From Candidatus Latescibacterota bacterium (GTDB lineage Bacteria > Latescibacterota > CBDEFO01), in NCBI GenBank assembly GCA_965237525.1, contig CBDEFO010000007.1, forward strand, positions 576,001-640,000: 64,000 bases of DNA, read 5' to 3'. This document shows, one piece after another, positions 1 through 64,000 of the stretch. Position 1 is the first letter of the stretch. Each line of letters opens with the position of its first letter. The notes below the pieces were generated by a model, which saw only the letters and a list, made by a program, of their open reading frames with translations, did not search any database and had not been told where the DNA came from. A program made the translations under genes and the position numbers.

Positions 1-15
1 AGTGGAGATCGACAC

Positions 16-654
16 ATGAATACCAGGGAGAAGTTGCAAAGAATCATTGAGGAAACCATCCATGCCCTGGCATTGGTAGTCGAAATGAGAGACTCGTACA
101 CAGCCGACCATCAGCAACAGGTGTCCGAGCTTTCCTGTGCCATAGCCGAAGATATGAGCCTTTCAAAAGAAAAAATTGATGGAATCCTCCTATCAGGGAC
201 TGTCCATGACATCGGCAAGATGCATATACCGGCTGAAATCCTCACCAAACCCGGTCGGTTAACTGAAATCGAATTTAATCTGATTAAAACTCACTCCCAA
301 GTCGGTTACAATATATTGAAGACGATGGAATTTTCATGGCCAATCGCCCAAATCGTACTTCAACATCACGAAACAATGGATGGTTCTGGATACCCTTCAG
401 GTCTATCGGGCGAAGACATTCTCCTGGAGGCACGAATCTTACATGTGGCTGATGTCGTTGAGGCTATGTCCAGTCACCGGCCTTACCGACCGGCTCTCGG
501 TATAGATAAGGCATTAGAGGAGATTTCACAAAAAAGGGGTATACTTTTTGACTTTGATGTGGTGGGTGCTTGTCTAAAGGTCTTTGAGAAAGGGTTTAAG
601 TTTGAAGACTCCTATTTGAAAACTCCTAATAGTGTTGAACGGATGATGGAGTGA
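16..654 (+). CDS. HD-GYP domain protein (c-di-GMP phosphodiesterase family)
   Basis: HDIGK, HHETMDGSGYP, ADVVEAM and HRPYR motifs. Confidence 0.9.
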   Translation: MNTREKLQRIIEETIHALALVVEMRDSYTADHQQQVSELSCAIAEDMSLSKEKIDGILLSGTVHDIGKMHIPAEILTKPGRLTEIEFNLIKTHSQVGYNILKTMEFSWPIAQIVLQHHETMDGSGYPSGLSGEDILLEARILHVADVVEAMSSHRPYRPALGIDKALEEISQKRGILFDFDVVGACLKVFEKGFKFEDSYLKTPNSVERMME

Positions 655-669
655 TGAAAGTGCATAATA

Positions 670-848
670 ATGTCTTCAGCCTTTTTTACTGCCAAGACCT
701 AAGGCACCGGGCTGGGCCTTGCTGTCTGTCAAAAGATAATAGACAATCACAAGGGGAAGATAGACATCCCACAGTACAAAGGCGAGCAGGACGACCCTTA
801 ACTATCTGCTTCCCAACAGTCACCCTCCCAATTCTGGGATCAACCTGA
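670..848 (+). pseudogene. Histidine kinase HATPase C-terminal remnant
   Basis: Manual translation FTAKT*GTGLGLAVCQKIIDNHKGKIDI (F and G2 boxes) with a stop and frameshifts, directly upstream of a response regulator. Confidence 0.75.
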
Positions 849-863
849 AGGAAGTGATCAAAG

Positions 864-1238
864 GTGAAGACTATATTAGTGGTGGATGACAACTTAAACC
901 AGATGCTCCTCTACGAGCAGGAACTCACAGATGATGGCTACAACGTGGTCCTCGCATCCGGCGGACAGGAGGCTCTCGATAAAGTCCAACAAAGCCGACC
1001 TGATCTTGTAGTCCTGGACATAGCTATGCCCGGAATGGATGGCATAGAGACGTTAGAGAGGATACTTGGGAGGGACAACAAAATGCCGGTCATACTTAAT
1101 ACAGCCTATGCCAACTACAAGGACAATTTCATGAGTTGGTCAGCCGATGCCTACGTCTTTAAATCCTCAGACCTGATTGAACTCAAGGAAGAGATCGAAA
1201 AATCGCTTGCAAAAGCGGAAAAAAGGAGGCGTAGATGA
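864..1238 (+). CDS. Single-domain response regulator (receiver)
   Basis: ILVVDD, DLVVLDIAMPGMDG, conserved T and K. Confidence 0.9.
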   Translation: MKTILVVDDNLNQMLLYEQELTDDGYNVVLASGGQEALDKVQQSRPDLVVLDIAMPGMDGIETLERILGRDNKMPVILNTAYANYKDNFMSWSADAYVFKSSDLIELKEEIEKSLAKAEKRRRR

Positions 1239-1317
1239 AAGGAGGGTGCACTATCCTTTTTGCTCTGTCAAGTTTAGATTATGCGCACCCTTCAGTTAAA
1301 TGTCCACATCCTTAACT

Positions 1318-1648
1318 ATTGAGGAGGAAAGACCAATGTCAAAAGAAGATCAACAGACCAAACTGACCAAGCTTCCAACGCTTCCTGAAGAGATGAGAAC
1401 GCTGCTGACCGAGGTAGTCGCGCATCTGAGGGAGAACGGCACCCAACTTTGCCAGACGTGGACAGAGCACATCATCCAAGAAAAGCTAATTGAGGAGGAA
1501 AGACCAATGTCAAAAGAAGATCAACAGACCAAACTGACCAAGCTTCCAACGCTTCCTGAAGAGATCGATCCGCTGCTGAGCGAGGTGGTCGAGCATCTGA
1601 GGGAGAACCGCATCCAACTTTGCCCGACGTGGGCAGAGCGCATCATCC
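1318..1648 (+). repeat. 171-nt tandem duplication including RBS and ATG
   Basis: attgaggaggaaagaccaatgtcaaaagaagatcaacag... occurs at 1318 and 1489. Confidence 0.95.
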
Positions 1649-2118
1649 AGGGGGGGTTGCTCACGGCGATGAGCGAAGAGGAGATTTTCGCTGAAACCAC
1701 CACCATCTATGACAACTATGTTAGAGTGCTCGAGACAGGCAGCACTGAGGCACTGCAAGTCTACGCCAGTGACCTGTTCGAGCGCGTCATCCCGCGCGGA
1801 GTGGAGATACACGAGGTCTTGGGCATCGTGCTGTTATTGCGCGATGTGCTTGCGCGCTCACTGTTACAAAAATATCGACAAGACTTCGAGCTGCTCGACA
1901 GGGTACTGGATGCCTACGAGCCTGCTGCCAACCGCATTGCCAGCACAGTGGGTGTAAGCATCGTGGAAGAGCTCGAGCGCGTCATCCGCCAGCAGAAGGA
2001 AGACCTCTGCGAACTCTCCACCCATATCCTTTTCGAGTACGGCAAAGATATAGATGGTGCACTGACGCTGGTTGAGCGCTGTCTCAGAAATGGGTCAACC
2101 CCCGATAGTATCAATTAG
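1336..2118 (+). CDS. RsbR-like (RsbRD N-terminal domain) protein lacking the STAS domain, with a duplicated N-terminus
   Basis: Helical RsbR N-domain ending ERVIRQQ..ELST, then divergence where STAS should begin; RBS GAGGAGG at 1321 and 1492. Confidence 0.6.
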   Translation: MSKEDQQTKLTKLPTLPEEMRTLLTEVVAHLRENGTQLCQTWTEHIIQEKLIEEERPMSKEDQQTKLTKLPTLPEEIDPLLSEVVEHLRENRIQLCPTWAERIIQGGLLTAMSEEEIFAETTTIYDNYVRVLETGSTEALQVYASDLFERVIPRGVEIHEVLGIVLLLRDVLARSLLQKYRQDFELLDRVLDAYEPAANRIASTVGVSIVEELERVIRQQKEDLCELSTHILFEYGKDIDGALTLVERCLRNGSTPDSIN

Positions 2119-2138
2119 TATCAATCGGGGATTGACCC

Positions 2139-2465
2139 ATGCGCGAGTTAGCGGAACAATATACGTCAGTGTTGCAGGATTACCTGACCGATGCGGGAGA
2201 AAGTGCCTTGCGGCGCGTATGAACTCGGACGCAGAGCCATCAACGACGGACGGGGTGTGGATGTAGTAATATCTCAGATGACCGGTCGTGAGTTGGTCGA
2301 ACGCCTGGTGCCACTGCACGGAAGATGAAGGTGCTGTTCATATCTGGCTACCTGGACAACTCTATTGTCCACTGCGGCGTATTGGATGTGAGCGTGTCCT
2401 TTCTCCCCAAACCCTTCACGCCGGATGTTCTGGCGTACAAGGTACGGAAAATACTATATATTTGG
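2139..2465 (+). pseudogene. Decayed RsbU N-terminal domain joined to a receiver-domain C-terminus
   Basis: MRELAEQYTSVLQDYLTDAGESALRR/YELGRRAINDG then [38 protein letters not shown] across frameshifts. Confidence 0.65.
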
Positions 2466-2479
2466 AATTTAATTTTTAG

Positions 2480-3262
2480 ATGAAACGCATCCTGTTTGTA
2501 GCAACTCCAGTTATCGTATATATGCTGTCGTTTGGGGATACGACTCTCCTTTCGTCGGGAAGTACGACGGATGTTCCTCTGATAGATGGTCTTCATGAGT
2601 CCCCGCTTGAATCCATGACTCCCGACTCTCTATCGGATGCCCCTGGGACAGTCGATCTGGTGATCTCCCGATACGACTCCCTGATCAAGAAATATTCGGA
2701 TCAGCACGGTTTTGATTGGATGGTTATCGCCGCCTTAATCTGGCAAGAGTCGCGGTTTAATCCAAAAGCCACCAGCCGCTCCAGGGCCAAGGGACTGATG
2801 CAGATTATGCCGCAGACAGCCCAGGAGTTGAAATTAGTCAAGATATACGATCCTGAATCTAATATCTGTGCAGGTGTGAAATACTTTAAAAGGCAGTATG
2901 AACTCTTCTCGGAGGAGGAGGGAGTAGAGCTTATACGCTTTGCTCTGGCGAGCTATCACAGCGGATTTGGCCGTGTTGTGGACGCCCAAAAGATAGCCCG
3001 GAACATCGGTCTTCCCACGGACAGATGGGAATCTTTGAGAAAGACGCTCCCTATGCTCGAGGGGAAATATAGTCAACTTCATCAGCGCATCTGGGGCGAG
3101 TCCAGACCGAAGCACGGATTCTACCGGGGTGCCAGAAAGACTATCGCCTATGTCGAATCGGTCGAGCGAAAATATATGGAATATCAAAAGTTAGCCGGTC
3201 AGGATGTTCAGAATCAAGGATTAGTTGCAATGGACCGACCTTCAAAAGAGGATTTGTATTAA
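2480..3262 (+). CDS. Lytic transglycosylase (SLT domain, MltF-like)
   Basis: [24 protein letters not shown] motifs; hydrophobic N-terminus. Confidence 0.9.
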
Positions 3263-3304
3263 GCTGTTGCTGTGAAAGTAAGTACAACATTTGCACATGT
3301 TCTA

Positions 3305-4825
3305 AAAGCCTTGTGAAATAGTTATGTCCCAGGCAGCGTCTGAAGCGCCGATTATGGGTCAAAGAGAAGCATATCGTATCGTTTTGCTGTGGAATAAGCA
3401 AAATAGTCTTATCAGAGTTCTGGTCAGCAAGGAATAGGAGCTGTTTGAAGAACAGGATGCACTGTCTTTGACAGACAGGGCACACATAGACGCTTTCCCC
3501 CTTCTTATGAAAGATACAAGCCTCTTGAGATTCTGTACTGTTGCAACAAGATTCAACTGTTCATTCAGTGAGGCTGGTCCTCTGTAACGGGCTCGTCCCA
3601 TACCGTGTTGTTGCCTGGCTTCAGCAAAGATATGTTCACTGCGTTTACGGAGTCTCCGGGAGAGTTTGTAGTCAGCTGTTAATGAGATAGACCGTGCATG
3701 ATTTCTGGCTTTCGCCTCTCGCACTTTTCTATCCCGTTCGGCCTGAATATGTGCTGAATTTGTCTTGTTTTTCCATGTAGGAATCGGTTCAATCCTCTCA
3801 TCGGCTCGCAGAGGAATATGGGGTATGATTCCCCGGTCAAGTACATCAGCGATAAAATTACCAGAACCGTAACCGGTATCGGCACTAAGTGTCTGAATGT
3901 CTTTGGGCATGGTGTATGTTTCAAGGTCATCTACCATCTTAAGGGCACTTTCGGGCTCTGCTGTCCCTGTCGCCTGCGTGCCCTGAGTCTCAAGGATTAC
4001 TCTGCTTTTTGTGTCGATCAGATCATGGCCCATAAACGAGAGAAAAGCCCCTTTGCCCTTCGATTTGCTGTATAAGCGCGCGTCGGGGTCTGTAGTCGAA
4101 CGGTGTGTTTGGTTCGTCCACTTTTCACCATAAAAGTCTTTATCCTGAGGATGCCCGGACCTACCCTTTGTCTTATCACCTTCAAAACCGATTCCCTTGA
4201 GATAATCATCAAGAGAAACAGGGGGTTCTATCGGCTCAATACTTTTCACTGAAGCATCAGCTTGTATCTGAGTGCCGTCGACACTAAGGTGTTTACCGCT
4301 CACAAGACCGACATCTATGCAACACTGGACTACCTGACGCATTATCCGTTCAAACAACCCACTGGATGCCCACTTGTGATTGCGAAGCTTGTTGATCGTG
4401 CTCCTATCCGGAACCGCATCATCAAATGTCTGATGACAAAACAACCGATATGCCGCATGCATCCCCACTTCCTGACAGAGCCGATTCTCACTCAAATTAT
4501 ACAGATAGCCAATAAGGATCATTCGAACAACTAATTCAGGATCAATACCGGGTCTGCCATTGTCAGGGCAATAACAATCTGATACAACGTCTCGTACAAA
4601 TGAAAAATCAACTGCCTCATCAATCTGACGAAGGATATGATCCTCGGGAACTAAATCCTCCATCTGAAAATAGTGAAACATCGGATTTGTCTGTTCCTGC
4701 TTTTGTGGGGTCATTGTTTCCTCCATGTATAATATTATCAATAACATAGTATAATACATCGGAGCTGCTTTATCAATGCTTGTTCTATACTACTTTCTGA
4801 ATCTAAGGGTTTTTCACAAGGCTTC
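3305..4825 (-). mobile_element. IS1182-family insertion sequence, copy 1 (1521 bp)
   Basis: Terminal IRs (G/A)AAGCCTTGTGAAA flanked by TA; near-identical to copies at 33877 and 63302. Confidence 0.9.
3359..4714 (-). CDS. IS1182-family DDE transposase
   Basis: GRPGIDP, VDGTQIQADAS, TDPDA, ADTGY, R..SEHIFAE; start MTPQ after GGAGG. Confidence 0.9.
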   Translation of the reverse strand: MTPQKQEQTNPMFHYFQMEDLVPEDHILRQIDEAVDFSFVRDVVSDCYCPDNGRPGIDPELVVRMILIGYLYNLSENRLCQEVGMHAAYRLFCHQTFDDAVPDRSTINKLRNHKWASSGLFERIMRQVVQCCIDVGLVSGKHLSVDGTQIQADASVKSIEPIEPPVSLDDYLKGIGFEGDKTKGRSGHPQDKDFYGEKWTNQTHRSTTDPDARLYSKSKGKGAFLSFMGHDLIDTKSRVILETQGTQATGTAEPESALKMVDDLETYTMPKDIQTLSADTGYGSGNFIADVLDRGIIPHIPLRADERIEPIPTWKNKTNSAHIQAERDRKVREAKARNHARSISLTADYKLSRRLRKRSEHIFAEARQQHGMGRARYRGPASLNEQLNLVATVQNLKRLVSFIRRGKASMCALSVKDSASCSSNSSYSLLTRTLIRLFCLFHSKTIRYASL

Positions 4826-5101
4826 TAAAGATCGGTGTAAATTCCATATCCTTTTGATTATTCTGGATTTAAGTTTCTTTTTTACTACAATTTGAGCGGA
4901 GACGCCGATTTTACGTACATATAGTTGCACTTCTTGTGTGACTTGGTCGGAGAATGAGGACATGAACCTACTGCATCATATCTTCGATACCGATCTATCA
5001 GCTTTTCCCCAAAAAGTTCTTCGACCACTTCGTGGCTTGCTACCTCTCCAGCAAAGTGGCCACGCCACCTTTTTGGGGGGGCATCCACTTTGTGAAAAAG
5101 C

Positions 5102-5938
5102 ATGTATCAATCAATTCTGTTATTCTTCCTGACACTTGCTGCAGGATCGCTGTTAGATGTCAGCAACTCTCGGGTTATAGAGAAAGAGCCTTTCGTTCTT
5201 GCCGACTTTTCGAATGTCGGAGAACCCGGTCAGTTCCCATCTGGATGGGGCTCCAGGGGAGGAGATGGGATAGAGGTGTATCGCCTCGAATCTGAAGATG
5301 ACAATCTCTTTTTGAGAGCAGAATCCAAAGGAAAGTCTGTAACTGCCGGGGTCAAGTGCAGGGTCAGCCTGAGGATTTATCACATCTTGCAGTGGAAGTG
5401 GAGGGTCCACAAAGTCCCTCCGTCCGCTGACGAACGAGACAGGGGAAAAAATGACAACGCCGCTGCTGTCTATATTGTCTTTGAGGGGGGAATGATACCC
5501 AAGACTCTAAAATACGTATGGAGTTCTTCTCTCCCTGTCAGAACTACGCTGGAAAGTCCCCGAAGCAGCCGCACGAAGATTGTAGTCTTGGAAAGCGGAA
5601 CCCAAAAGACCGGAATCTGGATAGAGGAGACTATCAACGCATACCAGGACTATAAAAAGCTCTTTGGAAGTGAGCCTCGGATGGTGAAAGCAGTTGCCAT
5701 CCTCAGCGATTCTGACGATACCAAAGAGCCGGTGATGGCCGATTACGATGATATTGTCTTTTTCACTCCAGATAGAGTTAATTCCAAAAAGGTGAAAACT
5801 GTAAAGATAGACAATGTTGATGCGATGTATAAAGCAAATTACATCAAAGACAGCTTAGGGTTCCTGCAGTCTGTGCAGAAAGGGAGGACATCGGAGGCAC
5901 AACAGTGGATAACGGTGTGGCTTTTCCCCACGCCATAG
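5102..5938 (+). CDS. DUF3047-family secreted protein
   Basis: Signal peptide; LQWKWRV, LKYVWSS, DYKKLFG, AILSDSDDT motifs. Confidence 0.8.
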   Translation: MYQSILLFFLTLAAGSLLDVSNSRVIEKEPFVLADFSNVGEPGQFPSGWGSRGGDGIEVYRLESEDDNLFLRAESKGKSVTAGVKCRVSLRIYHILQWKWRVHKVPPSADERDRGKNDNAAAVYIVFEGGMIPKTLKYVWSSSLPVRTTLESPRSSRTKIVVLESGTQKTGIWIEETINAYQDYKKLFGSEPRMVKAVAILSDSDDTKEPVMADYDDIVFFTPDRVNSKKVKTVKIDNVDAMYKANYIKDSLGFLQSVQKGRTSEAQQWITVWLFPTP

Positions 5939-6018
5939 ATACGACAACCAACGAACCGAAGCAAAGTTAGGTATTGACGTACAGATACCCCCTGACACAA
6001 AGTTCGGGAGATAGGAAA

Positions 6019-6411
6019 ATGAAAACGAAAAGACATATCCTGATAGTTGATGATGAGCAGGGTACATAAAAGACCTTAGGCGACATCTTGAAGGATCAAG
6101 GTTTTCAGGTCGTCCCAATTTCCTGTGGTCGTCAAGCTGTCCAAAGCGCCAGAAAGGTTCGCTTCGATTTGGCTCTTTTGGACATCAGGCTCCTAAAAAC
6201 AGATGGTGTCGAGATCTTTAAACATATTAAAAGTATCGACTCGGACATAAAAGTGATTATGATGATCGCATATTCTGACACAAGGCTAATCCGAAGAACT
6301 CTGGATTATGGGGCTTGCGCAGTAGTCCGAAAGCCATTGGCTCCCGAAAAGTTGGTAAATTTCATCTGCAAGGTATTATCTATTGAGTATGTCACGGATC
6401 CAAAAGCTTAA
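6019..6411 (+). pseudogene. Response regulator with premature TAA
   Basis: MKTKRHILIVDDEQGT*KTLGDILKD: in-frame TAA at 6067-6069, remainder is a normal receiver domain. Confidence 0.8.
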
Positions 6412-6456
6412 GCGCTGATATTACCTTTTAACATGACGAGTTCGTTTTTTTTGATA

Positions 6457-6545
6457 AGCCTCGAGTACAAAGGGATAGCAGAACTCTTCAATATGTCCAC
6501 AGAGAAGGTTGAAAACAGCTTCCTAGAGGGCAAGACAGGAAATAA
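6457..6545 (+). pseudogene. Possible sigma-70 region 4 remnant
   Basis: SLEYKGIAELFNMSTEKVENS resembles the region-4 HTH pattern. Confidence 0.35.
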
Positions 6546-6800
6546 AAGCCTTTCTTGCTAGCTGATTGGAAATTCCAGAAGCAGACTTACACCGGCATAT
6601 TTTGAAAATCCTTAGTGGCGATCCCTATCTCCCATCTTTCATAACGATTCTTGTCAATTCCAAGTTCAGTTACTCAATTCATTGAAAAGGATTGATAAGA
6701 TAAACAAGTTTATGAGGGAATCGAACGAGTTCTAAAGGAGGAAAATGATTTAGAGGATGAGACTGTTCACGATGTAAGTTTGTAGGAAGAGATAAAAGAA

Positions 6801-6953
6801 TAGCTCCATCTTAGAAACTCGCAGCTTGAAGGAGGAACTTAACCAACTTTCAGGCCGGTTATTCCTCCCAAGCTCCACCAAAAAAGATCTTGGTAGCCCT
6901 TTCTCTGTGCCCGAAGGCACATACGGGGCTTTGTGTTTCTGAAGATGGAGCTA
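6801..6953 (-). ncRNA. Candidate structured non-coding RNA
   Basis: 18-bp closing stem, cUUCGg hairpin, two further stems, promoter directly upstream, U-rich tail. Confidence 0.6.
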
Positions 6954-6958
6954 ACCCA

Positions 6959-6987
6959 AAAATAGTTATTCCTGACCGCCTTGTCAA
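6959..6987 (-). promoter_or_regulatory. Sigma-70-type promoter for the candidate ncRNA
   Basis: TTGACA-17 nt-TATTTT; predicted start ~6953. Confidence 0.6.
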
Positions 6988-7088
6988 GCTAAAAAGAAGA
7001 GTCTGACGAGTTAGAAATAGAGGTTAAGGAACGAATGGCTTGAGCTTTTAAAGGTCAATGCAATTCTGGGGGAAGGACTTAAACAAAG

Positions 7089-7256
7089 TTGACCAAGTGG
7101 CAAAGAACCATTGAGGAAACCATCCATGCCCTGGCATTAGCAGTCGAAATGAGGGACCCGTACACAGCCGGCCATCAGCAACAGGTCTCCAAGCTTTCCT
7201 GTGCCATAGCTGAAGATATGGGCCTTTCAAAAGACATGACTGATGGAATCCTCCTA
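7089..7256 (+). pseudogene. Truncated paralogue of the HD-GYP gene at 16-654
   Basis: High nucleotide identity to ~30-193, ending abruptly at GILL where a MITE begins. Confidence 0.85.
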
Positions 7257-7487
7257 AGTAGCTTAACAAAACTTATCGGATATAAGTAGACAGGGATATC
7301 CCTTGAGATTGCTTCGGGGCTTTGCCCCTCGCAATGACAGAAAGCCCGGACGAGCACGGCATTGCGAGCAACCCCCGATTGACTCTATCGGGGGTCGAGG
7401 GGAAGCAATCTCACTTAGGTTGCCTCTTCCTGTATATTGCCCACTATTTTGGAAATCTTGTCCAGACTATTTTGACCCGATACTTAG
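7254..7487. mobile_element. MITE-like element carrying palindromic repeats
   Basis: Ends CTAAGTA-N6-CAAAA / TTTTG-N6-TACTTAG; internal GAGATTGCTTCG..GCAATGAC and GCATTGCGAG..GAAGCAATCTC. Confidence 0.55.
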
Positions 7488-7558
7488 TTTTCTTTTGTAT
7501 CTTCTCTTCTAAATATGATCTATAACCCCTAGTCAAACCATAAGAAAGCGAGGCGGAT

Positions 7559-7765
7559 ATGAACAAGTCAGATAAAATTGCTGCCTATAAAGAAGGCGGC
7601 TTTCCGAGTGACAAAAGGAGAGTGAGCAATGGGACTGGACTTCCAGAGCAATTAAGGGTCACTCAACTTCAGGAACAGTTCGTAAATCTCATTAATCAAA
7701 AGCCTGAGGAAGTCGTACAGCTTATAAGGACATGGCTGGCCGAGACAGATGAACTTGTTAAATAA
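7559..7765 (+). CDS. Small protein resembling the FliF C-terminal FliG-binding segment
   Basis: NQKPEEVVQLIRTWL motif, directly upstream of fliG. Confidence 0.6.
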   Translation: MNKSDKIAAYKEGGFPSDKRRVSNGTGLPEQLRVTQLQEQFVNLINQKPEEVVQLIRTWLAETDELVK

Positions 7766-7795
7766 GACAGAAAGGCTCAAGGAGGATTGATCTTT

Positions 7796-8832
7796 ATGAA
7801 CGATTCTAATCTTTTCTTAAAAGGACGCCTGAGCATCACAGAAATACAGAAAGCCGCTATACTAACGGTCGTTATGGGAGGAGATGTAGCCTCCCCATAT
7901 TCAAGAACCTCAGAGACGACAAAGTCGAGCAGCTCACGGTCGAAATTGCCCAGTTGGGGGATATCCCCGCTTCGATCACAGAGTCTGTGCTGGAAGAGTT
8001 CGCGCAAATGATCCAGGCAAAAGAATACATCTCCAAAGGAGGTATCGACTTCGCAAATGAAGTGCTTCAAGAGGCATTAGGATCCCAAAAGGCAGCTGAG
8101 ATTATGGAGGGCGTCCAGAGCGTCATAAAAGTCACCGGGTTTAGAAGACTAAGGGAGGTAGACCCTGAAGAAATTTTGGACTTTATACGGAAAGAACACC
8201 CCCAGACGGTAGCTCTTATATTAGCCAACTTAAGACCCGAACAATCTGCCGCTATATTGGCCAAACTCCCAGCTCAAAAGCAGCAAGACATAGCATATCG
8301 CATCGCCACTATTCAGAAGATCCCTCCTGAGGTGATAGAGGGGATCGAAGTGGCACTTGAGGCCCAATTTGAATCTACGATCAAAGGAGAACTCACCATA
8401 CCAGAGGGCGCGAAGATAATGGCAGAACTTCTGAACTCAGCCGACAGAGCTATAGAAAAAAGCGTCCTTGCCGAACTCGGAACTAAGGATCCAGAACTGG
8501 CTACGGAGATCAAGGAGCTTATGTTCGTCTTTGAAGACATAGTCACTCTGAGTGCCAAAGACCTTCAAAGAGTACTGTTGGAGGTGAAAACCGAAGACTT
8601 GGCCATAGCTTTGAAAGGCACAACCGACGATCTCAAATCTTCAGTTTTTGCAAACGTCTCCAAACGTTTGGCAGCTATCATACAGGAGGAGATGGACCTT
8701 TTGGGCCCAGTCAGATTACAATACGTGGAAGAAGCTCAAAAGAGGATAGTAGAAGCTGTGCTGGACCTTGAAGATAGAGAAGAGATAGCAAACATAGGGG
8801 ACAACAAAAAAGGAGGCATAATTGTTGAGTAA
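7796..8832 (+). pseudogene. fliG: Flagellar motor switch protein FliG, frameshifted near 7895
   Basis: QKAAIL in one frame continues as IFKNLRDDKVEQLTVEIA in another; GGIDFA, EHPQTVALIL, MFVFEDI, ALKG motifs. Confidence 0.85.
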
Positions 8833-9039
8833 TACAGCAAGACTTAAGTGGTCGACGGTATAAGATTCAAGAGAAGGTATTTTGTGTATTCTTGTTTTTA
8901 AGACTCTATCCGGTCTATTGGTTATTAGGAATGATCGTAGGATTGGGTGCCAGTAATGTCAAGCGTCTATGTCATCCCCGATAGCTTCAATCGGGGGTAG
9001 GGCCTGTTTTACCATCCCTTGAGCGGAGGAAGAACTAGG

Positions 9040-9460
9040 ATGAGCAAATATGCGTGGCAAATATTGACACTATTGAGGCCGGGGATGCAGGGAGGAGTTC
9101 CGAGGAAAGCCGGAACTTTGACTCGAAAGCCACAGCACGTGGATTCGGTGGAGTGTGCTCGGTGTGGCGGTGCCGGTATGGATCGAAACTCCCCCCACTC
9201 GGTGCTGGGTCTGCAGCGGGAAAGGGCACAAAAAAATGCGGCCGCCGGTGATCACCTGTGCCTTTTGCCGCGGGAAGGGACAGCCCCGAGGGACCGAGAT
9301 AACCTGTCCGGTGTGTTGTGGCCGTTGGTGACGTTTCCGTCCGGGAGCCTATAGTAAGGTGTCCAAAGTGCGGGGAAAGAGGTGGAAATAGAGGGGTCCG
9401 GCTCTAATGTATGGAGTGTAAGGGTCACGGCGTGGTCACTGCGAAAGCTAAAAACAAGGA
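9040..9460 (+). pseudogene. Decayed multi-CxxCxGxG (DnaJ-type) zinc-finger protein
   Basis: CARCGGAG, CWVCSGKG, CAFCRGKG, CPVCCGR, CPKCGERG, CMECKGHG across frameshifts and stops. Confidence 0.75.
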
Positions 9461-9659
9461 TGCCAACTTGGCCGAAGGGGCGATAACGTAAAAATCGCTT
9501 CAACGGTCAGTTGCCAATAAAGAGGTAGCCCCTACTGCTGAAGTTGCTGAGGCGACTGGTCGTAAGGAGAGGGCTAACGAGATAACCATACGGTACTGAG
9601 GTAGACCCCCGGTCCCCGATCGAGTCTATCGAGGATCGGGGAAGAATCCTAAGGCATAT

Positions 9660-9967
9660 GTGTTTATTAAAGTTATTGTTTAACCCCGCTGGGACAGTGT
9701 AGCTCTGGGCTGATTTATTGACTTTAGAAGCCGGTTTATGTCCCACACAGTGGACAAAGGGGGTGTTAATATATCAGCTGATCAAACCAGAGCATCCGTA
9801 AGGGCACTGGCTGAAGCGTAGTAAAAGCGGAAACAGGCAGCGAGGAGACTCCAGCTACGCGGTGATGGTCTCCCGCTCAGCGGGGATCCTAACCTAGAGA
9901 ACTGGAGGCTGGTAAATGTGAAGCCACGTTGAGTCACCGCCTACGGCGCGGCTCGACGTGGCTTCAC
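9660..9967 (+). mobile_element. Probable IS200/IS605 (TnpB-type) right-end relic
   Basis: Terminal hairpin GTGAAGCCACGTTGAG..CTCGACGTGGCTTCAC ending TTCAC, upstream stems, eroded IKVIV/NPAGT, truncates the neighbouring gene. Confidence 0.45.
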
Positions 9968-10423
9968 TTGAGGACGGAAATCAGAACCCATAAGATCAAC
10001 GTTCCAGTTCGGGTCTACTGTGAAGCTGACATACGCCTTATTAACCGGAATCCCTTGATGTCTCTGCTGAAATGTAACATACCAGTTTCCAGAACCTTGG
10101 CTGGCCTCCTTAAACTCAACGTCAGACATATTCACCTTGAGCAGATCTTTGTAATCTGCAATGAAACTTCTGCTTATAGTTTCAACATTGCCTTTTTGCA
10201 GTGATACAGCACCGGCAAAATACCTATCCATCTTGACCCCATGGCCCACTATTCTGTGGGGGCTTTTGGTGATAGGATTCTGAAAGGCAGTAAGCTCGTT
10301 GCCATATATGCCCACGAGCATCTGTCGTTCCAACCCTCTCTGGGCATAGGAAGGACTGTTAAAAGTAAGGGATAAAACTACGCCCAATACTAAAGATAAG
10401 TACGTGCACGTTGAATGTCTCAT
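9968..10423 (-). pseudogene. Secreted protein with FTP-type peptidase propeptide, truncated
   Basis: Signal peptide, VTFQQRHQGIPV; homology ends at the hairpin at 9967. Confidence 0.6.
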
Positions 10424-11061
10424 GGTAACTTCTCCTTTCTTATTGCACTCCAGGTTCCAGCATCAATTGCAATTTCTTTCTGTGTTAGTCCAAATTCCTC
10501 ATACGTCCCATCCATCATAGGGCTGTTTACGATTCCCCTTGTTGTCAGACGATATTTGGCAGGGTAAAGCTCGCCAGCTCTGAGGGATATTACCAATGGC
10601 CACTTAAAAGAGAAACTTTGACTATCAGCTATCAACGTATCCACTTGGGCATCTGATAGTATTATGAGCACCCCGCCAACATTTAATGGAGTATCTGTAA
10701 TTTTTAGACGTCTCTTGAATATATCATAAAAGTACGGGGGCATTATGTGTAGATTACCAAAACTCAAGATGCCCTCAAAAGTCTTTTCATCCCCTGTGCT
10801 TTCGCTGATCAGGCTCCCTGTCCACAAGCCACTTATGATATTTTGAACCTCTTTCGGGTCAATATCTTGGTCTTCCGATAGCACCTTTATGACCTTATCT
10901 TCACCACAGGCCGCTAGGAATAGAGAGATTATAAAGACGCTAGTTGATGTTATGAAAGAGACTTTGCTCATCAAGCATTTCATGTGTCTGTCCACTGCAA
11001 TATTTCTTCTGATCGAGATTGAATTGTAGAATGGTGTTTGTAGCTTTAGGCTTTGCTTCAT
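10420..11061 (-). CDS. Hypothetical lipoprotein
   Basis: Lipobox LAAC; true start probably at an internal Met. Confidence 0.55.
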   Translation of the reverse strand: MKQSLKLQTPFYNSISIRRNIAVDRHMKCLMSKVSFITSTSVFIISLFLAACGEDKVIKVLSEDQDIDPKEVQNIISGLWTGSLISESTGDEKTFEGILSFGNLHIMPPYFYDIFKRRLKITDTPLNVGGVLIILSDAQVDTLIADSQSFSFKWPLVISLRAGELYPAKYRLTTRGIVNSPMMDGTYEEFGLTQKEIAIDAGTWSAIRKEKLP

Positions 11062-11327
11062 TGTAAACCCTCCTCCTTTCCGTTACCTGAAGCCACTGTC
11101 GCTTGCAGCTATGAAAGCTCTTTATGTTAATAGCAGTAGCCTTTGGGGGAGACAAATCTAGGTAAGCTATCGATGTTACATAGAATTCGTGAAAGAGACC
11201 GTACACAATTCCATAAGGCTCTTTGCTTGAATCAGGATAAGATTAGCAATCTATATCTCTCATATACTACAATTCCAACCCTTTGTCAAGCTGCTTTGAT
11301 GATATAATATATATATTTCACAACTAT

Positions 11328-11562
11328 TTAGCCCGATTAATTCATAAACTTGGTGGAGTCATTGCGAGGAGCAAAGCGACGAAGCAATCTCAAGGTTTTA
11401 TAGCGGTCTCCTATGAGAGCCGGGAGTATTACATCTACCACAGAATCGAGATTGCTTCGCCTTCGGCTCGCAATGACACCGAAGGTGGTTAAACGGCATA
11501 ACTATAAATAATACAAACCCTTAATTAATACACGGCCTTTTTTTGTGAATTATTCGGGTTAG
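11328..11562. mobile_element. MITE-like element carrying a palindromic repeat pair
   Basis: Imperfect 21-bp TIR TTAGCCCGATTAATTCATAAA / TTTGTGAATTATTCGGGTTAG; internal GTCATTGCGAG..GAAGCAATCTC and its inverse. Confidence 0.65.
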
Positions 11563-12048
11563 TATTTGTCAACTATTTTACAAATACGGTTCTTCTCCAA
11601 AAAGTGTAGTAGCGGGTAATTCTGTTTCATGTTGTCTTGAGTTTTTGTATAAGTTAATAGTGGTAGTAGCGGGTAAGTAGTGTAGTGGTTGTGGGGTCGC
11701 TTTAGGCGATTTAAAGGATATGGTTAAGTCGGGTACTTATTGCTTTATTCATATTGCTTCTCATTGCGAAAGACCTGCCTTATATAAGGGATACTGTATC
11801 AGGCATTACTGGCAGGTCAAGCGGTATGGAAGGCTAATCCCTGAGAGGGAAAGAGAGGTAGATCGGAGCAAAAAAGGAGAGGAGAGGAGCTAATGGCAGG
11901 AATAATTGCGTTTGACAACACTTTTTCAGACAACAGGAACAGATATCAGATTGTCTTTTTAAGAAGCTATGGCCAGCTTTTGTGCTACTACTATGCTACT
12001 ATTTAGGGAAAATAAGGACCAATATTGGTATTTAATGAACACTAATGG

Positions 12049-12089
12049 GAAAAAGAAATTCCTCATAACTTATTGACTATGAGGAACTT
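12049..12089 (-). terminator. Intrinsic terminator after tRNA-Lys
   Basis: TTCCTCATA..TATGAGGAA stem followed by a U-rich run on the minus strand. Confidence 0.65.
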
Positions 12090-12091
12090 AT

Positions 12092-12167
12092 TGGTGAGCC
12101 CGGCAGGAATCGAACCTGCGACCAACGGCTTAAAAGGCCGCTGCTCTACCGACTGAGCTACGGGCCC
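12092..12167 (-). tRNA. tRNA-Lys (UUU)
   Basis: Cloverleaf GGGCCCG..CT TTT AA..GGTTCGATTCC..CGGGCTC ACCA. Confidence 0.97.
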
Positions 12168-12174
12168 AACGTCC

Positions 12175-13194
12175 CTACATTTTGCCTTTGCGAAATGCGG
12201 TTATGTATTCCATACAAAATTCGTCTGCCCCAACAAGAGCGTTGTATGCTAACTGGTATTGTGTAGATTGAGTGTCAATATTAGAGATACTTTCAGATTT
12301 GATCTGTAACGGATCTATTATTCCGCTGTCGCACCCGGCGTCTACAGACAAATGGATAAATACTTCGTTTAAGAGCCTCCGGTTGGGCATTCCAAAAGAG
12401 ACGTTGCTAAATCCTCCTGTAATATGAATCTCATCCCCGTAGAGGTCTCTTATCTGTTTGACTGCATCCAGGAAAAACCTCCCGTATCGAGAATCTACGC
12501 CTATGGGGAAGACGAGAAGGTCAACGAACACATCGTTGTGGGCGATGCTGAAGCGTTCGACAATTTCCATCAGCCTCTTTACGTTTTCCACTCTCTCCGT
12601 ATCATCGTCTGGCATTTTAGTTTTACCGAAGGCGGTAGCTATAATCTGGCAGTTTTTCTCCTTTGCCAATTCTACTATGTCGGGGCGTTCCAGAGATGCG
12701 GAGTTGAGGATAGACCCTCCTTTGGAGTAATCATAGACCTCAACACCTGATTTGATATTGTCCGTTGCGGAAGAATCTATGCTCAGGGGCAAATCTACGT
12801 GTTGTTGGATTGTCGGCACTATCCACTCCATAGCCTGAATCTGGACCTGGGGATTCGGTGCTATCTCATCTACATTTACGTCCAGGTAGTGTGCACCAGC
12901 CTCTACTTGCCTTCTGGCTGCGTAAAGGATATACTGCCGGGCTTCCTCCTGATCGTCTTTGTTTACTGATATTCCCTTGTCAACGGCGATCCTAATGTGC
13001 TTTATCTCATTTCGTTGATACTCCTGCGTTTCCTTGTAACTTTCAGGGATTGTCAAGTATCTGACATTCCCTCCAGAATCGGTGAACTTGATAGCTTCAG
13101 TACCGTCTTCCAGCGCTTCGACTCTCCTGCCATCCCTTCTGTAAACTCTGGTTGTATGTATGTTTTCGCCTATTATTATCAGATCACAAGACAC
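12175..13194 (-). CDS. Pterin-binding methyltransferase (AcsE/MetH-like)
   Basis: IIGENI, YLDVNV, PLSIDS, ILNS, GFSNVSFGMP, IIDP. Confidence 0.85.
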   Translation of the reverse strand: MSCDLIIIGENIHTTRVYRRDGRRVEALEDGTEAIKFTDSGGNVRYLTIPESYKETQEYQRNEIKHIRIAVDKGISVNKDDQEEARQYILYAARRQVEAGAHYLDVNVDEIAPNPQVQIQAMEWIVPTIQQHVDLPLSIDSSATDNIKSGVEVYDYSKGGSILNSASLERPDIVELAKEKNCQIIATAFGKTKMPDDDTERVENVKRLMEIVERFSIAHNDVFVDLLVFPIGVDSRYGRFFLDAVKQIRDLYGDEIHITGGFSNVSFGMPNRRLLNEVFIHLSVDAGCDSGIIDPLQIKSESISNIDTQSTQYQLAYNALVGADEFCMEYITAFRKGKM

Positions 13195-13305
13195 TTTTGA
13201 ATCTCCTGTTTTTACCCGGCATTGGCACGTCTATTGCGCAGGAGTGACGGCTTATCTTAAATATTAAACATGAACTAAAACTCCGGGAAAGTCAAAATAT
13301 AGGTG

Positions 13306-13830
13306 TTACAATTTTATGTCCTTTCCCTCTATGTAGTTCTTTATAAAGCTCACGAATTTAGTCAAGTCGCCTAAGTTCTTGCGAAGGAACCGATACACGT
13401 CCTCCACCGCAACCTCGGCGTATTCGTGGACCAATATATTCCTGAAGCCAGCCATGCCCGAAATAGAGTGAGCGAAGTCTTTGGGAATCGCCCCGATTTC
13501 TCCTAATCTCTCTATTATCTTCCCGTATTCTTCGTACCTGTTTACACCCTCAGCAGAGAGGATATGGCCTCCGATCTCTAGAACGTAGTGGATAGCTATC
13601 TGAAGACCATGCTCCCTTGCCCAGAGGATCTCTCAATTTCCTGCTGCATCCGCAAGACCATATCGCTTCAGCCCCTTGAGGGTCCTGAGTGTGCTATCAA
13701 TATTCCTATATGAGCCTTCAGCGTGTTAACATCATATATGATTTTGCACTTTGGCAAAGCGACCTCTCTCTATCCGTTTGTTGAGATAGTAGCTTTGTAG
13801 ACCTTATAAGTCGTCCCCTGAACTGGATAA
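13306..13830 (-). pseudogene. Decayed MntA-HepT (DUF86 HEPN) toxin-antitoxin pair
   Basis: HGLQIAI..GMAGFRNILVHEY (RX4H) with an upstream TGA and frameshift; LQSYYLNKRIERGRF remnant upstream. Confidence 0.75.
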
Positions 13831-14079
13831 TGTCGTCAAGTTTGAAAGCTTAGTAATAGTTCTGAAGATCGCTTGTAGTTATGCTGGTGACTTTAGACAT
13901 ATTGCTCTCCTTTGCATTGGCCTGCAAAGACTTCAGTGATCTTTATAACCTTCATAGAGTTCTTGAAGAGATGTGGGAAAATAGCGTCCTTGCAATCAAC
14001 GAGCAGTTGAATTTATTTGAATTGAATCTAGATGGAACTCGTACCATCCGTTTCCATGGAGCCCACTGAAGGTGGATTA

Positions 14080-16614
14080 TCAGGAACGGGTGGCGACAAA
14101 CTTGGAGTCTGGAGCAGTGATGCGGGCTAAAGTCTTAGCCAGGGGATAGGACTGTTCTACCTTTGCCGCTCCCACGCCCACGGGGATAAAGTTGCCCCCT
14201 TGAGCGTCCCAGATGGCCTTGTTGAGACTGTAGCTTCGGTCGCGGGCGTCATCGTACGCAGGATCGGCAAAGACGTCATAAAGACCCTGAATTTCGCCTT
14301 TAGCGTCCAGTTTAATGATCACCGACACAGCTACACCACGACTGTTGACGGTCGCTATCGCATCCTCAAGTGCAAGCGGCGTGGGGAACATATTGTGCGA
14401 CCCGCGTCCGTCCCCCTGAGTCATATAAAAGCCGTCTCTCATAAATAAGTTGAGTGCGTTGGCCAGCGGCTCTACCGCCAGGAGCACAGGATCGTCTTTG
14501 CCGCGATATTCTCCGCCTGTGATTACGGCTAGCTTCTCTGTGGACGCAGAAAGGAGAATATCGCCCAAGCTCTCAAGAACAAGCTGCGCATCCCACTCCT
14601 CTGTGGTTCTCGTCCAGATGCGCTTAAAGTTAAACTTCTCGGTGGCCCCCAGGAGGTTTTGTGCCTGGTGAGCCTCGCTTTCGAAATCCAGAAAGATGCG
14701 CTTGTGTCCTTCGACATCCCAGACCTCGACGACTAATCCCTTTGCGTCTGTCCCCTCCAAGTAATGGTTCAGGCTACCGTCTGCTGTGGTCTTGTTTAGG
14801 CTGTACCAGACTGGGAGATTGAAAGCCGAAGGGCCAGATTTATCTATAGCCAAAAGTCCTACATTAGCAGCTTTGGGCATCGGAAGCTCGGCAAAGCCCG
14901 GCCCTTGGCCAGATACGTTCCCTGCAAAGACGGGCTCAGGCTTGTGCCCCTTTTCTCGTCCTGTCTTCCATTGATTATATGCAGATTTAAGTTTATCTAT
15001 ATATATACGTTCGGATTCGGGCAGAAAATCGGGCAGAAGTTCTATGAACGCATCGTCTATTTCTGCTAATTCTTCAGTTGTTCGCCCCTCTGTCGCATCT
15101 CCCACCAGATCCTGTCCCAAGCCGTACCACTTATACCCGATAATTTCAGCCACCCACACCTGACGGAAAAAGGTCTTATATGCAAAAAGATGAATCGGAT
15201 TGCAGTCAACGCCTTTATCGTGGCTCATCAAAAGGTGTCCGTCGTCTCCCACTTCTAAGATTTTCGACGTTCCATATATAAGGCCTATATTTTTGGCCTC
15301 CTGGAGGCTCGCCTGTGCTACGTAGCGGAAGTGATTTGGCGGTGTGGTATGACCTATCTTTCCACCGCTGTCCGCCTTGATATCTGAGATAGTGAAGATG
15401 GACCGCTCGTTTGCTCTGACGACCACTCGATCTTCATGGTCAGGAATATCCATGAAGCGGTGCGACAGACGTTCGGCCTCTCCAAATGCGCGCCCTTCGG
15501 CGGTCTCGGGATTAAGGTAAGGCTCAAATTCCCCGTGCATTGTCATATAACGGATCAGGTTCCCTGCGTCTTTTTGGAGCCTTCGAGTCTCCGGCCTGTT
15601 CTGGGAGAAGATGTCCTCAACGTCTAGCCCCTGGGGGATGCGGCCCTGGTCGTAGGATTGATACGCGTACGCTGGGACCTTCGCGGTTCCTTCACTTATG
15701 GCTGTACTCTTTGCCTCTTCAAAGCTTACAGGCATAAGCCCCACTCGATATCCGCCGTCTTTACCCCCTGGTCCGAAGTAGAACTCTGCAGTGGACTGTG
15801 TGTACTCCCCTATAGCGGGTAGTCCCGATTGAGAGCGGCCGATTAAAATGGGTGAGAAATTGCCTTCTACCATAGCGGCTGGTTCGTCTTTAAGATCTCC
15901 TTCTCCAAAGCGTCCGCCAACTGCGTATACCTTGCTCAATCTCCATTCGTCGGCATCGGCAACAAGCGATTGCAGTTCATTCATCTGGCCCGGTCCAAAT
16001 TCGTAGGTTCGCACTTGAGATTTAGCGGACCTTAGGTCTTGGATGCTCTCTACGAGGGCGGAAAAATAGTTTCCCTCGATGCGTCTTCCCGATCCTTTAT
16101 CCGGGTTGAAAAATAGATTGAAGAGGGCTCGGTTGAAAAACCCCCAGCTTCCGTTTATGGCCTTTGCCACATAGATCGGTTCTGCGCCTCGCTCGGTGAA
16201 GGGGAAGTCCAAGTATCTTATGCCAAGGGCTTGAACCTGATCCTCAGGATCCATGTCTATTATGCTCTTACCGTCGTCGGGCTGATAAAGTCCCATTTCA
16301 TGAGCCTTTTTCAGAGCCTCTGTTGCCGCTTTGCGCGCCAGCTCAGCGGCACAAGTAGAAGGATTATTGCGGTAAGAGTTTCCGTCGAAGAAGTCCCCGT
16401 TATAAGTCGTAATATGCAGATGGAGATCCCCTCCAAATATGTTGGTCCACGCCCCTTTGAGCGTCCCGTTATCCACTTTGTCCCGCAAAAATTGATCGGC
16501 TACCTGGATGACTCCAATAGGTATATCACCGCCAAGAAGACTGCCCAGATCTATGCTGGCGATAATGACATTTGACTGAGTCGAAGGACGGTTTTCCATT
16601 CCTTTCAATCCCAT
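14080..16614 (-). CDS. Tandem-duplicated class V FBP aldolase/phosphatase
   Basis: Two ~400-aa copies; KADSGG..GH, GDD, YGLGQDL, GNVSGQGPG, DK, EYRGKDDP, RGSH in the C-half; ERGAEP, RSQSGLPAIGE, HGEFEP in the N-half. Confidence 0.85.
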   Translation of the reverse strand: MGLKGMENRPSTQSNVIIASIDLGSLLGGDIPIGVIQVADQFLRDKVDNGTLKGAWTNIFGGDLHLHITTYNGDFFDGNSYRNNPSTCAAELARKAATEALKKAHEMGLYQPDDGKSIIDMDPEDQVQALGIRYLDFPFTERGAEPIYVAKAINGSWGFFNRALFNLFFNPDKGSGRRIEGNYFSALVESIQDLRSAKSQVRTYEFGPGQMNELQSLVADADEWRLSKVYAVGGRFGEGDLKDEPAAMVEGNFSPILIGRSQSGLPAIGEYTQSTAEFYFGPGGKDGGYRVGLMPVSFEEAKSTAISEGTAKVPAYAYQSYDQGRIPQGLDVEDIFSQNRPETRRLQKDAGNLIRYMTMHGEFEPYLNPETAEGRAFGEAERLSHRFMDIPDHEDRVVVRANERSIFTISDIKADSGGKIGHTTPPNHFRYVAQASLQEAKNIGLIYGTSKILEVGDDGHLLMSHDKGVDCNPIHLFAYKTFFRQVWVAEIIGYKWYGLGQDLVGDATEGRTTEELAEIDDAFIELLPDFLPESERIYIDKLKSAYNQWKTGREKGHKPEPVFAGNVSGQGPGFAELPMPKAANVGLLAIDKSGPSAFNLPVWYSLNKTTADGSLNHYLEGTDAKGLVVEVWDVEGHKRIFLDFESEAHQAQNLLGATEKFNFKRIWTRTTEEWDAQLVLESLGDILLSASTEKLAVITGGEYRGKDDPVLLAVEPLANALNLFMRDGFYMTQGDGRGSHNMFPTPLALEDAIATVNSRGVAVSVIIKLDAKGEIQGLYDVFADPAYDDARDRSYSLNKAIWDAQGGNFIPVGVGAAKVEQSYPLAKTLARITAPDSKFVATRS

Positions 16615-17015
16615 GGTTTTTTCTCTCCCTAATCAAGATAATTTGACCACATTCCAACAGGTAATCCTACCTCAATATCGCTCTAGTGTTTGCTCCTTTT
16701 CCTAGGATCAGATAAACAAAAACCTGATGTGACAATATAAGACAATTCCAGTAAAAGGCAAGCAGTTTCTGCTTGGTGCAGGCATATTTAATTCTTCCAA
16801 AAACGCCAGTTGAGTCGGAGCCAAGCGAGGTTTTGAGATCAAGTGTGAGAACTGAATGATCCTATTTATTGATCTAAATACACTATTTCAATCTGGCGGC
16901 TGGGTACCCAGCCCTTGGGCGAGGGAATCTGGCACCTACACTATGTTCAATCAGTACTCGCTTACCATTGGAAAGAAAATTAAACGATCCTGGGCTGCTG
17001 TCCACGTTTCTATCT

Positions 17016-17462
17016 TTACGATGAGGCGGTCTCGGAAGACCAGCTTGGAACCACATTTTCGCCCTCAATCCAGCCTTCTCCTTTTTCCCACATCTCCTTC
17101 TTCCATATCGGAACAATCTCTTTCAGACGATCTATCGCATATTCAGAGGCTTGGAAGGCCTCCCTCCTGTGAGGTGATGCCACAGCGATAGCCACACTTG
17201 CCTCTCCTATATCTAATCTCCCTATGCGATGAACGATAGCCAAATCTTCTATTCCCCACTTCTCTTTAATTTCATCCGCTATCTGTTTCATCTTCGTTTC
17301 GGCCATCTGCTCGTAAGCCTGATACTCTAGGTACCTCACACCTTTACCCAGAGAGTTGTTCCTGACCACACCTGCAAAGGTCACGACAGCTCCATCTGCG
17401 TCCTTTCTGACCATCTGCGCCAGTTTTTCTACATCGATTGCATCTTTGACTATTTTAAACAT
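17016..17462 (-). CDS. moaE: Molybdopterin synthase catalytic subunit
   Basis: GAVVTFAGVVR, HRIG, SPHRREAF, PIWKKE. Confidence 0.95.
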   Translation of the reverse strand: MFKIVKDAIDVEKLAQMVRKDADGAVVTFAGVVRNNSLGKGVRYLEYQAYEQMAETKMKQIADEIKEKWGIEDLAIVHRIGRLDIGEASVAIAVASPHRREAFQASEYAIDRLKEIVPIWKKEMWEKGEGWIEGENVVPSWSSETASS

Positions 17463-17509
17463 AATCAACCTCCAACGCCGAAGATATGACGGCAATCACA
17501 TTTTTACAA

Positions 17510-17755
17510 TTAACCGCCGCTTACCGGAGGTATAAAGGCTACCTCATCTTTGTCATTTAGCTTTGCTTCAAAGTCGGTGTACTCTTTATTCAGAGCCACA
17601 AAGAGATTCCCCTTGAGGTTCGATAGTTTCGGAAATCGATAGGCGACGTGGTGCCAGAGGTCGCCTATGGTTCCTTTTTCATTTAACTCTATTTCTATCT
17701 CATCTGTGCCTACAATATCCCTGCACGATGCGAAAAATTTTACGTTGATCTTCAA
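17510..17755 (-). CDS. moaD: Molybdopterin synthase sulfur carrier
   Basis: 81 aa from TTG, ends PPVSGG, adjacent to moaE. Confidence 0.9.
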   Translation of the reverse strand: MKINVKFFASCRDIVGTDEIEIELNEKGTIGDLWHHVAYRFPKLSNLKGNLFVALNKEYTDFEAKLNDKDEVAFIPPVSGG

Positions 17756-17774
17756 TTTGTCGCCCTTTGTACTG

Positions 17775-18851
17775 TCACTGATTTGTCCTTTTTCTCCCCA
17801 TTTTCTCCCAAAAGGTTCTTCGATACGCCCCTTTCCTCCAGCCCTCATAACCCACGACGAAAAATATGATCGTGGCCTGAATGACATAGACCATTACCGA
17901 CGAGACTCCGGCTGCTCTTTGCATGTTCCCGGCGCCTGCGTTCATAGCTCCGAACAGAAAGGAAGAGAAGATCACACCTATGGGGTTTAATCTCCCCAAA
18001 AGGGCGACAGCAATAGCGGTATATCCGTAGCCGGGTGAGAACTTTTCGTAGAGTCGATACGTCAATCCAACTAGCTCAACAGCTCCTGCTATCCCCGCAA
18101 GACCGCCGCTTATCAGCATCGTCAGTAGGATGTTTTGTTCGACCTTTATCCCTGCGTACCTGGCAGCCTGAGGGTTTAATCCCACGGACCGAATTCTGTA
18201 GCCCAAGACTGTCTTGTAGAGCAGAAAATAGGCAAAACACGCCAAGACTAAAGCTAAAATCACGCCTGCATGTAGACGCGTCGGAGGCGCTATCCTTGAG
18301 AGTCTTGCTGCCTCATATACAGCGTCACTTTGGGGGAATTTGCCCGCCTTTTCCATAAGGGGGCCGTGCACGGCCCAGCTCGCTATCTGGATAGCTACAA
18401 AGTTGAGCATTATGGTGCTGATTACTTCCTGAACGCCCCTTTTTATCTTCAGTATTGCCGCTATGCCTGCCCATAGACCTCCAGAGATGAACGATACCAA
18501 AAGGATCAGGGGAAGGAGGATAAATCCAGGAGTAGAACTTATCGATGTCCCTATCCAGGCCGCTGAAAGTGCGCCCATATACAATTGCCCCTCAGCCCCG
18601 ATATTCCAGACGCCGCACCTGAAAGCCAAAGCTACCGCAAGCCCTGTAAAAAGCAGGGGACAGGTCTTCAACAAGGTCTCTGAGAGGCTGTATCTGCTCC
18701 CGAAGGCTCCATCTAAGAGCGCCTCGAATGCGGCCGTGGGACTCTGTCCTGAAAGATGGATAATGATGCCGTTTACGATCAAAGCCGACACCACAGCGCC
18801 AAGTGGAGTCCCCAACGCTCCAACTGTCCCCCAAAGAGTTCTTCGATCCAT
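17775..18851 (-). CDS. Nucleoside/sugar ABC transporter permease
   Basis: WNIGAEGQ, EVISTIMLN, GYGYTAIAVALLG. Confidence 0.9.
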   Translation of the reverse strand: MDRRTLWGTVGALGTPLGAVVSALIVNGIIIHLSGQSPTAAFEALLDGAFGSRYSLSETLLKTCPLLFTGLAVALAFRCGVWNIGAEGQLYMGALSAAWIGTSISSTPGFILLPLILLVSFISGGLWAGIAAILKIKRGVQEVISTIMLNFVAIQIASWAVHGPLMEKAGKFPQSDAVYEAARLSRIAPPTRLHAGVILALVLACFAYFLLYKTVLGYRIRSVGLNPQAARYAGIKVEQNILLTMLISGGLAGIAGAVELVGLTYRLYEKFSPGYGYTAIAVALLGRLNPIGVIFSSFLFGAMNAGAGNMQRAAGVSSVMVYVIQATIIFFVVGYEGWRKGAYRRTFWEKMGRKRTNQ

Positions 18852-18855
18852 AACT

Positions 18856-20388
18856 TCAAGCCGCCCTTTTTTCACCCATCATCATCAAGCCTATTTCGTC
18901 CCTTGGCGTTTTGGGAGACACAATTCCCATCAGCTTGCCTTCGAACATAATTCCTACTTTATCGCTCAAGGACAGGAGTTCGTCTAACTCCGTAGAGATC
19001 AGGAGCACAGCGCTGCCCCTTTCCCTTGCCTCCGAAAGTTTGCTATGGACGCATTGCGCCGCCGCTATATCGAGTCCCCTCGTCGGGTTCACGGCTATCA
19101 GAATATCCGGCTTTCTTGACAGCTCTCTGGCGATGACGACCTTTTGTTGATTTCCCCCCGAAAGGGAATCCGCCGAATCGTTTGGCCCTTGGGCCCGAAT
19201 GTCAAAATCACGGATGGCCTGAAGGGCAAAATCCCTTGTCTTCCGGCTCTTTAAGATGCCCCACTTTGAATACGGAAGATTCCCGTGTGTCTCCAAAATC
19301 AGGTTCTCCAAGAGCGAAAATCCCAATATAAGGCCCATCTTACGCCTGTCCTGGGGTATATGCGACCCATTGTGTTCAATCAATTTCTGAACCGACCAGT
19401 CCGTCTGTTCTTTTCCCTTAATCAGCATCCTTCCTGAGGCTATTTTCCTCAACCCTGACAGGGCTTCGGCCATCTCGGCCTGTCCGTTTCCGTCCACTCC
19501 TCCTATGCCAAATATCTCTCCCGATCTGACCTGAAGGCTGATTCCGCCGACGACTGGGACGCCGATTTTGTCAAGAACTTTCATATCCGCTACCTCAAGG
19601 ACGACATCACCTCTCGGCACCTCCTTTTTTGTTATCTTTTGAGCGGTTTCTCGTCCTACCATCATCCGGGCTAACTTTCTTCTGTCGGTATCTTGAGGCT
19701 CCATTGTCCCTATTACTTGCCCTCCCCTTAACACGGTCACCCTATCGCTTATCTTCATAACTTCATCCAACTTGTGGCTGATGAAGACTATCGAACGCTT
19801 GTCCTTTTTGAGCTCCTCCAGAATGTCGAACAGGTCTTCCACTTCTTGAGGAGTCAATACGGCCGTAGGCTCGTCCAGGATCAATATCTTGGCATCTCGA
19901 TATAAGGCCTTGAGTATTTCCACACGCTGTTGAGCCCCCACAGAGAGGTCTTGCGCCAGGGCTTTGGGGTCCACCTTCAGTCCGAACCTCCCGGATAGGT
20001 TTTCCACGTCCTTTTGGGCCTCAAGTCTGTCGAGCATTATCCTTTTTAGAGCATTCCCCACACCTTCGCGTTGTACTCCTAATACGACGTTTTCTGCCAC
20101 AGTGAAGACAGGGACGATCTGAAAGTGCTGGTGGATCATCCCAATTTTCGAATTTATCGCATCCTTTGGAGACTTGGGATGTATTCTTTTGCCGTTCAGA
20201 AGTATCTCTCCTGAATCTGGCCTGTAGAGGCCGTAGAGGATGTTCATTAGCGTAGTCTTGCCCGCTCCATTCTCACCCAAAAGGGAATGGATTTCGCCCT
20301 CCTCAAGTGAAAAATGGACTCCGTTCAGGGCTATGTTCGAGCCAAATTTCTTATTTATATTTTTAAGTTGCAAAAGAGCCAACGTCAA
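18856..20388 (-). CDS. Nucleoside/sugar ABC transporter ATPase (two ABC domains)
   Basis: GENGAGKTT, LDEPT, LSGGNQQK. Confidence 0.95.
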   Translation of the reverse strand: MTLALLQLKNINKKFGSNIALNGVHFSLEEGEIHSLLGENGAGKTTLMNILYGLYRPDSGEILLNGKRIHPKSPKDAINSKIGMIHQHFQIVPVFTVAENVVLGVQREGVGNALKRIMLDRLEAQKDVENLSGRFGLKVDPKALAQDLSVGAQQRVEILKALYRDAKILILDEPTAVLTPQEVEDLFDILEELKKDKRSIVFISHKLDEVMKISDRVTVLRGGQVIGTMEPQDTDRRKLARMMVGRETAQKITKKEVPRGDVVLEVADMKVLDKIGVPVVGGISLQVRSGEIFGIGGVDGNGQAEMAEALSGLRKIASGRMLIKGKEQTDWSVQKLIEHNGSHIPQDRRKMGLILGFSLLENLILETHGNLPYSKWGILKSRKTRDFALQAIRDFDIRAQGPNDSADSLSGGNQQKVVIARELSRKPDILIAVNPTRGLDIAAAQCVHSKLSEARERGSAVLLISTELDELLSLSDKVGIMFEGKLMGIVSPKTPRDEIGLMMMGEKRAA

Positions 20389-21401
20389 AACTTTCCTCTA
20401 GGGACCTGAAATTCGCCCGATCTTATCTTAGCCTCCATCAGGTCTATTCTATCTCTGACGTCTTTGGGTATTCTATCCTCTAACTTGGGATTATAGGCCA
20501 AGGAAACTATCCCTTCCTTCATCCCTAACCACATAATATCAGGTTTAAACTGTTTGTCTTTCACTTTTTTAGCCACTTGTAAAAAGCTACTCGGAATGTC
20601 TAAAACAGCGCTTGCCAGGATCACTTCCGGGGCAATGTGGTTCTGATCTGCGTTTGAGCCAAAGGCATAGACGTTTGCTCTTTCCTTAACGGCCTGAAAG
20701 ACACCCAGGCCCGCAGCGTCGGCATTGTGGAGGATGAAATCTGCGCCCTGATCGATAAGAGCCAGTGTCGCCTCCTTGGCCGCGCCTGCGTCCTCCCAGT
20801 TGCCTATGTAGGACTTAAGGATTTTAAAGTCGGGAACTGCATCTTTTGCTCCTCCTTCAAAGGCTATAAACGTGCTCTTGACGGAGGGAATTGCCACTCC
20901 GCCGACCACTCCAGCGACCCCTGTTTTGGACATCAAAGCCGCCATCATTCCCATGAGGTACGTCGCTTCCTCAAGTTCGAAGACCATAGGAGCCACATTG
21001 TCCCTTACAGTACTTCCTGACGTGGTTATAAAGACTGTGTTCACAAAATCGGGCGAAACGGCCGCGGCGGTGTCCTGAAACTCGAATCCGTGTCCGAAGA
21101 CTAAATCGAAGCCCCTGCTGGCGTAGTCTCTGAATCCCTCCTCAAACTCCGCAGGTGTAACGGTTTGGACCTGACTTATCTGCGCTCCGAGTTCGTCTCT
21201 TATCCTCAAGAGTCCCTCGTAAGCTATAGCGTTCCATCCTGCATCGCTGACCGGGCCGGGGCTTAAAAGGGCTACCTTGAATTCTTTCTCCTCTGCTTGT
21301 TGGTTCTTTTTTGAGCAGCCGATAGCAAACAAGAGTGAAAACAGAAGTAATACCGATAAGATAGCTCTGAAAATCGGACCCAAAACGCCTTTGTGTATCA
21401 T
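20385..21401 (-). CDS. BMP-family lipoprotein (ABC substrate-binding)
   Basis: Lipobox AIGC, DAGWN, YLMG, GADFI. Confidence 0.9.
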   Translation of the reverse strand: MIHKGVLGPIFRAILSVLLLFSLLFAIGCSKKNQQAEEKEFKVALLSPGPVSDAGWNAIAYEGLLRIRDELGAQISQVQTVTPAEFEEGFRDYASRGFDLVFGHGFEFQDTAAAVSPDFVNTVFITTSGSTVRDNVAPMVFELEEATYLMGMMAALMSKTGVAGVVGGVAIPSVKSTFIAFEGGAKDAVPDFKILKSYIGNWEDAGAAKEATLALIDQGADFILHNADAAGLGVFQAVKERANVYAFGSNADQNHIAPEVILASAVLDIPSSFLQVAKKVKDKQFKPDIMWLGMKEGIVSLAYNPKLEDRIPKDVRDRIDLMEAKIRSGEFQVPRGKF

Positions 21402-21669
21402 CGAACCTTCCCTTCTTTGCCTCTCTAATGGACATATATAAGAGTGTAACAATTATAATAAATTTATTCTACCGGGTCAAGACCCTTTTTCTTGGATGAG
21501 CACCTGCTCTGAGGGGGAAGGAGTGGTACAGCGTACACTCCGCATGCGACCGGAAGAGAAAGTTGGCACCAAACAGCAGAAAGGGCGTCCTACCTAGGCT
21601 TTGTGTATAGATACATTATACTGCTCTGCTCGCTATAACGTTGCTTGCTGAAGCCTTCAATCCATGGCA

Positions 21670-21992
21670 AGTGCCTCCCGCAATGTCCCACAGCACGGTC
21701 TCGACCGCACCGATCTCGACGATCGCGCCTCCGTCGTTCCAAGAGTCTGATGTGGTGCATCTCTTGCCCATTCTGTTGGACCTGGAGAGGATCTTCTGCT
21801 GTAGGAATCTGTTCTAGTTCCCCGTCGGTCTGGACGATTGCGTCCCCTCTAGATTCAATCCGGGGATGACCAGAGACGGAGACTCGGCGTGCACGACCCC
21901 CTCGAAGCCCTCGTGCGTGTGCACCTGGACCACGGTCTCGATCGCCCGACCGGTCTTGAAAGTAAGATCGTCTCTACTTCCGCGATCTTCAT
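21670..21992 (-). pseudogene. Mandelate racemase/enolase-superfamily N-terminal remnant
   Basis: MKIAEVET, VQVHTHEGLRG, GAVETVLWDIAG across frameshifts; 20-nt palindrome inserted at 21845-21864. Confidence 0.65.
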
Positions 21993-22056
21993 GACTTCGT
22001 CCTTCCTGCTATTCTCCGATCATCCGTCGCTGATACTCTTTCCCGCTTGCACAACG

Positions 22057-23280
22057 CTAATCATCTTTCAAAAATATCACGAACGGAAGCCCCAATAGCA
22101 TAACCGCTCCCGCAACGTAAAAGATCGTATTGAGACCATATGCATCTCCAATGAGCCCGAAGAGAGGCGGCGAAGCGGCGGCGGAGAGGAAGTTTAGAGT
22201 GTAGTATAGAGCATATCCCCGACTCCGACGCAGAGGATCGAACGTAGGCGCCAGCCCGATGTATATCACAGAGGACGTCCCATTGAGCATAAACCCGAAT
22301 ATCGGCAAAAAGAGTACCATAACCCATCCTGGAGGGACCGAGGGGAGGGCGTAACAGCCGAGTATCATCAGCAACTCTGTGATCAGGATGATCCTTTTTG
22401 CTCCCAATTTCCGGATCGGCATGCCGCACAGGAGCTTTCCGACCGCTCCGCCGAAAAAGGTCAAAGACATAAGCCACACATAGCCTGTCAGACTTACAGA
22501 GTCACCTTTGATTCCTCTTTTGATCAGTAGAAATCCCAAAAATGCCACAGCGGCATTCCGAACTGCAATATCGAGGAATCCGATGATGGAGTAGAGGGTA
22601 AACTGGCCCGGCCTTTTGATGCCCCAGTTGGCAAAAAAAGTTCTTCGATGTGCCTCATTTATTTTATGCTCTCTGTCCTTCAGGGCTTTCTGTCTTCTGG
22701 CGCTGATGTCCCTTCGAAAAAAGAAGAGATACAAAAGGGACGTTAAAAGTCCGATGATCCCCAGTACAGCAAGGCTCCCTTGCCATCCAATTCTTGGGTC
22801 GATGACCAAAACTCCCGCTAAAAGGGGGAATAGCACCTTTCCAACATCTCCGGAAAAATTCAATGTTCCTATAGCCGGACCAGATTTTTCAGGCGGATAG
22901 ACATTTGAGATCAGGGCGGTTCCCACAGGGTGATACGCGCCTCCCCCTATCCCGGATGCAAGTATCAGCATCAGCGTGATAGGGTAGCTGAACGCTAAAA
23001 GCAAAAGCATATAGCTCAGGCTGAACCAAGCAGTTCCTAAGCCCAGCGTTAGTATCTCTCCGATACTTTCGGACAGGAGTCCCGCCGGTATCTGAGCTGC
23101 GCTTATCGCTACGTAGCTAGCGGCCTTAAGGAGGCCGGACTGGGTGTAGGTCAGATCGAGATCGGATGCGATGAAGGGAAGTAGAAGGGCTAAACTTACA
23201 ACGTAACCGTCGTTAACGATATGAAGGAGACTGCACCACCAAAGCTGTCTTTTCGGATTATATTGAATAGGTCTTTGCAT
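22057..23280 (-). CDS. MFS transporter
   Basis: Multiple TM helices, HIVNDGY, GGGAYHP. Confidence 0.9.
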   Translation of the reverse strand: MQRPIQYNPKRQLWWCSLLHIVNDGYVVSLALLLPFIASDLDLTYTQSGLLKAASYVAISAAQIPAGLLSESIGEILTLGLGTAWFSLSYMLLLLAFSYPITLMLILASGIGGGAYHPVGTALISNVYPPEKSGPAIGTLNFSGDVGKVLFPLLAGVLVIDPRIGWQGSLAVLGIIGLLTSLLYLFFFRRDISARRQKALKDREHKINEAHRRTFFANWGIKRPGQFTLYSIIGFLDIAVRNAAVAFLGFLLIKRGIKGDSVSLTGYVWLMSLTFFGGAVGKLLCGMPIRKLGAKRIILITELLMILGCYALPSVPPGWVMVLFLPIFGFMLNGTSSVIYIGLAPTFDPLRRSRGYALYYTLNFLSAAASPPLFGLIGDAYGLNTIFYVAGAVMLLGLPFVIFLKDD

Positions 23281-23538
23281 TATTGGGAAACCTCCATCGA
23301 GTCTGGAAGGGGCCCTATCAAATCACGATAGTCTCCAGATTATGAAGCTTGTCCCCGAGTGATTCTATCGCGGACTTGACCTTTCAGTTCCTACAAGATC
23401 CCTGTAAGCCTACTCCACTTCTGGAACCGAAGTCCTTGTCTCCATACGTTGAAGGTCCTTGTCACTTTGATATGGCAGGTAATCTATTACGAAATGCTAT
23501 AGCTTTCTCTAATTTGCAAACATCTTAGTTCTGTTCCC

Positions 23539-25518
23539 TCAGTAGACCCCGAGGGAATTGTCCACCATTCCTGTACAGTAATCTATAATAAGCCATGTCC
23601 CTGCCACGACCATCTGCCCCAGGATCAGACCCAAGAAGAAGGGACGAGTTTTCCTGAATACTGTAGCGCCGCCGTATTTGAGTATGACTACTTTGAAGAG
23701 CCACGCTAAAAAGACGCTGAACCATTTGTGATTAATTATGGAGATACCGGTTAGTGTGTAGCCGATGGGATGGATAGGCCACCATATAAAGTGATAGCGG
23801 ATAAAGGTCAGAAGGGCCATAATAAATGCTCCTATGCCTGTGGCTATCCAGCCTCCGATATTGGGGTTAACGGCTCCCTCCACTCTTTTAGCTATGTAAT
23901 TGAACGGAGCTTTCGGAGCCCCGCCAAAAAACCACGAGTAGAGGTTGATTCCGCCTTCTTCGTATGCAAGGGTCATCACCATCCACATGGATCCTGCCAG
24001 ACTCACAACGATGGATAGCATCATAGCCCAGAAGAGCGGTCTTCTCTTACCCCGGACCACATTGATTAACTTGAGCCCATTGGCGCACGAAGCCATAACG
24101 AACGTCCTCATCTCGCCGTGCCAGATGTATGTATACGCCAGAGCCACTAATCCCGTCGGTCCCAAAGCGGAGGTTCCAAGCCCTGATACGACGAAGTCCG
24201 AACTGATCATGGGAGGCCACATATCGGGCATTCCTCCTTCTGCCACTATGCGGGTAAGCGCTATAAAGAGGACAAAGGCCCCGAACAAGAATATCGGGAC
24301 GATCCAAAGAGGCATTCCCGAGGCCCACAGCCACAAGCTCACAAAGAGTAATCCTCCGATCATGCCAAAGAGAGCTGTCCGGTAGGATAGAATCTCATCC
24401 GAATCGTCCACATTCGGATCGTTCTTAAAGGCTTTCCTGAGAACGCCTTTGAGGTGCTCCCGACCTGTCCACATCCCTAACACGACAAAGACTATCATAG
24501 CCCCCATGGTCTGATGGAGCATGTAAGGCGACCAGGAATGAGCATAGACGCTCATCCTTTCGGTACTGTGGAAGCCAATCATATTGAATATTCCCTGCTC
24601 CGCGATGGCTAACAGGGAGAACGACCAAATCGCAAGGGCGATGTCACGGGGTATAAGGTAAACGAATCCGATGACATGAAAGATGGTGAAGAAATTAAAT
24701 CGAATTGTGTTGCGAAACATCGACATAGAGGCCTCCAGGTTTACCCTTGGAATGAATGGGTAGTATCCGTGGAGCGCCGTTACGCTGCCTATGATGAAAG
24801 GGATGGCAAATCCAAGCCACATAATAGGATTTTTAAAGAATGGCGCAAGATAACCGCTTTTGTCATCCCTTATCATCTCCATAGGTGTCTGAATAAGAGG
24901 ATACGTCAGCCTTTCTCTCTCTACCCACTGCCTCCTTAGGATCACCATCATGCATATCATCACAAAATAGAGGGCAATGGCAAACGAAGACCAGTACAAA
25001 AGGGGCCTAATCCATATTCCCCAGGGTATGGTCTCTCCCCTGGGCAGACCTTCGTAGAAATACTTAATATACTCTGGATCACGGGGGGATATCCAATCGG
25101 GTATATATGGGTGAATCAAATTGACCCAATCGTTCTCATGGGTGGCAAAGTAAAATACGCCGACGACGACAGGAAGGAGATGTTCGGTGAAGCCTACGGC
25201 TACGATAGAGGACGATACGATCATCATAATGTAGATCGTGACCAATTCGGTGGCTTCGAACGCCATACCCCGTTTGACTATTTTCAAAAGGGTGTTTACT
25301 ATACCTACGAAGATAAATAGAAGGAAAAGAGCTGCGCCGGTACCAAAGGTCCCAGCCATCCAGGAGCCTTTGATAAGAGCGTCGCTGTATGGGGCGGCAA
25401 TGGATATAAAAAAGGAGAGCAGTGTACCTACAACAAAAGATCTGAAGGTGAAACGTCGAGGAGGCCTTTCCTGGTCAACGGCATAATCGGGACTGAACTC
25501 CTCAGTTGTTGTCGCCAT
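23539..25518 (-). CDS. DUF6785/OPT-like polytopic membrane protein
   Basis: RRQWVERERLTYP, TRIVAEGG, WWPIHPIG, PFFLGLILG. Confidence 0.75.
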   Translation of the reverse strand: MATTTEEFSPDYAVDQERPPRRFTFRSFVVGTLLSFFISIAAPYSDALIKGSWMAGTFGTGAALFLLFIFVGIVNTLLKIVKRGMAFEATELVTIYIMMIVSSSIVAVGFTEHLLPVVVGVFYFATHENDWVNLIHPYIPDWISPRDPEYIKYFYEGLPRGETIPWGIWIRPLLYWSSFAIALYFVMICMMVILRRQWVERERLTYPLIQTPMEMIRDDKSGYLAPFFKNPIMWLGFAIPFIIGSVTALHGYYPFIPRVNLEASMSMFRNTIRFNFFTIFHVIGFVYLIPRDIALAIWSFSLLAIAEQGIFNMIGFHSTERMSVYAHSWSPYMLHQTMGAMIVFVVLGMWTGREHLKGVLRKAFKNDPNVDDSDEILSYRTALFGMIGGLLFVSLWLWASGMPLWIVPIFLFGAFVLFIALTRIVAEGGMPDMWPPMISSDFVVSGLGTSALGPTGLVALAYTYIWHGEMRTFVMASCANGLKLINVVRGKRRPLFWAMMLSIVVSLAGSMWMVMTLAYEEGGINLYSWFFGGAPKAPFNYIAKRVEGAVNPNIGGWIATGIGAFIMALLTFIRYHFIWWPIHPIGYTLTGISIINHKWFSVFLAWLFKVVILKYGGATVFRKTRPFFLGLILGQMVVAGTWLIIDYCTGMVDNSLGVY

Positions 25519-26384
25519 AAATTGAAAAGGGTCCTTACACTCTTATGTGATATGTAGGCCATTATGGAATGGATCAAACAGCGTACTGATATGAAATCAT
25601 ACCGACAGCTCTGGGGATACTAAGTCTAATAATATTTCACCTGGATGTCAAGTCATTTTGCTCTCCACCTCTGGAAAAGTGGCATATCATACAATTGATA
25701 AATCCAAGTCTATGATCTCGGCAATGAGCCTGACGTCCTCTATCACGTCTCTATGAGATACGGCCGTTGTGACCTCTGGATTCCTGGGGCGTTGGAGGAC
25801 AGAGTGGTTCTCCTGCCGGGCATCGACAACCACTATCACGAACTTTACCTCCGTGTGGCACAGACCCCCATTCAATACAGGACTCTCTCTGCTCATGCCT
25901 TCTATAGCTCTTGCAAATTGCGCCTTCAGATCGTCGCAGGTCTTATCGTCGTAGATACCTGATATTGAGAAAGATCCTCTCAGAATAGCACAATCTGTTC
26001 TTGGATCAGCATATCTATCATCTTGCTTCTGTCCATTTGCGAGGAATGCAAGTCGTTTCAGGAGGAATGCTGATTTTTCTGGATAGAGATACACGATATC
26101 TAAAAGTTGTCAATACTTTTTAGGGGTCTGGCCTCTCCAGACTGTTGTGACAGGCTCTCTCGAAATCGTATCAAGGGCTATGGAAGGTTGATAAAACCAC
26201 AATAGAAACCCTTCATGCAGGGGGTCTGAACCAAGAATGCAAGGGAAAACTCCGACCTATCCCCTCAGATCCTAATAGTGCGGGGAGATTGGCTTGAAAA
26301 AGGGTTGACATTGACCCCAGTTTTTGGTATCTTAGCCTTCCGTTTGGTTGTCACAGTATAAACCCCAAATAAAAGGGGACTGAT

Positions 26385-27530
26385 ATGAAGTCTATTCGAT
26401 CTTCTAATCATAGATCGCAGTCAACGAAGGCCGCAGAACTCACCCGTCGTGAATTTATCCATAAGATGAGTGCTGCTGCTTTAGGGGCTGGAGCATTGTT
26501 AACCCCTGCTGTTGCAAGTTCCGGCTCTACGACTGCTTCAGGGGACATGAAATATAGAACAGTGGGTAAGACAGGAATCAGCGTCTCTGAGATAGGCTTT
26601 GGATCTCATGTCGCACGGGAAAATATGAATGATCCCCAGGCCAGAGCAGCTCAGATTAGAAAAGGCTTAGAGCTAGGCATTAACCTCTTCGACATCTACG
26701 AGCACGGTTATCATCAGTTTGATCTGATGAGCCAGGCGTTGGGCCCGGTGCGAAAGGATGTTGTGATATCTCTTGTTGCGGTTCAGTCTGACGTCCGAAA
26801 GGAGGTAGAATTTGCCCTGACTACCTTCAACACCGATTACATTGATCTGTATCGCATGAACGCGTCCGGGATTAAGTCCAAGAGCGCAATAGAGACCACT
26901 TTAGGGACTCTGCAGCAGGCCAAGGAGGAGGGTAAGATAAGGGCGATCGGGATAGTGAACCACGATCAGGCAAAGTTGGTGGAGATGCTTCATACCTATC
27001 CAGAATTGGACTATCTGTTCTTTGCGTATAACTTCCGGCATCAGAGACTCTCTCCTGTCAGCTCTGTCCAGGCCGCCTCCGGAGGACAGATCAGGTCTGG
27101 AGTGTCTGCTGCCTCATCACCGAAAACCGCTGGACAAACTGTCGACTGCGCGATCGTGCCTTGCCCGGATCCAGCGTTTCCCGCTTTGGTCAGAGAAACC
27201 GGCGTGGGACTCATAGCGATCAAGCCCTTTGCCGGAGGAGCTTTGCTGAAATTGCAACCCTCCGATCCCCTCTTGGCGGAGCTGAAGGGCGTCGAGGCAA
27301 GTCTCCCTCAGGCGGCATTGAGGTTTATCTTGGGGGACAAGGAGATTTCCAGCACGATCCCAGCGATGAATTCTATAGATGAGGTTGTGGAGAACGTAGG
27401 AGCGACGCAGGGTGGTGGGCTAGGTGAGTCGGAGGTTCGGCTTTTGCAGATCTATGCACAAGCAGCGGAGCAGTCCCAGGGAGGCTACCTGCCCGAGAAG
27501 TATAAGTGGCTTGAGGAGTGGACGGCATAA
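26385..27530 (+). CDS. Tat-exported aldo/keto reductase family protein
   Basis: TRREF Tat motif; GKTGISVSEIGFG, DYIDLY, GKIRAIG, IKPFAGG. Confidence 0.85.
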   Translation: MKSIRSSNHRSQSTKAAELTRREFIHKMSAAALGAGALLTPAVASSGSTTASGDMKYRTVGKTGISVSEIGFGSHVARENMNDPQARAAQIRKGLELGINLFDIYEHGYHQFDLMSQALGPVRKDVVISLVAVQSDVRKEVEFALTTFNTDYIDLYRMNASGIKSKSAIETTLGTLQQAKEEGKIRAIGIVNHDQAKLVEMLHTYPELDYLFFAYNFRHQRLSPVSSVQAASGGQIRSGVSAASSPKTAGQTVDCAIVPCPDPAFPALVRETGVGLIAIKPFAGGALLKLQPSDPLLAELKGVEASLPQAALRFILGDKEISSTIPAMNSIDEVVENVGATQGGGLGESEVRLLQIYAQAAEQSQGGYLPEKYKWLEEWTA

Positions 27531-27615
27531 GGTTTCCGCACCTGCAGGATGTTCTCTTTGAGTGCACGAGGAAAGTCCCCTTCAAATGTGTCAGTGGGAA
27601 TAGGATAAGAATCCC

Positions 27616-28161
27616 TTGTACAAGATTATCGCTATATTGCTGATCCTAGGGGGCCTTTTCATCCTTGCGACTATAGGGAGCTTTTCTGACAGGGACATCA
27701 CGCCGGATGCGGTCACCATGGCCACCACGCACAATCTCTGGACAGGCGATGTGGCCTCACTCACCGATGGGCGTACGCCCGACAAGCACCCAGACGCTAC
27801 AGCTTTCGAGTGGGACTGGATCGGCTTGTTGGCTGTATCGTGGCCTGACACTGTACGCCTTGCGACTATCCGTGTCTATATCGGAACGATGGACCAATAC
27901 AGAGTGTTCGGCTATTTAGGCGGGGGCTTCACCGAAGAGGGCTTTCGCGTAGGAGTGGAGACGTCGGTCTACGGACACGAGGGGGTTGTGCCCGCTGGAG
28001 TCACCGGCTGGTACGAAATCACCTGTTCACCGGAATTTGCCATCGATAACATCAGCTTCCAGGTTGTCGGCGGCGCTGTCATTTATGAAATAGAGTTTCT
28101 CAGGCCGGAGAACACTGCCATCTGGCCTATCAACTTCGGCGCCATCAAGAAATTCTTCTGA
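27616..28161 (+). CDS. Hypothetical secreted protein
   Basis: Hydrophobic N-terminus; C-terminal TAIWPINFGAIKKFF. Confidence 0.65.
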   Translation: MYKIIAILLILGGLFILATIGSFSDRDITPDAVTMATTHNLWTGDVASLTDGRTPDKHPDATAFEWDWIGLLAVSWPDTVRLATIRVYIGTMDQYRVFGYLGGGFTEEGFRVGVETSVYGHEGVVPAGVTGWYEITCSPEFAIDNISFQVVGGAVIYEIEFLRPENTAIWPINFGAIKKFF

Positions 28162-28266
28162 AAGGCAAGTGAAGTTATCGATCACAACCGAAATTAAAGA
28201 TGAAAAGGAAAGCGTGCCGTGTAACATAGCCTCTATCCCTTTTTCCTGCAACATATTAAGCAACTT

Positions 28267-28374
28267 AGCTTAACATCGTCATTGCCGCACGCATGTAGAC
28301 AAGGGCGTAAGCATTAGGCTCGTGGACTTCTAATCCGAGTTTCCTCACAGCTATCCTCCATAAACAAGTAGGCA
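28267..28374. repeat. 108-bp direct repeat, copy 1
   Basis: Near-identical to 29957-30064. Confidence 0.95.
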
Positions 28375-28416
28375 GCAAAGAGTGGTCAAGACATCCCCTC
28401 CTATTTACTCTTGTTG

Positions 28417-29919
28417 TCAGTCCTCGATCCAGAAAGAATAGAGTTTTGCGTTGCGCAGTGTGAAGTGAAGGGTCACTTCTCGACCCTTCAAGTTTGCCAT
28501 GTTCCCCTGCGTCCAGGTCACTTCTCCGTCAGGTCGATCGCCCGTCAGCGGTGCCGATGCGGCCAGCGCCACCCCCTGCCCGTCCAGTACCTCTGTGCAA
28601 AGCTCGCCCTTCGACGCATCAGCATTGACATACACCTTATCTCCGAAAAGTGTGAAAGGTTTTGTGACCAGCAAGCCTTCTGTTTCTCCTGCATCCAATG
28701 AAAAGAATCCGTCCCGGCGCAGCACGGCTAGGCAGATAGCACCGGTGTCAGGATCCAATGTGTGGACATCGGCCAATTCGTATGCCTCGCGATACTTCAG
28801 GCCGGTGTAGTAAAACCATAGCTCATCGCCGCGCACCACAGGGGCAGAGGGACCGATGATCTGTGTCAGGTCATAGGCACCGGCGTCTTTGGGAGATGGA
28901 CCGATGAACGGCTTGCGATCGCCCAGGCGTTTCCAGTTCTTCAGATCACGGCTGCAGGTCAGTTGAACCAGGTGGAAGCCCTCGGTGTTGGAACCGTCAG
29001 CGCTCGGGCCAGTGGCGTGGTACATCGCCGGCATCCCGATGTAGAGCCCCTCGTAGCCAAATACACCCATGTTGTACACGTCGACGTTGTAGGTCGCCGG
29101 GTCGTTCGAAAAAAGCTGCTGTAACGTCGGGTCGGCAAAACGGGCCTTGATATTCTCTCGTCCGAGCTCCTGATCCAGATCGTCGGCGTGAAAGATCATC
29201 TTGGGCTCTGTCCAGTGCTCGAAGTTCATACTGGTGGATAGCCAGACCGACCGGCCATAGGGACCAAGATGTTTTACCGTCCCCTGACACACTATCACCG
29301 CATGTTTTACCGTGAGGATAAACAGATGCTCCTGCTCGTCAAAGGAGAAGTTATATTCATCGAAGCTCGGCACACCGGGGACATCGAGCATCTTCCAGTT
29401 CACCCCGTCAGGCGAGACTATGAACCCGACGTTGGGTATGGCTCCTTTATAGCGGCGGGCCGGATCAGGATCGGTCGCATTATATACAACCAGTCCAGGG
29501 CGGAAGTAGCCTCGATCACTCTGGACAGCCACATAGTTGTTCTCCCGTGAGCCCCGGTATTCCACTTGACCCACAACCGGCTTCGACCAGTGGAGTCCGT
29601 CTTTGCTCTCGTAGTAACCGGAGCAATATATCCCTCCGGCATGCAAATCGTTCGGAGTTGTGATATCCCAGAGTTTATATGTCTTCTCCTCGGGGTCCCA
29701 AATCGGCGCGGTGCGCGTTTGGACGACACCTCCCTCAGGGTTATCCGGGTCCTGTCTAATCACAGCTCCCTTCTTGGCAGGCTGATGCATGGTGCGCGTC
29801 AGATTCTCGATCCTCGCAATTCCGTGATCGTCGAAGAAGAGTTGCCTTTGCCCTGTTGGGACATGAAACTCCAGTTCTCTCCCTACCATATTAGCCTCAT
29901 ATTTTGTCACGATTGCCAT
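28417..29919 (-). CDS. Five-bladed beta-propeller glycoside hydrolase-like protein (GH32/43-like)
   Basis: Repeated SxDGxxW motifs, ELWFYYTG, LRRDGFFSL, AKLYSF. Confidence 0.7.
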   Translation of the reverse strand: MAIVTKYEANMVGRELEFHVPTGQRQLFFDDHGIARIENLTRTMHQPAKKGAVIRQDPDNPEGGVVQTRTAPIWDPEEKTYKLWDITTPNDLHAGGIYCSGYYESKDGLHWSKPVVGQVEYRGSRENNYVAVQSDRGYFRPGLVVYNATDPDPARRYKGAIPNVGFIVSPDGVNWKMLDVPGVPSFDEYNFSFDEQEHLFILTVKHAVIVCQGTVKHLGPYGRSVWLSTSMNFEHWTEPKMIFHADDLDQELGRENIKARFADPTLQQLFSNDPATYNVDVYNMGVFGYEGLYIGMPAMYHATGPSADGSNTEGFHLVQLTCSRDLKNWKRLGDRKPFIGPSPKDAGAYDLTQIIGPSAPVVRGDELWFYYTGLKYREAYELADVHTLDPDTGAICLAVLRRDGFFSLDAGETEGLLVTKPFTLFGDKVYVNADASKGELCTEVLDGQGVALAASAPLTGDRPDGEVTWTQGNMANLKGREVTLHFTLRNAKLYSFWIED

Positions 29920-29956
29920 GTCGCGGCCCGCCGTTCGACTACCGCATAGGGAATTC

Positions 29957-30064
29957 AGCTTAACATCGTCATTGCTACCCCCATGTAGACAAGGGCGTAA
30001 GCATTAGGTGCGTGGCATTCTAATCCGAGTTTCCTCACAGCTATCCTCCATAAACAAGTAGGCA
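29957..30064. repeat. 108-bp direct repeat, copy 2
   Basis: Near-identical to 28267-28374. Confidence 0.95.
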
Positions 30065-30184
30065 TCGAACAGCGGGCGAGGCAATCCAGGTGAGATCGTT
30101 TCGCCCACTTCGTGGCTTGCTGACCGGGAATAGGGCCATGGTGAGTGGCAATTACGCTTCAGGGAGGATGGGCGTTGCCTCCGT

Positions 30185-30952
30185 CTACTGTCTACTGTCT
30201 ACTGTCTTTAGCCACTCCTCGTACTCCTTTTTGCCCTCTTCGTTTAGAGGATAGTATTTTTCCACGTCCCCTGTCTCTTGGAGTTTTATCCTCTCGAAGA
30301 TCTCACGTGTCTCCCGGGTGCGGCAGTATTCGATAACGTCAGGTGCAACTTTCGGAGGGATTACGACTACACCGTCGTCATCTCCGACTATAATGTCCCC
30401 CGGCATGACCAATACGCCGCCGCAACCGATCGGTTCGTTGTAGTCCCAGGGATACATCTCAAAGTGACCGGCGTTGTGCGGCGTTGCTCCCCTTAAAAAG
30501 AGGGGAAGTCCCAACTTCTTGGCGCGCGGAGTATCGCGGACGCAGCCGTCAACTACCAGACCCTTTGAGCCTTTTGCATGGATAGAGGTCATCAACATGT
30601 CGCCCAGACATCCGGTCTGCATATTGGCGCGGGTGTCCACTACAAGCACATCCCCTTCCTGAACAGCTATTACCGCGGCCCACAGAGCGGAACTTACCTC
30701 CTGTTCCTCTTCGGCCCGTCCTTTGATAATGTCCTCTCGCTTTGGCAGAAAGCTTAACGTAACCGCCGTGCCGACGGCCCTAAGCCCCGGCGTGAAGGCC
30801 ACGGGTCCCACCATAAAGGCCCTGAGAATCCCGCATCTTTCGCGCAGAGCAGAGCTAATGGTCGCAGTACCGAAATCCCAGAAAGGCTCTATAAGTTCTC
30901 CGGGTGGACGATCTATCTCTTTGAGTTTTACCATATCACTATCTCCTGACAA
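30185..30952 (-). CDS. RraA/HMG-CHA aldolase family protein
   Basis: GDVLVVD, GLVVDGCVRD, GDIIVGDDDGVV. Confidence 0.88.
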   Translation of the reverse strand: MSGDSDMVKLKEIDRPPGELIEPFWDFGTATISSALRERCGILRAFMVGPVAFTPGLRAVGTAVTLSFLPKREDIIKGRAEEEQEVSSALWAAVIAVQEGDVLVVDTRANMQTGCLGDMLMTSIHAKGSKGLVVDGCVRDTPRAKKLGLPLFLRGATPHNAGHFEMYPWDYNEPIGCGGVLVMPGDIIVGDDDGVVVIPPKVAPDVIEYCRTRETREIFERIKLQETGDVEKYYPLNEEGKKEYEEWLKTVDSRQ

Positions 30953-30959
30953 GAATAAG

Positions 30960-32446
30960 TTACCCCAAAGTTGAGGGATACGGACCGTATTCGACTACGA
31001 TTTCCACATCTTCAATTATCACTCCTCCTTTGAACCCATCGGGTCTCCTATCCAGCAACACCTCTAACAGGTTCTCACCCTTGTGCGGACGTTCCCCTTC
31101 CAGGAGGAATTCCAACCACTGGCCGGCGTACGGAACATTACTATCTGTGATCTTATGTGTTCCACCAAAGGTGCGCGTGCAAGTCTCTTCGGACAGAGAC
31201 CTCCCGTTCAGCAGGATCGCAAGGTTGTCCGCCGTCACCAGATTACTGACGTTGATCCTAAGTCGTACTTCACGCACGCGATCAGAAGAACCTTGTATAT
31301 CATCTGATACATAGAAGGGGATCTCATAGCTTATGTTCGGGTCAGCAGACGGGATTTCAATCGGAAGTGCCGCATCGTAGACAAGCCCGACGTCTACCAC
31401 ATTTTCGCACCGCCTCGCCAAAACGTAGTGCTTTTTCCCTGCTTTTGATAGTTCTGGATCGCCTATCTCCGTGAGAATTCTACGCTCTGCATCTCCTAAT
31501 GGCCACTTCAAAAACCAGGTGTAGAGTCCATCGACGCCGCGATCCCAGAAGTTTCCCGCAGCAGCTCGCATCATCTCAGGCGTGGCATAGTTTCTCAGAT
31601 GAGATCCTACGCTCTCGTCTTCTGACCAGGGTTGAAGCACTGGGTAGACAGATGCGCTGTCGTTTTGATGAGCCGATTGAATGAGCCAATCGATGGGCAT
31701 GTCAGGGTCGAGTATAAAGTAGCCGTACAAAAGCGGCACCACAAAGTCAACGATTCCCTCCTCAAACCACGTGCGTACATCTAACCCCGCCTCAAGACAC
31801 ATCTTTTCGGTGGGGAATACTCGAGCGCCGATCTGACCGGGGTTGCCGGGCCTGTTTCGGACCATTTGGGAGATCTTACCGACGTACTCTGTCATCAATG
31901 GAGTTTGCTTTTCCACTTCGTCGGGCTTGAAGAAGAACGGGGGGTAGCCGAAGTCGAGCTCTATCCCCTCTACAGAATACTCTGTGGCCAGCTCCTCAAG
32001 GACTGCAAACTGATGATCGCGCGCCTCTGGATGAGCAAAGTTCAGACAGCCATCCATCGGCCCGGGCACACCGATCTGATAGCTTGGGTCACTTCCGCTG
32101 AAGGATCCCATACGCAGGCTAGCAAAAAAGTCCAAACCTACCTCATGCGCCCTGTCGATGAGTACAGTTAGTGGGTCGAGGCCCCTGTCAATCAGGCTCT
32201 GCATATTCTTCCGCGCACGCCAAGCATACGCGAATGGACTTTGATCTCCACCCCATTGTTGTCCGATCTTAGAGGGGTAGAAGAGTCCGCCGCTTGAGAC
32301 GCCGTAGATGAACGTGTCAACGGCGGTGCCGGCCACCTCATCTCATCTATCGGTCTCCAGGCGTCCTCCAACTTCATGGGCGGCTCGAAGGCGTACAGGT
32401 AGTAATGTCGCGCATCATTAAAGTAGATCGTTCGACGTCGTCTCAT
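30960..32446 (-). pseudogene. Glycosyl hydrolase-like TIM-barrel protein, frameshifted at ~32340
   Basis: IYFNDARH N-terminus joins VAGTAVDT after removing a 5-bp ATGAG duplication; ASLRM, GIELDF. Confidence 0.7.
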
Positions 32447-32591
32447 GGGTAGTCTCCTTACTTAAGTCTTAATCTGTTAAGACGGGAGTTATCCGATCAT
32501 GTAGAACGCCTAACTGACAAACTCCATTACCGTATTGGCGGTTTGGAGATGACTAGTCACGCTATAAGAGAAGATCATCTTTCCTCTGCTA

Positions 32592-33362
32592 CTATATAAT
32601 GCCAGATCCTAAACTGAGTGCAATTACCGAAAGCATCACTGCTACAATGACTTGGATCGAACGCATTGTAACCTTTTTAACTAACCGATTTCCAATATAT
32701 GCTCCCAAGAATGCAGAGAGAATAGCTGCGGTTAAGAGCGCATTATGGCCGGCGCCCGAGAGTGAAAAATGAGAACTATAGATGGAGATTCGGGCGACAT
32801 CCACCAGACAGGCTATCACAACGCCTGTAGCGATGAAACCTTCTTTTGTTAGACCGCACTTGATAAGAAAAGCACTTCGCAGTGCCCCTTGATGTCCTGA
32901 AAGGCCTCCGAAAAAACCGCTCAAAATCCCTCCAACAGGGAGATAATTCTTCTCAAAGGATATATTTTCAAATCTCGGCAGTACTTCCAATAGCGCAAAG
33001 AATATCATCAAAATCGCAACGATAAGTTTCACAGGCATAATTTGAAAGTGATGGTCTAATAGTTGGTATCTGATCAACGGCTGCAAATCCGAAAGCCACA
33101 GTAGACCCCGCGCACCCAAGAGGGCCGCCAATATAGCGGGTAGGCCGAAGCGGAATACTGTGGTCTTGTCGGCGTGTCTGCCCAACAGTGCAAGTTTAAA
33201 CAGATTGTTGAAGAGGTGCACCACTGCTGTGAGGGAAACAGCGACATCTATGGGAAAGAATATCGCAAATAGAGGCATCAAAAGGGTGCCCAATCCGAAG
33301 CCGGAAAAAAGGGTCAATCCTGAGGCAATGACCGCACCGACGCAGATTATGAGATATTCCAT
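32592..33362 (-). CDS. TauE/SafE (TSUP) family transporter
   Basis: SGFGLGTLL, GFFGGLSGHQGALR. Confidence 0.85.
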   Translation of the reverse strand: MEYLIICVGAVIASGLTLFSGFGLGTLLMPLFAIFFPIDVAVSLTAVVHLFNNLFKLALLGRHADKTTVFRFGLPAILAALLGARGLLWLSDLQPLIRYQLLDHHFQIMPVKLIVAILMIFFALLEVLPRFENISFEKNYLPVGGILSGFFGGLSGHQGALRSAFLIKCGLTKEGFIATGVVIACLVDVARISIYSSHFSLSGAGHNALLTAAILSAFLGAYIGNRLVKKVTMRSIQVIVAVMLSVIALSLGSGII

Positions 33363-33876
33363 AATGATTTGAAGACCTTGTGCGGTCTTAAACCCTGCAG
33401 TTCCTTTTTAAGCTGGTTCGGCGTCATTATTCCCTTTTCTGTCACCACGCCAGTTATGAATTCCAAAGAGGTCAAGTCAAAGTAGTAGTTTATGGCCGTG
33501 ACGTTGTGGATATTTTCCGATAGAATTTCGACAGAATCTTGCAACTCTTGAAATTGAAGTGGATAGTCTGCTGGCAGGAGTTTCTCCGAACCGCAGAGCG
33601 CATAGACGTCAATTTCCAAACTCCCTAGCCGCCAAGGCCAAACACAGAGTTCCGATTTTGTTGACCAGCCCTTTGGCCGACAGGGAATCTGCCCCGATAA
33701 GCACTATCTGGGCCTGTGGCAAGATGGAGCAGACCGCGGCGTCAATTACAAGCTTAACTCTAATACCCTCACCACCTAACTTCGCGGCCAGATTTACGCC
33801 CTCGTTGATGGGTCGAGATTCTGTGCAGATAACGTCGAATCGCACTCCTTTTGCTTTTGCTAAAAGGAGCGACTTA

Positions 33877-35397
33877 GAAGCCTTGTGAAAAACCCTTAGA
33901 TTCAGAAAGTAGTATAGAACAAGCATTGATAAAGCAGCTCCGATGTATTATATTATGTTATTGATAATATTATACATGGAGGAAACAATGACCCCACAAA
34001 AGCAGGAACAGACAAATCCGATGTTTCACTATTTTCAGATGGAGGATTTAGTTCCCGAGGATCATATCCTTCGCCAGATTGATGAGGCAGTTGATTTTTC
34101 ATTTGTACGAGACGTTGTATCAGATTGTTATTGCCCTGACAATGGCAGACCCGGTATTGATCCTGAATTAGTTGTTCGAATGATCCTTATTGGCTATCTG
34201 TATAATTTGAGTGAGAATCGGCTCTGTCAGGAAGTGGGGATGCATGCGGCATATCGGTTGTTTTGTCATCAGACATTTGATGATGCGGTTCCGGATAGGA
34301 GCACGATCAACAAGCTTCGCAATCACAAGTGGGCATCCAGTGGGTTGTTTGAACGGATAATGCGTCAGGTAGTCCAGTGTTGCATAGATGTCGGTCTTGT
34401 GAGCGGTAAACACCTTAGTGTCGACGGCACTCAGATACAAGCTGATGCTTCAGTGAAAAGTATTGAGCCGATAGAACCCCCTGTTTCTCTTGATGATTAT
34501 CTCAAGGGAATCGGTTTTGAAGGTGATAAGACAAAGGGTAGGTCCGGGCATCCTCAGGATAAAGACTTTCATGGTGAAAAGTGGACGAACCAAACACACC
34601 GTTCGACTACAGACCCCGACGCGCGCTTATACAGCAAATCGAAGGGCAAAGGGGCTTTTCTCTCGTTTATGGGCCATGATCTGATCGACACAAAAAGCAG
34701 AGTAATCCTTGAGACTCAGGGCACGCAGGCGACAGGGACAGCAGAGCCCGAAAGTGCCCTTAAGATGGTAGATGACCTTGAAACATACACCATGCCCAAA
34801 GACATTCAGACACTTAGTGCCGATACCGGTTACGGTTCTGGTAATTTTATCGCTGATGTACTTGACCGGGGAATCATACCCCATATTCCTCTGCGAGCCG
34901 ATGAGAAGATTGAACCGATTCCTACATGGAAAAACAAGACAAATCCAGCACATATTCAGGCCGAACGGGATAGAAAAGTGCGAGAGGCGAAAGCCAGAAA
35001 TCATGCACGGTCTATCTCATTAACAGCTGACTACAAACTCTCCCGGAGACTCCGTAAACGCAGTGAACATATCTTTGCTGAAGCCAGGCAACAACACGGT
35101 ATGGGACGAGCCCGTTACAGAGAACTAGCCTCACTGAATGAACAGTTGAATCTTGTTGCAACAGTACAGAATCTCAAGAGGCTTGTATCTTTCATAAGAA
35201 GGGGGAAAGCGTCTATGTGTGCCCTGTCTGTCAAAGACAGTGCATCCTGTTCTTCAAACAGCTCCTGTTCCTTGCTGACCAGAACTCTGATAAGACTATT
35301 TTGCTTATTCCACAGCAAAACGATACGATATGCTACTCTTTGACCCATAATCGGCGCTTCAGACGCTGCCTGGGACATAACTATTTCACAAGGCTTT
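33877..35397 (+). mobile_element. IS1182-family insertion sequence, copy 2 (1521 bp)
   Basis: Same TIRs; removing it plus one TA restores TVLKSLLLA. Confidence 0.92.
33988..35343 (+). CDS. IS1182-family DDE transposase
   Basis: Differs from copy 1 at only a handful of residues. Confidence 0.9.
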   Translation: MTPQKQEQTNPMFHYFQMEDLVPEDHILRQIDEAVDFSFVRDVVSDCYCPDNGRPGIDPELVVRMILIGYLYNLSENRLCQEVGMHAAYRLFCHQTFDDAVPDRSTINKLRNHKWASSGLFERIMRQVVQCCIDVGLVSGKHLSVDGTQIQADASVKSIEPIEPPVSLDDYLKGIGFEGDKTKGRSGHPQDKDFHGEKWTNQTHRSTTDPDARLYSKSKGKGAFLSFMGHDLIDTKSRVILETQGTQATGTAEPESALKMVDDLETYTMPKDIQTLSADTGYGSGNFIADVLDRGIIPHIPLRADEKIEPIPTWKNKTNPAHIQAERDRKVREAKARNHARSISLTADYKLSRRLRKRSEHIFAEARQQHGMGRARYRELASLNEQLNLVATVQNLKRLVSFIRRGKASMCALSVKDSASCSSNSSCSLLTRTLIRLFCLFHSKTIRYATL

Positions 35398-35849
35398 TAA
35401 GGACTGTGCAACTGTACGAATGGGTTATTATGGTTGTATCGTTCTGTATCAGTTGCGCGGCGACCTCAGCGATCGCTCGTCCAGCACTTTTCAACTGATC
35501 GATGAAATCGCGACAGGAAGCGCGCAATACTTGTCTGATTTCCTCTGTCTTGCACACTTTATCAATGTCGCACAGGGTTCTATTGGCCAGATTGAAAATA
35601 GATGCCATAGCAGGTTGCGCCGCTACCAGAGCTTTTGCCGCAGTCCCTATACTGTCAGTAAGTTGGCGAGCTGACGAGACACCGATATTTTCAGCCAAGA
35701 GGGTCAGGGTCTCGGCCGCTTTTATCGATAGCTCCACAGCTCCGCTAGTGTTATCTGATCTTATTTCCTCAATCCCCGATAGATTCAATCTTTGGCCTTC
35801 AATCTCTTTGGGCAGTTTCATCGGCAGGTTCCCTGTGCTCTTGACAGAG

Positions 35850-36992
35850 TCAACGTTCGACCTTGTAGCTGATCCGGTAAATTACGTCCGCTTGATCGTC
35901 TGAGACCAAGAGCGCCCCGTCCGGCATAACGAGAACATCCACAGGGCGTCCCCATGCCCGGCCGTCTTGCAACCAGCCATTTGCAAAGACTTTGTATTTA
36001 ACCGCTTGGTTGTCTACAACTTGCACGAGTGTTACGCGATATCCGATCGGGGTGCTGCGGTTCCATGACCCATGTTCGGCGATAAAGATCTGGTTTCGGT
36101 ACTCATCCGGGAACATCGTGCCTGTGTAAAAGCGCATGCCGAGTGAAGCCACATGTGGTCCGAGTTTCATCGCAGGCGGTATAAATTCCTCGCATTTTCG
36201 CTTGTGGCCGAACTCGGGGTCAGGAATATATCCTCCGTGACAGTAGGGGAAGCCGAAATGGAGACCACTCTGTGGCGCACGGTTCAATTCATCCGGAGGA
36301 AGATCGTCACCTAACCAGTCGCGCCCGTTATCGGTGAACCAGAGCTCCTGCGTCTGGGGATGCCAATCGAATCCCACTGAGTTGCGAACGCCGTGGGCGA
36401 AGATCTCCAAGCCTGTGCCATCGGGCTGCATCCGCATAATGGAGGCGTAGCGGCTATCTTCGCGCTCACAGACATTGCACGGTGCTCCTACCGGTACGTA
36501 GAGCAGTCCATCTGGACCGAAGCGGATGAACTTAAGGCCATGATGCGTATCTTTTGGGAAAGTGTCGTCCACCACGACGGGTCTGGAAGGATACTTTATG
36601 TGCGCTTCGATATTATCGTATCTTATGACGCGGTTTATCTCGGCCACATAGAGTACGCCGTTTCGAAGTGCCACGCCATTTGGCGTGTTTAACCCCTGCG
36701 CGATTACGATGACCTCGTCGGCTCTGTTGTCCTTGTTAGTGTCCAGAACGGCGTAGACATTCCCTCCATACGTGCCGATAAATAGTATGCCGCTTTTGCT
36801 CAGCACCATCGAACGGGCGCCTTTCACGTTGTTCGCATAGATGCTGATCTGGAACCCCGGCGGCAGTTTGATTTTACCCAGCGGCAACTCCTGATCGCCG
36901 CATGCGGGCAAGCAGAAGAGTGTGAAAGTCAAAAAGAGCAGCCAAAGGACAGCCATTGAGCATTTGGGAACGTTATGCTTGGTCAATTTCAT
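35850..36992 (-). CDS. PQQ-dependent sugar/sorbosone dehydrogenase family
   Basis: GVRNSVG, TDNGRD, HGSWNR, GRPVDV. Confidence 0.9.
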
Positions 36993-39033
36993 CACCTCCA
37001 ACGGTATTTTTGACTTTATCAGAAAATTCTAATGTTTGCCTGCCGGCTTCTATCGTTTTGATAATTGCATCCACATCGTAGACACACCCTCCCCACGTGC
37101 CACCGCCGATGTTCTGGAGCGTAGCCCACAGGCGCGTGTCGTCAGGAAGCATTTCGTCGGCGGTAAGATCCGGACGCGGCGATCTTTCTGCCAGAATTTG
37201 GGTACCCTTTTCGACTCCGAAGGTCTCCTCACCGTGACCTACCAGATCTACACTCCCTTCGAGGCGGTTCCGATCGATAACGATCTGGATGAGATCGCCG
37301 TCTATCACCTTTCCGATAGGGCCACCTGCCAAAGCTTCCGGCCCGATGTGTCCTATGCAGGCGCCGGTTGAGACACCCGAGAATCGGGCATCGGTGATCA
37401 GGGCGACATGCTTGCCAAATGAAAGATACTTGAGGGCGATCGTAATCTGAAGTACCTCCTCCATACCCGTGCCCATGGGCCCTCTGCAACAGAGTACCAT
37501 CACATCTTTCGGTTTAATTCGATCTTCGCCCTGACTCTTGATAGCCCTGATCGCGTCTTTTTCACGGACAAAGACGCGCGCAGGCCCTGTTTTGCGATAG
37601 ACACCGTCGTCATCGACGACGCTCGGATCGATCGCCGTGCTCTTAATCACTGAGCCTTCAGGGGCGAGGTTTCCGCGCGGGAAAGACACAGTGCTCGTAA
37701 GTCCGCGTTCCTTGGCGATTTCGAGACTCATAATCACGTCCTTCGGATCGACGCCGTCCTTTTCCATCAGGAGGTCTCTTAGACGCTGGCGGCGTTCGGA
37801 CTTTTCCCACCAATCGAGCGTTCGCCCAAGTGGTTCTCCCGATACTGTGACGACGTCTTCGTTCAACACGCCTAAGTTTCTTATGTGCAACATCACTTCG
37901 GGAACCCCGCCGGCTAAAAAGAGCTGGACAGTCGGATGGCCAACGGGACCATTTGGGAGGACATCTACAAGGCGTGGCACTTTCCGGTTGACCTCGATCC
38001 AATCTTCCACGGTGGGGCGACTTAGTCTTGCAGCGTGAGCGATCGCGGGGATATGCAAAAGCAAATTGGTGGATCCTCCGAAGGCGGCATGGAGGATCAT
38101 CGCGTTCAGGATGGCTTCATCCGTAATGATCTTTTGCATAGTTATTCCCTTGTCCTCCAGATTCACAAGGGCGCGGGCGGATCGCTTTGCCATATCAAGC
38201 CAGATCGGCTGTCCCGAAGGGGAAAGAGCAGCGTGGGGGAGCGTCATCCCCAAAGCTTCTGCGACGACTTGTGAGGTGGCGGCTGTCCCCAGAAATTGGC
38301 ATCCTCCGCCCGGGCTTGCGCAGGCTTTACAGCCAAGATCGGCGGCGTCCTGCAGGGATATCTCCCCGTGCGCGAAACGCGCCCCGATCGATTGGACCTT
38401 AGCCGTATTCTCGCCTTCTGCCGGAGGCAGCGCCACACCGCCAGGGACTAATATGCACGGCAAATCGCACATTGCAGAAAGTGCCATCATCCCTGCTGGC
38501 AGTCCCTTATCACAAGTTGCCACTGCCATCACGCCTTTGCGCCTTGGAAGCGACCGAATAAGGCGGCGGAATATCTGTGCGGCGTCGTTACGATATGCAA
38601 GGCTGTCCATCATTCCGACTGTGCCCATCGTGCGTCCGTCGCACGGATCTGAACAGTAACCCGCAAATGGAATCGTGCCGAGCGCTTTGAACTCGTGCGC
38701 AGCCTCCTGCATTAGTAGCCCCACTTCCCAATGCCCCGTATGATAACCGAGCGCAATCGGAGTGCCGTCTGGCGCGCGGATTCCCCCCTGGGTGCTCAAG
38801 ATTAAGAACTCTTTACGATTAAGCTCATCGGGCGCCCACCCCATTCCTGCATTGTGGCTCAAAGCGAAAATATCGCCGCTGGACCAGTTGAGCAACATGT
38901 CCTCCGTAAGAGGCAAACTCCCCTGGGGACCAGGCGAGTTGGTCTCTACATCATAGATAGCAGAATCTTCAAATCCAAGTATCTCGTCCAGATCAATCGT
39001 TAGACTAAGTTCGTTATTCCTGGTAGATGCCAT
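36973..39033 (-). CDS. YjhG/YagF-family xylonate dehydratase (IlvD/Edd family)
   Basis: [40 protein letters not shown]. Confidence 0.92.
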
Positions 39034-39054
39034 GTGGTTTCTCCCCACCGAGAT

Positions 39055-40005
39055 TTATCTTTTAACAATCTTATAATTCTTGAAACCTCCGATCTGTCTT
39101 CCACCTAAAAGTTCCTGCTCGATGTAAGTCAATAGCCTGTATCTAATTTTTTCATGTTTATACTTTTCCCTATTTGGATTCAGTCTACCTGTATATTGAA
39201 GTCTATCTTCCCAACAAAATTCGTCAATGCGATCCTTCATAACTTTAGGATGACTTCCAGTAAACTCCTGTAATAAATCTAATGGCCCATAATCAAATGC
39301 CCCTTGAGCATTCTTATGAATTTGATTAGCCTTGTGCAGTCCCTTGTGAATTATATCTAATGCCCGTCTTTTGGTCTGCATGTATTCCGGCGGTCTTACC
39401 CAGCCGTAATGATAAATAGCTGCATCAACCTTGGCGACTTTGAGTTTGTATGTACCCTTTTTCTGTCTATAACTTTTCCCATCGAAATCTGGAATCCTTC
39501 TGAAAGATTGTGCCGACTGCCACGAATGAATATCATCATTATTTCTAATAATTCTAATCTCGTAAGGATACCATCTATGTGAAATATGATAATGGTTGTA
39601 GTCCCCCCAGAAATGTTTGTATTTAAAGAGCAGACCCTCTACTTCTCTATAATCTATTAATTCTTCACATCTCCTTTTTATGATGGGCAAATATTTTTCG
39701 TGTACAACTTCATCTGCTTGTAAATAGAAGAGCCATTCACCAGTACATTGGCCTTTTGCAATATCTGTCTGATGGGCATTTTCCATTCCGCCAGGATATG
39801 CTTCAATATCCCATATTGTATTGATTATTTTAATCTTATCTGAATCTATGCTTTCTATTTCTTCTCTCGTATGATCATCTTCATCACAGTTACCTAAAGC
39901 GACAATGAACTCATCCACAATCGGCAAAACAGATAGTATAGATTGCTTGACAGGATAGTATAATTTGGTGGCATTTTTGATCATAGTAAAGCCGCTAATC
40001 TTCAT
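39055..40005 (-). CDS. Glycosyltransferase family 2
   Basis: MKISGF, YLQADEV, YHYGWVR; the longer ORF start lies inside the IS3 end. Confidence 0.85.
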   Translation of the reverse strand: MKISGFTMIKNATKLYYPVKQSILSVLPIVDEFIVALGNCDEDDHTREEIESIDSDKIKIINTIWDIEAYPGGMENAHQTDIAKGQCTGEWLFYLQADEVVHEKYLPIIKRRCEELIDYREVEGLLFKYKHFWGDYNHYHISHRWYPYEIRIIRNNDDIHSWQSAQSFRRIPDFDGKSYRQKKGTYKLKVAKVDAAIYHYGWVRPPEYMQTKRRALDIIHKGLHKANQIHKNAQGAFDYGPLDLLQEFTGSHPKVMKDRIDEFCWEDRLQYTGRLNPNREKYKHEKIRYRLLTYIEQELLGGRQIGGFKNYKIVKR

Positions 40006-40142
40006 AAGAACCTCTTCTAAGGTTACCGAGCCGGCACCCTTACATTGGATAGTTACGAACAGAATAGACCAAAGACATACCCAAAACATCAGAATATCAA
40101 AAGTGACGTGAACCCATTTTTCTGAGCACGAAATCGGACGGG

Positions 40143-40985
40143 TTAAGCAAGTTTTTTGCAATTTTGTGCTTCATACTGTGCCTCGAATTCTCCAGGCGTC
40201 AGATAACCCAGTGCTGAGTGGATACGCTGGTCATTGTAAACCACATCCAGAAAGTGACTCAAATGCACCAAAGCGTCCTCAAAATCCACGTATTCTTGTT
40301 GCCATACTTCCTCATCCTTCAGATGACCAATCGCGCTTTCTACGAATGGGTTCTCCCAAGCTTTGGCCTTAGATGCCATGCTTGTCTCGGCACCTACTTC
40401 CCAAAGCACCTTACGGTAGCCAGCCGCCGTGTATTGAGACCCCCGATCCGAATGGTGTATCTCCGGTCGGTGTCCTGTCTTAAATGCTTTGGAAAGTGCT
40501 TCTTGGGTCAAGGCACAAGACAGACTACGACTCAAAGCCCAACCCCGTATCATACGGGTAAAGATATCCAAGAGCAGAGCAAGATAAAGCATAGAACCGT
40601 TCGCCAAGAAAATGTAGGTGATGTCCGCACACCATACCTGGTCAGGACGTTCAATCTTAAGACCCTTCAACAGATTGGGCAAAGGAGGCTCGTGGGCCTT
40701 GCTTGTGGTCGTTAGGACTTTGTGCCGTCTAGGCTTAACCGACAAACTCATCTCTTTCATCAACCGTAGAACCCTTTTATGGTTCACCCGGTATTGCCCC
40801 CTGTGGAGCATCGGGGTCACCCTTCGATACCCGTAACGAGAATGGTGTAAACAGACGCTCTCAATTGCCTTTCGCAGTCCCTGATCATCTGAAGCCTGAC
40901 AAGTGTAATAAAAACTGCTACGTGCTAAACCTATTACGTCACACAATAAACCGATGTCAAACTCATTGGCCACTTGACGGACCAA
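40143..40985 (-). CDS. IS3 transposase OrfB
   Basis: YGYRR, WCADITY, HHSDRGSQY, ENPFVES, RIHSALGY. Confidence 0.92.
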   Translation of the reverse strand: MVRQVANEFDIGLLCDVIGLARSSFYYTCQASDDQGLRKAIESVCLHHSRYGYRRVTPMLHRGQYRVNHKRVLRLMKEMSLSVKPRRHKVLTTTSKAHEPPLPNLLKGLKIERPDQVWCADITYIFLANGSMLYLALLLDIFTRMIRGWALSRSLSCALTQEALSKAFKTGHRPEIHHSDRGSQYTAAGYRKVLWEVGAETSMASKAKAWENPFVESAIGHLKDEEVWQQEYVDFEDALVHLSHFLDVVYNDQRIHSALGYLTPGEFEAQYEAQNCKKLA

Positions 40986-40999
40986 CTCCTTCTTCTGGG

Positions 41000-41293
41000 C
41001 TACCGAAAGGCGAAGTAGCCGGAGAGTTTTTTTGAGGCTTCTAACTCCAGGGTCAAACGCCCTACAAGACGCTCTAACTCTCTCATGCGTTGCGCCTCGG
41101 CACTGGCTTGTTGGGAGTCGATCTCAAATATCTTGGGAGCTCGATCAACAAATTGCTGCCGCCAGCGGGTCAACAACGATTCACTCAAATTGCGTTCCCG
41201 GCAGATCCGAGCAGGACTCTTACGACAACTTAACACATCCAATACACACTCAAGCTTGAACTCAGGTGTAAGGATACGACGTTTAGATGACAT
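41000..41293 (-). CDS. IS3 transposase OrfA (HTH)
   Basis: TPEFKLECV..LTRWRQQF, leucine-zipper-like end. Confidence 0.88.
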   Translation of the reverse strand: MSSKRRILTPEFKLECVLDVLSCRKSPARICRERNLSESLLTRWRQQFVDRAPKIFEIDSQQASAEAQRMRELERLVGRLTLELEASKKLSGYFAFR

Positions 41294-41584
41294 GACAACC
41301 CCCTGTGGACTCTTTTTTTGAACTCTCACATGATTATAAAACTTGCTAAGCCATTTGTCCAGTTTTTGGGGTTCACGTCAAAGTTACACAACACTCTGAT
41401 ATTATAAGGAAAAATCCCCGTGTGATCAAGATAAAAGTTTGCTTGACTTTTTATATAAACTTGCTTAATTTTCGTCGTGATCCTTGTTCTCAATCACAAG
41501 GGTATTGACATGGGCCTATTCTCAGGTTTAAAATAATACGTTGACAATTGATCGATATTTTATCATATTTCCTTAACAAAATCT

Positions 41585-42574
41585 ATGAAAAATATCGCGC
41601 TCAAACGATTAGATGAACTCTTAGATAGCTTCTCATCTCTCAAGATCCTCGTCTTGGGCGATCTTATGCTCGACGAATACCTGTGGGGCAGGGTCGGGCG
41701 GATTTCGCCTGAAGCTCCTGTCCCTGTTGTAGAGGTAGATTCAGAATCCATAAGGCTCGGTGGGGCCTCCAATGTGGTCAACAACGTCAGTTCCCTTGGC
41801 GCAATCGCCATTCCTGTGGGAGTCGTAGGAGAGGACAGTGCGGGGGAACGACTGATAGAGGAGCATGAGAAAGCGGGTTTCACTACTGCTGGGATAATAA
41901 AGGATCCGTTCAGAAAGACCACGGTCAAGACCCGTGTAATAGCTCACAGTCAGCACGTTGTCAGGGCCGACATAGAAACCACTGATCCTTTAGATGGCAA
42001 GGTATCAAACAGAATAATTAAATTTATTGAGGAAGTAATTGATGATATAGATGCAGTTCTCTTTGAGGACTACAACAAAGGCGTTATCACCAGAGACGTC
42101 TTATCTCAAACTATACAGCTAACTAAAAGCAGAGGAAAACTTACCGCCGCAGATCCCAAATTCGACAATTTCTTCGAATTTAAAGAGGTGACTCTCTTTA
42201 AGCCCAATAAAAAGGAGGTTGAAGGCGCGCTGGGAATCAGGATCGGTTCAAACGAAGATGCTGTACAGGCCGGACAGGAACTTCAAAGGCGTCTCAAGTG
42301 TGAAAACGTTGTGCTGACAAGAGGCGCAGAAGGCATGTCTATCTTCGAAAAGGACAAAAAGGTATCTCATATTGAAACTGTCGCCAGGGAAGTCTATGAC
42401 CATTCGGGAGCAGGCGATACGGTGATAAGTGCTCTTACAGTAGCTTTAGCCGCCGGATCAGACCTTAAAGAGGCCGCCATTCTGGCAAACCACGCCGCGG
42501 GGGTGGTCATCTCTGAAATAGGGATCGTCCCTGCATCGCGTGAAAATATCAGAAAGTCATTTATGAACAATTAG
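41585..42574 (+). CDS. hldA: D-glycero-manno-heptose-7-phosphate kinase
   Basis: RISPEAPVP, GGASNV, SGAGDTV. Confidence 0.92.
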   Translation: MKNIALKRLDELLDSFSSLKILVLGDLMLDEYLWGRVGRISPEAPVPVVEVDSESIRLGGASNVVNNVSSLGAIAIPVGVVGEDSAGERLIEEHEKAGFTTAGIIKDPFRKTTVKTRVIAHSQHVVRADIETTDPLDGKVSNRIIKFIEEVIDDIDAVLFEDYNKGVITRDVLSQTIQLTKSRGKLTAADPKFDNFFEFKEVTLFKPNKKEVEGALGIRIGSNEDAVQAGQELQRRLKCENVVLTRGAEGMSIFEKDKKVSHIETVAREVYDHSGAGDTVISALTVALAAGSDLKEAAILANHAAGVVISEIGIVPASRENIRKSFMNN

Positions 42575-42585
42575 CGGATAGGAAC

Positions 42586-43059
42586 TTGGGAAGAACAGTA
42601 TCACTTCAGGAGCTGATCGCCATTAGGAAACAGCTCAAAAAGGAGGGTAAGAAAGTAGTCTTCACCAACGGCTGTTTCGACCTTATACACAGAGGGCACG
42701 TTGAGTACCTCAAGCAGTCAAAAGAAAGGGCGGATGTCCTAGTAGTAGGTTTGAACACTGACGATTCCGTCAGGCGACTCAAAGGGAAGGGGAGACCCAT
42801 CCTTCCCTTGGAGGACAGAGCTTCCGTCCTTGCGGCATTGGAGGTTGTAGATTACGTGTCCGTCTTCGGGGAGGACACACCCTTACAGATGATCAAAAAG
42901 ATACTACCGGATATCCTCGTCAAAGGAGGCGACTATACCGCAGATCAAATAGTGGGCAAAGAGGTTGTTGAGGAATCCGGTGGACAGGTGTTGACTGTAG
43001 ATTTGATAGCGGCTCTATCCACGACGGATATTATCCAGAAGACTAAGGGCAAGATTTAA
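42586..43059 (+). CDS. hldC: D-glycero-manno-heptose-1-phosphate adenylyltransferase
   Basis: FTNGCFDLIHRGH, LVKGGDY. Confidence 0.92.
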   Translation: MGRTVSLQELIAIRKQLKKEGKKVVFTNGCFDLIHRGHVEYLKQSKERADVLVVGLNTDDSVRRLKGKGRPILPLEDRASVLAALEVVDYVSVFGEDTPLQMIKKILPDILVKGGDYTADQIVGKEVVEESGGQVLTVDLIAALSTTDIIQKTKGKI

Positions 43060-43111
43060 AGCCTCACATCATCCTAAATATCTAGCCGTCCCTTAATGGG
43101 GGTGTTTAAAG

Positions 43112-44818
43112 ATGGCTAAAAGCAAGATACCCGCACTTGAAAAGATAATCAAGAAGAACCCCAACTCAATCGTCTTCGCCCGCCTGGCGCAGAGCTACTT
43201 GGACGAGGGGGATCCGGATGCGGCTCTTCAAATATGTCAGGAGGGACTGACCCTCTACCCTGACTACGCCACTGCTCATATAGTCATGGGCAGATGCTAC
43301 ATGGCGTCTGGAGACAGAGACAATTCCAGAAGAGCCTTCAAAAAGGCCTTGCGCTACGATCCCCAGAGTCTGCCTGCCTTGGAAGGACTGGCTGATATCA
43401 ACCGAGATGAGGGCTCTGACAGATTGGTGTTGAGCAACCTGAAGAGGTCCTTGAACCTGGATCCGCTTGACCCTAACCTCAAAGAAGAGATAGCAGCTCT
43501 CTCGGAGGCCGTTGAAGCACAAGTTTCGACGATTGTGACTGAGATTCCTCCTGCTCCCGAAGAAGCTCCTTCCAATCAAGTTGAGGTAGAAGAACCCGTC
43601 GGTGCAGTGCCAGTGCCCTCCGGAGAAGCTGTGGACGCGGACGATGAGATGAGCGCTATACTGTCTGCGGCAGGTATCTCCTTAGACGAAGAGAAGGAGG
43701 AAATTCCTGAGGCTGAAACGGCTGTTTTGGAAGAAGAAACGTCGGAGCAGGAGGCAGATGTCCTTGAAACTGCCGGGGAACCTGCGGAAGCCGCGCCTGA
43801 AACTGCTGAAGAATCAGGGGAAACTCCGGGTGACGTATTGATGGAGCTGGAAGAGGTAGAAAGCCAGGTCACTCAAGAGGAGGAACCGATGCCGGGAGTC
43901 ACTGACACCGTAGAGACTCCGGCTCTGGAGGAAGGACCACAGGAGGAAGCTCTTGCCGATACGGAGACATCAGTTGAGGATGCTCCTTCTGTTGAAGTAG
44001 AGGGGACAGAAGAGGAGGCCCCCGCTGAGACGTCAGAGATAGAGGATTTCCTTGGTGGGATGGATACAGAGTCTCGAGAGACAGAAGTTGAGGAGGAGGT
44101 TCCTTCTGTTGAGGCAGAAGAGGGAGTTCCTGCTGAGGCACCAGAAGTGGAGGCTTTGCTCGCTGGGATAGATACAGAATCTCAGGCGGCAGAAGTTGAA
44201 GAGGATGCTCCTTCTGTTAAAGCAGAAGAGGGAGGTCCTGCCGAGACGTCAGATGTAGAGGATTTTCTGGCTGGGATGGATACAGAGTCTCGAGAGACAG
44301 AAGTTGAGGATGCTCCTTCTGTTGAGGCAGAAGAGGGAGTTCCTGCTGAGACATCAGACGTGGAAGATTTCCTTGTTGGGATGGGTACAGAGTTGCAAGA
44401 GACAGAAGTTGAGGAGGCTTCTTCTTCTAAGGCAGAAGAGCGAGGTCCTGATGAGGCACCAGACGTGGAGGATTTCCTGGCTCAGATACAAGCAGAGTCT
44501 CAAGAGACAGAAGGTGAGGAGGAAGCTCCTTCCTCTGAGACTCCCAGTATAGAAACTGAGCCTGCTGAGGATATAGCTTCGGATGTGACCGAAACGGCGC
44601 AAAGACCTGCTATACCAGAGGAGGAAGATAGCGGTGACGACTACGATGAAATAGCCACTGCTACTTTAGCAGATGTATATGCTGATCAGGGTTTCTTCGA
44701 TGAAGCCATAGAGATTTACGAAAAGCTCTTGGAAGAAAGTCCGGACGATGAGGAGGTAAAGAGCAAAATAGAAGAACTCAAAAAAAAGAAAGCTGATCAG
44801 GAAGGACAGGGAGAATAG
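43112..44818 (+). CDS. TPR protein with long acidic repeat linker
   Basis: N-terminal TPRs, acidic centre, C-terminal ATLADVYADQG TPR. Confidence 0.85.
   Translation: MAKSKIPALEKIIKKNPNSIVFARLAQSYLDEGDPDAALQICQEGLTLYPDYATAHIVMGRCYMASGDRDNSRRAFKKALRYDPQSLPALEGLADINRDEGSDRLVLSNLKRSLNLDPLDPNLKEEIAALSEAVEAQVSTIVTEIPPAPEEAPSNQVEVEEPVGAVPVPSGEAVDADDEMSAILSAAGISLDEEKEEIPEAETAVLEEETSEQEADVLETAGEPAEAAPETAEESGETPGDVLMELEEVESQVTQEEEPMPGVTDTVETPALEEGPQEEALADTETSVEDAPSVEVEGTEEEAPAETSEIEDFLGGMDTESRETEVEEEVPSVEAEEGVPAEAPEVEALLAGIDTESQAAEVEEDAPSVKAEEGGPAETSDVEDFLAGMDTESRETEVEDAPSVEAEEGVPAETSDVEDFLVGMGTELQETEVEEASSSKAEERGPDEAPDVEDFLAQIQAESQETEGEEEAPSSETPSIETEPAEDIASDVTETAQRPAIPEEEDSGDDYDEIATATLADVYADQGFFDEAIEIYEKLLEESPDDEEVKSKIEELKKKKADQEGQGE
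43975..44535 (+). repeat. About five 35-39-aa acidic coding repeats
   Basis: EDAPSVEAEEGVPAETSDVEDFLAGMDTESRETEV-like units. Confidence 0.9.
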
Positions 44819-44824
44819 GGGGAT

Positions 44825-45382
44825 ATGGCGACAACAACGGACTTCAGGAACGGAATGGTGATAAATCAGGACAAAGAACTCTATTTGATAAACTACTTTC
44901 AGCATGTAAAGCCGGGAAAAGGCGGAGCGTTCGTCAGGACGAAGCTCAAGAACGTTAAAACTGGAGCCATCATAGACAAGACCTTTCGCGCTGGGGAAAA
45001 AGTTGAAGAGGTCAGGCTCGAAAAAAGAGAAATGCAGTATCTATACAAAGATGGCCAAATCTACTACTTGATGGACAGCGAGACCTTCGAACAGTATCCT
45101 ATCTCAGCGAATCTGATCGCTGACGCCGCCAGATTCTTGAAGGAAAACGAGAAGGTCTTCGTCCTTATGGATAATGATGTTCCCATCACATTCGAGCTTC
45201 CGTTCTTTGTAGAGATAAAAGTGGTCGATACGGATCCTGGAATAAGAGGAGATACCGCCACAGGAGGGACAAAGCCTGCGACTTTGGAGACGGGAGCTGT
45301 AGTGCAGGTGCCACTTTTCATAAACATCGGGGATACTCTAAAGATCGATACAAGGACAGGGGAATATATAGAAAGAGTCTGA
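44825..45382 (+). CDS. efp: Elongation factor P
   Basis: [22 protein letters not shown]. Confidence 0.97.
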
Positions 45383-45456
45383 TAAACAGTGGAAGGTAGT
45401 CGGTAGACAGGGAACTGCCTCCCTCCTCTGTTTGCTGTCTACTCCAAGGGGGGGCA

Positions 45457-45921
45457 TTGAGCATATCTGGAATCAGGAGGTCTATAGAGAAACTAATAGA
45501 AATTATCGAGGAAAACAACCTCGATGAAATAGAGGTATCTCGATGGTGGGGTCTGACAAAAATCAAAGTTGTCAGACGTAGTTTTTCTACCTCTGTGCCT
45601 GTCCAAAAGAAGGCCGAGTCCCAGGTTGAAGTACTTGAACCGGTTGAAGAGGTTCCCGAAGAAACTGTCCCCCATGGTCTCTATGAGATCAGGTCACCTA
45701 TGGTCGGAACTTTTTATCACTCACCTTCTCCCGGTGCAGAGCCGTACGTCAAAGAGAAAGATATGGTCTCTCCAGGTCAGATAGTCTGTATCATAGAGGC
45801 TATGAAGATAATGAACCCAATAGAATCCGACGTCAAAGGGGAGATAGTTGAAATCCTCGTTGAGAACGCCCAGCCTGTGGAATTTCACCAAAGACTTTTC
45901 CTGATAAGACCTACTGCTTGA
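45457..45921 (+). CDS. accB: Biotin carboxyl carrier protein
   Basis: [15 protein letters not shown]. Confidence 0.96.
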
Positions 45922-46025
45922 AAGGATCAGAAAGTGGAAGGGACAAAGTCGCGCATGCAAAGGGCTTTCAACAATTTGGAGCCGTTTTACCCCCCACTAC
46001 CATACCAAATAAAGAGAGCGGAATA

Positions 46026-47381
46026 TTGTTTAGCAAGATTCTGGTAGCAGACAGAGGCGAGATAGCGCTCAGAGTGATAAGGGCCTGCAAGGAGTTAGGA
46101 ATAGACACAGTAGCCGTTCACTCAGAAGCTGATGCTAACTCACTGCACGTAAAGTTTGCCGACGAAGACGTATGCATAGGTCCGGCCAAAGGTGAAAAGA
46201 GCTACCGGAATATAACTAACATCATAAGCGCAGCGGAGATCACAAATGCAGATGCTATCCATCCGGGATACGGTCCTTTAGCTGAAAATAGCCACTTTGC
46301 AGAGGTATGTCAATCCTGTGGGATAAAGTTCATTGGGCCGAGCCCTGAGACGATAAGCAAAATGGGGGATAAGGCACTTGCTAGACGATTCATGAAGAAG
46401 ATAAAAGTGCCCGTAATCCCCGGTAGTGAAGGGCCTCTAGAAAATCTGGATATGGCGATACAGGAGGCAAGACAGATCGGATATCCTGTGATGCTCAAAG
46501 CCGTGGCGGGGGGAGGAGGGCGTGGGATGAGATTGGCTAGAGACGAAGAAGAACTCAAGCGTGAATGGCACCTGGTAAAATCCGAAGCCCAAGCCGCTTT
46601 CTCAAATTCGGACATCTATCTGGAAAAATACCTGGAGATGCCTAGACATATCGAGATACAGGTTCTCGGCGATGAATCTGGGAATGTGGTCCGCTTCCCA
46701 GAAAGGGAGTGCTCCATACAAAGGAGGCATCAAAAGCTCATAGAGGAATCGCCCTCTGTTGCAGTCAACCCGTCCCTGCGTCAAAAGATAGGGGACGCCG
46801 CTCTATCTGGCGCCCAAGCTTTGCACTATTGTAGCGCCGGAACGATAGAGTTTCTCCTCGACAGAGAGGGGAAATTCTACTTTATTGAGATGAACACCCG
46901 AATACAGGTCGAACATCCCGTCACCGAGATGGTATGTGGAATCGACATTGTCAAGGAACAGATAAAGATAGCCCAGGGCGAAAGATTAAGTGTGGAGCAA
47001 AACGACATTTCCCTATCTGGTTGGGCTATTGAATGTCGCCTGAACGCTGAAGACCCCTTCAGAAACTTCACGCCCACTCCTGGAACTATCCAGAATCTGA
47101 ATCTGCCCGGCGGTCCAGGAATAAGGGTGGATACGCACATATATGCTGGATACAAAATTTCTCCATACTATGATTCACTGCTTGCCAAAGTCATCGCCCA
47201 CGGCAAGGATCGTGACGAAGCCATCTTGAGAATGAAGAGATGCCTCGAAGAGACTGTTATAGACGGAGTTACAACCACAGTACCCTTTCATCTTAGGGTC
47301 TTAGACAACCCCAACTTTAGAGAGGGGAAGATCTACGTGGAAAGCGCTATCAGCTATTTATCGTTCGACAGCAAACAGTAG
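46026..47381 (+). CDS. accC: Biotin carboxylase
   Basis: [28 protein letters not shown]. Confidence 0.96.
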
Positions 47382-47443
47382 AACGGGAAGCGCTTCCCGT
47401 TCTACTGTCTACCGAGTACTGCCTACTATCTTTTGGGGTACTT

Positions 47444-47830
47444 ATGGCTCAGGTGCCTAAACATCTGCTCTATACCCACGAACACGAATGGATCCTTCAA
47501 GAAGGAGACATTGGAACAGTAGGAATAACCGACTACGCTCAAAGTGAACTAAGCGACATAGTGTTTGTGGAACTGCCACAGGTCCAAGATAGAATAAAAC
47601 AGGGAGAACCTTTCGGAACCATCGAAGCTGTTAAGGCAGTCGCAGACCTTTATGCTCCCGCATCAGGAGAGGTCATCCAAGTCAACGAATCCCTGGAGGA
47701 AGACGCCGGACAGGTGAACACAGATCCTTATGGCTCGGGATGGATGATCAAAATTCGCTTAGAGGATCCATCAGAACTTGAAAACGTTATGTCTGCAGAT
47801 GCATATCAAGACATGATCGATAGAATGTGA
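47444..47830 (+). CDS. gcvH: Glycine cleavage system H protein
   Basis: HEW, GITDYAQ, EAVKAV, PYGSGW. Confidence 0.96.
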   Translation: MAQVPKHLLYTHEHEWILQEGDIGTVGITDYAQSELSDIVFVELPQVQDRIKQGEPFGTIEAVKAVADLYAPASGEVIQVNESLEEDAGQVNTDPYGSGWMIKIRLEDPSELENVMSADAYQDMIDRM

Positions 47831-47851
47831 AAGCTGTACAGACTCTACGGT

Positions 47852-49687
47852 TTGAAGATACTCATTTTGATGAAGATATTCCCCCTGATCTTTCTATCCG
47901 TCTTTCTCCTTTCCGTGCAGACAGCGCCCTCTCAAAATCCGCCCGTCAATGGAAGGTCGATTGCCAGACGCGATTCTGTTGTGACCCAAGCTTATAGTTT
48001 GAATGAACTCCTCTCTAAAAGAGATGAACTTATGAGCCGTGATATTCTCACAACCCTCGTCAAGGCTCAAAGGATAGATGCAACGGACCTTGCCGATCTT
48101 CTCAAATACACACCAGACGTAGACATAGTTGAAAGGGGGACCTGGGGGAGACTTCGCACAGCAGACATAGGGGGGTTAATTGGTGGAGGAGTCAGAGTGT
48201 TTACCAACGGCCGAGAGGAAATTCCGACCGACTATCGCGGTTTTGACCTCAATTTGCTCCCCGTCGGAGGAGTGGAAAGTATTCTCATCGATCCGATATT
48301 CGGAACTATTCACATCCGGACGAGATTGTCTCACAAAGGGTCGCCGATCACTCGAGGCTGGGCGCAATTTGGGGGAGATCGAGTCAACACTGCGGGAGTT
48401 GAATTCTCCAAGCTGATGTCTCCAAGTACAGGTGTTTATCTCTTCCGGGACTTCGGAAACAGGGAGACAGCAATCGATTTTAGAAAGAGGGTCATCACAG
48501 GCGGAATATTCAGAGACTCAAGAAGATGGAGACTTTCATCTTCCCTTTCAACATACAAATCCGAAGGTGATCCCACTGCCCCGCAAAATGGATTTCCCGT
48601 GGAGGAAAAACAAGATGAACACGTCTCGCTCAGCGTACAGGCCGATGTGTCACCTCGGGGGAATGTAATTCTTTCTTTAGGCGCGTCCATAGATCGCCTC
48701 GATCGCGAACTATCCGGGCTGCTCCTCCCAAGAGAGGACGACGTAGTTAGAGCATCATTCAAGGGCTCACTGATTTGGGAGAAGTATCTGATAGACCTTG
48801 AATTTTTGTCCCGAAGACGATATGTCGATGATCAAAATGAGGATCAAAAGACAGCTTATAAAGAGCACATTAATAGAGCTCAGCTCAACGCACACATATC
48901 CTTCTACGAAGACATAGATGTCCGTCTATTTGGCTCGATAGGGCGCCGTACAGCGTTCGACCTGCGAGCCGACGCCGGGCTTGTCCTCAACTACCGTCTT
49001 CGAGATGGCATCAAAGTTGCCGCATCCCTTCAAAGACTATCCCGCGAGCCGGAGTTTGACGAACTGAAATGGCAAAGATACGAAATAGCCCTTCCTCCTC
49101 AATCTGCAGAACTGAATAGGGAACGCCACATCGTCTCAACCATCAAGACAGCGCTCGATTTCTCTATGTGGTCTTTATTTCTGGCATTTTCCGAGAGACG
49201 CTCTGAAGACCTGATAGAACTTTCAGATGCACTGCTCCTATCTAATTTGGCCGGAGCCCGCATATCCAGCTTCACAGGTCAACTTTGCATTTACCCGATC
49301 CACAACGTCTTTGCACAGGTGAACTACCTCTTTATAGATGGTAAGAATCGTCAGACCGAAGGGGATCTTCTCCATCGTCCCCAAAGCCGTATCAAGGCTC
49401 TTATAGAGTGGAAGGATAGAATCTATCGTGAAAAGGTCGGACTCGGATTCCTCTTTGGGATAAGATACAGAGACACAAGCTCGGACTACGATCCTCTCAT
49501 AGTTGGAACTCCCGCAGTTCTGGGAAGGGGTGCATTAATGGAAATTAGAGGCACCTTAAGCCTTTTGAGGCTTACAGCTACATTTACGTTAGATAATTTG
49601 CTTGACGTCAATCAGTTTATCCGGTTTCGCCACTTCCAACAAAAGAGGTCCTTTCGCTGGGGTGTATACTGGGAGCTTCTAAATTAG
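47852..49687 (+). CDS. Outer-membrane beta-barrel with plug-like N-terminus (TonB-receptor/porin-like)
   Basis: Signal peptide, plug-like segment, amphipathic strands, ends GVYWELLN. Confidence 0.6.
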   Translation: MKILILMKIFPLIFLSVFLLSVQTAPSQNPPVNGRSIARRDSVVTQAYSLNELLSKRDELMSRDILTTLVKAQRIDATDLADLLKYTPDVDIVERGTWGRLRTADIGGLIGGGVRVFTNGREEIPTDYRGFDLNLLPVGGVESILIDPIFGTIHIRTRLSHKGSPITRGWAQFGGDRVNTAGVEFSKLMSPSTGVYLFRDFGNRETAIDFRKRVITGGIFRDSRRWRLSSSLSTYKSEGDPTAPQNGFPVEEKQDEHVSLSVQADVSPRGNVILSLGASIDRLDRELSGLLLPREDDVVRASFKGSLIWEKYLIDLEFLSRRRYVDDQNEDQKTAYKEHINRAQLNAHISFYEDIDVRLFGSIGRRTAFDLRADAGLVLNYRLRDGIKVAASLQRLSREPEFDELKWQRYEIALPPQSAELNRERHIVSTIKTALDFSMWSLFLAFSERRSEDLIELSDALLLSNLAGARISSFTGQLCIYPIHNVFAQVNYLFIDGKNRQTEGDLLHRPQSRIKALIEWKDRIYREKVGLGFLFGIRYRDTSSDYDPLIVGTPAVLGRGALMEIRGTLSLLRLTATFTLDNLLDVNQFIRFRHFQQKRSFRWGVYWELLN

Positions 49688-49821
49688 ACTCTATTCTAAT
49701 TCTCAATAACAGGTGACACTTGGAAAAAAAACTTGACTTTGTCATGCAAATATGCTAATTTTATTCACTTAAAGGTAAATTTAAGATTGGCCTCAAGATT
49801 ATCACTGCAGAAGGTCTATCT

Positions 49822-50328
49822 ATGTTGCTTAATCGCTACGTTCTCGTTTTGAATCGAAACTATGAGCCGCTGAGTGTGTGCAGTGTGCGCAGGGCTATAC
49901 TCCTCATCTTCAGGGGCAAGGCCCATATAGTGGAGGAGCTGGACAGCAAAATCCGAACTGTCCGGGAACATTTCCCTGTCCCAAGCGTGGTGCGCCTTGA
50001 GATATACGTTCGGATTCCTTACAAAAAAATTGTCCTCACCAAAAGGAATATTGTCAAAAGGGACAGACACCAGTGTCAATATTGCGGAACCACACAAGGT
50101 CCTATGACTGTGGATCACGTAATACCGCGCACTCAAGGAGGTAGAAACAGATGGGAAAACCTCGTCTGCGCCTGCATGAGGTGCAATGCTAAAAAGGGCC
50201 ACCAGTCCCCTGAACAGGCGGGTTTAAGCCTTATAAGAGAGCCCCGCTCACCTCATTTCCTTATGTTCATAAAAAACGTTGTTGAAGTCCCGGATCGAAG
50301 ATGGAGGCCTTATCTGTTCATGGATTGA
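49822..50328 (+). CDS. HNH endonuclease
   Basis: RD..CQYCG..TVDHVIP..WENLVCAC..CN. Confidence 0.92.
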   Translation: MLLNRYVLVLNRNYEPLSVCSVRRAILLIFRGKAHIVEELDSKIRTVREHFPVPSVVRLEIYVRIPYKKIVLTKRNIVKRDRHQCQYCGTTQGPMTVDHVIPRTQGGRNRWENLVCACMRCNAKKGHQSPEQAGLSLIREPRSPHFLMFIKNVVEVPDRRWRPYLFMD

Positions 50329-50392
50329 TAAGGTGCTCTACAAATATTGGCATGAATCGGCACTGGTTGCTCTATGAAACTCCGGAGAGTAG

Positions 50393-51376
50393 ATGTCTAA
50401 GGGCACGATATTGAGCGGAATGAGACCTACAGGAAGGATCCATCTGGGAAACTACGTAGGAGCCCTCGAAAACTGGGTCAATTTACAGAAAGATTACAAA
50501 AACTACCACATGGTAGCGGACTGGCATGTCCTGACTACTGGGTATGAGGATACGTCAGAGATTGGAAGACAAACCAGGGAGATGGTCATAGACTGGATAG
50601 CCGCAGGTATTGATCCTGAGAAGAGCCCCATATTTGTCCAGTCTCGGATCAAAGAACACTCAGAACTCCACCTGCTGTTCTCCATGCTCGTTACGACTGC
50701 AAGATTGGAGCGCAACCCCACGGTCAAAGAGCAGGTCAAGGACCTCAATTTAGAAGACAGGATAAGCTACGGTCTCTTGGGCTATCCGATACTCCAAGCC
50801 GCTGATATACTTATGTATAAAGCAGATGTCGTTCCTGTGGGAGAGGACCAGGCCCCTCACGTCGAGCTGACAAGGGAGATAGCAAGGCGCTTTAACTCTC
50901 TGTATGGAGAGGTTTTCCCTGAACCGGATTCGCTTTTGACCCCATTTGCAAGGCTCTCTGGAACCGACGGAAAAAGGATGAGCAAATCCGTCGGTAATAC
51001 TATATTAATATCCGATTCCTCCGAACAGATAAGCAAGAAAGTCTATTCTACCATAACAGATCCTCAGAAGATATATAAGAATGACCCCGGACGCCCCGAC
51101 ATCTGCACTGTCTTTACGTATCATAAGAAATTCAACCCGCCCGAGACGGAACAGATAAGAGCCGATTGCACAAGCGGAGCCCTGGGATGCGTTGACTGCA
51201 AGCAGAATCTTTCAAACAAACTTACGATATATTTTGAGCCCATAAGAGAAAAGAGGGCACAGTTAGAGTCCAAATCCAGCTATATTGACGGTGTCCTCAA
51301 CTTTGGCAACGAAAGTGCCCGTAAAGTATCTCAGGACACGATGAGACAGGTCCATGAGGCGATGAAGATAGGATAA
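50393..51376 (+). CDS. trpS: Tryptophanyl-tRNA synthetase
   Basis: HLGN, YPILQAADI, VGEDQ, RMSKS. Confidence 0.97.
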   Translation: MSKGTILSGMRPTGRIHLGNYVGALENWVNLQKDYKNYHMVADWHVLTTGYEDTSEIGRQTREMVIDWIAAGIDPEKSPIFVQSRIKEHSELHLLFSMLVTTARLERNPTVKEQVKDLNLEDRISYGLLGYPILQAADILMYKADVVPVGEDQAPHVELTREIARRFNSLYGEVFPEPDSLLTPFARLSGTDGKRMSKSVGNTILISDSSEQISKKVYSTITDPQKIYKNDPGRPDICTVFTYHKKFNPPETEQIRADCTSGALGCVDCKQNLSNKLTIYFEPIREKRAQLESKSSYIDGVLNFGNESARKVSQDTMRQVHEAMKIG

Positions 51377-51479
51377 AGAACAGTAGACATTAGCCCCCGA
51401 GTTAAATCGAGGGCAGCCAAGCAATCTCATTTAGACTGTTTTCTCTATATGCTGTCTACTTTCCAAATAGGATTATGTC

Positions 51480-52244
51480 ATGGCTTCGGATTCCAGCGCT
51501 AATCAGATACAACTGTTCGGCGACTCGTACGGCGTAAAATTAGAGGTCTTTGAAGGACCCCTGGATCTGCTTTTATACCTCATCAAAAGAGAAGAGATCG
51601 ACATATACGATATCCCCGTTGCTCATATCACCAGACAGTACCTGGAGTACGTCGAACTTATAAAGATGGTTAACATAGAACAGGCGGGCGATTTCGTCCT
51701 TATGGCTGCCACCTTGATGAAGATCAAGTCGCAGATGCTCCTGCCAAGACAACAGGAAGACGAGGAGGAAGAGGAGGATCCCAGAGAAGAGCTCGTCCGC
51801 AGGCTCCTGGATTACCAAAGATACAAAGAGATAGCCGAGTGGATGGACGAAAGGGAAATAGATCAAAAAGATGTCTTCTACCGCACGTTCGGACCTGGCA
51901 TAAAGAGTCAAGAAGAGCCCAAAGAAGGGCCCTTAATAACCGCTACGCTCTTTGATCTCCTCTATGCTTTCAGGGTGGTTCTGGAGAGCGCTCCAAAAGT
52001 TCCTCTTCACAGGATAAGAGGAAGCGAAGTCCATATAGAAGAGCAGATAGACTTCATTTTGATGATACTGGATAAGAGAAAGAAAATCCTCTTTATGGAT
52101 TTGGTCTCAGGTCAGGGAAGGCTCGCTATGATAGTCACGTTCATAGCTATCCTGGAACTCATCAAGACGCAACGGATAAGTGCAGTTCAGAATCGGCAAT
52201 ATGAAGATATATGGATACATAAAAAGGAGCAGTCTGATCTCTAA
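51480..52244 (+). CDS. scpA: Segregation/condensation protein A
   Basis: FEGPLDLLL, DPREELV, TFIAILEL. Confidence 0.95.
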   Translation: MASDSSANQIQLFGDSYGVKLEVFEGPLDLLLYLIKREEIDIYDIPVAHITRQYLEYVELIKMVNIEQAGDFVLMAATLMKIKSQMLLPRQQEDEEEEEDPREELVRRLLDYQRYKEIAEWMDEREIDQKDVFYRTFGPGIKSQEEPKEGPLITATLFDLLYAFRVVLESAPKVPLHRIRGSEVHIEEQIDFILMILDKRKKILFMDLVSGQGRLAMIVTFIAILELIKTQRISAVQNRQYEDIWIHKKEQSDL

Positions 52245-52335
52245 GAATCACGTGAAAATGATCGGGACAAAATATAGAGTTCCGAAATAGTTGACGGCGT
52301 ACACGAGCAGCGAGGCGCCTGCCTGCTTGCTTAAT

Positions 52336-52950
52336 ATGGACTTCAAAAAGATAAAATCCATAATAGAGTCGGTTGTCTTTTCGTCAGAAGTCCCGGTCAC
52401 GCCCGGCAGGTTGTCATCAATTTTGGACGGACTGGACGGAAGGACAATAAGACAGGCTATAGATGCCCTGAACGGGGAGTACGCCCAGACCGGTAGAACT
52501 TTCACAATCAGGGAAGTGGGAGGAGGCTACCTGATGTCAACGCTGCCTGAGTACGCATCTTGGATCAGAAAATTCCAAAAGGACAGGATATCGGCTAAGC
52601 TTTCCCAAGCTTCACTGGATACATTAGCTATCGTATCCTTCAGACAGCCGATTTCACGTCCACAGATAGAGAATATAAGAGGAGTCAACGTAGACGGAGT
52701 TATAAAGACTCTCTTAGAGAGGAATCTGATCAGGATAGTCGGACGTTCGGATAGGGTCGGCAGACCTCTGCTCTACGGAACTACTAAGGAGTTTTTGAGA
52801 TACTTTGGGCTAAAGACCCTTTCTGACCTCCCTAAGCCCAAAGAGCTTGAGGAACTTTTGGGAAAACATGGACAGGAAAACCCAGGCGACGACCAGGCTG
52901 AACAGGTTTCTGGCCAAAGCGGGGATAGCATCCAGGCGCAAGTGCGATGA
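52336..52950 (+). CDS. scpB: Segregation/condensation protein B
   Basis: LSQASLDTLA, IRGV, GRPLLYGTT, FGL..L.DLP. Confidence 0.95.
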   Translation: MDFKKIKSIIESVVFSSEVPVTPGRLSSILDGLDGRTIRQAIDALNGEYAQTGRTFTIREVGGGYLMSTLPEYASWIRKFQKDRISAKLSQASLDTLAIVSFRQPISRPQIENIRGVNVDGVIKTLLERNLIRIVGRSDRVGRPLLYGTTKEFLRYFGLKTLSDLPKPKELEELLGKHGQENPGDDQAEQVSGQSGDSIQAQVR

Positions 52951-53608
52951 GCTCATACGATCCGGAAGAGTTAAGCTCAACGGCATAAGAGTCACCAGTC
53001 CAGCTGAATATGTAGACCTGTGGAAAGATCGAGTAACCTTTGACGGTAAGGACATAAGCTATAGTGCAGAGCCAATTTACATAGTGCTGAATAAGGCCCA
53101 AGGATATATTACAACTGCGTGGGATACGCACAACAGAAAGACGGTATTTGATCTAATTGATGGCATAGAAGGCAGGATATTCTCCGTCGGACGCCTCGAC
53201 CTCGACACAGAGGGAGTTCTACTGCTTACAAATGACGGCCAGCTTGCTTTCAGGCTTATGCACCCAAGATACGAAATAAGTAAGACCTACGAAGCCCTGG
53301 TTGAAGGGATACCAGACTCAAAGAGCCTGAAAAGACTATCGTCAGGAGTAGTATTGGACGGAAAAAAGACCTCTCCTGCCGCTGTCAGGATTAAGAGGAA
53401 AGCGGGAGCAGATGCCGTTTTGGAAATTGCGATCCACCAAGGGCAAAAGAGGCAGATAAAGCGGATGTGCCAAAAGATCGGACATCCTGTAGTGGAACTG
53501 AGAAGGACTAACTTCGGCGGAATATCTGCCGTGGGGCTCGCAAGTGGAAAGTGGCGCTATCTCAAAAGTATTGAAGTGGAAGCGCTCAAAAGCTCCGTAG
53601 GCCTGTAA
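52868..53608 (+). CDS. rluB: rRNA pseudouridine synthase (RluB/RsuA family)
   Basis: S4 domain, GRLDLDTEG. Confidence 0.88.
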   Translation: MDRKTQATTRLNRFLAKAGIASRRKCDELIRSGRVKLNGIRVTSPAEYVDLWKDRVTFDGKDISYSAEPIYIVLNKAQGYITTAWDTHNRKTVFDLIDGIEGRIFSVGRLDLDTEGVLLLTNDGQLAFRLMHPRYEISKTYEALVEGIPDSKSLKRLSSGVVLDGKKTSPAAVRIKRKAGADAVLEIAIHQGQKRQIKRMCQKIGHPVVELRRTNFGGISAVGLASGKWRYLKSIEVEALKSSVGL

Positions 53609-54316
53609 TTGGATAGAAAAGCCATTGCAATTGTTATAGATGGTCCTGTCGCCTCTGGAAAGAGTACTACTGCCAGACTCGTCGCAGAGAGACTCGGCTA
53701 CCGATGCATCGACAGCGGAGCAATTTATAGAGCCCTTACGCTTAAGGCTCTGCGCCAATGCGTAGATATCCAGGACGAAGCAGCCATGGGGCGCTTGGTT
53801 TTGAGTACAGAGGTAGATCTGACGCAAAAAGATAGGAAACTGACAGTCCTTTTGGATGGGGAAGACGTGTCCGAACAGATACGCCTTCCGGAAGTTACAA
53901 ACAGCGTTGCTCCTGTATCTGAGATGAAGAGCGTAAGAGAGATCATCGTTCAGAGGCAAAGGGAGTTGGGAAAAGATAAAGCGATAGTTATGGAAGGCAG
54001 GGACACAGGAACAGTTGTCTTCCCCGACGCTGAGCTGAAGATATTCCTGACAGCAGACATAAGAGAGAGGGCCAAGAGGCGACATCTTGAACTTAAATCC
54101 AAAGGTATACATGTCGCCGTGAATGAGTTAGAAGAGGATATAAGAGAAAGAGATAGAAGAAACGTCCAAAGGAAGTACGGACCTGAAAAAAGGTCCGAAG
54201 ACGCTCAAGTGTTGGACACTACCGGGCTTACTGTAGATGAACAGGTGGACAGAATAGTTCAGATGGCAGAAGAACTTATACAGAATAAAAGCAAAGGAGA
54301 GGATACACTCTCTTAG
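53609..54316 (+). CDS. cmk: Cytidylate kinase
   Basis: DGPVASGKST, MEGRD.GTVVFPDA. Confidence 0.95.
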   Translation: MDRKAIAIVIDGPVASGKSTTARLVAERLGYRCIDSGAIYRALTLKALRQCVDIQDEAAMGRLVLSTEVDLTQKDRKLTVLLDGEDVSEQIRLPEVTNSVAPVSEMKSVREIIVQRQRELGKDKAIVMEGRDTGTVVFPDAELKIFLTADIRERAKRRHLELKSKGIHVAVNELEEDIRERDRRNVQRKYGPEKRSEDAQVLDTTGLTVDEQVDRIVQMAEELIQNKSKGEDTLS

Positions 54317-54323
54317 CATGTGA

Positions 54324-54971
54324 TTGGGGATTCCCAAGAAAGCTGTGGCATCTAAATTTTACACTATTTCCTGGTGGATAGTACTAGCCCTCTTTAAGAT
54401 ATTTTTGAGACTCAAAGTCGAGGGAAAGGAAAACGTACCCGAAGAAGGAGGTGTGATATTAGCAAGCAATCACGCCTCATATATAGATCCGCCCGTAGTG
54501 GGTGTGAGCACCAAAAGGGAGATGAAGTTCCTCGCCAAAAGAGAGCTTTTCGAACCACCTGTTTTCGGGACTATTATAACTAAGCTCAATGCTGTTCCGA
54601 TAAATAGGAGCGGATTCGGCAAGGAACCTTTAGATGCTATGTACAAGGCTTTAGAAGAGGACATGGCCGTTATCGTCTTTCCTGAAGGTACAAGAAACAA
54701 AGGTAGATATTTGGGAAAAGCTAAAGCCGGTCTTGGGATGATAGCCTTAAGATCATCCAAGCCCATCGTGCCTGTACATATATCTGGCACAAGATCTGTA
54801 TGGCGCTCGTTGATCGGCATCGAAAGAGTCAAAGTCAGCTTCGGTAAACTTATAAACTTGGATGAGATTCCACTCTCTGGAAACAGGAAAGATGATTACC
54901 GTACTGTTACCCAAGAGGTGATGCGGGAGATCGAAAAGCTGAAAGCATTTCAAGGTAAAGTAAAGCAGTAA
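54324..54971 (+). CDS. plsC: 1-acyl-glycerol-3-phosphate acyltransferase
   Basis: NHASYID, FPEGTR. Confidence 0.9.
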   Translation: MGIPKKAVASKFYTISWWIVLALFKIFLRLKVEGKENVPEEGGVILASNHASYIDPPVVGVSTKREMKFLAKRELFEPPVFGTIITKLNAVPINRSGFGKEPLDAMYKALEEDMAVIVFPEGTRNKGRYLGKAKAGLGMIALRSSKPIVPVHISGTRSVWRSLIGIERVKVSFGKLINLDEIPLSGNRKDDYRTVTQEVMREIEKLKAFQGKVKQ

Positions 54972-54998
54972 AATCCACGAAAAGGAGGAGAACAGGCG

Positions 54999-57641
54999 AT
55001 GCCTGAAGAGCCAAAATCGGCGCCGGAATCCGGCGAAGAAACCGTAGAGTTATCTACAGAGGAAAACGGAGGTGATGAAAAAGAATCTATCGTTCAATCG
55101 GAGACGACCTTGGATGCTGACCAGCCCTTACTTTCTCTGGATGAAGGCGAAAAAGAGTACTCCGATGAGGAGTTTGCCAAGATGCTCGACCTCTATGACA
55201 GCACAATGCAGGGCATCAAGGCTGGAGAAGTTGTAAAGGGGAAGATCCTGTCCGTAGGTGAAAACGAGGTGATGGTGGATATAGGCTTCAAATCTGAAGG
55301 AACTATATCTATAGATGAGTTCAAGGACCAAGAATCCATAGAAATCGGCAGCGAAGTTGAGGTCTATCTTGAGGACGTTGAAGATCAGGAGGGGCAGATA
55401 GTTCTTTCCAAGCAAAAAGCTGACTTTATGCGCGTCTGGGATATGATCAAAGAGGCGCACGATAGTAATGATACTATCGAAGGCACCCTTACGAGACGTA
55501 TCAAAGGCGGTATCGTTGTAGACCTCTTGGGCGTGGATGCTTTCCTACCCGGCTCACAGATAGACATAAAACAGGTCAGAAACTTCGACCAGTTCGTGGG
55601 CCAGAGCTTTCCTCTTAAGATTATCAAGATCAACAAGAACAGGAGAAACATCGTCGTCTCCAGGAGAGCCGTCCTTGAGGAAGAAAGGGAAAAACTAAGG
55701 AGAACTATTATAGAGGATATCCAAGAGGGACAGATAAGAGAAGGGACAGTCAAGAACATCACTGACTTCGGAGTCTTCATAGACCTTGGGGGAGTGGACG
55801 GACTGCTCCATATCACTGACATGTCCTGGGGCAGGGTCAACCATCCATCTGAACTCGTGGCAATCGGAGACGAGATCAGCGTTGTAATACTCAGCTTCGA
55901 TGAAGAAAAACAGAGGATATCTCTTGGACTCAAACAGCTTCAACCTCATCCGTGGGACACTATAGAAGAAAGATATCTCGTTAGTAAAAAGGTGGCAGGC
56001 AAAGTGGTCAGCATTACTGACTACGGCGCCTTTATAGAGTTAGAGGAGGGAGTGGAGGGACTTGTGCATATTTCAGAGATGTCCTGGACGCAGCACATCA
56101 GGCATCCTTCAAAAGTAGTCTCTATAGGTGACGAGGTTGAAGTCGTGGTCCTGCGCGTTGATAAGGATGAGCAGAAGATATCCCTGGGCATAAAACAGGT
56201 CCAGCCCGATCCTTGGCTTACGATTGAGGAGAGCTATCCTTCCGGAACAGTCATCAAAGGCAATGTGCGTAATCTTACCAACTTCGGTGCCTTTGTAGAG
56301 ATTGAGGAAGGCATTGATGGGCTCGTCCATGTCTCAGATATGTCCTGGACCAGGAGAGTTCGACATCCGAGTGAGATAATGAAAAAAGGAGATGACGTGG
56401 ATGTAGTAATTTTAAGTGTCAATCAAGAAAGACGGAGGATCTCCCTTGGACACAAACAGGTCCTGGAAAACCCATGGCCTCAACTTGCCGATGAATACGC
56501 TCCCGGAACAGAGACCGAAGGTACAGTCTATAAACTCCTCGACAGAGGCATCGTCGTCGAACTTGAGGGAAATGTGGAAGGTTTTATACCGACCTCGCAG
56601 TTGGGCGTACCGAACATTAGGAAGCTCACTGACCACTTCGAGGTAGGAGACAAGATTCCGATGAAGGTCATCGAATTCGATGAAGCTCAAAAAAAGATCG
56701 TCCTGAGCGTCAAAGAATACCTCAGAGACAAAGAACAACAGGAGATCGAAGAGTACAGACAGAAGTATCAGCCCAAGTCTGTTACCATTGAAGAAGTGAT
56801 AGAAGAAATCCCGGAAGCTTCCAAAGCAGAGGTCGCAGAGGACGTAGAGATTGAGACTGCTGCTGAAGATCAGGTTGAGGGAATAGAAGAGGAAGTTCAG
56901 AAGGAGGCTCCAGAAGATGAGAGGACGTCCGAAGCAGCAAAGGCTGAGGTTGCAGACGAGGCTGAGGTGGGTGCTGAAGTCTTAGTTGAGGAGGTAAAGA
57001 AGGAAGTTCAGAAGGAGGCTCCAGAAGATGAGGGGCAGTCCGAAGCAGTAAAGGCTGAGGTTGCAGACGAGGCTCAGGTGGATGCTGAAGCCTCAGTTGA
57101 GGAGGTAAAGAAGGAAGTTCAGAAGGAGGCTCCAGAAGATGAGGGGACGTCCGAAGCAGCAAAGGCTGAGGTTGCAGACGAGGCTGAGGTGGGTGCTGAA
57201 GCCTCAGTTGAGGAGGTAAAGAAGGAAGTTCTGAATGAGCCTCCAGAAGATGAGGGTAAGTCCGAAGCAGCAAAGGCTGAGGTTGCAGACGAGGCTCAGG
57301 TGGATGCTGAAGCCTCAGTTGAGAAGGTAAAGAAGGAAGTTCAGAAGGAGGCTCCAGAAGATGGGGGTAAGTCCGAAGCAGCAAAGGCTGAGGTTGCAGA
57401 CGAGGCTCAGGTGGATGCTGAAGCCTCAGTTGAGGAGGTAAAGAAGGAAGTTCAGAATGAGCCTCCAGAAGATGAGGGTAAGTCCGAGGCAGCAAAGGCT
57501 GAGGTTGCAGACGAGGCTGAGGTGGGTGCTGAAGCCTCAGGTGAGGAGGTAAAGAAGGAAGTTCAGAATGAGGCTCCAGAAGATGAGGGTACGTCCGAAG
57601 CAGCAAAGGCTGAGGTTGCAGACGAGGGAAGAGGGCTGTGA
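54999..57641 (+). CDS. rpsA: 30S ribosomal protein S1 with long acidic repeat tail
   Basis: Six S1 domains, follows cmk-plsC. Confidence 0.96.
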   Translation: MPEEPKSAPESGEETVELSTEENGGDEKESIVQSETTLDADQPLLSLDEGEKEYSDEEFAKMLDLYDSTMQGIKAGEVVKGKILSVGENEVMVDIGFKSEGTISIDEFKDQESIEIGSEVEVYLEDVEDQEGQIVLSKQKADFMRVWDMIKEAHDSNDTIEGTLTRRIKGGIVVDLLGVDAFLPGSQIDIKQVRNFDQFVGQSFPLKIIKINKNRRNIVVSRRAVLEEEREKLRRTIIEDIQEGQIREGTVKNITDFGVFIDLGGVDGLLHITDMSWGRVNHPSELVAIGDEISVVILSFDEEKQRISLGLKQLQPHPWDTIEERYLVSKKVAGKVVSITDYGAFIELEEGVEGLVHISEMSWTQHIRHPSKVVSIGDEVEVVVLRVDKDEQKISLGIKQVQPDPWLTIEESYPSGTVIKGNVRNLTNFGAFVEIEEGIDGLVHVSDMSWTRRVRHPSEIMKKGDDVDVVILSVNQERRRISLGHKQVLENPWPQLADEYAPGTETEGTVYKLLDRGIVVELEGNVEGFIPTSQLGVPNIRKLTDHFEVGDKIPMKVIEFDEAQKKIVLSVKEYLRDKEQQEIEEYRQKYQPKSVTIEEVIEEIPEASKAEVAEDVEIETAAEDQVEGIEEEVQKEAPEDERTSEAAKAEVADEAEVGAEVLVEEVKKEVQKEAPEDEGQSEAVKAEVADEAQVDAEASVEEVKKEVQKEAPEDEGTSEAAKAEVADEAEVGAEASVEEVKKEVLNEPPEDEGKSEAAKAEVADEAQVDAEASVEKVKKEVQKEAPEDGGKSEAAKAEVADEAQVDAEASVEEVKKEVQNEPPEDEGKSEAAKAEVADEAEVGAEASGEEVKKEVQNEAPEDEGTSEAAKAEVADEGRGL
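56889..57626 (+). repeat. 111-nt (37-aa) tandem repeat, about 6.6 copies
   Basis: EVQKEAPEDEGxSEAAKAEVADEAxVxAEASVEEVKK units. Confidence 0.97.
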
Positions 57642-57757
57642 AGACGACTTTCAAGAAGGCTGACTAACCGCAAAAAAGAAAAGAGTTGGGAATTTGACCC
57701 ATTAGTTCTTTATTTTGGGAAATGGTATCTCAATTTAATGCCTAGCGAATCGTATGC

Positions 57758-58472
57758 TTAGCGAAAATTCTGTATGGAATCAACGTTCGGATCGGTTGGC
57801 AGATCGCGCAAAGGTCTATTCTCAGAGATAATCAATCCTTTCCCCCTGTGAGCGATATATCTTCCCTTTTCCAAGCGCCTTAAGATTCTCGTTACTGTCT
57901 CTCGCGTCGTTCCACAAAGGCTCGCAAGCTCTCTGTGAGTAGGCATTTTCTCGATAAAGACCACACCTTCCTCCCCGACCGCAGGTTTTGGCACCCAACT
58001 CCATCAAGCTCCTTAAGATTCTCCCCGCGGCATCTAAAAGAGCAAGATTTTCGATCCGCTCGTCCGCCTTCCGCAACCTCGTAGTCAGTTCCACCAAAAA
58101 CTTGATTATAATCCCCGGATTCCTTTGCACCAGATCGTAAAGGTCGTCCCTTCTAAGCACCAGAAGTTCCGTATCATCAGTAATAGCTATCACGTTGGCT
58201 GAGCGAGGTTTATTATCTAACAGGGCCAATTCTCCGAAGAAGTCGCCTTCGCCGAAGAAATCCAGAAGTACCTCCCTTCCCTGTTTGTCTGTGATGATAA
58301 CCTTCACCTTGCCCCTTTTGATGATGAACATCGCATTTCCTACTTGCTTTTCCAGTACTATCGTCTCATTTTTCCGACACTGGCGAGCTACAACTAATGT
58401 CAAGAGTCTTTCTAACTCATCTTGTGTCAGATCCTGGAAAAGCGGGACCTTTCTTAACAGATCTAATCCCAT
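57758..58472 (-). pseudogene. Crp/Fnr-family regulator, frameshifted between cNMP domain and HTH
   Basis: FFGELALL..RSA in one frame, THRELASLCGTTRETVTR in the +1 frame; shift near 57986-57995. Confidence 0.85.
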
Positions 58473-58536
58473 CAGGCTGCCCCTTCGATTTTGATATCCT
58501 GCGACGTCAGGACAAGTGATCTATCCTGCTAGCAAT

Positions 58537-59240
58537 TTAACTCCTGATATGAGCACAAACACTAAGATTACCCTTAAAAAAGGCCACATCCGAAATCCGC
58601 CTGTTTAGAAATACCCCGAGCATCATTCCTGCGATAGTAAACGGAATAAGGGAGAGATCTTCCTTTAAGGTTTGTGAATTTAGCAATCCGAATTTGATAT
58701 AGGTCATCATCTTCAGCAGATTGATAGAAAAAAATAGTACCGTCGCTGTCCCAACAAACGCTCTATTTGGCAACCTTTGTGGGAACAGGTACATCATGGT
58801 AAGAACGCCTCCGATGTGAGCTAGAGTAGAGAAGAACCCTGTGGCAATTTCCACAAGTGTTCCATAGATGTGGCTCGGCTACCCATGGGAATCTCTGCTT
58901 ACTAACGTGTTCCTTGTTACCTGAATCAGCCCAAAGATAAAGGCTATAACACCAATCGATTTTTTAAGATAAAAGTTTGGGACTTCGTTGAGGACCATCG
59001 TCCCGACCAATATTCCCAAAATCGCCCCAGGCATGCGGGACTTTATGTTTTCCCTGTCTCAAAATCTCCAGTAGTAGAACAAAGATAGAATATCGGTCAA
59101 CAAAAGCAGCGGGAGCATTATGCCTATCGCCTGCTTGGGTGACATCACAAGAACTAAAAGTGGTGTGGCTAATATTCCAGTCCGTCCACCGAATCCAGCC
59201 TTAGTCACACCTATTAGCAAAGATGCCCCGCATGAGGCGA
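58537..59240 (-). pseudogene. TauE/SafE family transporter, multiply frameshifted
   Basis: LIGVTKAGFGG, GIMLPLL, STLAHIGG fragments in different frames. Confidence 0.75.
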
Positions 59241-59812
59241 GATCTTCGTAGCTTATATCTTTTCCTCCATACCGAAGGATTCCCCGGAGACAATGGCGAT
59301 GAGCTTCTCTTTAGTCATTTGTATCTGAGGCTCTATCCTGGGAGGATCGGAGCCCGTGTGCTCCTTCTGTCCTAAAGAGCGCGTGTTCCGTGCGCACGGT
59401 GGATGCCTCCACTTCCTTCAGGTTCTTTTGGGACTGTCTCCAAGCTTTCGCTGGCGTACGATGTGAACGGTATCTCCTGATCCACTGGATCGACCCCCAG
59501 GTTGATAAGAGAGGTACCTCCGTTGCCGCTACGCTCCTTACTGAGTGCCAAGCGAATATGTTCAGTGCCCGATTAGGTGTGCCTCAAACGCGGCCTCCGA
59601 CCGGGCATATTGCAGTAAGTTCCTTACTCCTTCTGCAAAGAATTCCCTCTAGTTAACTGTCGGCACGACGGTTCAAATCTATTCTGTACTCCAGGGTCCC
59701 CGCCTCGTCTCGTAAGTTTTCCGCTGGCACATAGCCGTGTGCGTTCCCCACCAAGTTCTTAGCTTTTCTCAGGTTCCAGGTCTCTTTGCGGTTCTTTTTG
59801 AATAGTAGGTTC

Positions 59813-60859
59813 CTATCGCATCAGGACCATTTTTCTTGTCTTCGCAAAGTCCCACGAGTCCCACGCTGTGATCCTGTAGTAATAAACCCCGCTTGCGACC
59901 TCCTTCTTGTTGTCGTCCAGTCCATCCCAACCAGTATAATGGCTGCCCGATTCCATATAGGAATTTACAAGAGTCCTTACCTTTTGCCCACCGGTGTTGT
60001 ATATAGATAAGGTTACCATTCCTGCAGATGGGAGATCATAATAGATAGTAGTCAGTGGATTGAAGGGATTTGGATAGTTTTGAAAGAGCCGGTGAACATC
60101 AGGCACAGCTGAGGCTCTATCACCTATAAGCTCTGTCTTTACGGGAATCAGTCCCTCGTTCAACTGGACTTTGCGCAGCCATATGTAAGCGGGGGCAGGT
60201 AGTCCTGGAAGCAGGGATTTTACTTTGATAAAGGCAATTTCTCCCTTTCCGCTATATGGCTCAGACCCTGCAAAGGCTATCTTGAGCGTGCTTTCATCGA
60301 CTTTGCTTGCAAACAATCCCACCCGGGTCAAACCCGACGGCAATGCGCCTGATATCTCAAGCTCTGTCGGATCAAAGGATATTTCGACATGGCCTGCTAT
60401 TACCTTTTCCATATTGTCGATAAGTACAGGAACTTTGAACTCTCCGCTTTCAAGCTCCTGAGCATTACCCAGACGCACTGTCCGAACTATAAATGATGAC
60501 TGTAATCGGGGATCGTCCCCGACCGGAAGCGTTCTAATCTTTCCCTCTACAAATTGCAGTATCAGTGCGGCGTCGTACGAAGTTATCTGATCCTGAACCG
60601 AACCGGAATTTCCGCTTACATTTGCAGCCTTGGGTGTTAATCCGGCGTAGTCCGTGCTGTCCTTTTGTCCCACCGCAAATTGGAGTATCAAGGAGGCATC
60701 AAATGCGGATATTTCCCCATTCCCACTTACGTCAAAGTTCGTCTCTGCGTCAGCATTGTCCAGAAAGGAACAGGATAAGATGGCGAATAAGAAAACGACT
60801 CTGAACGACCTTTCACATTTTACCATCGCACATCCTTTCGCTCCCACATGCCTCTTCAT
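59813..60859 (-). CDS. Secreted dockerin + cohesin + FlgD-Ig protein
   Basis: DVSGNGEISAFDA / NVSGN..ITSYDA duplicated Ca loops, cohesin-like strands, QNYPNPFNP..SGVYYY. Confidence 0.75.
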   Translation of the reverse strand: MKRHVGAKGCAMVKCERSFRVVFLFAILSCSFLDNADAETNFDVSGNGEISAFDASLILQFAVGQKDSTDYAGLTPKAANVSGNSGSVQDQITSYDAALILQFVEGKIRTLPVGDDPRLQSSFIVRTVRLGNAQELESGEFKVPVLIDNMEKVIAGHVEISFDPTELEISGALPSGLTRVGLFASKVDESTLKIAFAGSEPYSGKGEIAFIKVKSLLPGLPAPAYIWLRKVQLNEGLIPVKTELIGDRASAVPDVHRLFQNYPNPFNPLTTIYYDLPSAGMVTLSIYNTGGQKVRTLVNSYMESGSHYTGWDGLDDNKKEVASGVYYYRITAWDSWDFAKTRKMVLMR

Positions 60860-61456
60860 ACTTCCCGGGTGCAGATGTTCAAAGGTTTAGACACATATCT
60901 TCCCAGATATGAACTAATCTACAAGTGGTTATATTAAATGTCAAGAGAATTCTTGCCTGGCACTGGCACCTGCGATATGCACAAAGACAAAGTAAGGTGG
61001 TGTAATTTGAAAGAGTAGATTCACGACAAAGGTTGGAAGGAATAGCCCGTCGGAAAGGCTTATGCTCACGAGCTTTTGTTCCGCCGCGCATCCCGCTGAT
61101 ATATCAATCCTCACAGTCGAGGTCATAGAGCCATACGAGACAAACCTGCCCCGATGCCTTGTTTGGGCATACAACAGCATTTCAGAGCACAGCATGGAAC
61201 AGGTGAGGACCCATTCTTTGACAGGTGAAGATTAGCAGATGCTGCCGAAGTCGACAAGAAGACCACAGCGGACATAAACACTGTGAATACTTTCAAGGAC
61301 AAGCCCTTAACATCTGACACTATATGTGCGATCTTCAACGAACTTACCCCCTGCCTTTTTGAATAATCTCACTGTGCAATAATACGAGATTTTCCAAAAT
61401 TGTCCATGAGGGATCTTGATCCGTGCGCACAAAATAGGATGGTTTAGAAAGTGGGA

Positions 61457-61657
61457 TTAACCCACCGCGTCCACATTGACCCCCAAGTCAGTAATGCGAG
61501 CTGTGCTTGGAGGGATTTGGCTCTCACTTATCAGTTTAAGGACCATTTCTCCCTGGGACTTTACGGAGTCCTTGACCATATTGAGTCTGGCGGCCTCGAA
61601 CTTTAAAGCGGTCTCCAGTGTACTTAGAGTGTTTAACGTGTCTATTACATCATCCAT
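61457..61657 (-). CDS. Small YjfB-like protein
   Basis: AGGAGG RBS; ends LGVNVDAVG. Confidence 0.5.
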   Translation of the reverse strand: MDDVIDTLNTLSTLETALKFEAARLNMVKDSVKSQGEMVLKLISESQIPPSTARITDLGVNVDAVG

Positions 61658-61830
61658 GATCTGTACTCCTCCTATCTTTAAACGCGGCGCTCACGATGAA
61701 GAGAATGGTTGTCTCCGTATTTATTATCGGCGGATCAGAGGCGAACTTTAGATTATCGTCCAAGTCCGACTTCTATTCTTGACTTCATATCCATTTCTGT
61801 TTATCTTTCTAGAAATTCTATATGGCTATA

Positions 61831-61946
61831 AGATTGCTTCGAGGTTCGGCACCACGCAATGACGTTGCTTGCCTTTGCCTTGGTCATAGCGACACCGGCC
61901 CCCGATTGAATCTAGCGGGGTCAATCGGGGGGAGCGAAGCAATCTC
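61831..61946. repeat. Composite palindromic repeat upstream of selD
   Basis: AGATTGCTTCG..GCAATGAC plus GTCATAGCGA..GAAGCAATCTC with a nested CCCCGAT palindrome. Confidence 0.85.
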
Positions 61947-61982
61947 ATACTTCCTCGAGTTCTTAAATCAGGAGACACTTTT

Positions 61983-63050
61983 GTGTTGTCGAAGCGGAAC
62001 AATTCCAGAGAAGATATAAAGAGATTGACAGAGACCGTCAAATGCGGTGGTTGAGCGTCTAAACTGAGCCCGGCGGAGCTGGAGCAAGTTATATCGCAAC
62101 TGCCGACGATGGAGGATGCGAATCTTTTGGTGGGGTTTAATACGGCAGATGATGCTGGGGTTTACAGAGTGGGAGACGACTTGGCGTTGATCCAGACAGT
62201 GGACTTCTTTACGCCTATAGTTGACGATCCTTTTCTCTTCGGTCAAATAGCCGCCGCCAACGCCCTCTCTGATGTCTACGCTATGGGAGGAAAACCAATA
62301 ACAGCTCTGAATGTGATCTGCTTCCCTAATACGACCTTCGACCTGGAGATCCTCTCGGAGATTATGAAAGGCGGCATGTCCAAAGTAAGCGAAGCTGGCG
62401 CTGTTATCCTGGGGGGACACACTGTGCGAGATGAGGAGCTAAAATACGGTCTTTCGGTCACTGGTGTCGTCTCTCCCGATAAGGTAGTTACCAACGCCTC
62501 TGCACAGCCGGGCGATAAACTTATACTCACCAAACCCCTGGGCACAGGTCTCCTTGCTGACGCCCTCAAAGACGGCAAACTGACCCAAGACGATATATCC
62601 GAGGCTTGTCAAGTAATGGCAACCCTGAACGCCTCTGCGTCCGATAGAATGGTCGAATTCGGAGCCACTTCCTGCACGGACATAAGCGGATACGGTCTTT
62701 TGGGACACGCATCGGAGATGGCGCGGGCAAGCAAAGTCGGAATGATATTCTACGCATCGAATATACCCTATTTTGATAAGGCATTGCGGCTTGCCTCTGC
62801 TCCTCTTACCGGGGGCTCCCGCGATAACCAAAGTTTCGCATCCAAGGTCGTAGATATAGACGCATCTGTCCCCCCAGCTATTATCAACCTTATGTTCAAC
62901 GCCCAGACCTCCGGCGGACTCCTTATCTCCATATCCCCCGAGGCAACAGAAGACCTTGTGTCAGCACTTATGAAGGACAAAGTTCCCTCCGCCTCAGTAG
63001 TTGGTGAGGTAACAGATGAAAAAAAGGTACGTATAACTGTCGTTCCCTAA
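61983..63050 (+). CDS. selD: Selenophosphate synthetase, selenocysteine-containing
   Basis: LTETVKCGG-TGA(62052)-ASKL in frame with DDAG, TVDFF, GGHT, TDISGYG, QTSGGLL; AGGAG RBS. Confidence 0.93.
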
Positions 63051-63301
63051 AAACGGTAGAGAGCAAATAGTAGCCCCCGATAGATTCAATCGGGGGTAGA
63101 CAGGGCACCGGTATGCGCCTCCCATTCCGGTGTTAGCAGGAGGCAGTCAGTAGATAGCATGTCGGGGCGTGGTTAGGTCGGGCCTTGGGCTGCGTGCGCG
63201 CACTCTCTGTCACGTACGAAGTCACGTAGATTGAAAACCTTTAGGTTATCGAGACTATTCCGACAGAGCAGAAGCTGATACGAAAAGTTCTTGACTTCTT
63301 A

Positions 63302-64000
63302 GAAGCCTTGTGAAAAACCCTTAGATTCAGAAAGTAGTATAGAACAAGCATTGATAAAGCAGCTCCGATGTATTATATTATGTTATTGATAATATTATAC
63401 ATGGAGGAAACAATGACCCCACAAGAGCAGGAACAGACAAATCCGATGTTTCACTATTTTCAGATGGAGGATTTAGTTCCCGAGGATCATATCCTTCGTC
63501 AGATTGATGAGGCAGTTGATTTTTCATTTGTACGAGACGTTGTATCAGATTGTTATTGCCCTGACAATGGCAGACCCGGTATTGATCCTGAATTAGTTGT
63601 TCGAATGATCCTTATTGGCTATCTGTATAATTTGAGTGAGAATCGGCTCTGTCAGGAAGTGGGGATGCATGCGGCATATCGGTTGTTTTGTCATCAGACA
63701 TTTGATGATGCGGTTCCGGATAGGAGCACGATCAACAAGCTTCGCAATCACAAGTGGGCATCCAGTGGGTTGTTTGAACGGATAATGCGTCAGGTAGTCC
63801 AGTGTTGCATAGATGTCGGTGTTGTGAGCGGTAAACACCTTAGTGTCGACGGCACTCAGATACAAGCTGATGCTTCAGTGAAAAGTATTGAGCCGATAGA
63901 ACCCCCTGTTTCTCTTGATGATTATCTCAAGGGAATCGGTTTTGAAGGTGATAAGACAAAGGGTAGGTCCGGGCATCCTCAGGATAAAGACTTTCATGGT
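63302..64000 (+). mobile_element. IS1182-family insertion sequence, copy 3 (partial, runs off window)
   Basis: Same left end after TTA and the same transposase 5' half. Confidence 0.92.

Follow-up and report, generated by a model that had tools for sequence, protein, structure and literature searches.

Class V FBP aldolase/phosphatase (FBPA/P) carries out two gluconeogenic reactions in one active site with three mobile loops, according to PMC4473056. Single-copy enzymes of the NF041126 type consist of one domain of ~370 aa that holds both the site and an RxQ(S/H)GxP motif. In the canonical octamer, Gln242 and His/Ser243 are reportedly donated to the site by the partner subunit, as crystal-structure papers are said to have established. 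Fused pseudo-dimers in which one half is dead are familiar from eukaryotic PFK, mammalian hexokinase I and the C1/C2 pair of adenylyl cyclase. Within class V, the Coxiella homologue CinF (Cbu0513) is a single-copy, exported protein of 382 aa; it acts as a protein phosphatase and has lost FBP activity even though its catalytic residues are conserved (PMC8740755). Giant proteins of Omnitrophota, the 'Archaeovorins', are described in a preprint as carrying fructose 1,6-bisphosphatase, TIM, PGI, PGM and aldolase domains in predicted extracellular regions (bioRxiv 10.1101/2023.11.21.568195). A literature search, which left most subscription papers and preprint supplements outside its reach, did not turn up any account of a tandem class V enzyme. 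The window, a stretch of 64,000 nucleotides from a Candidatus Latescibacterota genome, contains a gene for such a protein.

Two class V copies in one reading frame

The gene (P0001; 14080..16614, reverse strand, as are all features below) is an open reading frame for 844 aa, and its closest known counterparts are the class V enzymes (PF01950, NF041126), such as those of S. tokodaii (ST0318; PDB 1umg, 3r1m) and T. neutrophilus (PDB 3t2b-g). It scores 250 bits against PF01950 (Pfam gathering score 25) and 236 bits against NF041126, which is below the curated cut-off of 520; the single-copy control P0161 reaches 571. The proposal, made from the sequence alone, that the frame holds two class V copies with a boundary near 15400 proved accurate. 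Each half matches PF01950 separately, the N-half in one stretch (profile 9-340, E 1.4e-21) and the C-half in two (profile 3-102 and 100-329). The N-half spans residues 12-390 (15445..16581) and is followed by an ordered linker with conserved P391, D395 and N402 (residues 391-405, 15400..15444); the second copy starts at residue 406, window position 15399, and runs to residue 844 (14083..15399). BLASTP no longer aligns one half with the other (best E 0.034), and each is colinear with a whole canonical chain, which rules out a circular permutation. A same-genus genome (G001) encodes an 844-aa frame 97% identical to P0001, and an independent run (X6) spans the junction of the two halves with no indel; the tandem is therefore not an assembly artefact. 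Promoter and terminator predictions did not exceed chance, at 5 sites (3.7 expected) and 6 sites (3.4 expected), and two marine metatranscriptome runs yielded four contigs of 151-163 bases on the C-half, too little to demonstrate transcription.

Folds were judged from AlphaFold2 models aligned to known class V structures. The sequence-only reading depended on the N-half adopting the FBPA/P fold, and residues 12-389 are indeed predicted to do so (Z 32.2 and rmsd 3.0 to 3r1m over 330 aligned residues). The C-half, folded alone, is also modelled as a complete FBPA/P fold (Z 33.2 and rmsd 4.8 to 1umg over 339 residues). Z is 31-33 for class V folds but no more than 8.7 and 6.0 for folds unrelated to them. 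When the full chain is modelled as a single copy, the halves are packed together confidently (pTM 0.87) and the linker is ordered. The C-terminal loop (808-826) falls below a pLDDT of 50 in the C-half folded alone, whereas block means there are 56-72 when the full chain is modelled; this fall was set aside because the underlying alignments differ in depth (57 versus 122 rows).

Active-site residues are divided between the halves

All of the catalytic motifs that had been listed for the C-half were located there: KADSGGKIGH (413-422, 15349..15378; equivalents of K10, D12 and H19), GDD (456-458, 15241..15249; D53 and D54), YGLGQD (497-502, 15109..15126; Y91 and Q95), GN (565-566), D591-K592 (14839..14844; D132 and K133), the Schiff-base loop EYRGKDDP (702-709, 14488..14511; Y229, K232, D233 and D234) and GDGRGSH (734-740, 14395..14415; R737 for R266). 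The equivalents of K10, D12, H19, D53, D54, Y91, Q95, D132 and K133 and those of Y229, K232, D233 and D234 are invariant in 151/151 close C-halves, with K706 and Y703 standing for the Schiff-base Lys232 and Tyr229. The same set, from K10 to D234, recurs in 52/52 distant C-halves, where the YxGKDD residues are invariant by construction because the motif was required when those modules were collected. The residues that we take to be the metal ligands (D12, D53, D54, Q95, D132, D233, D234 and H19) are found in the C-half only, in all 151 close relatives. R737 is likewise kept in 151/151 of these, while its equivalent is Asn in 24 of the 52 distant modules.

The C-half nevertheless differs from single-copy enzymes in several respects. 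A C-terminal Tyr had been counted among its retained residues. The Tyr is present as Y823 but is out of register: the canonical E-Y has become E820-Q-S-Y823 (14146..14157), with the Glu in place and the Tyr two residues off Tyr348, and this E-x-x-Y arrangement holds across clade A. The equivalent of Asp287 is missing, its column being Ser or a gap in C-halves. A helical insert of ~55 residues (507-561, 14932..15096), confined to tandem clade A, lies between the Gln95 and Asn105 equivalents, which are 65 residues apart as against 10 in 58/60 single-copy enzymes. Finally, the RxQ(S/H)GxP motif that comes next after the Schiff-base loop in single-copy enzymes is gone from the C-half, and R.Q.G.P occurs in 0/151 C-halves.

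That motif survives in the other half. The N-half has lost its metal and Schiff-base residues, nearly the entire catalytic set, yet keeps RSQSGLPAIGE (260-270, 15805..15837), exactly as first noticed. The survey of homologues suggested at that stage found the Gln242 equivalent, Q262, in the N-half of 151/151 close relatives and 52/52 distant modules and in no C-half. The split had been described as one of the QS loop, which is indeed confined to the N-half, but it is wider than that, because ERGAEP (141-146, 16177..16194; the Arg121 loop of S. tokodaii) and the F..P of residues 168-171 also survive in the N-half only. The Arg of ERGAEP is found in 151/151 close and 51/52 distant N-halves, and F..P belongs to FFNRALFNLFFNPDKG (159-174, 16093..16140), the equivalent of canonical FN.P...F.DPF, whose DKGS stretch is invariant among close relatives. 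Complementarity was also looked for across all 114 columns conserved in single-copy enzymes and none was found: 9 are retained in both halves, with 8.9 expected under independence. It is thus confined to functional residues. An analysis of covariation between the halves (225 sequences, effective number 85 for 844 columns) was discarded, its top mutual-information pairs being mostly invariant columns.

Both halves are under purifying selection: in the 7 of 8 pairs that could be measured, dN/dS is 0.09-0.34 in the N-half and 0.06-0.14 in the C-half. In free-standing forms 93/400 N-half positions are conserved at a level of at least 99% (119 sequences). Positions newly conserved among 75 diverse N-halves (P32, G197, G234, V249, G284, A372, P391 and D395) look structural and outline no ligand pocket. 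A conserved polar pocket was sought in the same 75 and not found, the DKGS..R stretch being invariant in close relatives only. The earlier suggestion that the dead site had been freed for regulation thus gained no support.

Metabolic context

In the window's genome (G000, 96.6% complete), profiles for class I, II and III FBPase, class II aldolase and PFK (PF00316, PF03320, PF06874, PF01116 and PF00365) found no match. The two class I aldolase genes of this genome are both disrupted, and those of G001 carry other lesions. Read-through of TAG was ruled out as an explanation for their stops, since TAG terminates 388/1192 long ORFs and the lesions differ between the two genomes. A search with PF00274 was uninformative, as it matched nothing in any control genome. 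PPDK, PEPCK, PGK, GAPDH, TIM and PGI all have matches. Because no other FBPase, class II aldolase or PFK was matched and the class I aldolases are broken, the tandem is likely the gluconeogenic enzyme of this genome and its main one for the FBP step. Three genes of the transaldolase/FSA family and one of the inositol-monophosphatase family might offer a bypass.

No separate class V gene accompanies the tandem in any of the 36 genomes that bear it, many of them incomplete; class I FBPase and GlpX are both missing from 24, and the other 12 carry class I FBPase or GlpX. An LsrF-type protein is the only DeoC/aldolase-family match in 5 Acidobacteriota genomes. PPDK lies directly downstream of the tandem in 8/37 loci, all close kin.

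Distribution and origin

Most of the family's diversity lies inside proteins of 950-6400 aa that mostly bear signal peptides, are often multi-enzyme and, where named, belong to Omnitrophota. In 201 Omnitrophota genomes, all eight class V matches were tandems in ORFs of 1154-2583 aa. Embedded modules are fused to TIM, GAPDH, PGK, PGI, PGM, transaldolase and PEPCK; host chains reach 6393 aa, and P0163 carries the module twice in one chain. P0001, by comparison, is free-standing, its fold beginning at residue 12, and is not embedded in a long signal-peptide protein. Shorter N-type matches look like truncated or frameshifted tandems, and none is a demonstrable complete separate N-half gene.

In the tree, N-halves form one clade and C-halves another (SH-aLRT 99 each). 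This topology points to a single duplication as the source of the tandem and leaves two independent duplications unneeded. Free-standing tandems nest within the embedded diversity (AU p 6e-5), a pattern suggestive of a polyprotein domain that escaped and was domesticated. On the evidence of the trees, a single ancient duplication within exported multi-domain proteins would have made the enzyme self-contained, and free-standing copies would then have escaped once or twice, spread horizontally and reached the window's genus. In its full form this history falls just short of an even bet: the tandem arose once in exported multi-enzyme polyproteins of Omnitrophota-type bacteria, where an obligate oligomer became a single-chain unit, later lost that context, and was taken up by unrelated phyla as their ordinary cytoplasmic enzyme of gluconeogenesis, which here took the place of the aldolases already present. 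The recipients, named with the same reserve, would be Acidobacteriota, Poribacteria, Planctomycetota, Chloroflexota, Binatia, Thermodesulfobacteriota, Nitrospinota and the window's genus. P0280 counts against it, as a single class V copy can evidently also lie in an exported protein.

A proposed composite active site

Because the loop missing from the catalytic C-half is retained in the N-half, the two likely share a single active site. We consider it probable that the protein is a fused pair in which the catalytic C-half and the Gln242 loop of the N-half form one composite site per chain, and that it makes fructose 6-phosphate for gluconeogenesis. By analogy with the canonical enzyme, the C-half would bind Mg2+, form a Schiff base on Lys706, condense DHAP and GAP, and then remove the 1-phosphate. 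The N-half would stand in for the two-fold partner subunit, supplying Q262-S263 to close the 6-phosphate end of the C-half site, and would probably also contribute its R142/E145 and F168/P171 surfaces, with Y823 substituting for Tyr348. The N-half would then serve as a scaffold and be neither a second catalytic site nor a regulatory one. Against such an enzyme we count the loss of Asp287, the shifted Tyr, the 55-residue lid insert and the NF041126 score below cut-off.

The residue split does not in itself distinguish completion in cis from completion in trans. The Gln loop of each N-half could instead complete the site in a chain next to it, with the canonical octamer rebuilt from four tandem chains and fusion merely fixing a 1:1 ratio of dead to live halves; since the canonical enzyme is reportedly octameric, the fused pair could be ring neighbours and not two-fold partners. 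However, the one-chain model packs the halves against each other across a short, ordered and conserved linker, and a ring assembly is hard to picture for a module in the middle of the longest host chains or present twice in P0163. We regard assembly between chains as unlikely.

The departures within the C-half also bear on what the composite site would do. The protein could be a phosphatase only, or act on another sugar bisphosphate (e.g. sedoheptulose 1,7-bisphosphate) or on a non-sugar phospho-substrate, with the forms embedded in exported proteins as perhaps the chief example. The lost Asp287, shifted Tyr and large insert fit altered specificity, as do the Asn at the Arg266 position of 24/52 distant modules, the precedent of CinF (PMC8740755), and two genomes with embedded forms (G074 and G075) that retain PFK and a class I aldolase-family gene that looks intact. 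On the other hand, the Schiff-base Tyr/Lys, the metal ligands and R737 are constant in the 151 close relatives, embedded copies are fused to enzymes from TIM to PEPCK, and the host genus is without its other FBP enzymes, which together make such a shift quite improbable. That the dead pocket is an allosteric site controlling the live half is more doubtful still, for while the strong conservation of free-standing N-halves includes a D172-K-G-S..R178 stretch without explanation and D63 (the Asp54 equivalent) is kept in 150/151 close relatives, D63 drops to 27/52 in distant modules, the basic and metal-binding residues of the pocket vary or have been deleted in N-halves, and the newly conserved positions of the 75 diverse N-halves are mostly Gly, Pro, Val and Ala.

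Significance and comparison with known systems

In the tandem the site and its partner loop are separately mutable, as they are not in a homo-octamer, which opens the way to a clean split-site experiment on FBPA/P. The free-standing 844-aa form also looks soluble and expressible and could stand in for a domain otherwise locked in giant exported proteins of uncultured Omnitrophota, and its assay would directly test whether the sugar-enzyme domains of such proteins are active, a point that the preprint leaves open. In genomes without class I-III FBPases, the tandem would fill a gluconeogenesis gap where the protein scores below the curated cut-off. If monomeric, it would offer an enzyme for two reactions already in single-chain form. 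If the polyprotein origin is true, a domain of giant proteins would here have been domesticated for core metabolism, as a naturally occurring FBP aldolase/phosphatase that has one site and may be a monomer.

The 'Archaeovorins' share with the tandem module the set of enzymes fused to it, as judged from the main text of the preprint (bioRxiv 10.1101/2023.11.21.568195), where FBPase class, tandem arrangement, a dead half and free-standing descendants are absent. The tandem carriers in our survey measure 950-6400 aa and may or may not belong to that class, and the window's protein is itself free-standing. With canonical FBPA/P the tandem appears to share the fold of each half (Z 31-33 in the models) and, by its residues, the catalytic motifs of the C-half. 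It differs in having two copies per chain, one of them dead and the only one with the Gln242 loop, so that its C-halves, unlike the ~370-aa single-copy domain, are without RxQ(S/H)GxP; it differs further in its lid insert, lost Asp287, shifted Tyr348 and score below the NF041126 cut-off. Nothing points to a protein-phosphatase role like that of CinF. As for the fused pseudo-dimers, their dead sites turned allosteric, whereas no such pocket is evident in the N-half of the tandem, but the course of events appears the same: a copy is made and fused on, one of the two sites is lost, and the dead half remains necessary.

A tandem gene encoding two class V folds

The 844-aa open reading frame on the minus strand of the window (16614-14080) was proposed by the sequence-only reading to hold two class V FBP aldolase/phosphatase (FBPA/P) copies. 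This was borne out: the profile scan found Pfam PF01950 in each half, and AlphaFold2 models predict a full class V fold for both the N-half (Z 32.2, rmsd 3.0, 330 residues) and the C-half (Z 33.2, rmsd 4.8, 339 residues). In the PDB the protein's sequence matches were confined to the FBP aldolase/phosphatases of S. tokodaii and T. neutrophilus, and alignments to PDB sequences supply the canonical S. tokodaii residue numbers used below. The roles of these residues (metal, Schiff-base and so on) we take to be those described in crystal-structure papers. The halves no longer show a detectable alignment to each other, and each can be aligned with single-copy enzymes over nearly its whole length at ∼23–31% identity. 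In the whole-chain model the linker is ordered and the pTM is 0.87, suggesting that the relative placement of the halves is predicted with confidence. Because a 97%-identical copy is present in a genome of the same genus (G001) and an independent sequencing run (X6) spans the junction between the halves with no indel, the gene is real.

The gene is solitary: ∼400 bp separate it from moaE/moaD and a Bmp-type ABC transporter on its upstream side, and ∼890 bp from the gene for a pterin-binding protein on its downstream side. This adjoining gene is of the methyltransferase type (12175-13194, minus). Three Poribacteria loci (L009, L012 and L013) have a member of the same Pfam family three genes upstream of the tandem, along with a RACo activator and a homocysteine methyltransferase. 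A 160-aa reading frame (9941-10423, minus) begins with a signal-peptide-like segment, and its match to a fungalysin/thermolysin propeptide is weak (E 3e-4); no protease domain was found in its frame, and it is possibly a gene remnant.

Catalytic residues are divided between the halves

To follow the split, 151 close tandems (not dereplicated) were aligned with 46 single-copy enzymes, leaving out duplicates (L001-L004, L007), truncated (L008, L025, L027) and frameshifted (L026) loci, and hits <820 aa. All 151 C-halves kept K10, D12, H19, D53, D54, Y91, Q95, D132, K133, Y229, K232, D233, D234, R266 and E347. In the N-halves the H19 and Y229 columns are gaps and most other catalytic positions vary, with D54 kept in 150. 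R240 and Q242 showed the reverse, being present in 151/151 N-halves and a gap in 151/151 C-halves. G244, P246 and E250 were likewise retained in every N-half, and the Arg121 loop (ERGAEP) follows the same N-half pattern. Searching 1.84 billion representatives with a profile reached far more distant members. From the 150 matches listed, 52 modules were cut from 51 proteins with the YxGKDD motif required, so the invariance of its residues is by construction. Among these modules the remaining catalytic residues were invariant in 52/52 C-halves, and the Gln242 equivalent occurred in 52/52 N-halves and 0 C-halves. The proposed complementary split, with the catalytic set in the C-half and the Gln loop in the N-half, therefore holds across the close homologues and the distant matches listed. 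Purifying selection acts on both halves (dN/dS 0.09–0.34 for the N-half and 0.06–0.14 for the C-half over 7 pairs, with saturation in an eighth). Of the 114 columns that single-copy enzymes conserve, the C-half alone retained 37 and the N-half alone 13; another 9 persist in both halves, and 55 in neither. Since 8.9 shared columns are expected under independence, complementarity concerns functional residues, not the whole sequence.

The C-half also departs from the canonical enzyme: it lacks the Asp287 equivalent, has E-x-x-Y in place of the canonical E-Y348, and holds a helical insert of ∼55 residues between the Gln95 and Asn105 equivalents. The Arg266 equivalent is Asn in 24/52 distant modules from the matches listed. 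Together, sequences and models make a pseudo-dimer of a dead N-half and a live C-half the likely reading, in which Q262 of the N-half may serve the C-half site in cis or in trans; covariation between the halves was too shallow to use. The suggestion that the dead site serves regulation found no support, because positions newly conserved across 75 N-halves are chiefly Gly, Pro, Val and Ala. An N-half motif, N-P-D-K-G-S-G-x-R (residues 170-178; 16093-16140, minus), is near-invariant in 122 close relatives and not in embedded modules.

The tandem in its own genome and in other carriers

The window's genome (G000; 4.58 Mb, 96.6% complete) has the tandem as its single class V gene. Searches there for class I FBPase, GlpX, class III FBPase, class II aldolase and PFK gave 0 matches, with control genomes positive in every search; PPDK, PEPCK, PGK, GAPDH, TIM and PGI were all matched. 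Neither class I aldolase gene is intact: in-frame stops interrupt one, frameshifts and a stop the other, and the same two genes carry different lesions in G001. These pseudogenes lie at G000:C8:1648036-1648827 (L086) and G000:C3:353441-354191 (L087/L088), with L182 and L183 in G001; the C3 copy is ∼2 kb from a ∼947-aa transaldolase-family reading frame. Other enzymes of G000 could nevertheless bypass the tandem: three of its genes belong to the transaldolase/FSA family and one to the inositol-monophosphatase family. Moreover, motif conservation does not guarantee FBP activity, as CinF illustrates (PMC8740755).

Among 36 other tandem-bearing genomes, many of them incomplete, none had a separate class V gene; class I FBPase was found in 5, GlpX in 8, either in 12 and the class II aldolase family in 9. 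In five Acidobacteriota genomes PF01791 matched only an LsrF-type gene, and PFK was not detected. PPDK immediately follows the tandem in 8/37 loci, all from related Acidobacteriota. At one contig edge (L034; G065:C135:16-207), the tandem gene is directly preceded by the beginning of a class I FBPase gene.

Free-standing and embedded forms

Free-standing tandems occur at 58–71% identity in Nitrospinota, Poribacteria, Acidobacteriota, Gemmataceae and Anaerolineae, and at 43–46% in Binatia/Thermodesulfobacteriota. An Acidobacteriota assembly has the gene in three frameshifted pieces (L026:5986-8962), reflecting sequencing error or a pseudogene. Of 168 genomes from the window's phylum, G000 and G001 alone carry it, which points to horizontal gain in this genus.

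Distant members among the matches listed mostly lie inside proteins of ∼950–6400 aa. A crude hydrophobicity rule, for which the window protein is a false positive, assigned signal peptides to 45/51 of these distant proteins vs 2/121 close relatives. A scan of 57 long hits showed several with fusions to TIM, GAPDH, PGK, PGI, PGM, transaldolase or PEPCK. Hosts with a name belong to Omnitrophota (L048, P0204) and Elusimicrobiota (L043). Among 201 Omnitrophota genomes, each of the 8 class V matches was a tandem in a long reading frame; 201 Elusimicrobiota genomes gave one embedded tandem and one single copy. P0163 (3495 aa) has two complete dead/live modules per chain, each with RGSN instead of RGSH. 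An (A/S)GLEE motif recurs in some carriers (5 copies in P0204, 3 in P0165, 2 each in P0205 and P0209); among embedded forms, P0165 is the sister to the window's clade. Embedding need not entail the tandem state, since P0280 (798 aa), with a signal-peptide-like start and one complete copy retaining its own RSQG..P loop, appears to be an exported single-copy form. P0302 (339 aa), a stand-alone single copy, has lost both the Schiff-base loop and the partner-loop Gln and looks catalytically dead.

In a tree of halves and single-copy enzymes the N-halves grouped in a single clade, as did the C-halves (SH-aLRT 99 for both), indicating one duplication. A concatenated tree of 48 rows (97/96) and a mixture-model C-half tree rooted on single-copy enzymes (100/100 and 99/98) both nest the free forms within embedded ones; these trees have long branches and use row subsets. 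An AU test (quick tree, LG+G4) rejected embedded-form monophyly (p 5.9e-5). The earliest branch in these trees, clade B (6 proteins, 948–1894 aa), keeps the ancestral traits G-x-M-R-G-S, E-Y-T and no lid insert and already has the Gln split; free forms therefore cannot be its ancestors. A free ancestor may alternatively have been recruited repeatedly into polyproteins. With free forms nested among embedded ones, the likely history of the tandem is an unusual one.

Comparison with known systems

A literature search found no paper describing a tandem class V enzyme. A term search of the available text of a 2026 Omnitrophota preprint (10.64898/2026.06.07.730766) returned no FBPase terms. The text of the Omnitrophota giant-gene preprint, as far as compared here (10.1101/2023.11.21.568195), lists predicted extracellular regions that contain FBPase, TIM, PGI, PGM and aldolase domains and mentions neither FBPase class, tandem nor dead half. 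Class V FBPA/P has one active site and a three-loop mechanism, as outlined in PMC4473056. The tandem protein belongs to PF01950, as that enzyme does, but falls below the cut-off of the canonical class V equivalog (236 bits vs 520). It is expected to act in the manner of a class V FBPA/P and represents a variant within this known enzyme family.
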